NCBI RefSeq assembly: GCF_021869535.1
Contig: NW_026262672.1
Span: 3,906,001 to 3,970,000, forward strand
From: Mytilus californianus
Lineage: Eukaryota
Direction: 5' to 3'
Length of the DNA: 64,000 nt
Position numbers and translations under genes: made by a program. This document shows, in pieces, positions 1 to 64,000 of this stretch (within the stretch, counting starts at the first letter, position 1; the number at the start of each line of letters is the position of its first letter). The notes below the pieces were generated by a model. That model was not told where the DNA came from and did not search any database. It saw only the letters and a program-made list of their open reading frames with translations.

Positions 1-7
1 GATACAT

Positions 8-202
8 ATTTCTTTTAATCAAACGTTTAAAATATTTTTCATTATATATTTAAATAATTATGTTTCCATGTGTTTAAAACCTGTATTTATTCGAAAGGAT
101 GAAACATTTCTTTTAATCAAACGTTTACAATATTTTTCATTATATATTTAAATAATTATGTTTCCATGTGTTTAAAACCTGTATTTATTCGAAAGGATGA
201 AA
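8..202. repeat. Tandem duplication, 2 x 98 bp
   Basis: ATTTCTTTTAATCAAACG...TCGAAAGGATGAAA occurs at 8-104 and 106-202, near-identical. Confidence 0.95.
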
Positions 203-657
203 AATAACAACATATATTTGTACTTTGATGGCAAATTTCATTGCTTGCTGTTATTGACTTATCGCTCCAGTTGATTCTTTTCAATCTGGAGAAATCTTGT
301 CAAGTTATCTTCTCATCTAATCTTCAGTTACTGCAGGACTACAGTCCGATTCTTATGGCACTGTATGAAGCTGTTTAATACAGAACAGAAATAAAAGAAA
401 TCTGAACAATCCTGCATTTCAAAATTTTATATACTTTAAATTTATTAATCATGAATTGTAATCATGTTAAAATAAACTGCTTCGCCGAGTGCAGCTGGAT
501 ACGACCGCAGAGGTCCAACCCTGAACAGTTGGGGCAAAAATGGACACAATATTCAAGCTTGATATGGGTCTGAATTTGGATTGTAATGCAGTATTTGACA
601 CATTATAGGTTTCTGACACAGAATAAATGTAGTCAAAGAACTTGAAATTGGTTGTAT

Positions 658-1114
658 GATTCGAAATTTTGAAAGGGATATATTCAAAGAGCTCTGTGAG
701 CTTCTAGAAATGCGTAAAACTTGAACCAGTCCTCGAAATCCAAAGGGAAACGGACAATGTGAACGATTTAATCGTACAATACTAGGAATTGTTAAATCAT
801 ATATAAAAGGGGAACAAACCAAATGGGACCAACAAAATTTGGGATGTTTGGCTTTGGCATACAGAGCCACACCCAATGAATCCACTACCTTAATCCCTAA
901 TCTTATGCTATTGGGTCGAGAGATAAGATTACCTGAAATATTAAAAGGGGTTATTCCCTTAACACTTATAAAAAAAAAAATTACAATTTTGGAGAATATG
1001 TTCAAAAGTCTTCAAAAAGCACATAAAGTTGCTAGAGACCATTTGCAAGTAAATGCAAAAAGAAGAAAAGATTATTATGACAAAAAGTGTTCTTACCACA
1101 TACTGAAAGCGTAA
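658..1114 (+). pseudogene. Ty3/Gypsy integrase (rve core C-terminal half) fragment
   Basis: Translates as RNFERDIFKELCELLEMRKT*TSPRNPKGNGQCERFNRT...LGCLALAYRATPNESTTLIPNLMLLGREIRLP...KAHKVARDHLQVNAKRRKDYYDKK; stop and frameshifts present. Confidence 0.85.
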
Positions 1115-1161
1115 TCAAAATATTCTCAAGAAAAGTGTGCATATGATGAGGGGGGTACTAT

Positions 1162-1593
1162 GATTGATTGATATATTGATTGTTGGTTGTTTAACGTCCA
1201 GTGGCAAATATTGCATTCGTATTCAGGACGAGAACAAATTAACAATAAATACAATAGGTAGGTTCTGTAATACAGGCGTCTGGGATTAAGGTCGGAGAAA
1301 TTTAGACTGCCACGGGAAATGAGGGTATATTGGATAGGGACAGAAATTTAGCCATGCAACAGGTCACCTACGGACCCCTCAAACAGTTGTTGCAAGTGTT
1401 CTTAACGTGCAAAGAACGTGGCACTCTCTTTACACGAGGCATCGGATTTTACGTCCCCATTCTGACCGGACATGGCTGCAAATTTGTACATCCCGCACAG
1501 CCAAACGGACGCCCAACTTTAGCAAGGGTTTTACTGCCGGTCGGAGGAAGACCAATGGTGACCATACTCCTATTTCCCAGTCACCCTTGGGGG
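1162..1593 (-). mobile_element. SINE-A copy 1
   Basis: Matches the ~425-bp family from CCCCAAGGGTGACTGGG head to (AATC)n tail; degenerate TSD GGGGGT(A/TC)CTATG. Confidence 0.9.
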
Positions 1594-2993
1594 CGGGGGT
1601 TCCTATGTGTGAACACGATGATATGTTAATACTCACGTTTAAAGTTTACATCCAAGCGAACTATAATAATTTGACGGGCGCCATTTTTCCGTGAAATTGA
1701 TAACGACGAAGTCACGTGTTTCGCGACCGTGTTATTTATAACATAATTATCTTCAACATGTTGATGGGCACACAATAATTCTTTTTTAAACTTTTTATTA
1801 CAGCTGGTTGAGATATGTCCTCAGAGCAGCAATGTTTACATCACCTCTTAAAGCAACCATAGAACTAATATTTACAGGGGCTACGAGTAGAGGGGAGATG
1901 CAGCTAAACTCCTCAAAACATTTTATTGTAATAAGGATTTAAGCTGCACCAAATCAATCAATACATTAAAAAAAGGGTCGACTATCATCCCAGCCATAAT
2001 TGGTAAGTTTATTAGCCAGATAAAAATTGTAACCAAGACGTAAAGACATTAAATGCACAAAATTTAGAGGGAGAAAAGATGCAATCAACTGGAGATAATT
2101 TGGTTGCTTTTAAAATTGAAAAAAGAAGTTGTTCATTTATAATTACAAACCAAAGGCGGATTTAGCCCTCCTTTTTATGGAGTTGTTTATATGATAAAAA
2201 CGTAGACTATTTGCAAGTAACACTCCACCCATACATTGGCTTGCCATGGGAGGTTTACCATTTTGAAAATCCTGGATTGACACCTATTAGCATTTACAGG
2301 TTATATTAGTTATTTCAATCCTTATTTATGTTTCTTGCAACTCCTGAGCTGATCCTTTTCCACAAAAATAGGTATAAGATATTGACAACAAAACCTGATA
2401 CTGCTGTCTCTTTATTAAATTGCATTGATGCAGGTTCATAGAATATCAATACATGTTAATCATGTTTTAAAGTTTTATTTACCACACAAGAGCGGTTACC
2501 AATATAATGTCTTGCAGTATAAGAATGAGATAAGGGGGGTCTTAAACAAGTGTCACTCAGCGATATCAGAAAAACATTTACACGATGCAATATCTTATAT
2601 AAAAAGGTATACTGTGAATGCATGTACATTATCAATCTAAAGAGTGAAGAAATGATTATTTATATAACAATAATTTGCTGTTGGCTGAACTTTACTGTCT
2701 TATTCACAATTAACAGGTCTTCAGCACCAATATTAAATTGTTGTAATCCACTTGGCGTTCGTTGCATAATGTGTGATTTAATCTACCCTACTTCAAGTGG
2801 AAACATGTTGGATAACAAATCATGAGTATTATAAATAAAGGCAACAGTAGTATACCGCTGTTCGAAATTCATAAATCGATTGAGAAAAAAAACAAATCCG
2901 GGTTACAAACTAAAACTGATCACATAATTTCTGGAAACCAATCCTGGTGTATAAGTGTTAGGAATTGCTAACTTTACCATAATTGAAGAGACT

Positions 2994-3092
2994 CCCAAGG
3001 GTGACTGTGGAAGAGAAATATAATAACCATTGGTCTTCCTCCGACCGGCAGTTGAATTCTCGCCAAAGTGGGGCGTTAGCTGTGCAGGATGT
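2994..3092 (+). mobile_element. Diverged SINE-A 5' head fragment
   Basis: CCCAAGGGTGACTG...CATTGGTCTTCCTCCGACCGGCAG...GCCAAAGTGGGGCG matches the SINE-A head. Confidence 0.8.
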
Positions 3093-3205
3093 TAAGTTCC
3101 GTTTACTCATGTTACTTAGTTCCGGTTTTTAGCCTGACCTGCAGGAATATATCTATCTTTCAACAAGGAGTTCGTGCTCGCGCCCGACAGAAGAAGACGA
3201 CTACT

Positions 3206-3560
3206 TGGTAGTAGAGCGTAAAGATAAACGTGGCAACAAGTTTTAAGAACCCACCTTCGTTTGACCCGAGGTCAATGACTTACGAAACATGGAAGAATGT
3301 TATTTCAGTCTGGCAATTAGTGACCGATTTGAAAGTTGACAAAACAAGCACTTGCTGTTTCACTTCCTCTTACGGGAACTGCACGGGAAGTGGCTATGGA
3401 TGTCCCAGCTGCCGATCTGGCTAAGGAAGACGACATGGCTAAACTAATAGCACAAATGGACAAGGCGTTTTAAAGGGACGATAAGGACCAAGCATACAAA
3501 GCTTACAAAATTTTTGATATTTTTGTTCAAACAGAAAATGTGCCACTCTTGTTCAAACAG
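3206..3560 (+). pseudogene. LTR retrotransposon PBS plus Gag N-terminus (decayed)
   Basis: TGGTAGTAGAGC at 3206 resembles a tRNA-iMet primer-binding site; followed by ATSFKNPPSFDPRSMTYETWKNVISVWQLVTDLKVDK...MDVPAADLAKEDDMAKLIAQMDKAF, a Gypsy-type Gag start with frameshifts. Confidence 0.7.
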
Positions 3561-3885
3561 AAAATTTGTCAATATCAGACTGCATAAAAAAATGTGATGT
3601 TCGATTCGCTCGTGTACGTTACAACGTATTTGATTTTAATGAAAGAAATCTCTGTACTATTGAAAGACTATTACACCAGGATTTTTTAAAATCTCAAACT
3701 AATAAAAACACTTGCTAACTTTCATCTTCGGGACAAGGTTATCATTCGTAAATAAAATCAACATGCAGACATCTTATACGTACAGGTATTGCACAGGAAA
3801 TAAACACATTCATGCTAAAACCAGTTGTTTGCATGATACGGTATATGTCCTCGTATATTTAATGATAGTATGATACCAAACCCCT
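3395..3885 (+). repeat. Dispersed ~490-bp duplication, copy 1 (copy 2 at 34480-34971)
   Basis: TATGGATGTCCCAGCTGCCG...ATGATAC(C/T)AAACCCCT near-identical in both places. Confidence 0.95.
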
Positions 3886-4662
3886 TACCCGAGGGATTGT
3901 ACTTGATTTTCATATGATGAAAACATGATCTTAAATCAGTTTAATTGAGGCCTGTAGCTGGTATGTCAATACCTGCTAGTAGTCCTTTGTTAATTCGTGT
4001 ACCATTGTCATTTTTCTTAGTTTCTTTTGTTATCTATCCTGACATCGGACTCGGACTTCTTTTAAACTGAGATATATTGTGCGTATCGCTGTGTGTTTGT
4101 TTATTCTACATTGACTATAGGTATAGGGGTAGGATTGAGATCTTACAAAACATGTTTAACCACGCTGCATTTTAGCGCCTGTCCCAAGACAGGAGCCTCT
4201 GGCCTTTGTTATGTTTTTTTTTATTTTAGTTCATTTGTATGTTTTGAAGTTTATTTAGACGTCAATTTTCACTGAACTAGTACACAGTTTGTTTAGGGGC
4301 CAGCTGAAGCCTGCCTCCGGTAGCGGGATTTTCTCGCTGTGTTGAAGGCCCATTTTTTATTTCTGCTGTATCTGTCCTTTAATCGTGTTGTTGTTTGTTC
4401 GACACATTCACCATTTCAATTCTATTCTTTTAAATGATTAAAAATCAATTAGATGACATAAGAATTATTATCGTATGAAATAGTATTATATTAACACATA
4501 GAAAACAGGAAATTGTGCAAGTTTATATTTCGTTTCAATAGTATGAACTTCAAGATTGCTGCTATTATATTTATGGGCGAGTTCTACAATTATACTTTAA
4601 TAATACATTTTTGTTAATATTTTAATTTAATTAAAAATTGATAACGGGAATATTAAAATTTA

Positions 4663-4727
4663 ACGCTTAAGTACCCTTACTACAACTTTTCCAGAGGTCC
4701 GTAGGTGGCCTGTTGCAAGGCAAAGTT
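4663..4727 (+). mobile_element. Diverged internal SINE-A fragment
   Basis: ACGCTTAAGTACCCTT...GGTCCGTAGGTGGCCTGTTGCAAGGC matches the SINE-A central hairpin. Confidence 0.7.
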
Positions 4728-6001
4728 TGTAGGACTGTGAAACGGGAAATATACGAAAGATTTGTTTTTACGTACGATGAAGTGTCATTCCCTCAATACA
4801 TACGGGTCCACCGTGAAACTATTCTTATGATTATATAACGGTAAATGATGATCTCATTAGAGGAACAAATTAAGTAAAGATACATGTTGAAGCAAGAATA
4901 ATTTCCACATGCAAAACATCAAATAGGACGATCTCTAAATTAGTACGCGGCAACTTTAACTATTACATTCATAGACAATAACACTAGTAAATGCTTTATA
5001 TACTGACATTGAAACAAATATACTGCTCATAATAATTGCACATCTGTAGACTTTAATCTAGGTATCCCGCGTTATATAAACCATCGCAAACCATCGAACA
5101 GCTCATCGCACTTCGGCGCAGACCAGCGCACTTCACGCGTGGCCATCAAACGTTATGATCTCCATTGCACCTCCGAGTCATACACACATATATATTCCGA
5201 TTTTCTAATAATGGTTTTTATTATTTTAATTCCCGTAGGTATTGCCCAAAGAAATAGGGTTTATTTAAGGGTTTACACATCTTCATAGCTAAAATATTTT
5301 GATACTTATATCACGAACAGATATCTATGACAAACATTTCTTAAATTGTCAGTATATAAATTTAGATTTTTTTTTAAGAAACGTAGGTTTCAGCTACAGC
5401 AGACTAAATTGGCTTTTGATGGATTGAAGGCTTATGTAAAAATAAGAAAATGTGGTATAATTGCTAGTGAGTCAACTATTCAAGAAAGTTCAAATCAAGA
5501 GGAATGCTAGCAGTTATATCTATACGACCTTCAATAATGAAAAAATACAGGAACTGTAAAGTCGGTTATTAAAGGCCACGCCCCGACATGAAAAAAATAT
5601 GAAACAATTCAATTGAGCAAACTAACCGCCTTCTTTATTTCAAATCTACATGTATCTTGTTACAAAAAAAGCCCAAATACATGTATATAACAGAATTGAT
5701 GTTACGAAAACCACTGAACTACGTGCTTTTGACTTTGGACAGACACAGAATGTTGTGAATGTGTATAGGCCATTTATTGGTTATATAGCTCTACACTCCT
5801 ATCTAATTTATACATTCTTTGGCTTTCAAATTTAGCATTGAGCGTTCCTAGTGAAAGTAAATCCAGAAAAGCGTTATAGATGCATGAAATTTATAAAGTG
5901 TTGTTTTGTGAGTGAATCAAAACGTAGGGATCGATGTTAATGTCTGTTTTATATGTGCAATAATATCGGCCTTCCAACCTTAGTGAAACTCTGCAGTTGT
6001 T

Positions 6002-6153
6002 CAGTGACGGATCCAGGGGGAGGGTTCAGGGGGTTGGAACCCCCCTTTTTTTGGACGATCAATGCAGTTGAATGGGGACATATAGTTGGAACCCCCCCCT
6101 TTTTGCCCTGGGGTTGGGAACCCCCCTTTTTAAAATGGCTGGATCCGCCCCTG
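6002..6153. mobile_element. MITE, ~150 bp
   Basis: TIRs CAGTGACGGATCCAG / CTGGATCCGCCCCTG; TTGTT on both flanks; internal GGAACCCCCC repeats. Confidence 0.85.
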
Positions 6154-6559
6154 TTGTTTCATGTATTTGATATGCAAATTATCACAAAACTAAAAGGATA
6201 AGATGGATGAATTAATATTACAATCATACCACAACTTCTCTTTTATAAGAACGTACATGTGTAGATTTTCGTCTTTTACTGTAAACGACAGTGTCCCCGG
6301 GAGTCAAAGCCGAAATCAAACTTGTGTAAATTTCTGAAACATACATTTCATTATTTAACCCAATGTAAAGCAAAACAAATGATACCGTTTTGAGCTATAA
6401 AACCAAGGCAACCCTTTATACTAGTCAAAAATTGCTGGATCGTGATAGATGCATACGAAACTTCAATTAATTGTTTGTATTTTTCAATCTTTTATATCCG
6501 ATAAAGATGAACACAAAATCTATCGGATAAAAACTACCGATTTTTCTATTTCTGTTTCA

Positions 6560-7240
6560 CCTTTAGATTGACTGGACTAATAGCGCGGAAGGTCACCAAC
6601 ACTACTAGGAAAGTTAGACGGTTCAAATAGAGGAAGCTTCGAAAATGTTGCTGTCGGGAAATCTGTCACGAATATTGTCATGTATTAGTTGAGCACATTG
6701 CACGGCTCTTGGCTTAGGATGAATTTCACGATGGTTACGCTTAACGATGATAGTATTATAGCTATCAGATCGGTTTGTTGATTTGAGAAATTCGACACAT
6801 AATGGTCTAAAAGAAGGATTCTCGGTTAAATACTGTCTCAACTAGTTGTTTTACAGTGGCATATGACAAGTCACGTGTCTGAAGCGATTTACTTGGGCGA
6901 TTTATCTTACCAAACAGGTCAGATAAAAAGTAGAGCATGAAATAAAACTTGCATGTTGTCATACTGTTGTGTAAAGAACTTGCAAGGATGTCACTGTCAT
7001 TCTGGTCACCTAACATATTTACAATTGAAACGATAGAACGGCGGAGATTGTCTGAAGCATTTCCCATAGAACACCAGCGCACTTTGTGAATGTCAGGCAG
7101 TTTTAACAATGAATCCTCTATTATAATTTTCCTTGAGCATAGTTCAGTACTAATGATGCTTTACAAAATTGAATGTCAGGAATTTCTTTTACTGCGTCAA
7201 CACACGCTTACGCTAAATGGTGATCTTTTAAATTAACCTC
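6560..7240 (-). pseudogene. hAT (ZNF862/ZMYM1-like) transposase fragment
   Basis: HHLA*ACVDAVKEIP and LKLPDIHKVRWCS...KFYFMLYFLSDLFGKINRPSKSLQTRDLS...NIRDRFP; VRW and L-SD-L-LSK-LQ motifs are typical of hAT transposases. Confidence 0.7.
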
Positions 7241-8227
7241 TACTAAGAATGAACAAGTGTCTTTCTAAAGCCGAGATACCCCACCATCATTTCTTATCGT
7301 AACCAACCCCCTATGCCGAAAATTTTAGTCAAGTTTTCACCAAATGACTTCAAATAGGTAACTATATATGCAGTTATGAAAACGGCGGTACCAGAAGACA
7401 AGGTCAATGGTTGTGTGTCATTAATTTTCAACTCGCCGGCTTTGAGGTATAAGTACAAAATCATTTTTCATAATTTTCACAGCGGGTTTCAACTTTATAT
7501 CGGACATCACCTCTTGCCCTTTTTTTTTATGAAATTGTCTGAACGAATTGGGAGCAGGTATTGTTCTCTTGATACAATTTAAAAGTGATAATGGCACCAT
7601 TCAACTTAGTCAAATCATTTACTGACTGAAATTTGTCCATTGTAAGGTTGTCTTTAGCAATTAAATATGCATTACGGAACAAAATGCACATGACGTTGTC
7701 AGTCTGTTAATGAGCTTTATCAAATAAGGATACCATTTGGTTACTTTTAGAAGCTGTCTCTGATTTAATTGCTTGAATGTGGTTATTACTATTAGCGTGG
7801 TCTACATTAACAGACGTTCGAACATTTCCTGATAGTTCTATTTCAGTCTCTGTTTTGAATCTACGGGGTTTCTGATCTTACTTTTTATGTTGAACAAAAT
7901 ATCGTTTACTTCATAAATTTATCATGTATGTATGACTAATACTTGGAATTACATTTTGTTATGAGTGATAAACGCACTTCAATCAGTTTTTCCAGATATT
8001 TAAATTTATATAACATGTATGATACTGATAATAACTTACTGGTTAATAAATACTATGTGTAACATATGGAAATGTATACGCTAGACATAAGAGACCTGGT
8101 AATATGTTTACATTTACACTCATTTTTTTCTCTCAATAGAATAGAGAATAGTTCGCGCCATATTTGAATTATATTTATGTATACTATTATTAAACTGATT
8201 TACTGATTTGCTTGTAGTATTATTCTA

Positions 8228-8575
8228 GTTCTCTACATGATAGATAGCAGATGTGGTATGAGTGCAAAAAGTTAAATCACAAAAATGCTTAACTCCGAGG
8301 AAAATTCAAAAAAGGAAAGTCCCCAATCAAATGGCAAAATAAAAAAAAAAACCAAACACATCAAACGAATGGATAACCACTGTCATATTCCTGACTTGGT
8401 ACAGGCATGAGACAACTCTCCATCAAATCACAATTTGTAAAGTAAACCATTATAGGTTAAGGTACGGTCTTCAACACGGAGCCTTGGCTTACACCGAACA
8501 GCAAGCTTTAAAGGGCCCCAAAATGACTAAGTGTAAAACCATTCAAACAGGAAAACCAACGGTCTAATATATATA
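8228..8575 (+). repeat. High-copy interspersed repeat X interrupted by repeat Y (8245-8408)
   Basis: The uninterrupted form AGATGTGGTATGAGTGCCAATGAGACAACTCTCC...AACCAACGGTCT is at 33122-33395; here it is split between ATGAGTGC and GAGACAAC. Helitron/HINE-type assignment is recall only. Confidence 0.8.
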
Positions 8576-8784
8576 TAGAACAAGAGAAGGAACATTCACC
8601 CCTTCTGTTTCCTAAAGCATCTCCTCTATCAGACTATTTCTTGGTTCTACATAATTGTTGTGCTGGCTTAGTTTGCTGTCTTCTTCTGATACTGTTTAGT
8701 TTTTTACTTTTCTGTAATGAAAATATATATATATATTTCTAACGCAAAAATATGATAGTTATTTCAACATTTAAAATCAATACT

Positions 8785-9667
8785 TATAGGTTGCACTTTG
8801 TAAATACAGCTGTTTCTCTTACCACGCCTCTTTTGGGGAGATATATAATATTCATAGATAATTAATTTTGTTTTCATACTGGTTCCCAGATATGATCTCT
8901 ATGTTTCATCTCGTAGAGACAGAACTTGGGAATGTTACCAGTAAAGATGCATACGCATAGTGGTCAAATTGAAATCTGTAGAAAACCCAAAGTCAAGGTT
9001 GGGGTAGTACAGAATTTAAGTGAAAGTTTAAACTTAAAAGTTCGGGGCATATAAACATTGAAAATATGCCGCACAGTCCTATATTTTGACCTTTGAAAAA
9101 ATAGTAGTGCATATGAACTTTCCATTCTAGGATATAATTTTTTTTAAACTTCATAGTCCCCAAGGGTGACTGGGGAATAGAAGTATGGTCACCATTGGTC
9201 TTCCTCCGACCGGCAGTAAAACCCTTGCCAAAGTGGGGCGGCTGTGCGGGATGTACAAATTTGCAGCCACGTCCGGTCAGAATGGGGACGTTAAATCCGA
9301 TGCTTCGTGTTGAGAGAGTGCCATGCTCTTTGCACGTTGAGAACCCTTGCAACAACTCTTTGAGGGGTCCATAGGTGACCTGTTGCAAGGCTAAATTTCT
9401 GTCCCTATCCAATATACCCTCATTTCCCGTGGCAGTCTAAATTTCTCCGACCTTAATCCCGGACGCCTGTATTACAGAACCTACCTATTGTATTTATTGT
9501 TAATTTGTTCTCGTCCTTAATATGCATGAAATATTTGCCACTGGACGTTAAGCAACCAACAATCAATCAATCAATTAAACTTCATTGTAAAAGTGGCACA
9601 GTTTTAGCCGTAAAAGGAGTTCCTTTTAGAAATTGCATTGTCGATATTTACAGAAATGCAACCTATA
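8785..9667 (+). mobile_element. MITE family T copy 1, carrying SINE-A copy 2
   Basis: TIRs TATAGGTTGCACTTTGTAAA / TTTACAGAAATGCAACCTATA; internal sequence matches the reverse complement of 44636-45445. Confidence 0.85.
9158..9575 (+). mobile_element. SINE-A copy 2
   Basis: Full head to tail; 13-bp TSD TAAACTTCAT(A/T)GT at 9145-9157 and 9576-9588. Confidence 0.95.
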
Positions 9668-11469
9668 TTGGATGAAAAAAGAGAGCATACAGACTTTCAC
9701 CAAATCTGGTTTATCTCAGAGATTTTAATGAAATTGACTCAGATATGAAGTTTTATAAATAATTCATGAAGATTGAGAAAATCATGGGCCTTAACCATGA
9801 TGGCTCAGCAAAAATTCACAGTTTACAGTATGCATAGTTTACATAAAGCCCTGAATGCGATATAAATTCATAATATATGCATATTTGTAATTTAAATTGT
9901 TAAGAAGTGCTTATATTTACTCTTCGCAATCATTAAAATTCGTAGATCCTTCCTGAAAGTTATTGGTGGGGTGTTTTTGTCCTGTCGATAACCCAAAAGT
10001 AAGCCGTAGCACCTAAATGTGCTTTTTTGGTGATCGCGGCATAAAAAAATACAAGCTAGAAATACAAAATTACCTCAATAAAACTTTCAATGGTGTGTTC
10101 TATCCTAAATATGTACTAAATGTTCCATATTGCTAGAAACAGCAGAATAATTTAGGAAATTTGAGGCCCTAGGGACAAAAAAAAAACCAGAGAAAAATGC
10201 CTACCCCCTGGGTCATAAAACAAATAATTTAACTTGTAAATGCTATGATTTTATTATTTTAAAGGCCTTTTGTATAGAAAACAATAGTTGCGCATGGACG
10301 TTATGCAAAAATCAGATGTTAGCAGTCATTTCTATAAAACTTTTAGTGAATTCATACATCAGACTGGTATCTTTATACATACAACTTTTGCAAATATGGC
10401 TTTCTTTAAACACTTCTAGTTCATATATTAGCTAAATTATGAATTACACGATTTCAGCCGACTCTGGATTTTGTAGAAATGATAGTGTGTGTTCGGGATC
10501 GATAAAATATGTTTGTGTTAGTTTCAATCATTGGACATACAATGACATATTGAAAAACGAAGACAGTGAATCTCCGGTTATCTAGAACACATTATGGATG
10601 ATCACTAGACACATTACAAGGTTCATCATAGAACATTATCATCTATGAAATTTTAGTAACTCATTCTTGGGTGAGTGGGTCTTCAATACACGATTGATGC
10701 TATTGAAAACATTAACTATTTCCTCCTTTGCTGTTAACAGATAAGGTTAAGGACCCGAACCTGCATAATGCATTGTTCTCCCTGCCAGATCATTTAGTCA
10801 TGTTCTCAATCCTAAAAGGAGGTGGAACACTTTCTCTCAAATTCAAAAGTTAATTGTTAAATCAAGTCAACTTTTCTGAATTGAATATTTTTAGTCAAAC
10901 AAAAAAAGATTTTTGTGTGAAGGATTTCTCCTATAAGAAACTTTTAAGTTAATAGGAATCTATTTGATAGTTTGGCCCTTGTTCTATACACATACAAGTA
11001 ATTGGGGAATAAACATATGGCCACTTCAGGTCATTAACATTAACGTTCCTTCCTCTAGGACTGATAATATAAGTAGCACAACTGAACCTGTTCAAATGAT
11101 TTTCAGGAATAATGATGACCCAAATGAATCTGATAATTCCTAAGGCATTGCCAAACACAACTAGACCGATAACGAGTTGGAACTCCCAAATACTTTCGAG
11201 AACTCTTGAGTGTTATGGGGAGTAAGTAGAAGCTTCCGTTTCCAACAATGTTGAAACTGTCATAAGAAAAAGGCTAATGTAGCTTCCCTTGTACAGATAG
11301 AAGACAACAAGATCCCTAGTAACTGTAAGGGTCTGAACTCTTGTGCTGTTAATACTGAGATTTGAGAAAAACTTGTTCTATTCCCCAGTCACCCTCGGTA
11401 CCCTTCAGATATTGATTCACAATGTCTAGTAGTAATAACAAAATACACGAAATGCAAAAGTCAAACACA

Positions 11470-11800
11470 TGTCATTTTCTAGATGTACGACATGGATGAT
11501 GATGATAATGTAGATGAATTCGATCACAATGACCCAGACTATATTTCTAACGTGTCTGAGGAAAAAGATGGAGACGACGATTATGGTTCTGGTGTTGATG
11601 ACCAAGAAACACACATTTGCGGAATGGAAGAATGTAATGGTCTAGTGGAAGAAAAGTATTATATGGTGTCTGAAACGGCATTATTTCAGCTACTCTCAGT
11701 ATAGCTTCTGATAGCAGTGCGTGTAGTACTTTTATTCAAAATTTCTGGTACTTTTCAGGATACTGATTACGTTGAAGTTGCTTTAGAACATCCAAACATC
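11470..11800 (+). pseudogene. Acidic linker plus Cys-region of a probable Kolobok-type transposase
   Basis: DDDDNVDEFDHNDPDY...EEKYYMVSETALFQLLSV resembles the KFIVFESCLLQLF-C motif I associate with THAP/Kolobok transposases; family call is inference. Confidence 0.35.
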
Positions 11801-12014
11801 TATCGGATTGTAAGTGTTTTTATGATTTTACAGTCATTTGAATTTCAATTTAATAATTGTTATTTTTCACAAGAAACAAAACAACATTTGTGTCAAATCC
11901 TGGGTTTTGTGAAGAGTATGTTTCTTCCTATATGATAAACTTTGAAATTAAACAAAATTATGTATAAAGTACTATCATAAACATGAGATCACGTGTCTTT
12001 GTCAATGGAACTGT

Positions 12015-12515
12015 TTGTTTGTCCTGCATCAAGACAAAGATATAAAAAGAAAAGTTTGTCAAGTTTATATAAAAAGAAGCAAAACCAAATTTCCATCTCC
12101 TTCTTTACTGACAGAAAGTAGTAGAAGTAGGTCTGGATCATCATCCCGTTATACGAGATCTCCATCATTCAGGAGTGACATGTCTAGTTCATCCTTAATG
12201 CGCCAGAGGTCCAGATCATCCAAACATCAGAGGTCAAGGTCCAGATCAACCAAACATCTTGGGTCCAGATCATTTTCTAGATGTACGAATTCAAGGTCTT
12301 CTTCTAGAAATAGAAGTCGTACTTCAGGACCCTCTAAGAGCCAAAGATACAGATCAATATCTCCTCTCCAGAAATATAGGAAACATTCTTCTCACCAAGA
12401 AAAAAGGAAAACTAATTCTAAAAGACCAGACAGAACAGTTGTTCAGTTCTTTCCGTTATCAGAAGAAAGCAAGTTTTGGATAATAATGAAATTGATTTTG
12501 CTAAATGTTATATAA
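12015..12515 (+). other. Arg/Ser-rich open frame of unknown origin
   Basis: 166-codon ORF rich in SR dipeptides built from short AGGTCCAGATCA repeats; no recognisable domain, no ATG. Confidence 0.3.
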
Positions 12516-12671
12516 CTAAGTAATGATTAAATGATTTAACATTAAAAATGCCATGTGAAACCAATTAGGGAAAAAGTGACATATTTTTTAATGATTGAAC
12601 AACCAGATTAATAATTATACGTATATTATGCCAAATTTGCGGAGTGAAAGTTGATGATACCAAAAATATAT

Positions 12672-13090
12672 GAGTTCCAAATGGTAAAGTTGAAATCATC
12701 CCTTCGTAAATTTTACGGACGCCATCACGAGTTGGTTGACCGTTATGGAATATCCGTTTCACAGATGATATCGGATATGTTCCTTTTGTCGTAACTAGTC
12801 CCGTTCCATTTTCACGAATGTGACCTACCGAATAAGACTATTTACCGGGTTTGTAATAACACGAGCAACACGACGGGTGCCACATTTTGGAGCAGGATCT
12901 GCTTACCCTTCTGCAGCACCTGAGATCACCCCCAGTTTTGGTGGGGTTCGTGATGCTCAGTCTTTAGTTTTTTATGTTGTGACTTGTGCACTATTATTTG
13001 TCTGTTTGTCTTTTTCTTTTTTAGGTGTTGTCAGTTTATTTTCGATCTGTGAGTTTGAATGTCCCTCTGGTATCGTTCGCCTCTCTTTTA
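12672..13090 (+). mobile_element. 3' remnant of an RT retroelement (probably Penelope-like) with non-coding tail
   Basis: EFQMVKLKSSLRKFYGRHHELVDRYGISVSQM is an RT C-terminal motif I recognise from mollusc retroelements; class assignment from recall. Confidence 0.55.
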
Positions 13091-13152
13091 CATTTACACC
13101 TTTTTTAGTAATAAACTGTGACGACAAAATACTTGCATTGTGATGCTATGAC

Positions 13153-13580
13153 ATTGATTGATTGATTGATTGTTGGTTGCTTAACGTCCAGTGGCAAATA
13201 TTTCATGCATATTCAGGACGAGAACAAGTTCACAATAAATACAATAGGTAGGTTCTGTAATAGATTAAGGGATTAAGGTCGGAGAAATTTAGACTGCCAC
13301 GGGAAATAAGGGTATATTGGATAGGGACAGAAATTTAGCCTTGCAACAGGTCACTTACGGAACCGTCAAAGAGTTGTTGCAAGGGTTCTTAACGTGCAAA
13401 GAGCGTGGCACTCTCTTTACACGAGGCATCGGATTTAACGTCCCCATTCTGACCGGACGTGGCTGCAAATTTGTACATCCCGCACAGCTAAACGGACGCC
13501 CCACTTTAGCACGGGTTTTAATGCCGGTCGGAGGAAGACCAATGATGACCATACTTCTATTCCCCAGTCATCCTTGGGGG
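13153..13580 (-). mobile_element. SINE-A copy 3
   Basis: TSD CTATGACATTGA at 13146-13157 and 13582-13593. Confidence 0.95.
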
Positions 13581-14469
13581 TCTATGACATTGAAAAGTTA
13601 TTTCAAATGCAAATCAGTTTTTATAGGATTTAACGCCTTTTTAAAAGAATTTATTGGTGTATAAACTCGACCAATTTGCAATCGTTTAATCCTTATAATT
13701 CTTTAAAATTGGAGATAAGGAATTTATTTTTCCACACTCATAACCATATGTCATTGAATAGGCATGGCGCATGAATATATTTGTTGGTTAACGCAAAAAT
13801 ATGTACTCCATGAAATTTGCAATATGATAAAAAATAAACTACAAAAATTCTTATTATCATTCAAACGAATGTTTTGTGTTTATTATTTAATTTAACTTTA
13901 ATTAAGACCTATAAACGTGAATTGAAAAAAAATTTCGTTAACGTCGATCCGGATTGTGTCATTATCGCCGCCATCTTGTTTACATTGGTTACGAAAAGAA
14001 GTTCGGTCAACGCCGTCTATCGAAAAATAAACAACTTCAAGAACAACTACCGGAAGTCCTCTCAACCAATCATATCAACGTATTCTCTGATATACATCAT
14101 ATAAGAATTACATTAAAAAAACATTTTATTACATTTTAGGCAGTTTAGTAAAGACCATTGGAGTAACTAAACAACCAAAACTTCACTTAATTCTGTGTTC
14201 TTTAAAATTCGATATAGAGTTATGAACTATTGTTATCACTTGTGGTCAATGATCTTATGTTGTCTACAATAGCTTTTTGTCTTAAATCAACTGAAACACT
14301 ATGCCAGTTTAAACCAAAGTAAGCCTGAATCATTTTGAATTTAAAAAATATATATTGATGAGTGCTATGGTGAATAATTTTTCATTTCAAAAGTAAATAT
14401 GTTGGTGAGCAGAACGACAGTGACGTCCTTGGAAGTTCTCTACACAACAGTATGACAACATGCGAGCCT

Positions 14470-14900
14470 TTTTCATGCTCTACTTTTTATCTGACCTGTT
14501 TGGTAAGATAAACCAGCTAAGTAAATCGCTTCAGAAACGCGACTTGTCATATGCCACTGGTCATATGCCATCGTAAAACAATTAGTTGACGCTTTTCTCA
14601 TGGCAATAGAGACAAGAGTATTCAACCGAGCATCCTTCATTTAGACCATTATGTGTCGATTTTCTCAAATCAACAAACCGATATGATAGATAGATACAAT
14701 ACTACCATTCTTAAGCGTAACCATCGCGAACGTCATCTAAAGCCGAGAGTCGTGCAATGTGCTCAACTCATACATGACAATATTCGTGACCGATATCCAG
14801 ACGGCACATTTCCGAAGCATTCTCTATATGTGAACCGTCTAACTTTCCTAGTATTGCTGTTTACCTTCCGCGCTATTAGTCCAGTCAACTTAAGGGTAAC
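14470..14900 (+). pseudogene. hAT transposase fragment, inverted paralogue of 6560-6990
   Basis: TTTCATGCTCTACTTTTTATCTGACCTGTTTGGTAAGATAA...TTCCGCGCTATTAGTCCAGTCAA is the reverse complement of 6560-6990. Confidence 0.8.
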
Positions 14901-15531
14901 ATTACTTAAACCTCAAAGAAATCGTAACAGAATTTGGTCAGCCGTTTTTTTTGTAGCCATGTTTATACGTTGTGTGTTTGTTTATAAGCCTCATATATCA
15001 ATCATTAATTCTGCAAGAATTTAGTTTTTAAATTACTATTACAAGGTTTTTAAAAGGGTAAAGGTAAATGTTTAACGGAGACACAAGATTCCATTCAAAT
15101 TTCCTTCTTAAAAAGTTATAAAATTGAAAACTTTTGGTAGAAAGAAGACACATTTTTTTCTTTTTAATTTTTTATTTGCAGTTCTCAATGTTTTCTTTGA
15201 TGCTTGTACTCATAAATAAGAATGGTAACCATTTGATCATCATGTTGGAAATGTACACAACACCATATAGGGAAACACGACTACGCAGAGATATTAAGCA
15301 CTGGACAACAGATACAAAGTTTTTACAAAGACAAGCCGAAGCAAACATTTATTATACATATTTCTAAGAATAAATTTGGAGTAAAATTTGAAGAAAACAG
15401 GTTTCTTTGATCTTATTAAATGGTAATATGAAATATCTTATTAAATGGTTCTATGAAATATCATGAAAAAAATAAATCTGGAGTAAAATGTTGGTTTTGA
15501 TAAATATATAACCCAGTATAATAAATTACAG

Positions 15532-16095
15532 ATGTCAACGATTGAAACAAATAGTCACTGAAAAGGCAAACTTACAGCAACAACTTTTCAAACTAAAACA
15601 GCAATTGGCCGCAATTGAACAACAAGAACTAAAACCATCCAAACCAAGTCCCCACATTGAAATCGTTAAACCACTGGGGAAAACCATCTCATCCCCAAAG
15701 CCTGTGAACATGAATTCAAAGAAACCCCTGTTTTCAAATCCCCAAAAGCCATCCACCAGTGGGCTACAAAAAATAAAAATGCCATCCAATTATGAAGTTG
15801 CTCAGCCTGTCAAGCAGTCAGCATCAACATTAACAGATACCGACTCTGACATGGAGTTAGCGGAGTTGCTATTGGAGGAGCCTACAACATGTAGTAAAAA
15901 ACCAAGTACCTCCGAATCAGATGCTGAAATACCGCTACTGACTTAAGAACAAAAATTGAAATTGAAAAGAAAAATTGTAATCAACTCCTCGGACTCAGAA
16001 GATGGACAATTTACAAAAAAATCTAACTCAGAAAATGAAAAATCCAGGAAAAAAAGCTCACGTGTACAAAAAAAGAAAAAATGCTATGATATGTA
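15532..16095 (+). pseudogene. Exon-like frame: coiled coil plus Ser/Lys-rich tail, one stop
   Basis: TTACAG acceptor at 15531, then CQRLKQIVTEKANLQQQLFKLKQQLAAIEQQ...; same frame continues past a TAA at 15944-15946; product unknown. Confidence 0.35.
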
Positions 16096-17566
16096 AATAT
16101 TAAATAACTTTTATAGGTGATTTCAGCAATGAAAAATAATACAACGCTTCATTAACTAATATTTTACTTCAACCATAGTTAAGATACCAAACTAAAGACA
16201 AAAAAAAGTTGCTTTTTCATCCATGATAAATATTTGTTAAAGATATTTAAACATACCCTAATGAATTATTTCCCTTCGCAGGTAGGTTAAAGCTGTAGTA
16301 TGGTAATTAGTCAAATTTTGAGTAAAAAAAACGACGGAAATTGAATTTTGCATATTCTCCTCATGGATAGCAATGGAATGAAAAAATAAGAACAGTCTTG
16401 CGATACAGCATTGGAACTATAATTTGCGGCTGTACTTTTGCGTGTTTATCGCGTAACTATGGTAACGGGGCATATGCAAACACGTACTTTGAGCCCCCAT
16501 CTTAAACAGCCTGGCGCACCCCAAAGACCTACACGCAACTCATAAAATAAAGTTGTGTTTTGTTCATTAAAGTCTCATCTTTCATATGCTTGCTGTTTCT
16601 TCGTTTAAATTGAACAGGTTCGTTTATTATTTACAAAAACAAACTGAAGTTGTACCAAAAAAGCAGTAAACATTGAAGTCGTTGAATATTTGCAATGCTT
16701 ATCGCAAAGTTTTAAAATTAGAAACAGCAATATTGTTAATTATCATCATCATTAGAAGGGGTGTGCAAAGTTTCAAAGAGGTAATCGAACATTAATGGGA
16801 TGCGCCAATGCGTTTTTATACACGAATCACACAAAAATTCATATTTGTACACAAATAAAACATTCAGTTGATCAGGACTATTTGGATTATTTCCCCCGAT
16901 GAAGTAAATACGCCACGTTTTTCAAAACAACGATTTACTTTTTATAAATGCTGATTTGTTATTTATTTGCTTGCCGATTAATATTTATGACAAATGGAAT
17001 CGGGCATTCTTGACACCTTGCTTTCCTGCATCCATGAAGACTCAAAATATTGACATGTAAATCGGGTATCTTGATTTGAGAAAAAAAGGGGGGTTTATGT
17101 CTTTATAATTATTAAGAAAAACAGCATAAAAGTTCATGCACGAGGGTTCGATTCCCTCCCTAAGCTATATTAATGTTTTGATGTGCTGGTGCAAAGTTGG
17201 CAGATTGCTTAGTGGCCACACATGAACTTTTATGATGTAATATTTTTAAATTATTCAAACTTTTATGATATAATATAATTTAGACAGGTTTCTGATATTT
17301 ACAAGCTCTTTAGCTCAAAACATATTCAAATAAATCAATTGATTGATTGATTGTTGTTTGCTTTACGCCGCATTAGCACAGAAAGGCTATATCGCGGCGA
17401 GAGCTAATTCGAATATTATAACAATTTAAGGTATATTTTTAAAATCAGACAAAAGGTCTTTCAATAAACTAAAATTCTAGACTAAAGCAAATTGATTATT
17501 TACAAATAAAAATCAACACTAAGATAACGTGATAAAAATTAAAATCGTTTAAATATAACAACATTT

Positions 17567-20500
17567 TTATATTTTATAATATATTCCAATTTCTTTTAAG
17601 AATGAAACAATATTTGTAAATGGAATATTATTAAATAAATCATACATATTATTGACATTGAAATGCTTCTTCCGAATATCAGCAAAGTCAATACAATTGA
17701 TTAAAACATGTTTAATAGTATACTTGCAGTTACAAGGTATACATTGTGGTTGTACTTCATTTTTTAAAAGATATTCGTGTGTTATTCTAGTATGACCAAT
17801 ACGACATCTAGAAATAACACACTGATCTTTTCTGCACATAAAATTATTGAAAGGTTTACATAAATTAGGTTTAATTTCATGTAATTTATTACCATCTTTT
17901 TTACTCCATTCATTTTTCAATATATTAAAAACATATTCTCTAATATTAGATTTAAAATCGGTATATGGTATATCACAGTTAGATAAAGGGTCACCCAGGG
18001 CATTCTTTGCCTCAAGGTCTACAGCTGTGTTTCCAAGGATTCCAACATGACTCGGCACCCATAGAAATAATATTTCTTTAAGAAGAATTTTTAAATTCCT
18101 CATTACATATAAAATTTTGAGAATTGTTGGGTTTTTAATTTTAGTATTTTGTATAGCTTGTAAGCATGAAAGTGAATCAGAACATATAATAAATTTGGAT
18201 TTATCTGAAGAAGCAATAAATTTCAAAGCCAAAATTATTGCTTCTGCTTCAGCAGTAAAGATCGATGCATCAGATGGCAAACGGAGAGTTGCAGCTCTGT
18301 CCCTGAAGACAGCAGCAGATGCAACTCTGTCACCATCTTTTGATCCATCAGTATAGACAGTTGAAAAATCTGAATAATTGGCTTTGATTTCAGCATAGTG
18401 TTGCTGAATTAAAAGAGGATTTGTTTTATTTTTATTGTGTTCACGGAGATCAAATATCATTTTTGGTTTGGGAAGTTCCCATGGAGGACATTTGCAAGTT
18501 TCAACTTGAGCAACAGATTTTAAATCAAAAGAAGCTAAATGTGGTTTTAAACGTATACCTAATGGAGGAATTTTATTTTCATGTTTTGCAAAAATATCTT
18601 CATAAATTGGATTAAAAACACAGCTGTAGGCAGGATTATCTGAGTAGGCTTTTAGTTTGACAGCATATTGAAGTCCAAGCTTCAAACGTCTGTTAGAGAG
18701 TGAGTGCTCATCAGCCTCTACATACAGACTCTCAACTGGTGAGGTTTTAAATGCGCCAAGACAGAGACGCAAACCCTGATGATGCACAGCATCGAGAATC
18801 TGTATGTAGGACTTCCTTGCAGAGCCATACACTATAGAGCCATAATCTAGTTTAGATCTAACTAGAGATCTATATAAATTAAGTAAAATGTTGCGATCAG
18901 CACCCCAGTCGGTGCTGCCGACAACTTTTAAAATATCTAATGCTTTTAAACATTTCGATTTTAACATTTTGATATGGGGTAGAAAGGTTAACTTTTTATC
19001 GAAAATTAACCCAAGAAATTTGGTTTCATCAACCATTTTAATTGGGTTGCCGTACAAAGTGAGTTCTGGATCAAGATGCAATTTCCTTTTGTTACAAAAA
19101 TGCATCCCGACCGTTTTTGAAATGGAAAATTTAAACCCATTTTCCGAGGCCCATTTTTCAATTCTTCCAAGACATAACTGTAATTGTCTTTCTATGTTAT
19201 TCATATTTTTGCCTCTATAACATATTAAAAAGTCATCAACATACTATGAACCTTCAATATTACTTTTTAAAACTTCAACAAGGCTGTTGATTTTAAGACT
19301 AAATAATGTAACAGATAAAATACTGCCCTGAGGGACACCCATCTCTTGATCATACAGATCAGACATGGTTGAATTTACTCTAACATTAAATTGTCTGTTA
19401 GATAAAAAATTCGAAATAAAATTTGGCATATTGCCTTTCAACCCCATATCAAACAGATCTTTTAAAATACCATACTTCCATGTAGTATCATAGGCTTTTT
19501 CTAGATCGAAAAAGACCGACACTACATGTTCATTTTTCGCAAAACCATTACGGACAAATGATTCGAACCGAACAAGATGGTCAAGAGTACTGCGACCTTG
19601 GCGGAATCCACACTGGATATTGGCTAAAAGCCCATTGGATTCCAGGAACCAAACAAGGCGATCATTAACCATCCGTTCTAGTGTTTTACAGACACAACTG
19701 GTAAGAGCAATTGGCCGATAATTAATAGGATCCGTGTGATCTTTACTTGGTTTTGGAATAGGCACGACGGTTGCAAGCTTCCAGATTGATGGTAAATCAC
19801 CAGATTCCCAGATGTTATTCATAAGCTGCAAAAGAGCTTCCAGCGAGGAATCTGGCAAGTGTTTTAACAGTTGGTAGTGAATATTATCAGGCCCACAAGC
19901 TGTATCATGGGCTTTTGATAGAGATGTTTTAAGTTCTTCAAGAGAAAAGAGTTTATTATAATTTTCACCATTTTTTGATTTAAAGTTTAATTTAATTTTT
20001 TCTTTTTGTTTTTTAACTTTTTTAAAATCTTCCCTGTAGTTGTTAGAAGAAGAAGATTTCGCAAAAGTTTCACCAAGCTTGTTGGCAATATCCTTTTCAG
20101 ATGTTAATAAATCATTGCCATTTTTTAAATGTTTAACTGTGGCTTTAGAATTTTTACCTTTTATCTTTTGTATCATGTTCCATACTTTTGTCATCGGAGT
20201 GCGAGATGTTATCTCCGAGACAAATTTCTTCCAAGACGTTCGTCGTGCTTGCCTGCAAGTCCGCCGTGCCTTAGCGCGAAAAACACGGAAATTACTCAAG
20301 TTTTCTGTCGTTGGTTGTTGGTTGAACCGTCTTTCAGATTTTTTACGGTCACCTATTGCTTGATCACAAGCATCATCAAACCATGGTTTGCTGGGATGTT
20401 TCGGATTTGCCGAGGTCTTAGGAATAGTTCTGTCAGCAATTGACGTTAAAACTGTATTAAAAGTTAAAATTGGATCTTGTACAGTCTCAAACATCTTTGA

Positions 20501-21238
20501 CTGAAGTTCCGCTTGACAGAGATTCTCAAACAAGGACCAGTCCGCCTTGTCAAGTTTCCAACGTGGTACTCTCTGTTGGGCAGAAGTAAAAAGATGTTCA
20601 AGTACTATTGGAAAGTGATCACTTCCACATAGATCATCATGAACACGCCATGAATAATCCAGAAGAAGAGAGGGATCGCAAATAGTGATATCAATAGCAG
20701 AATAAGACCCGTTTCCAGGATGAAGATAAGTATTAGATCCATCATTAAAAATGCATAATCCTTCTTGAGAGACAAAGTCCTCAATGATCTTACCTTTGAT
20801 ATTATGAGACTTGCTTCCCCACAAGGGGTTGTGTGCATTGAAGTCGCCCATAAGTATAAATGGTGAGGGTAATTGATCAGTGAGGTTTTTGAGTTTAGCT
20901 TTATCGATAATTGAATTGGGTGGAATATATATAGAACATACTGTAATTGTTTTATCTAATGATAAACGAATTGCAACTGCCTGCAGATCCGTGGTGAGTT
21001 GGACTGTGCTATGAATGACGTTGTCCTTCACAAAAATGGATGATCCGCCTGCAGCACGTTCATCTACCTTAGAAAATGTGCTATACATGTTGTATCCTTT
21101 TAAAGATACATTGTCACTTTCTTTTAAATGAGTTTCTTGAAGACAAAATGCAGTAGGTAAAAAAGACTGAACTAGAAGCGTTAACTCGAGAAGATTTATT
21201 TTAAGACCTCGGCAATTCCATTGGATGATATTAGTCAT
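17567..21238 (-). pseudogene. LINE ORF2 (AP endonuclease, reverse transcriptase, RNase H), one in-frame stop
   Basis: IIQWNCRGL, LQETHL, GDFNAH, SDHFP (APE); YRPIALTS, FFDLEKAYD, GVPQGSILS, then S*YVDDF (RT); YTDGSK, TAEAEAI, CSDSLS, WVPSHVGILGN (RNase H); CIPC..TIKHVLINC. The two tracked ORFs are in frame, separated only by TAG at 19246-19244 and 13 codons. Confidence 0.95.
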
Positions 21239-22764
21239 GTTTTGTTAATAGACGGGCGAATGCTATCGAGTTTGCCAGCATTCTTATTTCGCTCACCCTG
21301 AGATTGTAATCTTTCGGGTGGCGGAACACTTTCGATTTCCATTTCTGATTCGTCGTTAAGTGTTGAAAATTTGTTGTGTGAGGAGAGTCGTCGATCTCCA
21401 GGACCATGCGCAGCTGGTTTTACTCCGCCTCCACCCCTACCCCGCGACCTCGAATCAGAAGACTTCTGAGAGGATGTATTTGCTGGCTTCTTTGGGACAT
21501 CCTTCTGTTCTGGAGAACGAAGAGGAGACGGGGCTTTAGAAGACTTTGTACTAGATGCAGAAGATAAACTAGTTTTATTAAATGCAGATGAAGGAGGACT
21601 ATTGGAGATGGAAGAATCATCAATGTCACTGGGAAGATCCCAGATAGATTCACCGCCCCAACTGTCTGATTTAACTGTATCTTTTTTATTTGATTTCTTT
21701 TTTTCATTTTTTTTAGATGATGACATTGAGCTCTGTAAGGAAGATTGAGTTGACTGAGTACTGGTTTTAGAAGGTGTTGGTTTTCTTGGAATTAATATTT
21801 TATCGTTAGGTTCTGTTTCAACAGGCAGCATTGTAAATGTCTCAGCATCAATTGGCCAGGTCATGCGAGTTTGTGTATGCTCGTGACTGAATGAGCGGAC
21901 AACTTTGCTGGCGTACGATGGTCTGTTCGAAACAAGGAGATCATTCGAAACAGAAGCTATCTGTTTAGCTTCTGGGTAACTGATGTTTCTTTCTGTTTTA
22001 ATTTTGATAATATTTTTTTCTTTAAGGTAAACAGGGCAGTCCCTAGATGATGAAAAATGGGATTCACCACAGTTTACGCATTTAGAAGATTCAGAGCTAC
22101 AGGTTGTTCCCTCGTGTCCTTCGTCAGAACACTTGAAGCATCTCTGCGTACCACGACATTGTTTGCTTCCATGACCAAACTTTTGACAAGTGAAGCATCG
22201 AATTGGGTTGGGGATAAACCTGTCAACTCTGATTCCGAAGCAACCTAAAGTAATAGATGGAGGAGGAGTTGGAGTTCTAAATGTCAAAAGATATGTATTT
22301 AATTTGATTATATTTCCATTCTTTTTTATTTGAAATCTAACAACATCAGTTACACCTTGGCTTAAAAGTTCCTCACAGATTTCTTCCACGGTAAGGTCAC
22401 CAAGGTATTGACTTCTGTCTCGAATGATCCCCTTACAGCTGTTCAAACTGTTGTGAGGAGAGGCAGAAACAGGAAAGTTTGTAATTGTTGTCAGTGTAAG
22501 CAAATTTGTTGATTGACTTTTGTTGGAACATTCAACCAACAAATTGCCTGATCTCATTTTTGAAACTTTTTTTACAGTACCAGCAACGCTTTGAATTTGT
22601 TTGTGAATCACAAAGGGAGATATTTTGGAAATTGGTTTTTCATCTGTTCCTTTTATTACAATAAATCTGGGCCAACTGTCATCTTCCTGACAGGGCACTG
22701 AATCATCACATTTTCTTTTTTTATGTATTAAAGCTGATTTAGAGGGTTGGTTTTGTTGTGCCAT
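21235..22764 (-). CDS. LINE ORF1 Gag-like nucleic-acid-binding protein, 509 aa
   Basis: Likely ATG at 22764 (MAQQNQPSK); three knuckles CFTCQKFGHGSKQC, CFKCSDEGHEGTTC, CVNCGESHFSSSRDC; Ser/Lys-rich tail; TGA stop overlaps the ORF2 ATG. Confidence 0.9.
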   Translation of the reverse strand: MAQQNQPSKSALIHKKRKCDDSVPCQEDDSWPRFIVIKGTDEKPISKISPFVIHKQIQSVAGTVKKVSKMRSGNLLVECSNKSQSTNLLTLTTITNFPVSASPHNSLNSCKGIIRDRSQYLGDLTVEEICEELLSQGVTDVVRFQIKKNGNIIKLNTYLLTFRTPTPPPSITLGCFGIRVDRFIPNPIRCFTCQKFGHGSKQCRGTQRCFKCSDEGHEGTTCSSESSKCVNCGESHFSSSRDCPVYLKEKNIIKIKTERNISYPEAKQIASVSNDLLVSNRPSYASKVVRSFSHEHTQTRMTWPIDAETFTMLPVETEPNDKILIPRKPTPSKTSTQSTQSSLQSSMSSSKKNEKKKSNKKDTVKSDSWGGESIWDLPSDIDDSSISNSPPSSAFNKTSLSSASSTKSSKAPSPLRSPEQKDVPKKPANTSSQKSSDSRSRGRGGGGVKPAAHGPGDRRLSSHNKFSTLNDESEMEIESVPPPERLQSQGERNKNAGKLDSIRPSINKT

Positions 22765-23377
22765 AGGAAATGAGAAAGATTCACCATTCTTGTCATCCAC
22801 CCACCTCGGAGTGCCTACAAGGGCGATGCTGTGTTTCCGTGGCGAGCCGGGGTCAAGTGCTAATGCTGAAAACGAGCTCCAAGTATAACATGTATAACGT
22901 AGCTGGTCCCCAAAATTAGCACCCAAGATCCACTGCGGAAAGCACCAGATGTTCCAAGAATGGTATACTCAAGCAGAGCGTATCCATCAAGCGAAATAGA
23001 AAGCGTACCACTTGATTGACCCATGAGCCATCGCCTTCTTCAGTTGTCCGAAATATAAATAGCTTTATTTAAAACACATGTGTATATCATGAAAATTGTT
23101 ACAAGAAAGCTTATTGTTGAGGATTAACTGAAGGGCTCGACATGACCAGCCGATTGATCGAACCGGGTCCATCCGACCTCCCGTTTAGATGATATTGGAG
23201 CCAAAGCAGCTTATTGAACTATAGTCTTGTCCGTCCGGGTATTTTCTGACCGTAAGGAGTCTGGCTACAGCCCTCATCCGCAAGGATCTCGTCAACCACC
23301 GACACGGGTAGCAACCCACGGCCAACGGGTTGGAGAGCCTATTTTATTCAAAACATCGGGCAACTCGTACGATGTTC

Positions 23378-23524
23378 GGATCACTTTAGTCTGGTCTCTA
23401 CCCTTCGACCTGTCCGGCATGGGTAACCCTACCAGGAGACGAAGCTCCAACTGGCATAGCTCTTGGGGTCACTGAGACACGCAAGCCCCCCGACCACGGC
23501 AAGGATAGCGATCCACCGGGGGGT
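23378..23524 (-). ncRNA. Candidate HDV-like self-cleaving ribozyme at the LINE 5' end
   Basis: P1 CCCCCCG/CGGGGGG, P2 GGAUCGCU/AGUGAUCC, P3 (A)UCC/GGU, L3 UUGCCGU, long branched P4, J4/2 ACUAA with putative catalytic C at 23389. Confidence 0.6.
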
Positions 23525-23554
23525 GTAGCTTTTGATGATCTAAACTATTTGCTT

Positions 23555-23975
23555 CCCCAAGGGTGACTGGGGAATAGAAGTATGGTCACCATTGGTCTTC
23601 CTCCGACCGGCAGTAAAACCCGTGCTAAAGTGGGGTGTCCGTTTGGCTGTGCGGGATGTACAAATTTGCAGCCACGGCCGGTCAGAATGGGGACGTTAAA
23701 TCCGATGCCTCGTGTAAAGAGAGTGCCACGCTCTTTGCACGTTAAGAACCCTTGCAACAACTCTTTGAGGGGTCCGTAGGTGACCTGTTGCAAGGCTAAA
23801 TTTCTGTCCCTATCCAATATACCCTCATTTCCCGTGGCAGTCTAAATTTCTCGGACCTTAATCCAGGAAGCCCCTATTACGGAACCTACCTATTGTATTT
23901 ATTTTTAACTTCTTCTCGTCCTGAATATGCATGAAATATTTGCCACTGGTTGTAAGCAACCAACAATCAATCAAT
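23555..23975 (+). mobile_element. SINE-A copy 4
   Basis: 15-bp TSD ATCTAAACTATTTGC at 23538-23552 and 23974-23988. Confidence 0.95.
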
Positions 23976-24955
23976 CTAAACTATTTGCAATTAAAATTAA
24001 GGCTCTAGCTCTTACGATTTTTAAGATAATAAAAAAATAAGGAAATTTTTGAAAAAAATGTAAATTAAGGGCCATAACTCCTAAACCGGTTTTCCGATTG
24101 ACTTCAAATTTTTAGAATAAGTAAATCTTTACGTGCTGATCAATTTAAACCAGAATTTTGATATTTGGAACTGTTTTTGAGTTATTTGCCAAATAAAAAG
24201 GTGTTAAGTCTATTTTTAGCCATGGCGGCCATGTTTTCGACGAATCAAAATGATTGACACACTTTTTAAAGTAGATACTCTAATTAACATCGGGGTCAAG
24301 TTTGGTAAAAATCCCGTCAGTGCCTTCGAGGAGAAGATTTTTAAGGGAAAAGTTAACGGACATACGACGGACGCAATGTGATGGCTAAAGCTCATCCTGA
24401 CTCTTAGTCAGGTGAACTAAAAACCTTAACCGGACCATGGTCAACATATAGTTGGTAATATATACATATAAAAAATGTAAATAACTAAAGATACTTATTC
24501 ACAGTTTTGTTATCACCTTTTCAAAGTAATTTTGGTAATTTTCACATGTATGTTCATGTATTGTCATACAGCAAATAAAAATATTAAACTTTAATTATAA
24601 TATAAGTGTTGTACATCTAATGTACCGGTTCATGCTTTTCTGTCAAACACATATTTATTCTAGTCATCCTTTTTTAATTTTGTATGAACATAAGATATCT
24701 TATTACTTAAATATTATTATGATCATGGTTGAATAAAGCATCAGACCTGAGGTGTTACTGTATGTTGGTGACATTATTTCATGTATAAAAAAGTAATGGA
24801 TCTGACAGTTAATGTACACTTGTATATCTTTGTTTTTATATAAATATGAATATGGGAAAGGCGCCAAATAGATAGCAGGGATTATAAAAGTACTACCTAA
24901 CAATGCAAAGGTAAAATTAATTCTGCTCAGACAAAAATTACAGACCTACTCCCCT

Positions 24956-25235
24956 CACATTAAGATAAATTCAGTCTATTGATACACAGTAATAAACAGA
25001 ACTTGGATTTATTTATTGTGTGTTAAGCTTTTCCTATTGTTTACCTAATACACAATGATCAGAAAATCTCTGATAATTATACTGAAGAGAGGCCTCACTT
25101 TTGTTGTTCAGTATTATCATCTGAGGTTTTGATCATTGTGTATTAGGTAAACAATAGGAAAAGCTTAACACAGAATAAATAAATCCAAGTTCTGTTTATC
25201 AATGAGTATCAATTGACTGAATTTATCTTAATGTG
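24956..25235. repeat. Long near-perfect inverted repeat (foldback), ~125-bp arms
   Basis: CACATTAAGATAAATTCAGTC...TGAA | ~20-nt loop | TTCA...GACTGAATTTATCTTAATGTG; arms pair almost throughout. Confidence 0.92.
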
Positions 25236-25329
25236 AACACATTAAATTTTAATTTGACACTTCACTTGAACGCATTATGACCTATCGTATTTGGACTGAA
25301 TGCAATATAAGACCTTCCTTTAATCTGCA

Positions 25330-25800
25330 TCAAGAAAAGTTTATCAACAATACATTCTACTGGAATCACATGTGTTTCTGGATCGATAGCTTCAATGACT
25401 CTAACGATGTGTTTTGCAATGGTGTCACAAAGAAAACTTTGCTCATGAATTTCGAGTTTTTGAGTGTACGCAAAAACTCTTTGAGCGATAGTATCAACAA
25501 CAAAATAAAGTAACTTCCTGATTTCTCCATTTTCATTACGGATTTCATGACAAATGCGTTTTTTTTTTCCATTCTATTGTATTCTTGAGAGTAAAATTTC
25601 TCTTCCTTAGATTTAATTCGCAGTCCAATTTTGACATTTTCCATTGATTGAGCATCAGTGATTTCAAGAAATAATTCCTTAGCACCTTCTGGAAGATCTG
25701 AGGATGATGTTAAACGACCTGCTACATAAACATTCCCAAAAGATTTACCACATGACCACAATTTAGCTTGCGTTTTTGATTTGCCAAGATGTTCCCAAAA
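25330..25800 (-). pseudogene. Possible CACTA/EnSpm-type transposase C-terminal fragment
   Basis: GLRIKSKEEKFYSQEYNRMEKKNAFVM...GSYFIL resembles the YHS-Y-R-KRN---V motif of animal CACTA-like transposases; inference. Confidence 0.4.
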
Positions 25801-25904
25801 TTATGATTTCTGAATACAATTAAGATCTATCTTAACTTCAGTTCAATCTCCCCTAGACGTAAACACTGTTTGGTTACATCACCTGTGCCGTGCAATTTCT
25901 CACT

Positions 25905-26510
25905 AATTATGAGTAATAGGATAACTATATTTGGTATTTGGGTTCCTTGCAACTTTTACATGTCCGTCAGACAGGGTTCACCTGACCTCATTTCATGGAT
26001 CTGTGATCAAGGTTAAAGTTACGTGTTTATGTCAGTTTCTCAGATACTGTAAGCAGTAGGTCAACTATATGTGGTGTATGGAATGGTTGTAAGAGGTACA
26101 TGTCAGTCTGGCAGGTTTCATCTGACCTTGAACTCATTTTCACGGTTCATTGGCCAATGCTAAGTTCTTGTGTTCTGGTCTGTTTTTCTAATACTATAAG
26201 CAATAGGTCAACTATATTTGATGCATGGATTGATTCTAAGGTGTACATGTCTATCTGTCAGGTGTTATTTGTCCTTGACCTCATTTTCATGGTTCATTGG
26301 TCAATGTTAAGTTTTTGTTTGTTGGTCTGTTTTTCTAATACTATAAGCAATAGGTCAACTATATTTGGCGTATGGAATGATTATAAGTTGTACATGTCTG
26401 TCTGGCTGTGTCGTTTTTCCTTGACCTCAATTCATTGTTCATTGGTGAATGTTAAGTTTTCATGGTTTAATCTGTTTCTTGTATACTATAAGCAATAGCT
26501 CAACTATGAA
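25905..26510. repeat. Tandem array of ~147-bp units (about 4 copies)
   Basis: Anchor AGGTCAACTATAT and variants at ~25919, 26059, 26206, 26353, 26498. Confidence 0.9.
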
Positions 26511-26679
26511 TTTGATCTCATTTAAAATATTATACATCAGCCAAGTTAGAACAATTTCAAAGATTACTTTATCAATAAAATAAACAATTGCCGACTGAAG
26601 GGCGAGGTGACTTGGTCACGCTAAAAAAATATTTTTGTCTTTCTCATTCTCTTTGTTTTTTATTTTATATTTTGTTTAA

Positions 26680-27235
26680 GGTTCATCATAACAAATGGAC
26701 AACAATCGCTTGTGTTTACACCTAATAATTTACTGACAAAAATGTGCAGTTGGAAAAGTTTTAAGGCCTAGCATCCACTAGATATTTTTAAAAAAAAATA
26801 CATTTTGTGTTTTAGAAAGATCACATCTTTTTTGGATTTTGATGGTCATTTTTTTCGTTCCTGCAGAAGGTGTAAAAATAAACTAAGTTTGATAAAATCT
26901 TTGAGATGTACCCTCTCAGGTAACAATTGTATTGTATTGTATTGATTGATATCCCATGGACAATAGGACAATATATATCTACACAACAATAGGTGATTTA
27001 ACTGAGTGGACAGTATCAAATGTAACTCAGGTGTTTGTTTATTTTATCATCATATGCAATGTCCATCAAAATCCAAGAAAAAATTTATCTTTCTGAAACA
27101 CAAAATGCATTTAACTATTGTATATCTAGTGGATTCTAGGCCTTTAAACTTTTCCAACTGCACAGGTTTGTCTGTACTCAGAGTAAATTTCGAGACGTAA
27201 ACACAGCCATTTTTGTCCATTTGTTATGATGAACC
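26680..27235. mobile_element. Non-autonomous Kolobok-type MITE, 556 bp
   Basis: TTAA|GGTTCATCATAACAAATGGACAA...TTGTCCATTTGTTATGATGAACC|TTAA; long imperfect TIRs; TTAA TSD with RR...YY ends is the Kolobok signature. Confidence 0.8.
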
Positions 27236-27422
27236 TTAATTGCTTAAATAAATGATTCTGATAGGTCGAAATCAGCTATGCACCCCTTCCCCCTCAGAAT
27301 CAAATGGCTATGGTCTTATACATGTATCTAGTTTGAAATTACATCGTAAACGTCTATCATTTTCTGTGGCAAGTTATAATTAGATCTATCCTTTTTCAAA
27401 AGAAAACTTCGACTTATGTCGC

Positions 27423-27600
27423 CATGTTGCTGATGCTGCCGAGATATCTCTGGTTACGCTTCGCGTGATTGGTCGAAATACAAGGAAAATTTCAAAATCG
27501 CAATACGATTGGATGAAATGAGATTTCAGCGTCCGAAAACCTAAAGATGATTGGTTATTACAAAGGAATTGCAAAGTGGGCCAAATACGAAGAGAAGATG
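27423..27600. promoter_or_regulatory. Candidate bidirectional promoter with three CCAAT boxes
   Basis: ATTGG at 27468, 27508, 27550 (40-42-bp spacing) between a minus-strand AACATGGCG (ATG 27425) and a plus-strand ATG (27598). Confidence 0.45.
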
Positions 27601-27800
27601 TCGCAGAAGAATCAATCCGGGAAAATGTTCGCTCTTATTCAATGGTCTGATCTTTATACAAGTATCATCGATTTGGCCAACGTGCGTAGTCCGAAAAAAA
27701 GAAAAGTACGAGGAAGGGGAATACATCGAGACAAAGTACAAAGTAAAGATGTACAGGGCAGTGATCTCGCACATATTGACTGAGATCTTTACAGAGATCT
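27598..27800 (+). pseudogene. First-exon-like frame with a slip in an A-run
   Basis: MSQKNQSGKMFALIQWSDLYTSIIDLANVRSPKK then -1 slip EKYEEGEYIETKYKVKMYRAVISHI; product unknown. Confidence 0.4.
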
Positions 27801-28640
27801 AGACATACAAACAATACATCCTTATATCATCATGACCATGCCTGATCCTCAGATTATGTATTAGGGCTTGTTAAGGCACCAACAATTGTTTTCACCTTGG
27901 GAGTGGAGCTGAGATGTTTTTATGAAAAAAAATTGTATTAGTTGCTGAACAAACTGTAGCAGGAGCACCTAATGAGTAAAACAATGCATACTTTTGTAAT
28001 GTACACATAGATATATTTAAGATAATTTCAACTCCTGTGGCACTTGGGAAAAAATTGACTTTGACAGCTATTTGGGGAAAAATGGTTTGTGCCTACTGGT
28101 CAGGGAGTAGATCTCGCAATTTTTGTACAGAAACATTTCTCGCCATTTTGCTGATCGTAGGCTTATTTTTCCATCAAAATTGACACGGATTAGCTCATTT
28201 GAAAGACCATCTTGTCTTCTTTCTAGAGCAAGTTTTAATTCTAATTTATTTATTTCAAATTTTTCACACAAAATGTCAAAAAATCGGGTGGCGAGAATTA
28301 CTCCTTGCCCAGTAAATGATTTAAGGGGATGGGGTCACATTCTCTCCTAAATGTACTTACTTTATTACGTAAGGCATAAGCTGCAAAATTGTAGCCTTTA
28401 TGGTTTTTGTCTCCCTTGCGACGAAAAGTCACAGACGGCGAGACAAATTGATGGCTTTTCTGGCGGCAGCGTTGTCCACAATTGTAAGAGTTTTTGCCCA
28501 CATTAATTTTTAGCTGACTTTCTCCGAAGCTTATAGTATGGTGAAGGGCGGGTGGGCGGGGAAAATCTTGTGTAATCAACTACTCCTACACTACAGTTTT
28601 TGACGCAGAGCTTTAAACTCTGTAGGATGTTTATATATTA

Positions 28641-29064
28641 ATTGATTGATTGTTGGTTGCTTAACGTCCAGTGGCAAATATTTCATGCATATTCAGGACG
28701 AGAACAAATTAACAATAAATACAATAGGTAGGTTCTGTAAGAGGGGCGTCCGGGATTAAGGTCGGAGAAATTTAGACTGCCACGGGAAATGAAGGTATAT
28801 TGGATAGGGACAGAAATTTAGCCTTGCAACAGGTCACCTACGGACCCCTCAAAGAGTTGTTGCAAGGGTTCTTAACGTGCAAAGAGCGTGGCACTCTCTT
28901 TACACGAGGCATCGGATTTAAGGTCCCCATTCTGACCGGACGTGGCTGCAAATATTTACATCCCGCACAGCCAAACAGACGCCCCACTTTAGCAAGGGTT
29001 TTACTGCCGGTCGAAGGAAGACCAATGGTGACCACACTTCTATTCCCCAGTCACCCTTGGGGGG
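28641..29064 (-). mobile_element. SINE-A copy 5
   Basis: Full head to tail; no TSD seen. Confidence 0.93.
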
Positions 29065-30597
29065 TCTGGTCATACATGTCTGATGTGAGGTAACTGAAAA
29101 AAATAATTAACAAATCATAAAAAAAAAATGTTTTCCACATTTCATTACCTATGATAGACGCAAAAAAAAAATGCGATAAAAAGTTTCCAACGACAGAATT
29201 GTGATCTTTATAATTTCAGGAACAGTTGGTCGAAAACCAGTAAACCTGTGTAAAACTGAATTGGGTTTAAAAACTTCTCCTTCCTAATGAGAAAATATTT
29301 TAAAAGCATAATTACAGCCAATAACTTAATTCTTAGATACATGTTTTTTATCACCTGTAATTGTACATATTATATATATATATATATAACATGATAACAA
29401 CCTTATGTTAAATTTATATTTCATGTCACTAGGAAACATAAAAAGGGGAAGCAGCAACAGAATGACTGGCAGAATTAGAAGACGAAAACTTAATTTTAGA
29501 TAATGAACGTTTACGGGAAGGTTGAAACTTGAACAAGAAAATTTAAAACTAGCGAAGAATGTGTTTATTTTGACAAAAAAATGCCTCATATGTAAGTTGC
29601 AGACTGAGTATCCTGATTTGTGTACACTTTTTAAATGAACTATAATTACAACATGTGTAACACTGTAAATCTGGATATTTTGGTGTTCAATTCTAAATAA
29701 CTTAAAATTATTACTATTTTTTTCCCAAACACATGTATAATAGTTGGTAAAATATTGTTTAACATTGTAACCATTTTGTCACCTTGACATATATTCATAT
29801 CATTCAAATATCACCAACTACTGTATATTTTAGAATTTTTGTATTTTGGCCCTTTTTCAAATTTTAGGTAAGTAATGGCCATAAAACTGTTGCATAATGC
29901 TAGGCTTATCAAATCTTTGTGTGAGAGATCCCTTCGTTTTTTTTATATTCTGATGTATTAATTCAAATATAACAAAAAAGATGTATTTTAATTTGTATAT
30001 ATTAATAAATCCAAGATAATTTTTTATTGCAGAAACAGGCAGGACAAAAAGATTTTGAGGAAGATTTTGAAACTTTGGACGGTCAATATATCAATGATAC
30101 TTAACCGGCATTAGAAGATTGCCAATCACCATCCATTCTTGAATCAAGATCTACTTACAGCTTCAGTACTAATTTTAACAAGGAAGTGAGTACATAGGTA
30201 TTGTACAATGTGTTTATAGAAATAAGGAGATGTGGTATGATTGCCAATGATACAACTAACCACAAAAGACTTTACATTCAAATGAAAGTGGATGTTTGAA
30301 GTGGCATTAACAGATTTTTATCATTCTTAAACAAAAGATCAAGTGTGAAATAATTGCCTTTACTTCTGCATATAATTTTTTCTTCTTCAAATTCTCATCA
30401 TTATCATCTTCTGCAGCATGCTCCCAATTTGTTAACATATTTTTGGACAAGCAGAAAAAAGAAAAGCCTGTTGACAGAAGAGCTAAATTCCAATTCCACC
30501 GAGAGAAAAGAAAACACACACACTATTCAAAATTTTCGTATGTACCCACCAAATATAGAGGGCTGACTGCATTAAGCATGGGAATGCCTACATTTTA

Positions 30598-31023
30598 TTG
30601 ATTGATTGATTGTTGGTTGCTTAACGTCCAGTGGCAAATATTTCATGCATATTCAGGACGAGAACAAGTTAACAATAAATACAATAGGTAGGTTCTGTAA
30701 TAGGGGCTTCCGGGATTAAGGTCGGAGAAATTTAGACTGCCACGGGAAATGAGGGTATATTGGATAGGGACAGAAATTTAGCCTTGCAACAGGTCACCTA
30801 CGGACCCCTCAAAGAGTTGTTGCAAGGGTTCTTAACGTGCAAAGAGCGTGGCACTCTCTTTACACGAGGCATCGGATTTAACGTCCCCATTCTGACCGGA
30901 CGTGGCTGCAAATTTGTACATCCCGCACAGCCAAACGGACGCCCCACTTTAGCACGGGTTTTACTGCCGGTCGGAGGAAGACCAATGGTGACCATACTTC
31001 TATTCCCCAGTCACCCTTGGGGG
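30598..31023 (-). mobile_element. SINE-A copy 6
   Basis: TSD GCCTACATTTTA at 30586-30597 and 31024-31035. Confidence 0.95.
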
Positions 31024-31311
31024 GCCTACATTTTAGAATCCCAATAGTAGTGAATCTGTCGCAATGATACTACGAAACATTGGAATGCAAGCTGGTATTA
31101 AACGTTACGGTAAAGACAATGATAGAGACTGGACTTTTGTATGCTTTGGCGAAAGACCATATAGTCTATTCCAGAAGATTTTGAATGAAGCTGGTATCTG
31201 TACATATTGCCTTAGTAACAAGACGTGTTCATATAAAGCCTATTTAAAACCAAACGAAGAGTAAAAGAAACACCATAAACGCCAACAGTCCGATTTACCA
31301 AGTGCGTATCA

Positions 31312-31495
31312 AAATTAATAAAGACAGCAGTAATATACCACTGTTCAATAGTCATAAATCGAAAACAAATTCGGGCCACAAACCAAAACCCAGGGAAACA
31401 TAACAAATACAAGATGCAAACAACAGAACAACAGAAACACTGAACCGCTACAAAATCGAACGCCAACATACATAGAAACAGACTATTTGAAATCT
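31312..31495 (+). repeat. Interspersed repeat (related fragment at 2834-2920)
   Basis: AATAAAG(G/A)CA(A/G)CAGTA(G/A)TATACC(G/A)CTGTTC..TCATAAATCG shared by both loci. Confidence 0.7.
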
Positions 31496-31529
31496 GCAAG
31501 TATCAGAATAATGCTTCAAAAGGTATTTT

Positions 31530-32150
31530 CATTATGCATACCTTGTATTGAACCACACAAATTAGAGGAATACCTTACACTTCATGATATAATCCTACTT
31601 CATGTTACAGAAATACCACAATACACCAATACATCAAATATGCCACTGTTCAATTTACAGGGGTAAAATTTAAGACCACTGCAATATCAGGTGGTGAAAA
31701 GTACAGCTTTACCTCTAGATATCTTCATGCCAGCAACTAGACAAAAAGGGCAAACAACACCAGAATTTCACATCTACAATTGGATAAGACATGATATTCG
31801 AACAAACATTCTCAAAGTCAGCTGTAATACAAACACATCTTGGAAAAATACTAATAAGAACGTTCTTGCCCGAAATGTTAAGAACCTGAATATTACAAGA
31901 TGTATTGTTTTCGACAAAGCTTGATAATTGTTCATACAATTTACGCACAAATCCTCTGCGCGTACTTTTCCAAATCAGCCTTCATCAAGCTTGAAACGTC
32001 AAACCATATAATCAAAGAAAAGGAGAAGCGGAAATGGCAGAGGTCGATTATTTAACTGATATGAAAGAAAATGAAGCAGTTGTCAGCATTGTAACATCAG
32101 AAGATTTGGAGTCTTATCATTCAGTTATCAACCTTTTCCATACATATAAC
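31530..32150 (+). pseudogene. Fragment of an XPG/PIN-like nuclease-bearing transposon protein (Academ-like, inferred)
   Basis: HIKYATVQFTGVKFK, EKYSFT..IFMPATRQK, AEMAEVDYL..EAVVSIVTSEDL; same motifs as 51330-52400. Confidence 0.5.
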
Positions 32151-33121
32151 ATTTACATTGTTTATTTATCATAAAATAGATTCCATTGGAGTCTGATGAG
32201 GACAACATTTACAGGGCACTGAGGGTCTCTAATACCATCTTGAGATCCCGCTCCCTCAAAATCAAACTTTGGCGGGAAAAGGCCAACATGACCAACAGTG
32301 GTCGACAAGGTTGTTGTAAAAAACCTGAAGATAGCAGAATACAGGGGATCTATATTCCTGAATTCTATGTCGGATACTAACATTTTTTAAGACCTCCACT
32401 CCTATAAAATGTAAAGAAAAAAACAAACTGTTATCTTTTTCAAATTATCCAATATTTCACTTACCTATTATATATATTCTAAAAAGAATTAACTCTTAAC
32501 TGATGTTTAAATGATAATTATCTACAAAAAATACTACTTTGCATTTTTAAACCTGTCAACCAGGGGGCACACAACCTGCATCAGTATGAATGATTAATGC
32601 ACATACTAAAACACATTTTAAGCAAAACTTTTGTAGTATTTAGCCAATTATATATAATAAATTCCTGCTTTTAATTATAAAGTTAACTTAATTAAACTAA
32701 ACCAAACACTGAAGTTAAAGAGAGAAAAAATGTTTTCCATTCAATTGCAATTTTTCAATTTTATGAAGGTTTTGTGCGTACTAGATCACAAATATCTGTG
32801 GAGGCTTATTCCCACATGTCGAGGTGTTATTGGTCAATACAACTCAAATTCAATTATATTGCAGAACGACACATAATTTGAAGAGACAGCAAAACAAATT
32901 AAAATAACCTTGCAAGACGAAGGCATCACAGATAAAAAATTAAAAAGCCTTGCAAGACAAAGGCGTCACAGAAAAAAAATAAAATAGCCTTGCAAGACAT
33001 CATAATTTTTAAACTAGAGGAACACAGAAAAGTGACTATTGATTAAAACTAGCTTAAGCATCAATTGGTTAGAATTGGTTTTTAAATCAAATGGGCATAA
33101 CTATATAAATATATATATAGA

Positions 33122-33395
33122 TATAAGAAGATGTGGTATGAGTGCCAATGAGACAACTCTCCATCCAAGTAACAATTTATAAAAGTAAACCATTATAGGT
33201 CAAGGTACGGCCTTCAACACAGATCCTTGGCTCACACCGAACAGCAAACTATAAAGGGCCATAAAAATTACTAGTGTAAAAACCATTCAAAAGCGAAAAC
33301 CAACGGTCTTTATCTATATAAAAACGAGAAACACGTATGAACTACATAATCAGACGACAACCACTGTACATTCCTGACTTAGGACAGGTGCAATT
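33122..33395 (+). repeat. Interspersed repeat X, uninterrupted copy
   Basis: Homologous to 8228-8575; head fragments also at ~5446, 30225, 47404, 63272. Confidence 0.85.
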
Positions 33396-33620
33396 ATATG
33401 TACATTTTTGTGGCCTCTCCCTTCTCCTGTCTCGTTTTATTAATTATTTGAGATTATCATTTTCTGTACGTCGCCTCAATCTATTTTAGGAAATGGAAAT
33501 TAGCATATCTAATATATTTACAGTTAAAAGCCACCACACTTTAAAACTCTGGATATTATTTGAGCAGCCGAGAAACACGTGGGTTTAGTCATGTGGTCAA
33601 ACTTTCACTCGTGGGGTTAG

Positions 33621-33754
33621 TTAGCTGCAGAACCGTAGCTCTTGGGTCTTTATGTTATTTTTTGACTATTTGCGGACCAATAGTCAAAAAATAACATGGT
33701 CCGCAAATAGTCAAAAAATAACATAAGGACCCACGAGCTACGGTTCCGCAGCTA
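33621..33754. mobile_element. Palindromic hAT-type MITE, 134 bp
   Basis: ~58-bp TIRs TAGCTGC(A/G)GAACCGTAGCTC...GCGGACCA; GGGGTTAG repeated at 33613-33620 and 33755-33762 (8-bp TSD). Confidence 0.85.
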
Positions 33755-34479
33755 GGGGTTAGGCGACATGTGGTCAAACTTTCAGACAAAATCAATGAAT
33801 ATATCGCCTCCTCAATCTCTTTTAGCAATTGGAATTCATCATATCTAAGGGACAGTTAATAGCCGCCACACTTTTAAACTCTGGATATTATTTGAGCAGC
33901 CGAGAAACACGTGGGGTTAGTCGACATGTGGTCAAACTTTCAGACAAAATCAGCTTTTGGACACCAAAATCAACGTGAATACGGTTAAATTCAGCATGAA
34001 TTTTCACTTACGTAATCTATATGAGCTTTCAAATCCTAACAGTGACTTGTCATTCCAAACAAACAAAAAATCTGCGGTCTGTTTCACATTTAGAACAAGT
34101 CCTTCCTTCACAAGACGACAAGACAGGTGCTCGATACGTTCGTTAAACAAGCTTCTGATAGACCCCGAGAACAGTTTGATTGGTTGTTTAATATTAATAG
34201 GCGGGGCTTAATCCGCGATAGAAAAACGGCTAAATTTAATCAACTTGATATTCATTTATAAATATAAGGTTAAATAATAGTAATTATGATAGATTTACAT
34301 CATATTGTAATACTTTTTCCAACAATAGGGCATCTGAATATACGCTTTTTACATTTGTATCCCAGCGTCGCTCATGGTTCATTTGATGACGTCATGAATA
34401 ATAATGAGGAAGATGGAGTTATCTCCGCTTGGTCAAAACTCCGGGAAAAAATAATAAAATCTGCCTTAACACTCCCGCG

Positions 34480-34971
34480 TATGGATGTCCCAGCTGCCGA
34501 TCTGGCTAAGGAAGACGACATGGCTAAACTAATAGCACAAATGGACAAGGCGTTTTAAAGGGACGATAAGGACCAAGCATACAAAGCTTACAAAATTTTT
34601 GATATTTTTGTTCAAACAGAAAATTTGCCACTCTTGTTCAAACAGAAAATTTGTCAATATCAGACTGCATAAAAAAATGTGATGTTCGATTCGCTCGTGT
34701 ACGTTACAACGTATTTGATTTTAATGAAAGAAATCTCTGTACTATTGAAAGACTATTAGACCAGGGTTTTTTAAAATCTCAAACTAATAAAAACACTTGC
34801 TAACTTTCATCTTCGGGGAAAGGTTATCATTCGTAAATAAAAATCAACATGCAGACATCTTATACGTACAGGTATTGCACAGGAAATAAACACATTCATG
34901 CTAAAACTAGTTGTTTGCATGATACGGTATATGTCCTCGTATATTTAATGATGGTATGATACTAAACCCCT
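34480..34971 (+). repeat. Dispersed ~490-bp duplication, copy 2
   Basis: Near-identical to 3395-3885. Confidence 0.95.
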
Positions 34972-35739
34972 AAACTAAATCATAAACACAGAAGATAAAG
35001 CATATATAATCAACCTGGAAAACGAAATCAAACTTCCAATCTTGCTAGCTCAAACACTGACGAGCAAAGCATAAAAATGCTTGAGTTCCAAATGATGCAA
35101 AACATGTCCATGAACAATATGCTAGCCAACCAACAAATGCAAATGATGATGCATCAACAACAGATGATGCAACAAACCTTTCTACAATTAACTGCTTGTT
35201 TCTACATGTATCCACACATGACAATACCAAGGCATATTCCACCTCATACTGCGTATGTGCCAAATGTAATACAAAATCATATTCCAAATGGTGTATATGT
35301 TCCTAATGATCATCCCCAATGAAGTCGTCCATTCCACTATATCCATAGTATATGACAGTAGGTGTAACAATTCATTTTATTTATATTTACATTTAAGATG
35401 TTAATTTTGTTGGGTGTAATGTATGTTAAGTTCAGATTGCACACAAACTGAAAATAAAATAAAACTTGTTCAGTCAAAATAATCGAATTATTTTATTCCT
35501 CCATGTAGTTGTACACAGTATTGATACGGGTATGACATTATGTGAAGTTCATATAACATGTATAAATATAAGATGCTTCTATATTTTGGGTATTAATAAT
35601 ACAAAGTTACTTAAAAGGACACACACATGTTGTATATATACTTATTTTTTTAATTTCAGACTCAGACTTGGAGAGGAATCATGGTGATGAGCAAGAGACA
35701 TAGGATGATGTACGAATAGGGGAGGCCTACACTAGGAAG

Positions 35740-36085
35740 GTATATGGTACAAACAATAAGTTCCTGTTTGTACACCAAACTGAATGGCAGAGGAGACTTC
35801 TTGAGATGTATGGGAAAGAGATCTGCCTTTTGGATGCTACATACAGGACAACCAGATATTCCCTTCCAATTATATTTCAGGTGTGTGCCTACGAATGTGA
35901 ATTACATCAATGTTGGAACATTTGTGACAGAGACCAAGGACAGTGCTTCCCTGATGGAGGCCTTGCAGGTATTAAAAGAATGGAATCATTATTGGTTACC
36001 CAAGTTCTTCATGTGTGACTATGCCACTGAAGAGATCAATACCCTTGAAAACGTTTTTCCAGGTTTGCAAGTTAAACTTTCTATT
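35740..36085 (+). pseudogene. MULE (Mutator-like) transposase core fragment
   Basis: KFLFVHQTEWQRRLLEMYGKEICLLDATYRTTRYSLP / CVPTNVNY..VGTFV..EALQVLKEWN..WLPKFFMCD..EEINTLENVFPG; DATY and FMxD catalytic motifs; frameshift. Confidence 0.8.
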
Positions 36086-36119
36086 ACTTTATATAATAGT
36101 ATGCCAAATTTATATCAAC

Positions 36120-36912
36120 CCCAGGAGGGCAAGAGGGAGAGGTCCCAGAAGAGGAAGAGGAGCCAACCAAGTAATCGGATCAAATAGGGCAGGATTGTAA
36201 AAGATCACCCTGGGTATGCTTTTGATGTCATTGACTATGATGACACACAGCATGGTAGGCATCATCCTTCACAAGACAGTCTAGCCCGACTGGTGTACTT
36301 GCACATACTGCAGGGAGATGCCGACTGAGAGAGAGGCGTTTCTATGGCAGAGCAAGACAGAACTGCTGCTCTAGGCTACCAGTATGTTCTAAACTAACAC
36401 CTAATAAATTGTATACCTGAACCAGATTTCAAGGATTGTGCATACACCGTGTGTGCATAATATAGAAGTTTACAAACCAAGTTATACTTAGACAACTCTA
36501 TATAATTGATGTAAAGTTAATAATTAGATAAAATATACACAATTTTTTTTTATGTTTTTCCGTATAAGGTTGATAAATAACAACATAACTCATCAAAGAT
36601 ATGAGATAAAATTTAATTTTTTATCAGGATTTCAATTTGATTGTCCTAGATGAGGCAGCCCTTCATGTTGCAAGAAGGCTTAGAGAGGAGTTGATGGTCA
36701 TGTCCAAAGATGAAGATTTTAACAGATCAAACAGATTTGCTTCATTCAGACCATTTAAGGTGTGGGTTTATGGTAGACTTGGGGCTGGGGATCGACGTGT
36801 GATCCCAAGCTGTTGCGTATGGCGCATCAAGGATAAATATCCCAATCCATTTGGACAGTACCAAGGTTTTGTAGGGGGAGGTTTAATTAAATGTAAAGAA
36901 AACATGTCTTAA
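36120..36912 (+). pseudogene. Two-exon P2X7 ballast-like (Kolobok KolX-like) gene
   Basis: RG-rich start, DWCTCTYCREMPTERE, GT..AG phase-0 intron 36382-36627, then [12 protein letters not shown]...[47 protein letters not shown]; frameshifts in exon 1. Confidence 0.8.
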
Positions 36913-37542
36913 GTTCTGTTTTTAAGCCAAGAAAATGTATAAAAAATATTTTGGGATTTGGTCATTGTGATGAAATTAATGTGAACTCTTGGTTTTCAAT
37001 TTTTCACTGTTATCTTAGGTGATGTTCTGTTTTTGCGGCTGCCCCATATATTTTTTTTACCTATCAAGTTATTCAATATAATGTATGACATATCAACTAA
37101 GTTATCCCTACAGAGCCCTAACTGACCACAGCAGTGCCAACAAAATACACACATGATAGCAACAGAGGTTCACATTATTGGCGCTTTTTACAAAAAGTTG
37201 ATTTGATCATGTTATTGTCAGAGGCAGAAGCTATCATAGTTTTCTGGCATATAACTATCAAACTTTTGGGTTTTCACCAAACACAACTGTTATTTTTAAT
37301 GGATAGGATGGAGATTCAACAGAAATTAGATAGCTACCATTTGTTTTTGAGTTTTGAGTAAAAAAAAGGCAGGATGACAATTTATGTAAAAAAAGCCAGG
37401 ATAAACTAATAAAAAAAAGGCAGGACGGAAAAGAGTGAAAAATAAAAAAAGCAGGACAAAAATGTTTAATCCTAGCAACCCCCTCCCCTCCCCCTATAAA
37501 AATCAAATGTAGCTCCCTTATGTCTGTTGTCCAAGTTAGATA

Positions 37543-37936
37543 TGATTGATTGATTGTTGGTTGCTTAACGTCAAGTGGCAAATATTTCATGAATATTCAG
37601 GACAAGAACAAATTACCAATAAATAAAATAGGTAGGTTCTGTAATAGGGGCGTCCACGGGAAATGAGGGTATATTGGAAAGGGACAGAAATTTAGCTTTC
37701 CAACAGGTCACCTACGGACCCCTCAAAGAGTTGTTGCAAGGGTTCTTAACGTGCAGAGAGCGTGACACTCTCTCTACACGAGGCATCGGATTTATCGTCC
37801 CCATTCTGACCGGACGTGGCTGCAAATTTGTACATCCCACACAGCCAAACGGACGCCCCACTTTAACAAGGGTTTTACTGCCGGTCGGAGGAAGACCAAT
37901 GGTGACCATACTTCTATTCCCCAGTCACCCTTGTGG
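37543..37936 (-). mobile_element. SINE-A copy 7 (older variant, 30-bp internal deletion)
   Basis: GGCGTCC|ACGGG junction deletes GGGATTAAGG...CTGCC; shares diagnostic bases with copy 8. Confidence 0.92.
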
Positions 37937-38887
37937 TGATAAATTAAAAGGACTTAGTTTATTTTAGTTCATTACGTAACAATTTTATTAAATACCGAGA
38001 TGGTAAAAAGATAAGATGATCTTGTATACAAATATCGATCTCGTATTTTTTGTTGGGTATATTCTTCAGAAAAAAGTCTTTCACAGTTCAAAAAACAAGA
38101 TACAGACTCAGAAGAATAATCATTTTAACGGTAATTGCATATTAATTTAATCTCCTTTTTGCAAACAAGCTTAAATGTATACTGCTTACCTATTTTGATA
38201 TAGTTTCTAGTTACAACTGATAATTGAAGGTTTATTATCGAAATTAACTTAAATGATTAAAACATGTTCTGGGTTTCAAAAGGGACCTAAAAGCAAAATC
38301 TTTCTAAAAGTTGGAACCTTAGTTTATGGACATAAATTCTAAATTTTAAAGTAAGTTATAAATCATGTCTGTACTGATACAAAGACTTCTGAACTAATAA
38401 AACTGTTAGATATATAGTCATATAATGAGATATATCTTGATATTATAATATTATTTATAATAGAAAATTAAAGGATATGGGGTATCTATCCATGACACAA
38501 AATCAATACATGCACAGCAACAACAATAAAACACAAACAAACACAAAAAGAAAAAGAACAGCGCTTTTATTGCTCTTCTTCAAATATGTCTATTTTTATC
38601 ACAGGATTAAACAGAATTTTCAAAAACTGGCCTCTATAGTCAAAACCTTTCCTGAATAACAAAAGAGGATTAAGGACCTAGATGATGATCATGAAGAAAT
38701 TGAAAAAACCATTTTATTTCACAGTGGTGAGACAGAAATGGAAGATGATGTACTTATGCTGTATAACAGCAAAATAGTTATGATGAGAAATAGATTATCG
38801 CAGACAAAAGTGACTTTCATGTGTAAAAGATGTTTTTCTGTTTCTGTTTTATGAATAGTATTTGATCGGACATAGCAACAAAGGAAG

Positions 38888-39247
38888 ATTGATTGATTGA
38901 TTGTTGGTTGCTGAACGTCCAGTGGCAAATATTTCATGCATGTTCAGGACGAGAACAAATTAACAATAAATACAATAGGTAGGTCCGGTAATAGAGGTCA
39001 ACTGGGTTGCAGGTCGGGGAAAGTTTGGACTGCCACGGGCAAATTAGGGTATATTGGAAAGGGACAGACATTTTGCCTTGCAAAAGGCCACCTACGGACC
39101 CCTCAAAGAGTTGTTGCAAGAGTTCTTAACGTGCAGAGAGCGTGACACTCTCTCTACACGAGGCATCGGATTTATCGTCCCCATTCTGACCGGATGTGGC
39201 TACGTACTTGGTTTTACTGCCGGTCTATTCCCCAGTTACCCTTGGGG
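38888..39247 (-). mobile_element. SINE-A copy 8 (older variant, internal deletions)
   Basis: TSD AACAAAGGAAGA at 38877-38888 and 39250-39261. Confidence 0.92.
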
Positions 39248-39604
39248 TTAACAAAGGAAGAAAAGCTAATGCAAAACATAAAGATTAGCCGGTAGTAGAT
39301 AGGCTGTCATATGTCTTTTTGACAAAAACAATATTAGAAAACTTTCTAAATAATGAAAAAGATATCATTGCAAAATTTTCAAAAAGTAATCCGCCTTATA
39401 AATACATGCACAAAGAAATAAAATATTTTGTATAGTTAAGATTGGATGTCTTAGTAAAATGGGGTCTTTCATTTTGGTCCATTCGGTTTGCTTGTCAATA
39501 TTTTCCGATTGATTTGATGGCACTTGAATGGTAGACAATTTTATTTACTTCATTGAAATTTATTGTAAACGGTTTTAGTCATGTTAGAAAAATAAAACCT
39601 TTTT

Positions 39605-40031
39605 TGATTGATTGATTGATTGTTGGTTGCTTAACGTCCAGTGGCAAATATTTCATGCATATTCAGGACGAGAACAAGTTCACAATAAATACAATAGGTA
39701 GGTTCTGTAATAGATTAAGGGGTTAAGGTCGGAGAAATTTAGACTGCCACGGGAAATGAGGGTATATTGGATAGGGACAGAAATTTAGCCTTCCAACAGG
39801 TCACCTACGGACCCCTCAAAGAGTTGTTGCAAGGGTTCTTAACGTGCAAAGAGCGTGGCACTCTCTTTACACGAGGCATCGGATTTAACGTCCCCATTCT
39901 GACCGGACGTGGCTGCAAATTTGTACATCCCGCACAGCCAAACGGACGCCCCACTTAAGCACGGGTTTTACTGCCGGTCGGAGGAAGACCAATGGTGACC
40001 ATACTTCTATTCCCCAGTCACCCTTGGGGGG
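39605..40031 (-). mobile_element. SINE-A copy 9
   Basis: TSD AAAACCTTTTTTG on both flanks. Confidence 0.95.
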
Positions 40032-41494
40032 AAAACCTTTTTTGTATTCAGCATGAAACTAGAAGGGTTCGGTTGACAGTTTTCATGATTAAACGTTTTT
40101 TTCAAATTCCAGAATATTCATGAATAATTCAAGATCATGAAAGCAAGGTGAATTCATTGTAAAAAGGACTAGTTGTTAAGAATGCTCATTAAATATGATG
40201 ACACACCTTGATAATTCTTAGCTTTGTCTTTACTAAAGAACTGAAACTAAATTTAGCAAGAACGGACAAGGGTAAGCTGTATGTCCCCTCCGTCGCGGCA
40301 GGGGTATAGCTAATACCTTAATGAACATTAAGGTTTATTTTGGTTATATCTTTATATTTTCAAATTCTGGGAACAACAGAAGTGCTTGCATGCGCTCTAC
40401 ATAACAGGGTCCAAAAACTTTTGTAAACATTATCAGAATATAAGGGCTTGTTCGTAATGTTAAAACTGGCTCGTTTTTTTGGGGGGATTTTTTTTAATTG
40501 TTATGAATTTTGGTCCAAGTAAGCTGTTTTCCACAAAGACAAATAAGTCAGCAAAAAAAAAACCAATTCATATGGTTACCGGAAAGAAGTCATGGCCAGA
40601 TATAGTTACCCCGAAGAGATGAGTCTGACTCAAATAGGAGACGATTTGTCCTGGTCTAAGTCACACTCGTCGTCTAATGGATATGAAACTCGGAAGGAAC
40701 TTGCCAGGCTCTTGGGTCTTTTAAGCAGATAACAGGGAGAAAATGACCATGTTAACTTGACATCGGCCGGGACAATGTTGACAAATGGTAAGTTTAACTT
40801 TTGGCTTTTGTAGGAGTTGGTTGGGAATAGAGGAACGTATTGAAAAGGCAATTACACGCTATAATCACATTATTTTATATTTTTGGTCAGGAACATGTGA
40901 CATAAGTGCTAAATTTGGAAGATATACATTTGTATTGAAATTCGATCTACAAATTCTTCTGTAGTAGTTAGAGTCATTGAACAATATCACAAAGCAATAG
41001 GCATTGTAATTGTAAAGAAATATCCAAAATGAAGCAGAGATAAAATTTGTGGAATGCCCTACAATCTCATTTCATAAATGGAATACAATCATGGAAAATT
41101 TGATTCTGAATTCTTCGGAATTATTTAAATCAAGAAATCAGAATTTTAAATGGAACAGTTAAAAATTAATTCAGCATTTAACCAGTATTTCCTTGGAGTC
41201 TATGGGAAAATTGTTAAAAAATATTTCAAATGGTCACAACTTGAACACTAATTTAAATAATGATAAGGGGTCTTCAGTAATTATTGCAAGACTACACAGG
41301 GATGACCTGCTTTTAATTTAAGTACTGGACCAAATTAAACCAAACTTGGTCTCAATCATTATTGGGGTATCTAATACTAATTATTATGATTTTAACCTTA
41401 TTTTACATGATTTCCAAAACCACAGTAGATACAGGTGAGCGACACAGGCTCTTAAGAGCCTCTAGTCTCTTCTCTCTTTCTTCTTTCCAAATTT

Positions 41495-41930
41495 GCCCCC
41501 ACGGGCGACTGGGGAATAGAAGTATGGTCACCATTGGTCTCCCTCCGACCGGCAGTGAAACTCTTGCTAAAGTTGGGCGTCCGTTTGGATGTGCGGGATG
41601 TACAAATTTGCAGCCACGTCCGGTCAGAATGAGGACGTTAAATCCGATGCCTCGTGTAAAGAGAGTGCCACGCTCTTTGCACGTTAAGAACCCTTTCAAC
41701 AACTCTTTGAGGGGTCCGTAGGGGACCTGTTGCAAGGCTAAATTTCTATCCCTATCCAATATACCCTCGTTTCCCGTGGCAGTCTAAATTTCTCCGATCT
41801 TAATCCCGGTCGCCCCTATTACAGAACATACCTATTGTATTTATTGTTAATTTGTTCTATTGTTAATTCGTTCTCGTCCTGAATATGCATGAAATATTTG
41901 CCACTATAAGCAACCAACAATCAATCAATC
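41495..41930 (+). mobile_element. SINE-A copy 10
   Basis: TSD TCTTTCCAAATTT at 41482-41494 and 41929-41941. Confidence 0.95.
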
Positions 41931-42041
41931 TTTCCAAATTTTTATTTCGTTCAAAGACTTCGACCAGCTTTTTATGTTCAGCATCTTAAAAAACCCGAAA
42001 GAAGACCGAACGTTCCTCTTCGCTTGATGTTTCTTCAGCTT

Positions 42042-42588
42042 CTACTGCCTCTGTTTCACCATGTTACTGAAAATTCTGTTTGAAGATAATATCTGGTTCG
42101 GTTTGGACGGCCTGATCCCCTGCTTCGTTTGCTCAGTGCTATCTTTGGTTTTCTGATGTAATATCACTTGGTCATCCTTGTCTTGCTTCTTGTGTTCTTC
42201 TGTTGCTTGTCTTTTGTTAACCATTTCTTTAGCTTTGGTTTCCTGATGTAATATCAATAGGTCATCCTTGTCTTGCTTCTTGTGTTCTTCAGTTGCTTGT
42301 CTTTTGTTTACCATTTCTATAGCTTTGGTTTCCTGATGTAATATCATTTGGTCATCCTTGTCTTGCTTCTTGTGTTCTATTGCTTGTCTTTTGTTAACCA
42401 TTTCTTTAGCTTTGGTTTCCTGATGTAATATCATTTGGTCATCCTTGTCTTGCTTCTTGTGTTCTTCTATTGCTTGTCTTTTGTTAACCATTTCTTTAGC
42501 TTTGGTTTCCTGTTTTAATATCATTTGGTCATCCTGGTGTTGTCTCGAGTGGATAAATATCGTATCACACTTGATGCAGTGGTAGAAT
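42042..42588 (-). other. Exon-like frame with 4.3 tandem 90/87-bp (30/29-aa) charged repeats
   Basis: AG acceptor at ~42589, FYHCIKCDTIFIHSRQH then (MILHQETKAKEMVNKRQAIEEHKKQDKDDQ)n with no stop through the array (42143-42536). Confidence 0.55.
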
Positions 42589-43764
42589 CTATATATACAT
42601 GTATATGTACTAATTAAATTTTACAAGTTATTTTATATACCCCACAAAAAAAAATCCCTTTCTCTGAAGAAATACATGCATGTAGAAGGTTATACTCTAA
42701 CCAATTCAAACAGAAATAAAATCTGAATGTGTTTATTTTTTTTCAGAAAGAAATTATTTCTTTTCTTTTATAATTAAATAACCTGTATAACAGAATAATT
42801 TACAGATTTGATAGTAAACTGTTAACAATGTTTACTACATGTATATGTATCAGAATAATTGATCCTTTGCATTGTTTATATGTTTTTCTACTTTTACACA
42901 ATATGTTTTTCTACTTTTACAGGGTAACATCAACTCCAAAACCAGACTACAGACAAAAAAAATGAGTTGCACAACTATGCAAGCAGCACTTCAAAGAAAA
43001 CCAACTGTAAGAAAACTTGCACCAGAAAAGAAATTAATGCCTTACACACAAAACTATTTGAACAATCAGAAATCTGTTACATTTTGTCATCAGAGGAATT
43101 AAGAACCATTATTTCAGTATTGCTAACTAGATCACGAAATAGTTTAGTTAACTGCATACTACAATTCCCTGAAATTAAAACCCTTGTGAAAGAAGAGATA
43201 GGGGCTGAGACCTATTGCTATCAGTCTTGAACCGAACGGTGGTCCGGATTAGTTATAGTGTCCTCACTGGAAGCAGAAGAGCAGGTAGGTCAGGAAGTTC
43301 CTCTGACCGACAAACATGGTATATCAGAAGTACATCTAGAAGCCAAGCTGGCAGGAGAACAATTGACAGAACAGAAAGCTGAAGGCTTGAAGTCTCTCCC
43401 CAAGCTGAGGAGTCAGTAAAGACCGAACCAAATTAGTACATGTGTCAAAGGAGCCGTACTCCCGAACGACCTGGCTGACAAGTCAATGAGACTAGCAATG
43501 TACCGCGAGGGGTGCTCAGTGCCTCGTTTGATATATGCCCTCCTCTCATAATATGGTTTCAGCTTTTATGTTTTCCTCTAAGTCCAAGTTGGTACCCTCT
43601 TACAAATAATGGGTTTCTAACCAGATTAAAACAGTTTTTAAAATCTCTTCGATATGACATTTCTACATGTAAGTACTCGAGTCAGAATGTTGCGTCTCTT
43701 CAGAAATGATTCAGACACAGGGGGATTGGAATATGATGCATACAAAAGTTATTGTAGACCCCAT

Positions 43765-43980
43765 TTACGCCCAGCTATCCGAAAACATCCTGCTTACCGG
43801 TCCAATATACTTCTGAATCAACGGAATGAGAACATCAGCACCTCTACTGGATAAATAACTATTTTGTTGGAACTTCCCTCAATTATACCAAAAATCCATA
43901 TACGGTTTTCCTTGGGCTTCCCTCTATTGTACTTTATCTACCAGACAAGTTCTCGTCCAGCTCTACATCACCTTGAAATC
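43765..43980 (-). pseudogene. Merlin/IS1595-like transposase fragment
   Basis: FQGDVELDENLSGR*KYNRGKPKENRIWIFGIIEG...GADVLIPLIQKYIGPVSRMFSDSWA* matches the VEIDE, KYNRG, WVFG and SDxW motifs. Confidence 0.75.
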
Positions 43981-44635
43981 AGGGAATATATGCATTGTCA
44001 CATCATAGTATAACTGTTTTTTAAATGTTTTAAACTCATAATATGCTGTTGTCAATTGTATCATGTATACACATTTATGTAAAGCCAAACTCATTAAACT
44101 AAAGTATAAGTTGATACATGTCCTCATACAACAAGTAAGATTTTATAAAAGGTTGGTAGGTAGTCAACTTGTGCCCCATAAATCTATGAATCTGTGAATT
44201 TTTTCTATTCACGAATACTTCTTTTTTGCCTATCATTCATGGTAATGTATCAAAGTCGAATTTTTACATACATGTGTGTTGAATAGAGAAATCAAAATTC
44301 ATTGGTATACATGATACATGTATAATCAACACATGCATCACATATTTTATTTGGTTGTGTTTTCATTGTTTATGATTTTACCATATGTACAAATATATAT
44401 GCTACTTGTGAAGATATCACATTATTTTATGTTTTATTCAATTAAATTATGTTTCTTAATTGTCTTTCTCTGTTAAAACTGAAATAAAACACTTTTGTGA
44501 ACATTTTATGTGAGAAAGTAGATATGTGTTTGCAAATTATGATGGAAATTGGAAATTACTGATAAATGGCCAAAATTACTGAAAAATCCAATAAGGATTA
44601 CTGAAGTTAACAAAACGGGGTAAACACCTCTGCAA

Positions 44636-45445
44636 TATAGGTTGCACTTCTGTAAAAACTGTGCCACTTTTACTTTGAAGTTTCTTAAAAAAATATGTCC
44701 TAGAATGGATTGATATGCACTACTTTTTCATTCAAAGGTCAAAACATAGGGCTGTGCGGCACATTTTTACATTTATATGCCCCAAACTTCTACTAAAATT
44801 CTGTACTAGCCCTCCCTTCACGTTTGGTCTTCCTCAGAATTTAATTTCGCCGCTATCCATGTGAATTTATACTGGTAACATTTCCAAGTTATGTCTCTAT
44901 GAGATGAAACACAGAGCTCATATCTAGGAACCAGTACGTTGACAAAACAACATATCTATGAATATTATTGATTGATTGATTGTTGGTTGCTTAACGTCCA
45001 GTGGCAAATATTTCATGCATATTCAGGACGAGAACAAATTAACAATAAATACAATAGGTAGGTTCTGTAATAGAGGCGTCCGGGATTAAGGTCGGAGAAA
45101 TTTAGACTGCCACGGGAAATGAGGGTATATTGGATAGGGTCAGAAATTTAGCCTTGCAAAAGGTCACCCTACGGACCCCTCAAAGAGTTGTTGCAAGGGT
45201 TCTTAACGTGCAAAGAGCGTGGCACTCTCTTTACACGAGGCATCGGATTTAACGTCCCCATTCTGAATGGACGTGGCTGCAAATTTGTACAGCCAAACGG
45301 ATGCCCCACTTTAGCAAGGGTTTTACTGCCGGTCGGAGGAAGACCAATGGTGCCCATACTTCTATTCCCCAGTCACCCTTGGGTTCTATGAATATCATAT
45401 ATCTCCGCAAAAAAAAGACGTGACTTGTAAAACAGCTGTTTCAAA
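44636..45445 (-). mobile_element. MITE family T copy 2, carrying SINE-A copy 11
   Basis: Starts TATAGGTTGCACTTCTGTAAA; reverse complement of 8785-9667; distal TIR degenerate. Confidence 0.8.
44966..45383 (-). mobile_element. SINE-A copy 11
   Basis: TSD TCTATGAATAT at 44955-44965 and 45385-45395. Confidence 0.95.
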
Positions 45446-46249
45446 ATAAACCATGAATAACTATGATGTGATAATGCAACTATTCTCTGATTTCATGATT
45501 GACAGGAACTATTCGGATCCAATACCGTTTTGTGTTTAAAATTTGTAAGTAATGACTCTTTAAGAGTAAGGTAAATAAGTTAGATCTGCCAGCAAAGTAT
45601 CATTTTTTTGTTTTGAATATATCGACTATTGTTAAATTGTTTTCCGTGTCTAAAATAATGACAGCTCTGCCTGAATTAGCAATTACATGGTAATTCTAGA
45701 ATTTGTTACTTTGATTTGTTCATAAATGTACATTGGTTGGCGATATATAACTTAAAATTACCTAGTTTCTTATGGTAATGAATTGTGCAGAAAAGCTTAC
45801 CTTGTAATTCTAAACAAGTTTGAACAAGCTTGTTTACTATCATGAATATGGGGAGTATCATTTGCCTCATATACAAGTTTCTTATTTTGTCTTTAGATCA
45901 TATAGATTCCTGATAGAGAATTTGCTGCAGAAATTTAAATCGTTAGAAATAGGAATTTGTGGCATATATCACCGTGTAGTGATCCACTATGAGAGCTGTT
46001 ATTGGACCATGTCAAATTGCCAAGACGGCTGGTTTAAATTCTTTAACTGACGGTTACAGTAGATGTTCCTTTATTGATTATTCACAGCTGTTTATAACCT
46101 GCTGTAAATCTTGGAAAGGACTTCATGTAAATAGAAAGGGAGATGTAATTTTGAAGATGACTCTAGAGAACTATTTAGCAGAGAGACCGGAGGGTGTTAC
46201 ATCCATGACTGCAACCTCACCATCTCACGTACAGGTACCTTGTGTAGAA

Positions 46250-46580
46250 TCTTTCTCACCAATGTGGTGTCCCTCAAGGCATTTCACTGGGTCCACTATT
46301 GGTTTTGACCTATGTCAATGATGTTCAAACTAGCATTTACTCAGATTGTAAAGTTTTGATATATGCAGATGATACTGCAAAAAATTTCGTTTCCCATATA
46401 GACCCTGGGGTCATCTCGCACAAATTATCGAGAAATCTGGAGTCATGCATTGTCCCTACATTTGAGAAAGACGCAGAGTATATTTTTTGGTCCTGGTCGA
46501 AAACTTTTGCTGTCTCCTGTAATGGTATTAATATTGAATCCAAAACTTTTGTAAAATATTTGGGAATAATAATTGATCAG
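46250..46580 (+). pseudogene. Internal CR1/L2-type reverse transcriptase fragment
   Basis: CGVPQGISLGPLLVLTYVNDV..CKVLIYADDTA...VKYLGIIIDQ. Confidence 0.85.
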
Positions 46581-47322
46581 TTTCATACAGCCTTAGACTC
46601 GTGCGGAAAGTGTTCCAACTTCTTGAATAAGTACATTTCTCTGACTCCTGCTAAGATTCAAGAATTGCATATGAATACAAAAGGACAGAGTGGCAGTGTG
46701 TTGTGGAAGGATGCCAGAAAAATACGCCTTACAGCTAGCAGTGCTAGCAAGGTTCCAATAAAGGAAACCACAGATTGCTCTGCTTTTATCAGAGAACATT
46801 TTACACGGTATGGTAATGAGCAAGAACCTATTGCGAAAAAATATTTACAGTCAGAGGGCCATAACGTTATTGATCACGGGATGTATGTGTCATTGACAAA
46901 ATATTGGCTATCAGCTAGTCCGGATGGCATAATGAATGGGGACACAATACTCGAACCTAAATGACCATTTCCTATTGCCAACAAATGGAATTGTTTAGAT
47001 GAACTAATTGCCAATATAAAATATGATGTAGAAAGAAATAGTGAGGGGATTTATGTATTGAAGAAAAAAGGAAGACGGGATATACTTTATGCAAAAAAAT
47101 ATAACAATGTTTTGTACCGGGTTACATAAAGCTAAAATTTTTATTTGGAGAAGTCCAGATGATAATATTCTTATAGATATAGCCTTTGATCAAGAGTATA
47201 TTCAACAACTAGTTAGCAGATTGAGGACTTTTTATTCTAATAAAATGCTAAACAGAATAGTCGATGAGATTGACAATGATCGTCTTGTACTAAGTAGAAT
47301 ATTTAGAAATTTTATGAAGTAA
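46581..47322 (+). pseudogene. YqaJ/lambda-exonuclease gene of an ISL2EU element
   Basis: TKGQSGSVLWKDARKIRLTASSA, RYGNEQEP, WLSASPDG, LEPK*P, then MFCTGLHKAKIFIW; YqaJ motifs with stop and frameshift. Confidence 0.85.
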
Positions 47323-48376
47323 TTAAAATTGCACAAGCTGATTAAATTATTTCTATTCTTTCATTTAAGTTTACTTAATTAGTTAAACCTTTCACATAGA
47401 TATAGGAAGATGTGGTATGAGTGCCAATGAGACAACTCTCCATCCAAGTGTACATTTTAAGTAGTGACACTTTCTTTTTTCAAATATGGCAAATATAAAC
47501 ACAAAACAAAATAATGTTGGATACAATTTGAAGTCAATAAGAACCGGTTTTGTGCATGTACATTTGAATCATTAAACAGTGACAAACAAATGTAAAGAAG
47601 AATAAAATTATGTTTTATTTTAAAAAAAGTAATCAGGTGTGGTGCATGTACATGTACAGGTGTGATTGCCAATAAGACAACTACAATATGTATCAACAAA
47701 AAAAGCAAAGGACAACAATGTTAACAACTATATGTCACCTAGGTAAACAGTCTTCAACAATGAGCCCCCACCCCACAGGGGAAAAAACATACTTTGAAAA
47801 ATAATTGTACTTGCTAAATGTTTTATTAACTGATGAATTGTCCTGCATTATACAACTAACATTATATCTAAATACATGTGTATTTGCATCTGAATGTGAA
47901 AAAAATAGTATGAAACTGACAAATTAATTGTTAAATGAAGTTTGCACATCTTGCGACGTTGTCAAAGGTATTTGGTAAATCTTGCATCAAATCTTTAAAG
48001 CAACGATGAAAGAAGCACGTGCTGATACATAAATATATATGTGTGGAAAAACAGTTTACAGAGATTGATCCAGAGACGGCATACATGAACCTTGCTTTTG
48101 GCCTCCCCCTTTTTTAACTATATATATTGAAAGAGAAACTCATTCATGCACTATTTAGTTTAGTAAATATCATGCCTACATTTGTAGATAAATGTATACA
48201 TGTTTCTGACTGGTATTACACCTGATGGTGATTGATTGTTTCTTAACGTCCAGTTGCAAATATCAATTGAATACATTATAAGATGTTTAGATTGATAACA
48301 AAATTGTATATATGATGAAATACATGTTAATTGTACACATGAGACCAAGTAAAAAAATACTATCTGAATAAAGAGC

Positions 48377-50225
48377 TTAAATTTCAGCAAATTCATCAGG
48401 TTCTCTTATTAAGTCTGTTCTTAAGTTCACAAGGGCTGAACATAAAAGAAGAATGTCATCAAAGTTTATCAATGAGGACACTGGAACAGTACTGCTTAGA
48501 ATTTTGAAAACTTTAAGTCTACGAATCGCACGCTCCACATGAATTCTTACTCTTGCTATACGCCTGGTTGTTGTTAAATCCTCATTACTAAGTTGTGGTT
48601 TGCATTTTGTAAAGGCTGGAATATTTGGTTTGACTCTCAGTGGTAAAAATAAATCATCAATTGTGAAACCCCTATCTGCCATCACCTCGTCTCCAATGCC
48701 AACAAGATATTTTGCAGTGTTATGCTTGTAGTTACTATATGTCTCTGACCTACTCTTCAGATTCGTTGGTCTCTGTATAAATGTCTCAGCACAATCAATT
48801 ATCACAGTTGTACGAGGATATATTTCCCGAAAAGATTCGGGAATACCAGCTCGAATTGTCTCTCATGGAAGCCAAACAACCAAGCCTTTAAGTTTTTCAG
48901 CAAGAACTGGCATCCAAGAATTACATAATTTACATGCCAAACTTTTTGAAATACCAAAGCGACGTCCTAAATCATCAAGTATCAAATAAAGTTTTAACCT
49001 CATCAGTACAAGCAACAGCTGATCTGCAATATCCAGTTGAAAATTGAATTGATTGTCTACACGAACTAATTCCACTTAAGTAAAAAAAAAAACTTCCTTG
49101 GTTACACCAGTATATAATAAAGCGTCACAATGTTCGTATTTGCTGACATGGTCCCCCCTTCTATTTTACTCTGAACACTTTTCTCCTCTGTCAATAAAAG
49201 TTTTGTCTGAGTTGATGTTGTCTGCATGTCTGACCATTTTTCAGCATAGGGGTGGCCGTCATAAATAAGAAAGTCCGTCTTATCATACTGGGTAGATTCG
49301 GTAACAGTTTCAGGATAAGCTACATTAAAACTACATGTAGCCTCGGGATACGTTTCATTGTCATTATTTACAAAAATGTCTAGAGCTTCAAAAACCAGTA
49401 GAGTCAGATACATTATCGTCATCAGAATCATTCTCACAATTTAATTTCAGCTTTTTCACAGCCGCCCCCAAGGGTGACTGGGGAATAGAAGTATGGTCAC
49501 CATTGGTCTTCCTCTGACCGGCAGTAAAACCCTTGCTAAAGTGGGGCGTCCGTTTGGCTGTGCGGGATGTACAACTTTGCAGCCACGTCCGGTCAGAATG
49601 GGGACGTTAAATCCGATGCCTCGTGTAAAGAGAGTGCCACGCTCTTTGCACGTTAAGAACCCTTGCAACAACTCTTTGAGGGGTCCGAAGGTGACCTGTT
49701 GCAAGGCTAAATTTCTGTCCCTATCCAATATACCCTCATTTCCCGTGGCAGTCTAAATTTCTCCGACCTTAATCCCGGACGCCTCTATTACAGAACCTAC
49801 TTTTGTATTTATTGTTAATTTGTTCTCGTCCTGAATATGCATGAACCATTTGCCACTGGACGTTAAGCAACCAACAATCAATCAATCAATTTTCACAGCC
49901 CTTTCACGACGTTCCAACTTGCGTCTGCCGGGTGTAACTTTACTGTCATAATCAAGTTTTAATTTGGGAAACGGATTTCTTTTTGTCGATGCACCATCAA
50001 GAAAATGTTCGGAACATACATAAACATGTTTTGGTAAAGTTTTTCTGTTAATAACTTTGATCAACTCGAGTTTTGTTAATTCGTTAGAAGGCATCAAATG
50101 AAACTTGTATGGGATTAAACAAGGACAGTCATTGTGCAACTCGTTGTGTAATTCACACATTGATTTTTCCACATCTGAAGTTTTCTACGATTATTTGTAC
50201 TATTAACTGCACAAGAATTGCTCCA
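48377..50225 (-). pseudogene. ISL2EU/Harbinger-like transposase (THAP, HTH, DDE), internal deletion and SINE insertion
   Basis: SCAVN...YVCSEHFLDG (THAP); DQLLLVLMRLKL..DLGRRFGISKS (HTH); IIDCAETFIQRP, YSNYKHNTAKYLVGI|GDEVMADRGF, RIARVRIHVERAIRRLKVFKIL (DDE). Convergent with the YqaJ gene, as known for ISL2EU. Confidence 0.88.
49464..49889 (+). mobile_element. SINE-A copy 12, inside the ISL2EU transposase
   Basis: TSD TTTTCACAGCC at 49453-49463 and 49890-49900. Confidence 0.95.
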
Positions 50226-50498
50226 CCTTTTTTAATAACTTTCGACGCTATCCATAGTAAAACAAATAGAAAAAATGAAAGAAATACAAATGTAAACAAA
50301 AAATCGATAATGTTTTGATCAATGCACGTGCGTTATTTTTCACGGTTGTACTGGCTGACCGGTCACGTGAGAGGTTAATGGATGCGCCCATGTTTTCTAG
50401 GTCAGTTGTAAATAAACCCGTCATTAGAGGCACAAATATGTGTATCATGACTAAATCGAAAGCTTATATACGCATGCCTGTACCTTTACTTCAATTAT

Positions 50499-50867
50499 CT
50501 AGCAACGACAATACCATTTACTTGAGGATTGGCAACGACAAAATTATGTACTTGAGAACGTCAAAATGATTAATCTGAGCACTAACAACGACAAAATAAT
50601 TTACCTGCAGGAGTCTTACTGCTAATTAGGTCATAAACAGAGTCCTTCATCTCCTATTTGACACAAGAAGGTACAAATATACTTGTGAAACATGACAACA
50701 ATGAAAATATTAGCCATGCCTTGCCGCACAGGTAAAAGCAATTAATTTGTCGTTGTAAGTACTTAAGTAAATTATTTTGACGTTGCTAGCATTGAAGATT
50801 TTGTCGTTGCTGGTTTTCAAGGTTGCTAGCAGACAAGTAATAATCTTGTCATTGTTAGTGGACTAGA
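50499..50867. repeat. MITE-like unit with inverted arms of ~28-bp subterminal repeats
   Basis: About four AACGACAAAATAATTTAC-type units facing reversed copies across a ~100-bp spacer; partial relative at 59795-59900. Confidence 0.75.
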
Positions 50868-51329
50868 ATTATGCTAGATATGGCACAAAAGTGAAGCAAT
50901 TATTACATTGGATACACTGGCAACACAAAAGTACTGTTAAATACATATATTAAATACTTGCTCCCCTATTTATCATATCCGGTGCAGACTGTACAACCGA
51001 TTACTTATTGGAAAAGCAGATGAGGACAACTCCCTATACTACTAATGACATGTTTACTCTATAAATGTATCTGCGTGACAGAGATGTTAAACAATGTTGC
51101 CACACAGTATTAAAACATACATTGAACTATTATAAGTGGGTTAGGTTTATTTCCCTAAAACATATTATGATCCCCATTTTTTATGAAAAAAATATTTTGG
51201 TCAAGCAGATGACAAAAAAAATATATTCTGAATCCAGATTTCCCCATACCTTATAGTGGTAAATAAGTGAAAAAAAATTATAGATAGCGTTGAAAAGGTA
51301 AATAAATTGTTCGTGCTTTGCGCGAAAAA

Positions 51330-52400
51330 AAATTCTGCCTCAGACAGGATCCTTATATCATCCTCGAGTAATGTTAGTGTATCCTCTCGAGCTCCAATAT
51401 GTATATCTGACCCAAATTGTACTGAATATTGCCTTCTGAATCTTTTATTAAGCATCCTGATCCGATAAAATTTGGCAAAACGGCATCATGCTTCCATGCT
51501 GCCAGTAAATACTGTATTTGGCAGATGATTAATTGAAGAAGTGCACTTTTTGGAGGCATCCATGAAACAAGTAGTCGGAACGGTTTATCTGGATATTCAA
51601 TGGAGAGCTGGCCGACTTTTGAAATTGAAATTTGGGAATATAATAATTTCCTCTAATACAACACGCAGTGGCAATGTTCCCTCCAATTCCTTTCGTAAAA
51701 CGATGTTTTAGTATTTCAATTATTGAAGTAATGTTAAAAACCTCGGATTTTGGTTATTGAAGCGTCACACATACATTATTTTTGAAATTTCCTGATGTTG
51801 TACGTGGCTAGTGAATTGAGAGAGCAAATAAATGAATAACGATACTATCAATATCTGCAGATGTGACAATACTAACTACAGATTCACCTTCCTTTAACTC
51901 ATCTTTGATATTACTCAGCTAATCTACTTGCGAAATTTCTACTTCACCTTTCATTTGTTTGCTTTCTTTTAAAAGTGTGGTATTTTGGTACCCCTCATTT
52001 GTAAAAGTTGCTCTTACTGGTGTAATGTACCTTTAATGGGGACATAAGCCTTTATCAGTTGACGTACAGTCACACTTACTCATAACCAATTCACTATCCA
52101 CATCCAATGTCAGATTGCGTTTTATTTGTAGCTTGCTGATGTTACGTGAAAGATAGTTACTAATCATCCCTTTACCCAAGTTCAGTGTTCAATACTGCTG
52201 ACTTTGATAATTTTTCAGATCACAATATTTTCATCTTTTTTTAAATAGGAAATTGAGAATGGCATAGACTTCCGTCGCTTTTGTCTTGTGGCTGCCTTGA
52301 AATCATCTGGAGTGAAGCTGTACTTTTCCTCACAGATAGCAATATGCTTCAAATTTTGGAACAGTTTGTTAACACAAAATAACTATTAATAACAACCTTA
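51330..52400 (-). pseudogene. Longer XPG/PIN-like nuclease-bearing transposon protein fragment (Academ-like, inferred)
   Basis: HIAICEEKYSFTPDDFKAATRQK...LTLDVDSEL..KCDC...KGEVEISQVD..SVVSIVTSADIDSIVIH...FNITSIIE..CCIRGN...WMPPKSALLQ; many stops. Confidence 0.55.
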
Positions 52401-52640
52401 TTGATGTTTTCCATGTATTCATCTCCCGTTGAGGCTCTAGGTTTGAATTTTATTAACTTAACTTTGACCACTTAACCATGAATATGAGGTCAAAGTCAGA
52501 TAACGCCTTCCTGATGGATAACCATTAGAATTCAGTTTTTAATGAAATCATTTACTAAGTTTGGGCCATCAACCCCAAACTTAATGATTAATCTCAGGTT
52601 TCTTTTTATGGTATGGAACCTTTTGTACAATTTTGAGAGA

Positions 52641-53063
52641 CCCCCAAGGGTGACTGGGGAATAGAAGTATGGTCACCATTGGTCTTCCTCCGACCGGCAG
52701 TAAAACCCGTGCTAAAGTGGGGCGTCCGTTTGGCTGTGCGGGATGTACAAATTTGCAGCCACGTCCGGTCAGAATGGGGACGTTAAATCCGATGCCTCGT
52801 GTAAAGAAAGTGCCACGTTCTTTGCACGTTAAGAACCCTTGCAACAACTCTTTGAGGGGTCCGTAGGTGACCTGTTGCAAGGCTAAATTTCTGTCCCTAT
52901 CCAACATACCCTCATTTCCCGTGGCAGTCTAAATTTCTCCGACCTTAATCCCTTAATCTTTTACAGAACCTACCTATTGTATTTATTGTGAACTTGTTCT
53001 CGTCCTGAATATGCATGAAATATTTGCCACTGGACGTTAAGCAACCAACAATCAATCAATCAA
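52641..53063 (+). mobile_element. SINE-A copy 13
   Basis: TSD CAATTTTGAGAGA at 52628-52640 and 53061-53073. Confidence 0.95.
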
Positions 53064-53227
53064 TTTTGAGAGATCCATAAACTTGAACGCAAGTTATTGT
53101 GTGGAACCTAGAACATTACTTATTTTTGGCCCTTAATTCCTAAACTGTTGGGACCATAACACCCAAAGTAAGTCCCAATCTTTTATTGTGGTACTGAACT
53201 TTGTGGTAAAATCTCATAGATATCCAT

Positions 53228-53275
53228 AGCCCAAAAGCGGTGCTTAAAAGTGGCGTTAAAACACCAAAAATCAAA
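53228..53275 (+). mobile_element. 48-bp 5'-truncated retroposon tail
   Basis: AGCCCAAAAGCGGTGCTTAAAAGTGGCGTTAAAACACCAAAAATCAAA between 14-bp TSDs TCATAGATATCCAT (53214-53227, 53276-53289). Confidence 0.85.
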
Positions 53276-54033
53276 TCATAGATATCCATTTATTTATACT
53301 ATAGTTGTTGTCCGCAAACCAAATATCTACGGGCATCGACAACGAGGAGATAGCAATATACGACTATACGAACGCAAACTTGTTATGGTTATATTCTTAG
53401 TTCACTATGTTCAAACGAACATAACATAGTTATGTGCTTAACTTGCTGTAATTTTCTTGTAAAACTCTATCCCTCATTTCTGTTCTAAACTGACTCATAT
53501 TGTATATATCTATCTAAATAAGACAAGACTATTTCTGATACTAACAGGCACGTAGACCATTTCTTTTTATTCAACATAATAAATAATCTGATCGATTGTG
53601 TATAAATGTCTTTTCTTCAAAAAATAATGTCCTTAAAATCGCCCAGGGACTGACACTGGCTACCACAAGGAACGTCAGATTTTTTGACATTTACATGGTT
53701 GATAATTTTCAAAATTAAAATCGTCTCGTTTGTCATAGATTCTAGTACTGAGATGACTGTGTATGTCAAATTCGATGTTTAAGTCTAAAAATGAGGCGGA
53801 GGAAGCCGTGTCTGTTGTTTCTTTAATTTCTAGTTCTGGGGGATATATTTATGGAACCCAATCAGAAAAAGTTCAGATTGCTAAAGGAAAGAACATCATC
53901 AATATATCTGAAAGTGAGATTAAATAACCTGGCTTTTTTTATCTTCTTGTTTTTGACAAGTGTCTGAAGGAACTCCGATTCATAAGAAAAGGTCGGCAAG
54001 GAGAGGCGCACAGTTCGTTCCCATAGGAATTAC

Positions 54034-55660
54034 ATGGTGTTCTTGGGATGCCACATACAAAACAACAAAATATGATTTGCCCCTTTTCTTTCTGTATGTT
54101 TTAACAAAACCTGGATATGCATTTATATGATGACTCTGTCTCAGTGTCCAAAGCACTCAGTAAACTTTCAGACATGAATCCAGGATTCGAGATGAATGGC
54201 ACCAAGACAGTTTTCCATAAGAAAAAGAAAAACACTACAGAAAAGGATATTAAAACAAATCAATAGAAACTGAAAATATAAGAGAGAAACACAAATTAAA
54301 AAAACCAACCAAAATTTCATTGTTTTAAGTAAAATATAAAGTAAATAAAAATGTGACCTAACCGTTCCATCCTGTTGTTTATTAAAAGAAAGATTTCACA
54401 GTTATGTTAATAAAAGAAGTCAAGATTTGGTGTACATTATTTGTTTTCATTTTTTCTTTAGTTAAACCGTTTTGGGGTGAAAATTAAAACCCAAAAATTT
54501 CTGTTACTTTAATTAAAACAACACTTTTTTTTTTTATAAAATGGACAATACAGTACATCAAGCTAGTAATATTCTAGGAAGATCTAACAGTTCAAAACTT
54601 TAGTCGATGGAAAACAAAAGCTAGTGTTGGGTTTTTATTGGCACTCAGTATATAAACTGGAGAAGCATGTACATGTACTATAAAGAGTTGTCACGATTTT
54701 GCAACAATCTTAGACATATACAACACTTTTCACGAAGCTCTTCTGTTTGAGCTATTGCTACATTTAACTCGGCTGACTGTTGTTCATCAAACAAAGGTGT
54801 TTCATCTTGGTATTCTGGGAAAAGACCAATATCTATTTCAAATGCCGCCAAGGCTTCAACTAATGTAGCTTCTAAGGAGATACCATCAAACACATTTGAT
54901 ATAGAACATGAATGTGAATGTAAATTATCTAAAACACCACTAATCCAAACCTCTTCTGGACTTCGACTTCCTCCACTTCTGACTTTATGTTTCTTGTGAG
55001 ATTTCATGAACTTTTTAAGATTACAGTTGATAATCGGTACAATCACAAATATTAAGGCAGTGAGATGAACATTTGACTCATATCAACAAGACCTTCATCC
55101 TCCATTGAATAAATAAAGTTGGTAAAAATATTCAATCTCTTGTTTATATATGTCTTTCCACAAACGTTCTATTCTCTGGTTGTGAACAGAACAATCAGCT
55201 ATGATGTTATTGGGTTTATCCACATTCATAAACAATCCAACCATCAAATTTTCACCACCCATATCTGATCGAACCATATTAGGGACCCCAAAGTGCAAGC
55301 ATGAAGGTACAAACTGTCTAAAAACGGTTGAGGCCCTATTATTTGTACTTGCCACTAAATATGTTATTAGTCTAGAATAACCATCAATTCCACCGAGTGT
55401 TGCTATTCCCATCTAAAAAAAGAGAAAAAGTTCAATTATAAATAAAAACATCAAGAATACATTGTATAGATTGTGGTTTGGGAGAGGCACAAAATGTTTC
55501 ATGCCTAACATCAAACTTAAAGTTGTGAATTTATTCATCAAAAATCGGGTTTCAAAATATTAAGCTTCCTTACTTGGCAGTAAATCTAGTCTAAATATAA
55601 GCGTGGGTATCAACTTAATTCTTAAAATTAACAACTAACCTGTTTAACTTCATATGTCTA
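54034..55660 (+). repeat. ~1.6-kb direct duplication, copy A (copy B 57306-58921)
   Basis: Collinear from ATGGTGTTCTTGGGATG to AACTTCATATGTCTA in both. Confidence 0.95.
54678..55660 (-). pseudogene. rve-like DDE transposase (IS3EU-like), copy A
   Basis: GGIDGYSRLITYL..NNRASTV..FGVPNMVRSDMGGEN..SVHNQRIERLWKD..; upstream exon cut off by SINE-A copy 14. Confidence 0.75.
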
Positions 55661-55664
55661 TCTA

Positions 55665-56085
55665 CCCCCAAGGGTGACTGGGGAATAGAAGTATGGTCAC
55701 CATTGGTCTTCCTCCGACCGGCAGTAAAACCCGTGCCAAAGTGGGGCGTCCGTTTGGCTGTGCGGGATGTACAAATTTGCAATCACGTCCGGTCAGAATG
55801 GGGACGTTAAATCCGATGCCTCGTGTAAAGAGAGTGCCACGCTCTTTACACGTTAAGAACCCTTGCAACAACTCTTTGAAGGGTCCGTAGGTGACCTGTT
55901 GCAAGGCTAAATTTCTGTCCCTATCCAATATACCCTCATTTCCCGTGGCAGTCTAAATTTCTCCGACCTCAATCCCTTAATCTATTACAGAACCTACCTA
56001 TTGTATTTATTGTGAACTTGTTCTCGTCCTGAATATGCATGAAATATTTGCCACTGGACGTTAAGCAACCAACAATCAATCAATC
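55665..56085 (+). mobile_element. SINE-A copy 14
   Basis: Full head to tail; at most a 5-bp ATCTA flank repeat; sits at the end of duplication copy A. Confidence 0.93.
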
Positions 56086-56406
56086 TATATTATGACAGTT
56101 TTTGCAAAAGGTATAGTTGCTCCTGAACCACTTTTTTGGCGTTTCATGGATTTGTTTTTTGACTGGGTACAAAGTTTTTTATATTTACGTGTACATCGAT
56201 TTCATCTGAATCTTTTTTTAAATGAGGTCAGTTGAACTCGTGTCTGCACTGTTTCTGGTCTCTAAAACTACTATTTTATACCTTGATTTGGTAAAAATTT
56301 TTAATAAAAAAAATGGGCGCATCCATGAATATGAAGTTAACATTTTTCATCAAATCCACAAGGTATAAATATAGCATCATTTTAGGATGATTATGTATGG
56401 CTGGTT

Positions 56407-57076
56407 AACATCCAGCGGCAAATTAATTAAGATATGAGATGGAGAGGCATGTTAAGATCTTTGTAAAAGACCTGTTTGGGAAAGAAAACTTACCAAAGTC
56501 AACTAGCAGGCATTTTAAGCCAAGTCGACAAGATTTAAGAAAGATCTCATTGTTATAGATATTTGTCAAAAACGTCATCACAGAAATGTTGCCGTTTCCT
56601 GCCTTAACGCATCACTTTAACAGTAGGTAAATAAACAATTACTTTGGACAGAGAATTTTTTGAAAAAAAAGAACATCCAGCGTCAAATTAATTAAGATAT
56701 GAGATGGAGAGGCATGTTAAGATCTTTGTAAAAGACCTGTTTGGGAAAGAAAACTTACCAAAGTCAACTAGCAGGCATTTTAACCCAAGTCGACAACATT
56801 TAAGAAAGATCTCATTGTTATAGATATTTGTCAAAAACGTCATCACAGAAATATTGCCGTTTCCTGCCTTAACGCATCACTTTAACAGTAGGTAAATAAA
56901 CAATTACTTTGGACAGAGAATCATTTGAAAAAAAGAACATCCAGCGTCAAATTAATTAAGATATGAGATGGAGAGGCATGTTAAGATCTTTGTAAAAGAC
57001 CTGTTTGGGAAAGACAACTTAAGAAAGTCAACTAGCAGGCATTTTAACCCAAGTCGACAAGATTTAAGAAAGATCT
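56407..57076 (+). repeat. Tandem array, ~2.5 x 265 bp
   Basis: AACATCCAGCG(G/T)CAAATTAATTAAG at 56407, 56672, 56936. Confidence 0.95.
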
Positions 57077-57490
57077 ACAGGGAGCGTGAACGACTGGTGA
57101 ATTGTCTTCTTAACTAAGAGAGATTGCAAACTTGGTCAAAGGGCAAAGTGTTTTTCTATGTTAAGTGCCAACAGTTAAAAAACTTGTGGTAGAATATGAG
57201 ACTAAATATTCTGAAATCATTATCACTGCAGGACAGCAATCTTTCCTCTTTGTTTATCAGACAGATTGGCAACAACACTTTCTTCAGGAATATGGCAATA
57301 TCAATATGGTGTTCTTGGGATGCAACATACAAAACAACAAAATATGCTTTGCCCCTTTTCTTTCTGTATGTTTTAACCAAACCTGGATATGCATTTATAT
57401 GAACCATGATCATGGAATCAGAAGACTCTTGTCTCGTGTTCAAAGCACTCAGTAAACTTTCAGAGATGAATCCAGGATTCGAGATGAATG
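56936..57490 (+). pseudogene. MULE transposase fragment (pre-core and core)
   Basis: EMERHVKIFVKDLFGK..LPKSTSRHFNPSRQDLRKI then FLFVYQTDWQQHFLQEYGN..DATYKTTKYALPLFFLYV; homologous to 35740-36085. Confidence 0.75.
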
Positions 57491-58921
57491 GCACCAAGAC
57501 AGTTTTCCATAAGAAAAAGAAAAACACTACAGAAAAGGATATTAAAAAAAATCAACAGAAACTGGAAATGTAAGAGAAAAACACAAATAAAAAAAAAAAC
57601 ACAAATTTCATTGTTTTAAGTAAAATATAAAGTAGATAAAAAAGTGACCCAACCCTTCCATCCTGTTGTTTATTAAAAGAAAGATTTCACAGTTGAGATA
57701 ATAATAGAAGTCAAGATTTGGTATATATTTTTTGTTTTCATTTTTTCTTTAGTTAAACCGTTTTGTGGTGAAAATTAAAAACCAAAAATTTCTGTTACTT
57801 AAAAAAAAATGCAGTACATCAAGCTAGTAATATTCTAGGAAGATTTTGCAGTACAAAACTTTAGTCGATGGAAAACAAAAGCAAGTGTTGGGTTTTTTAT
57901 TGGCACTCAATATATAAACTGAAGAAGCATGTACATGTACTATAAAGAGTTGTCACTATTTTGCAACAATCTTAGACATATACAATACTTTTCACGAAGC
58001 TCTTTTGTTTGAGCTATTCCTACATTCAACTCGGCTGACTGTTGGTATTCTGAGAAAAGACCAATATCTATTTGAAATGCTGCCAAGGCTTCAAATAATG
58101 TAGCTTCTAAGGAGATATCATCAAACAAATTTGATATTGAACATGAATGTGAATGTAAATTGTCTATAACACCACTATTCCAAACCTCTTCTGGACTTCG
58201 ACTTCCTTCAGTTCTGACTTTATGTTTGTTGTGAGCTTTCATGAACTTTTCAAGATTACAGTTGATAATCGGTACAAACACAAATATTAAGGCAGTGAGA
58301 TGCACATTTGACTCGATATCAACAAGACCTTCATCGTCCATTGAATAAAAAAGTTGGTAAAAATATTCAATCTCTTGTTTATATATGTCTTTCCACAAAC
58401 GTTCTATTCTCTGGTTGTGAACAGAACAATCAGCTATGATGTTATTGGGTTTATCTTTGTTGACCACATTCATAAACAATCCAACCATCAAATTTTCACA
58501 ACCCATATCTGATCGAACCATATTAGGGACCCCAAAGTGCAAGCATGAAGGTACAAACTGTCTAAAACGGTTGAGGCCCTGTTATTTGTTCTTGCCATCA
58601 AATATGTTATTAGTCTAGAATAACCATCAATTCCACCGTGTGTTGCTATTTCTCATCTAAAAAAGAGAAAAAAAATCAATCAATTATAAATAAAAACATT
58701 AATAATACATAGTATAGATTCTGGCTTGGGAGAGGCACAAAATGAGCACACCTCCCTGTTTTTAAAATGTTTCATGCCTACAGTTGTGAATTGATTCATC
58801 AAAAATCGGGATTCAAAATATTAAGCTTCCTTACTTGTGCAGTAAATCTAGTCTAAATATAACCGTGGGTATCAACTTAATTTTTAAAATGAACAACTAA
58901 CCTGTTTAACTTCATATGTCT
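57306..58921 (+). repeat. ~1.6-kb direct duplication, copy B
   Basis: See copy A. Confidence 0.95.
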
Positions 58922-59090
58922 AACAATATGCCAAAGGCTATTAGGTGTAGGCAATGAGTATGTTCGACGTTTTGCAGTTTTACCGCAGCGTTTCTCACAT
59001 GATGCAGGGTCATTACGTCGTAGGGAACTGCGAACTCTACTTCGCTGATATTGTTTGCTTCAAGATAACCTGCCATCATCTTCAAAAACT
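57940..59090 (-). pseudogene. rve-like DDE transposase (IS3EU-like), copy B, two exons
   Basis: QRSRVRSSLRRNDP...KRRTYSLPTPNSLWHIVRHMKLNR, GT donor ~58900, AG acceptor ~58658, *EIATHGGIDGYSR...VRSDMGCEN..SVHNQRIERLWKD..SPEEVW. Confidence 0.8.
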
Positions 59091-59195
59091 ATCAAATAGA
59101 AACTAGATGCATACATGAAATTTTGAATGATATACACATACAAGAACGTACAGCAAGAGTAAAGTAAAAAAAATTGGAACAGATTAGCTGTATAA

Positions 59196-59590
59196 GTTGG
59201 TTGCTTAACGTCCAGTGGCAAATATTTCATGCATGTTCAGGACGAGAACAAGTTAATAATAAATAAAATAGGTAGGTCTTGTAATAATAGAGGCCATCCG
59301 GGATGATGGTCGGGGAAAATTTGGACTGCCACTGGAAAATGAGGGTATATTAGATAGGGACAGACATTTTGCCTTGCAAACAGGCCACCTACGGACCCCT
59401 CAAAGAGTTGTTGCAAGGATTCTTAACGTGCAAAGAGCGTGTCACTCTCTTTACACGAGGCATCGGATTTAACGTATCCATTATGACCGGACGTGGCTGC
59501 AAACTTGATAAATCCCGCACAGCCAAACGGACGCCCCACTTTGGCAAGCGTTTTATTGCCGGTCGGAAGAAGACCAAGTGAACCTTGGGG
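59196..59590 (-). mobile_element. SINE-A copy 15 (old variant, short head, tail lost)
   Basis: Head CCCCAAGGTTCACTTGGTCTTCTTCCGACCGGCAATAAAACGCTTGCCAAAGTGGGG; body homologous to the other copies. Confidence 0.9.
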
Positions 59591-62009
59591 TCAGAATTTT
59601 AATAAACATTGTTTCAAGGCTATCTACGACAGTGCAGTTCTTGCAACAAAATGTGACATTAACTGGCAAAGTCAATACTTTCTCAGAGGACAGTAGTAGC
59701 TTGTGAAGAAACAACGACCACCATCGCAAACATGTGGATTCCAAATGTGAATTGTGACTTTTTGTCCTGTGACTTTCTGTGCTATATTCACTACTAGGCA
59801 GGAAACGTCGAAATTTTACTTGGAGTACTAACGACGACAAAATAATTTACTGGAGTACCAACAACGACAAAATAATTTCTATTTACCTGTGTGGCATTGC
59901 ATACCACAAAAACAAAGGAAGAATTGATCTACGCACCTTTATATATGCAGCTCTCTCATCTTATCATATACAGTGCTAGCTTCATATAACGTTGAAGATA
60001 ACGAACTGTTGAAACCTTGCTATTATACGCTTAGTAAATCAGGAAAATACAAATTATTCAAGTTAAATATCGACGGTTGCTGTCTAGTAGTGATGAGTGT
60101 TTGAAAGACGGGCATTGGCTAGAAACTTGAGCGATTTATAAATAAAACATTTCACTTCCACTGCATTACTTCCATGTAAGTCGCATGTTGTTATTCTATC
60201 TGCGCTGACATCAACAAATGAATAAATTAAGTCAATCAGAACTGCTTTCAGTACACAAAATTTCTGATAGTCAGTACGCATAACCTGTTAAAATTCTTTG
60301 AGGTCACTCTCCTGATGTTCACGTCCCCAAATAACTGCTGATACATGCTAAAGTTTTGATGATGGGTCACAAATTTTCTTCAACCGCGATTTTGAATGGT
60401 TTCTAAGTGGTGTGTAGTGCACTGTGCCCTCTTGATGAAGTTATACGACAGACAAGTTGGCGATACCAAGTCGTAGAGCTGCTCCGGGTTATGCAGTCAT
60501 AAATAAACCTCGACACTTCTTGTGATAATTAGCAATACCATTGCATTTAATATATAATTCATATAATGTACGATTAGTATTATTAGGATGATACAAATTA
60601 TTGAGTGTTGCTGGAATTTTTGGGATATTAGCTGTTGGTGTTGTCCAATGAAAGTCAGCACTTATGAACCTTGTAATTTGTTTGAAGGAGGATTTATATG
60701 TAAAGATTAAAGAGGGTCAGTTTCTATTTTTACGTCGTTGTACGACTGGGAAAAATCTTCCTCCGGCTCCGTTACGACATGCTTGGTCATAGTGTTTGGC
60801 GATCCCGAAATCTCATACAACTTATGACCACATTTTTGTAACATTGAATAATGTAATGCCTAGCAAAATTTGCGTTAGGCTTTTCATGGTTAATAAGTTT
60901 TGATTTTTCTCCGCACTGTTCTTCAGCTCTGCCAATCTGCAATGGTACGGCCATGTTTTTTGCTTTCAAGTGCATCAGACGATTTGTACATGCATACCAA
61001 AAATAACAAAATAAGAATTAAGTCTCCGTCAATTTCTTATTTCAACAATATTTTTACAAATTAATTTCATTTTTTTTGTTATCAAATAGAAACTAGGTCG
61101 TATATAGATGGGTGGAACAATTAATTTGGTGTATTAATGCGTTTGCGTTAAAGGTAGATATACTGTGATTTAACTGGGTGACGATAATAGGTCGTCATTT
61201 TAGAAGAAGTAATTTATTATCTTTCAGGATGATTGACATAATTCACTTTAATCGTACTTTCGTGTTAATTTGAGCTGTTGATACAATTTGTATTGCATTT
61301 TTGTTAATTACTGTTTACTTATTTACATATCTTGTGTCACCATTTCCTACATTGTCCACTTTTGATAACTGTTTGGTATGACGATAAATTTCCACTTCCG
61401 TTATCGTACTATGAACAACAAAATTATTCCTCCACAGAGTCCAGTTTATTGTATTCATTATTGTATTGTAAGAATCTGATGAATTGCGAAATACCCTTAT
61501 TAAAAACCTGTCATAGTTGAACTCCGGGCAATTGCATCATTTAACTGTGACAAAAAAAAACTCTATTGATACCGAATAAATAAATCGGTCCACTTATACT
61601 ACTGAAAAATAAACGGTTGACCTCGCACTTTCTCATACAAAAAGGCTTTATTTTTTGTCTTTCATTGACCTGATATTGGATATAGTTTCTTCTAATGATT
61701 TTTTTGTTATTGATTTTATTGAGTTTCGACTTGAAAAAATATAGTCCACAGTAGTTCGATGTACCGTGGGATTGAAACATACCAAACGGAGACATGTGGG
61801 CTTTTATTTCCATCTGTTTTGATTATTTGCCTATCGATAAAGACTAGAATTTGCATAACGAAGGTTATACTAGTACTAAAAAGCATCAAATTCCTCGGAT
61901 GACATGGAGGACTCAGAAGAGATGATTGCGGATGCAAGATCATATATGAGTTTCATTTGCGGAATTTCTATCCGAACGTCTTCTTGCAGTGTCATCAGAT
62001 CCTGTAAGT

Positions 62010-62180
62010 GGTTTTCAAAACTTTTAGGAATTTCTGGTCCTCAATGCTCTTCAACTTCGTAATTTATTTGGCCTTTTAAACTTTTTTTATTCGAACGTCA
62101 CTGACGAGTCTTTTTTAGACGAAACGCGCGTCTGGCGTAAATACAAAATTTTAATCCTGGTATCTATGATGAGTTTATAA
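62010..62180 (+). mobile_element. Retrozyme/Penelope-like monomer fragment
   Basis: Surrounds the hammerhead below; flanks resemble a high-copy mussel retrozyme-type repeat (recall). Confidence 0.6.
62096..62137 (+). ncRNA. Minimal type I hammerhead ribozyme
   Basis: Stem I CGUCA/UGGCG, core CUGACGA, stem II GUC-UUUUUUA-GAC, GAAA, palindromic stem III C-GCGC-G, cleavage triplet GUC (62130-62132). Confidence 0.88.
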
Positions 62181-62399
62181 TCACGAGGCTGCATTTCAAA
62201 TAACGATTTCGTACTTGATTTTGCAGCGCTTGGTTTCGAGGCAATAGGGAAAATTTTCTGCGCAACGTATACTTTTTGAATAGGTGAAGAGTTGATTACC
62301 GTTTGTTAAAGTGTAGCGTCATGTTTGCTCTCTTGTGGATCTGCTGTTATATTTATTCCCTTGTTCCCTGTATCACTGTTCTACTTGTCCCAAATTGTT

Positions 62400-62680
62400 A
62401 AAAATAAGATTACCATGGAACTCTTCGTCTAAAATTCGCTTCAGTTCTTGTTCAGTTTGTTGTTACGTAGATGATATTTTAGCCGAAAAAGAAATAAATG
62501 ACGCAGAGCTGACATATTAGTAAGGAAATATACGTCTCTCCTGGATGCACTGAACAACTGCTAAACAGCTTGTGTGTCAATAACTCCAGCAACCTCTTTA
62601 AGTAGGAATGCTTTCCTTAAGATTTCTTCTCTTTGCTTACAATTTCCCTCATGAAACAAATCAAAAAGGGCAACGTTGTC
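62400..62680 (-). pseudogene. Possible KDZ/HMGXB3-like transposase C-terminal fragment
   Basis: EVAGVIDTQAV*QLFSASRRDVYFLTNMSALRHLFLFRL resembles the NSQ-AEQLFS...Y-L--M-P--H-F motif; inference. Confidence 0.35.
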
Positions 62681-63284
62681 ATGTTGCCCAATAAGGCACA
62701 TTTATTTAGATGATGAATATTTGTCTTTTTCTAATAAATCTAGAAATACTACCATGATAACATAAATGAGGGGTCACCATAAAAAAGAATGCACAAGTTT
62801 TGTATTAAAATATCATATTCAATTGTTTTTGAAATAAAAAATATAATAAATACATGTATATATAACTTTCTTTATCTAATCCCATTCTCTTGTCGACCAG
62901 TGTCTAGTCTATTAACCCTAATGGGTTTGATAAGCATGTCACTTTTGTCGGCACTATATCTGTTGGTCTGCCTTTATTTTTCAATTCCTGAGGTCTTCCT
63001 TACATCACCAAAAGGGTTGGCAAGGTCTGCTGCCACAGCCTTTGTGCCTAAGCAAACATATGCACCTGTCTTGCGGTTTCTTCCAAACGGCTAAGTATGG
63101 CGTGTGTTGGCCTTCCTATTAATATTCCACGAAGCAAAATGTAAGATTGTAAACAAGAATATAAAGTGTCCCTAGTACATGGATACCCCACTAGCACTTT
63201 CATTTTGCATGAATAGTGCAAGGACTTGGCTCCACTACTATCATAGATTAGGTATGATAACAAAATAGATATAAGAAGATGTGG

Positions 63285-64000
63285 TTTTTCGGATTTATCA
63301 ATTTTAAATGTACCTCTCCTATTGGTTTCATAGGTGTTTTGTTCCACATACGCAGTGTGATTGTGCTTGGTTTTACTTGTTCTTTACGGATATATCGTTT
63401 ACAGATCGTATTAAGATCGGCTGCGCTATCTAATTGAAATCTTACATTGCAATCATTGACATTCATTAAAGCTGAAATGTTTTTAGACTCTGCACCTATT
63501 GCCTGAATTAAATCTTCAGATGTATGGCCAGTGATAGCATTCAACCAACAGTCATCTTCTTCTTGGCCACTTTGTGTTGAGCTGATTGAGTGTATTTTCT
63601 TGCATTTAGCTTTCAAATGGTTTCTACCTTTGCAAGCATCGCATGTTTTTCCCCATGCTGGACATTTTTCCTTTTTCCTTTCATGTTTGTAACCACAGAA
63701 ATTACATTCTTTGTTGTTAATTTGTGTGTTGTAAGAAGTTTTACTCTGTGATTGAGGGTGTCTAGTTTATGGTCTTTTACTTTCAGGCGGGTAAGTTTTC
63801 TTTTTGAACTTATCATGGTGTGCAACTTTATTGACTGTGAGTCGAATTTGTAGATTCTCTCAACTCCTTAACATGTTTATTTGACTGTTCATAAGCTCTA
63901 CAAATTGTGATTGCCTTGTCTAAGTTAATCTTGTCCTCTCTTAACAAAAGTCCCCGCAGTTTGCCCGTGACGCTAAAGATAATTTTGTCACGCATCATAC
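63285..64000 (-). pseudogene. Ty3/Gypsy (Mag-like) Gag C-terminus and aspartic protease, runs off window
   Basis: MRDKIIF..LLREDKINLDKAITICRAYE, CNFCGYKH..KCPAWGKTCDACKGRNHLKAKC, VRFQLDSAADLNTI; truncated at 63285 against a repeat-X head. Confidence 0.88.

Follow-up and report, generated by a model that had tools for sequence, protein, structure and literature searches.

A putative HDV-like ribozyme module at the first bases of a mussel LINE, and a compact canonical one in related abalone LINEs

The first 146 nt of a LINE in a 64,000-nt stretch of Mytilus californianus DNA (the window, meaning the whole stretch analysed) probably form a genuine HDV-type module, as judged by sequence comparison. 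Observed are the fold itself, its start at the first base of the LINE, the canonical ribozymes of related elements and the covariation of helices P1 and P2; catalysis and a role in vivo are inferred, and the probability that the common sequence of the Mytilus LINE family cleaves itself is put at about 0.5. What is new in this analysis is a predicted canonical HDV-like ribozyme at the 5' end of LINE relatives in abalone (Haliotis). The features of the window on which the argument depends are the following, where nt k of the LINE RNA corresponds to window position 23524-k on the minus strand.

17338-23523, minus strand: the LINE, one element with a 759-nt 5' UTR
17338..17566, minus strand: 3' UTR, with a (CAAT)n tail at its end
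17567..21238, minus strand: ORF2, with endonuclease (APE), reverse transcriptase and RNase H; overlaps ORF1
21235..22764, minus strand: ORF1, a CCHC-type protein of 509 aa from the first ATG (22764)
22765..23377, minus strand: 5' UTR beyond the fold, holding the block GGGUUGC..GUGUCGGUGGAGGA at ~23317-23292
23378..23385, minus strand: P2 3' strand, AGUGAUCC, nt 139-146
23386..23390, minus strand: J4/2, A-C-U-A-A (A134-A138), directly abutting P2'; candidate catalytic C is C135 (23389)
23391..23484, minus strand: P4 domain, branched, 94 nt, with closing helix UUG[CGU]GUCUC/GAGACCAG
23486..23492, minus strand: P1 3' strand, CGGGGGG, nt 32-38, followed by a C at 23485 (C39)
23493..23505, minus strand: P3/L3 hairpin UCC-UUGCCGU-GGU, P3 being nt 19-21 with 29-31 and L3 nt 22-28
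23507..23514, minus strand: P2 5' strand, GGAUCGCU, nt 10-17
23516-23515, minus strand: J1/2, GU, the same GU as in the abalone ribozymes
23517..23523, minus strand: P1 5' strand, CCCCCCG, nt 1-7; 7 bp, fully paired with CGGGGGG
23555..23980, plus strand: a SINE-A copy, head-to-head with the LINE and 30 bp from it, whose head is a P1/P2-type pseudoknot without P3/L3

The set of APE, reverse transcriptase and RNase H domains, together with a CCHC-type ORF1, is compatible with the I/Nimb group. The LINE had been called full-length in a first-pass annotation; the whole element is indeed spanned, but the reading frame of ORF2 is broken at codon 665 (19246-19244) by one stop, such that the copy is not intact and is defective in ORF2 irrespective of the state of the ribozyme. 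Of the ORF1 relatives for which a source is named, those at 74-96% identity all belong to Mytilus, and abalone and spiders follow at lower identity. The family has thousands of young copies in the mussel genome, as estimated from depth in a DNA run. Elsewhere in the window, a long near-perfect hairpin at 25008-25183 matched, on either strand, several microRNA precursor families of plants and insects with scores under the gathering threshold (73 bits vs 230), and looks like a MITE-type inverted repeat. Tandem arrays occupy 42099-42632, 25991-26507 and 56407-57198, with periods of about 90, 147 and 264 nt, respectively.

On the minus strand, 23523-23378 (146 nt) can be laid out in the nested HDV order P1-P2-P3-L3-P3'-P1'-P4-J4/2-P2', and the drawing given in the first-pass annotation, with a P1 of 7 bp and a P2 of 8 bp, proved right in every element, its listed weak points included. 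The first pair of P1, at the predicted cleavage site, is C1-G38 and not a G.U wobble. P2 (GGAUCGCU/AGUGAUCC) has 8 bp including one G.U, with a ninth pair, U.G, possible, and A18 sits between P2 and P3. The P3 pairing UCC/GGU consists of two G-C pairs and a U.U mismatch, while the other register, AUC/GGU, opens an 8-nt loop. L3 has U, C and G where the canonical UCCUCGU loop has them, the letters being as first described, P3' and P1' abut with zero gap, and in P1.1 only G24-C39 can form, giving one pair of reversed polarity. The closing helix of P4 begins one base past P1', right after C39, and leaves a single base between its end and C135. Constrained to contain this helix, the 96-nt domain adopts a three-way junction of -25.0 kcal/mol, vs -27.3 kcal/mol when unconstrained. 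The C-U-A-A strand claimed for J4/2 is present at 23389-23386, where it abuts P2', and the two oddities pointed out at that time, the C-G pair at +1 and the P3 mismatch, are both in the sequence.

Among genomic copies, the common variants inside the fold lie only in P4 (23450 and 23462), and P3 and P1.1 are invariant. Other, commoner copies of the Mytilus family read CCCUCCG in P1, a C-G/U.G change that leaves a wobble with the same partner, and copy L003 has AGUGACUC in place of the P2 3' strand, giving one mismatch. Across the UTR the variable sites, taken from variant frequencies over thousands of genomic copies, are too few to detect selection on the core.

The boundary of the element was fixed independently of the fold. 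The UTR with its flank was compared by BLAST with copies fetched via the ORF1 relatives, and homology begins at 23524/23523 (query position 97/98). Unrelated flanks precede CCCYCCGG in the aligned copies, three of these flanks being independent (L001 and L005 share one); one further copy, L004, is truncated inside the fold, 5' truncation being frequent among LINE copies. In the DNA run the summed contig depth was approximately 33,000-94,000 over the fold, against 36 for the 22 nt past 23527, a fall of about 1000-fold, and the reads and contigs of other copies end at 23523/23524. The first base of P1 (23523) is the first base of the LINE, and the predicted cleavage falls between 23524 and 23523. 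That the fold lies exactly at the 5' end of the LINE, as had been proposed, is borne out by the three independent flanks and by the depth cliff at 23524. At L001:1-78 and L005:10700-10778, both copies of the Mytilus family immediately follow the (TCAA)n tail of a different retroposon, with an identical 12-nt spacer; either a single locus was sampled two times, or the tail-to-head layout is recurrent and would give co-transcripts.

LINE relatives in Haliotis, with an ORF1 39-48% identical to that of the mussel LINE (48% for H. cracherodii, L030), carry a compact HDV-like fold of 58 nt at the exact nt 1 of the element, after unrelated flanks.

L030:2317-2374, H. cracherodii: compact HDV-like ribozyme at the LINE 5' end, 58 nt
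L016:1920-1977, H. asinina: the same, first copy
L016:8549-8606, H. asinina: the same, second copy

The abalone fold reads GGCACYC-GU-P2(7)-A/C-ACC-UCCUCGU-GGU-GRGUGCU-GGGUAACG-C-UAA-NN-P2', and has a G1.U37 wobble, a full P3, a canonical P1.1 of two pairs (CC with GG) and almost no P4. Its catalytic strand is CUAA in two of the three copies and CCAA in the third. In the alignment of the three copies 98% of the cells are paired, and three changes are compensatory. When searched with Rfam, the abalone stretches matched HDV families only, with 29, 25 and 15 bits for L030 and 19 bits for L016 (best E = 7e-4), all scores being below the gathering thresholds. We take these stretches as a real family of HDV-like ribozymes in LINEs related to the mussel LINE.

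The layout P1(7)-GU-P2(7 or 8)-A-P3(3)-L3(7)-P3'(3)-P1'(7)...CUAA-P2' is common to mussel and abalone. Outside P1 and P2, 12 of the 16 core bases, junction bases included, are identical, whereas the pairs of P1 and P2 all differ in sequence and keep their complementarity. The two folds occur in related elements, at the same nt-1 position, and share segment lengths, junction bases, CUAA and a block in the 5' UTR, but the mussel fold differs by its large branched P4, the mismatch in P3, at most one reversed P1.1 pair and C1-G38. The core ACC-UCCUCGU-GGU that the first-pass annotation had quoted for R2 ribozymes is identical to the abalone core, and the mussel loop keeps its U, C, G and U. In abalone the ribozyme is followed by a separate P1/P2-like pseudoknot, and it is this downstream pseudoknot, not the abalone ribozyme's own helices, that the mussel P1 and P2 resemble in sequence. 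The mussel module may therefore be the counterpart either of the compact abalone ribozyme or of the pseudoknot behind it.

The shared block, GGGUUGC-N5/6-GUGUCGGUGGAGGA, is near-invariant between Mytilus and Haliotis despite the ORF1 identity of 39-48%; it was located at ~23317-23292 (minus strand) in the window and at L016:2040-2070, L030:2455-2485 and L020:~165-195. A diverged form of the block, AGUUGC..GUGACGGUGGAGGA, is present in another LINE family, P0036. A metagenome scan with the conserved block as pattern returned two bacterial chance matches and one truncated element, and no new 5' ends.

By sequence, P1 and P2 of the mussel LINE (CCCCCCG..GUGGAUC..CGGGGGG) are a pseudoknot that recurs in other elements, in which a C run pairs with a G run and GUGGAY in the loop pairs with RUCCAC a few bases downstream. 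This pseudoknot was found at the very 5' end of the P0036 LINE family, of the L006 family and of SINE-A, an element of ~430 nt, as well as directly behind the ribozyme in abalone. The 5' end of P0036 is given by four contigs with flank or extra bases ahead of the head, two of these flanks being long and clearly different, and that of the L006 family by eight copies with independent flanks. Examples of the pseudoknot are the SINE-A heads at 49464-49560 (plus strand), 31024-30930 (minus strand) and 23555-23650 (plus strand) in the window, L020:82-130 and L006:3262-3315; its linker is UAGAAUAG-like. Depending on the family, the first helix has G-C, U-A or A-U as its innermost pair, and the second helix changes as GUGGAC/GUCCAC, GGGGAC/GUCCC, GUGGAA/UUCCAC and GGUGAC/GUCACC. 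P1 and P2, for which covariation had been proposed as a check, indeed covary across families, while within the Mytilus family the variation amounts to C-G/U.G in P1 and one break of P2 (L003). This covariation indicates that P1 and P2 are real, selected helices. In the SINE-A copy of the 13581 region (minus strand), GAUGAC/GUCAUC replaces GGUGAC/GUCACC, a double transition that keeps the pairing; the second helix is broken in the SINE-A copies 41495 and 45386.

SINE-A is linked to the LINE at the other end too. The last ~30 nt of the LINE (17338-17368, minus strand) recur at the 3' ends of 13 SINE-A copies at 90-96% identity, for example at 9546-9576 and 49861-49891, and the shared 3' end fits a partner pair of LINE and SINE-A.

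What the mussel LINE adds to the pseudoknot is the P3/L3 hairpin, the P4 domain and CUAA, and these additions convert it to an HDV fold. SINE-A, the P0036 family and the downstream pseudoknot of abalone lack P3/L3, and their linker holds no catalytic C; HDV-like solutions sought in the heads of SINE-A, the P0036 family, abalone and L006 gave none that was convincing. The L006 head fits the HDV fold only when 8 nt are allowed between P2 and P3, although this family has the canonical L3 loop UCCUCGAU in the homologous hairpin. In two copies of the L006 family, L007:3264-3300 and L015:3262-3300, UCCUCAAU stands for UCCUCGAU, a CpG transition by which the G is lost from the L3-like loop; this G is essential in HDV ribozymes. 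The ORFs of L007 are still intact. A ribozyme is not the sole route to a precise 5' end, because the coreless heads of SINE-A and P0036 have ends as sharp as that of the mussel LINE.

If the module is active, a copy would be transcribed from outside, from a host gene or an upstream element, and P1 (nt 1-7 with 32-38) and P2 (nt 10-17 with 139-146) would close into a double pseudoknot of the nested kind. The active site would be formed by the P3/L3 hairpin together with the A-C-U-A-A strand, with C135 (window 23389) as the general acid, and cleavage would fall immediately 5' of nt 1, at the 23524/23523 junction. The LINE RNA would then begin at its own first base, and the next copy would inherit the module.

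RNA reads at the boundary were taken from one stranded run, as raw reads from ~6% of the run. About eight reads cover the last 20 nt of the fold, from both strands, and eight RNA reads at 23523/23524 continue into the flanks of other copies. No pile of read starts was seen at the LINE 5' boundary at this depth of ~8 in that run, and the SINE-A boundary, with ~100 reads, gave the same picture of run-on reads and no start pile. The RNA seen is mostly read-through or intronic transcript of many copies, possibly with some DNA. Because coverage is tiny and comes from both strands, the reads neither refute nor support cleavage as such; they do not support efficient cleavage in the sampled tissue, and cannot separate active from decayed copies. 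A read start at nt 1 would fit cleavage and transcription initiation alike. The earlier interpretation stands in its structural reading, which has gained comparative support from the abalone ribozymes, the common layout and the covariation of P1 and P2. The release of the LINE from read-through transcripts by self-cleavage stays putative: the boundary reads run on, no covariance model fits the fold and the coreless sisters are equally sharp-ended.

It is possible, if on balance doubtful, that the module is a relic scaffold, namely a descendant or look-alike of an HDV ribozyme that cleaves no longer or too slowly, with the P1/P2 pseudoknot kept for another job and the 5' end set by transcription initiation. 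That job could be, for example, to act as DNA in part of an internal promoter, or as a 5' structure recognised in translation or integration. The 77-nt segment of L1Tc, which is both promoter and ribozyme, gives this explanation a precedent (PMC3383444). The coreless P1/P2-type pseudoknot at the exact 5' end of P0036 LINEs and of SINE-A, and behind the abalone ribozyme, also speaks for it, as do the RNA reads that cross the boundary with no discrete ends seen. The same is true of the mussel core, which is degraded relative to the canon: P3 is mismatched at U.U, P1.1 has one reversed pair at most, and C-G replaces the G.U wobble at the cleavage site. On the other hand, the U, C and G of L3, the CUAA that abuts P2' and the zero gap between P3' and P1' would be unexpected without a catalytic constraint, given the thousands of young copies. 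Internal promoters of the I and jockey elements have an initiator-like CA(G/T)T; the mussel LINE starts with a C run and, to our knowledge, has no such initiator-like sequence at +1, which is counted for the ribozyme.

The pseudoknot itself can be read in two ways, either as an old ribozyme whose core was lost in some lineages or as a structure with another function in which the HDV likeness of the mussel is secondary. A bolder and rather unlikely reading takes the pseudoknot for a scaffold of the HDV ribozyme whose catalytic loop came and went repeatedly in LINEs of molluscs and other invertebrates and in SINE-A. It would then be complete in Mytilus and perhaps in L006, stripped in SINE-A and P0036, and, in abalone, stripped with a canonical ribozyme in tandem upstream. 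If this were true, the scaffold would have a second function at the 5' end, independent of cleavage, and ribozyme modules would have been exchanged or duplicated between LINE lineages.

The frequency of the motif by chance was estimated with a descriptor (P1 of at least 7 bp, P2 of at least 8 bp, L3 with U...CG, and CNAA adjoining P2') fitted to the candidate post hoc. It matches once in the window, at the candidate, and 0.035 times per dinucleotide shuffle (7/200), figures which flatter the candidate because the descriptor was written after the candidate had been seen. With P2 relaxed to at least 6 bp the matches rise to 0.4 per shuffled window, and with P1 of at least 6 bp and P2 of at least 5 bp to ~3; the other relaxed matches in the window are AT-rich noise. 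The motif by itself is moderately rare, and it is the placement at the element's first nucleotide, one of 128,000 positions, that makes it non-random.

The covariance search for HDV ribozymes asked for in the first-pass annotation was run, and no Rfam HDV family matched at E<=10. In detail, the Rfam scans of 15000-26000 and of 23340-23560 (221 nt, E<=10) gave no ribozyme match, the HDV models, including RF00094, RF02682 and RF01787, left the mussel fold unmatched, and the scan of the L006 head likewise gave no ribozyme match. A covariance model, R1, was built from the three near-identical abalone ribozymes and is accordingly narrow. Run against the window, both under default filtering and unfiltered, and against 10 loci, it recovered only its own training sequences and missed the mussel fold; being built from three near-identical sequences, it is too narrow to test homology. 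Its matches in the window at 61153, 12722 and 2202 were chance-like on inspection. No excess of stability over shuffled sequences was seen for the 161-nt region (z = +0.9) or the P4 domain (z = +0.6), plain-folding z-scores being uninformative here because pseudoknots are outside the folding model. The G run of P1' also has competing pairing partners. A chance resemblance, in which the complementary runs of a GC-rich 5' UTR can be arranged as an HDV drawing, would accord with the matches of the looser descriptors in shuffles (0.4 and ~3 per window), the want of support from covariance models and the unremarkable folding energies, but it is improbable given that the motif begins at nt 1 of the element, that P1 and P2 covary in diverged families and that canonical HDV-like ribozymes of matching spacing and junction bases are present in related elements.

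Both R2 and L1Tc/ingi elements are known to carry HDV-like ribozymes at their 5' ends (PMC3774820, PMC3185411, PMC4035085), and many other non-LTR elements are cited in these papers as having them. Each oddity of the mussel fold is, by analogy, precedented in active ribozymes. A C at +1 and a P1.1 of one pair occur in active ribozymes of the L1Tc clade (PMC4035085, PMC3185411), and the active R2 ribozyme of the jewel wasp (Nasonia) has a mismatch in P3 and a P1 of 4 bp (PMC3774820). Active R2 ribozymes also tolerate a missing or a large P4, the silkmoth ribozyme being without P4 and inserts of hundreds of bases being accepted (PMC3774820), and large peripheral domains can accelerate the reaction (PMC4908430). 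Conversely, some trypanosomatid folds that are adequate on paper are inactive (PMC4035085).

The closest analogue to the pair of LINE and SINE-A would be L1Tc and its non-autonomous partner NARTc, which have in common the first 77 nt of L1Tc (Pr77/L1TcRz), a promoter and a ribozyme at once (PMC3383444). As proposed for the mussel module, L1TcRz is an HDV-like fold at the first bases of a dispersed LINE with APE, reverse transcriptase and RNase H, cut 5' of +1; it likewise has C at +1, and its P1.1 consists of one pair, the most that can form in the mussel. The 5' module of L1Tc is shared, in some form, with NARTc and SIDER, whose mussel counterpart, SINE-A, has a head without the catalytic loop. 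L1TcRz is 77 nt long with a short P4 and is proven active as ribozyme and promoter, whereas the mussel module is predicted from its sequence and has 146 nt with a 94-nt branched P4. The polarity of P1.1 is reversed and P3 mismatched in the mussel relative to L1TcRz, and the likeness is one of fold and position. R2 ribozymes have the same architecture as proposed here and serve to cut the element RNA from a co-transcript. R2 is site-specific in 28S rDNA, with a single ORF, a restriction-like endonuclease and an rRNA promoter, whereas the mussel LINE has thousands of dispersed copies, two ORFs and an APE endonuclease. In a full-text literature search no paper was found to connect HDV-like ribozymes to LINEs of molluscs, the main surveys lying outside its scope.

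For most dispersed LINE families, the way in which an RNA is made to begin precisely at the element's first base is unsolved; in R2, RTE and L1Tc, HDV-like ribozymes are the known solution. A ribozyme in the mussel LINE, or its canonical abalone version, would extend this mechanism to lophotrochozoan LINEs with two ORFs and APE, reverse transcriptase and RNase H. The variants form a series from the canonical ribozyme, through a ribozyme with a large P4 and a bare pseudoknot, to a SINE with a bare pseudoknot, and this series lets one ask what in the HDV fold is required for cutting, and to what other uses a 5'-terminal pseudoknot may be put in a retrotransposon.
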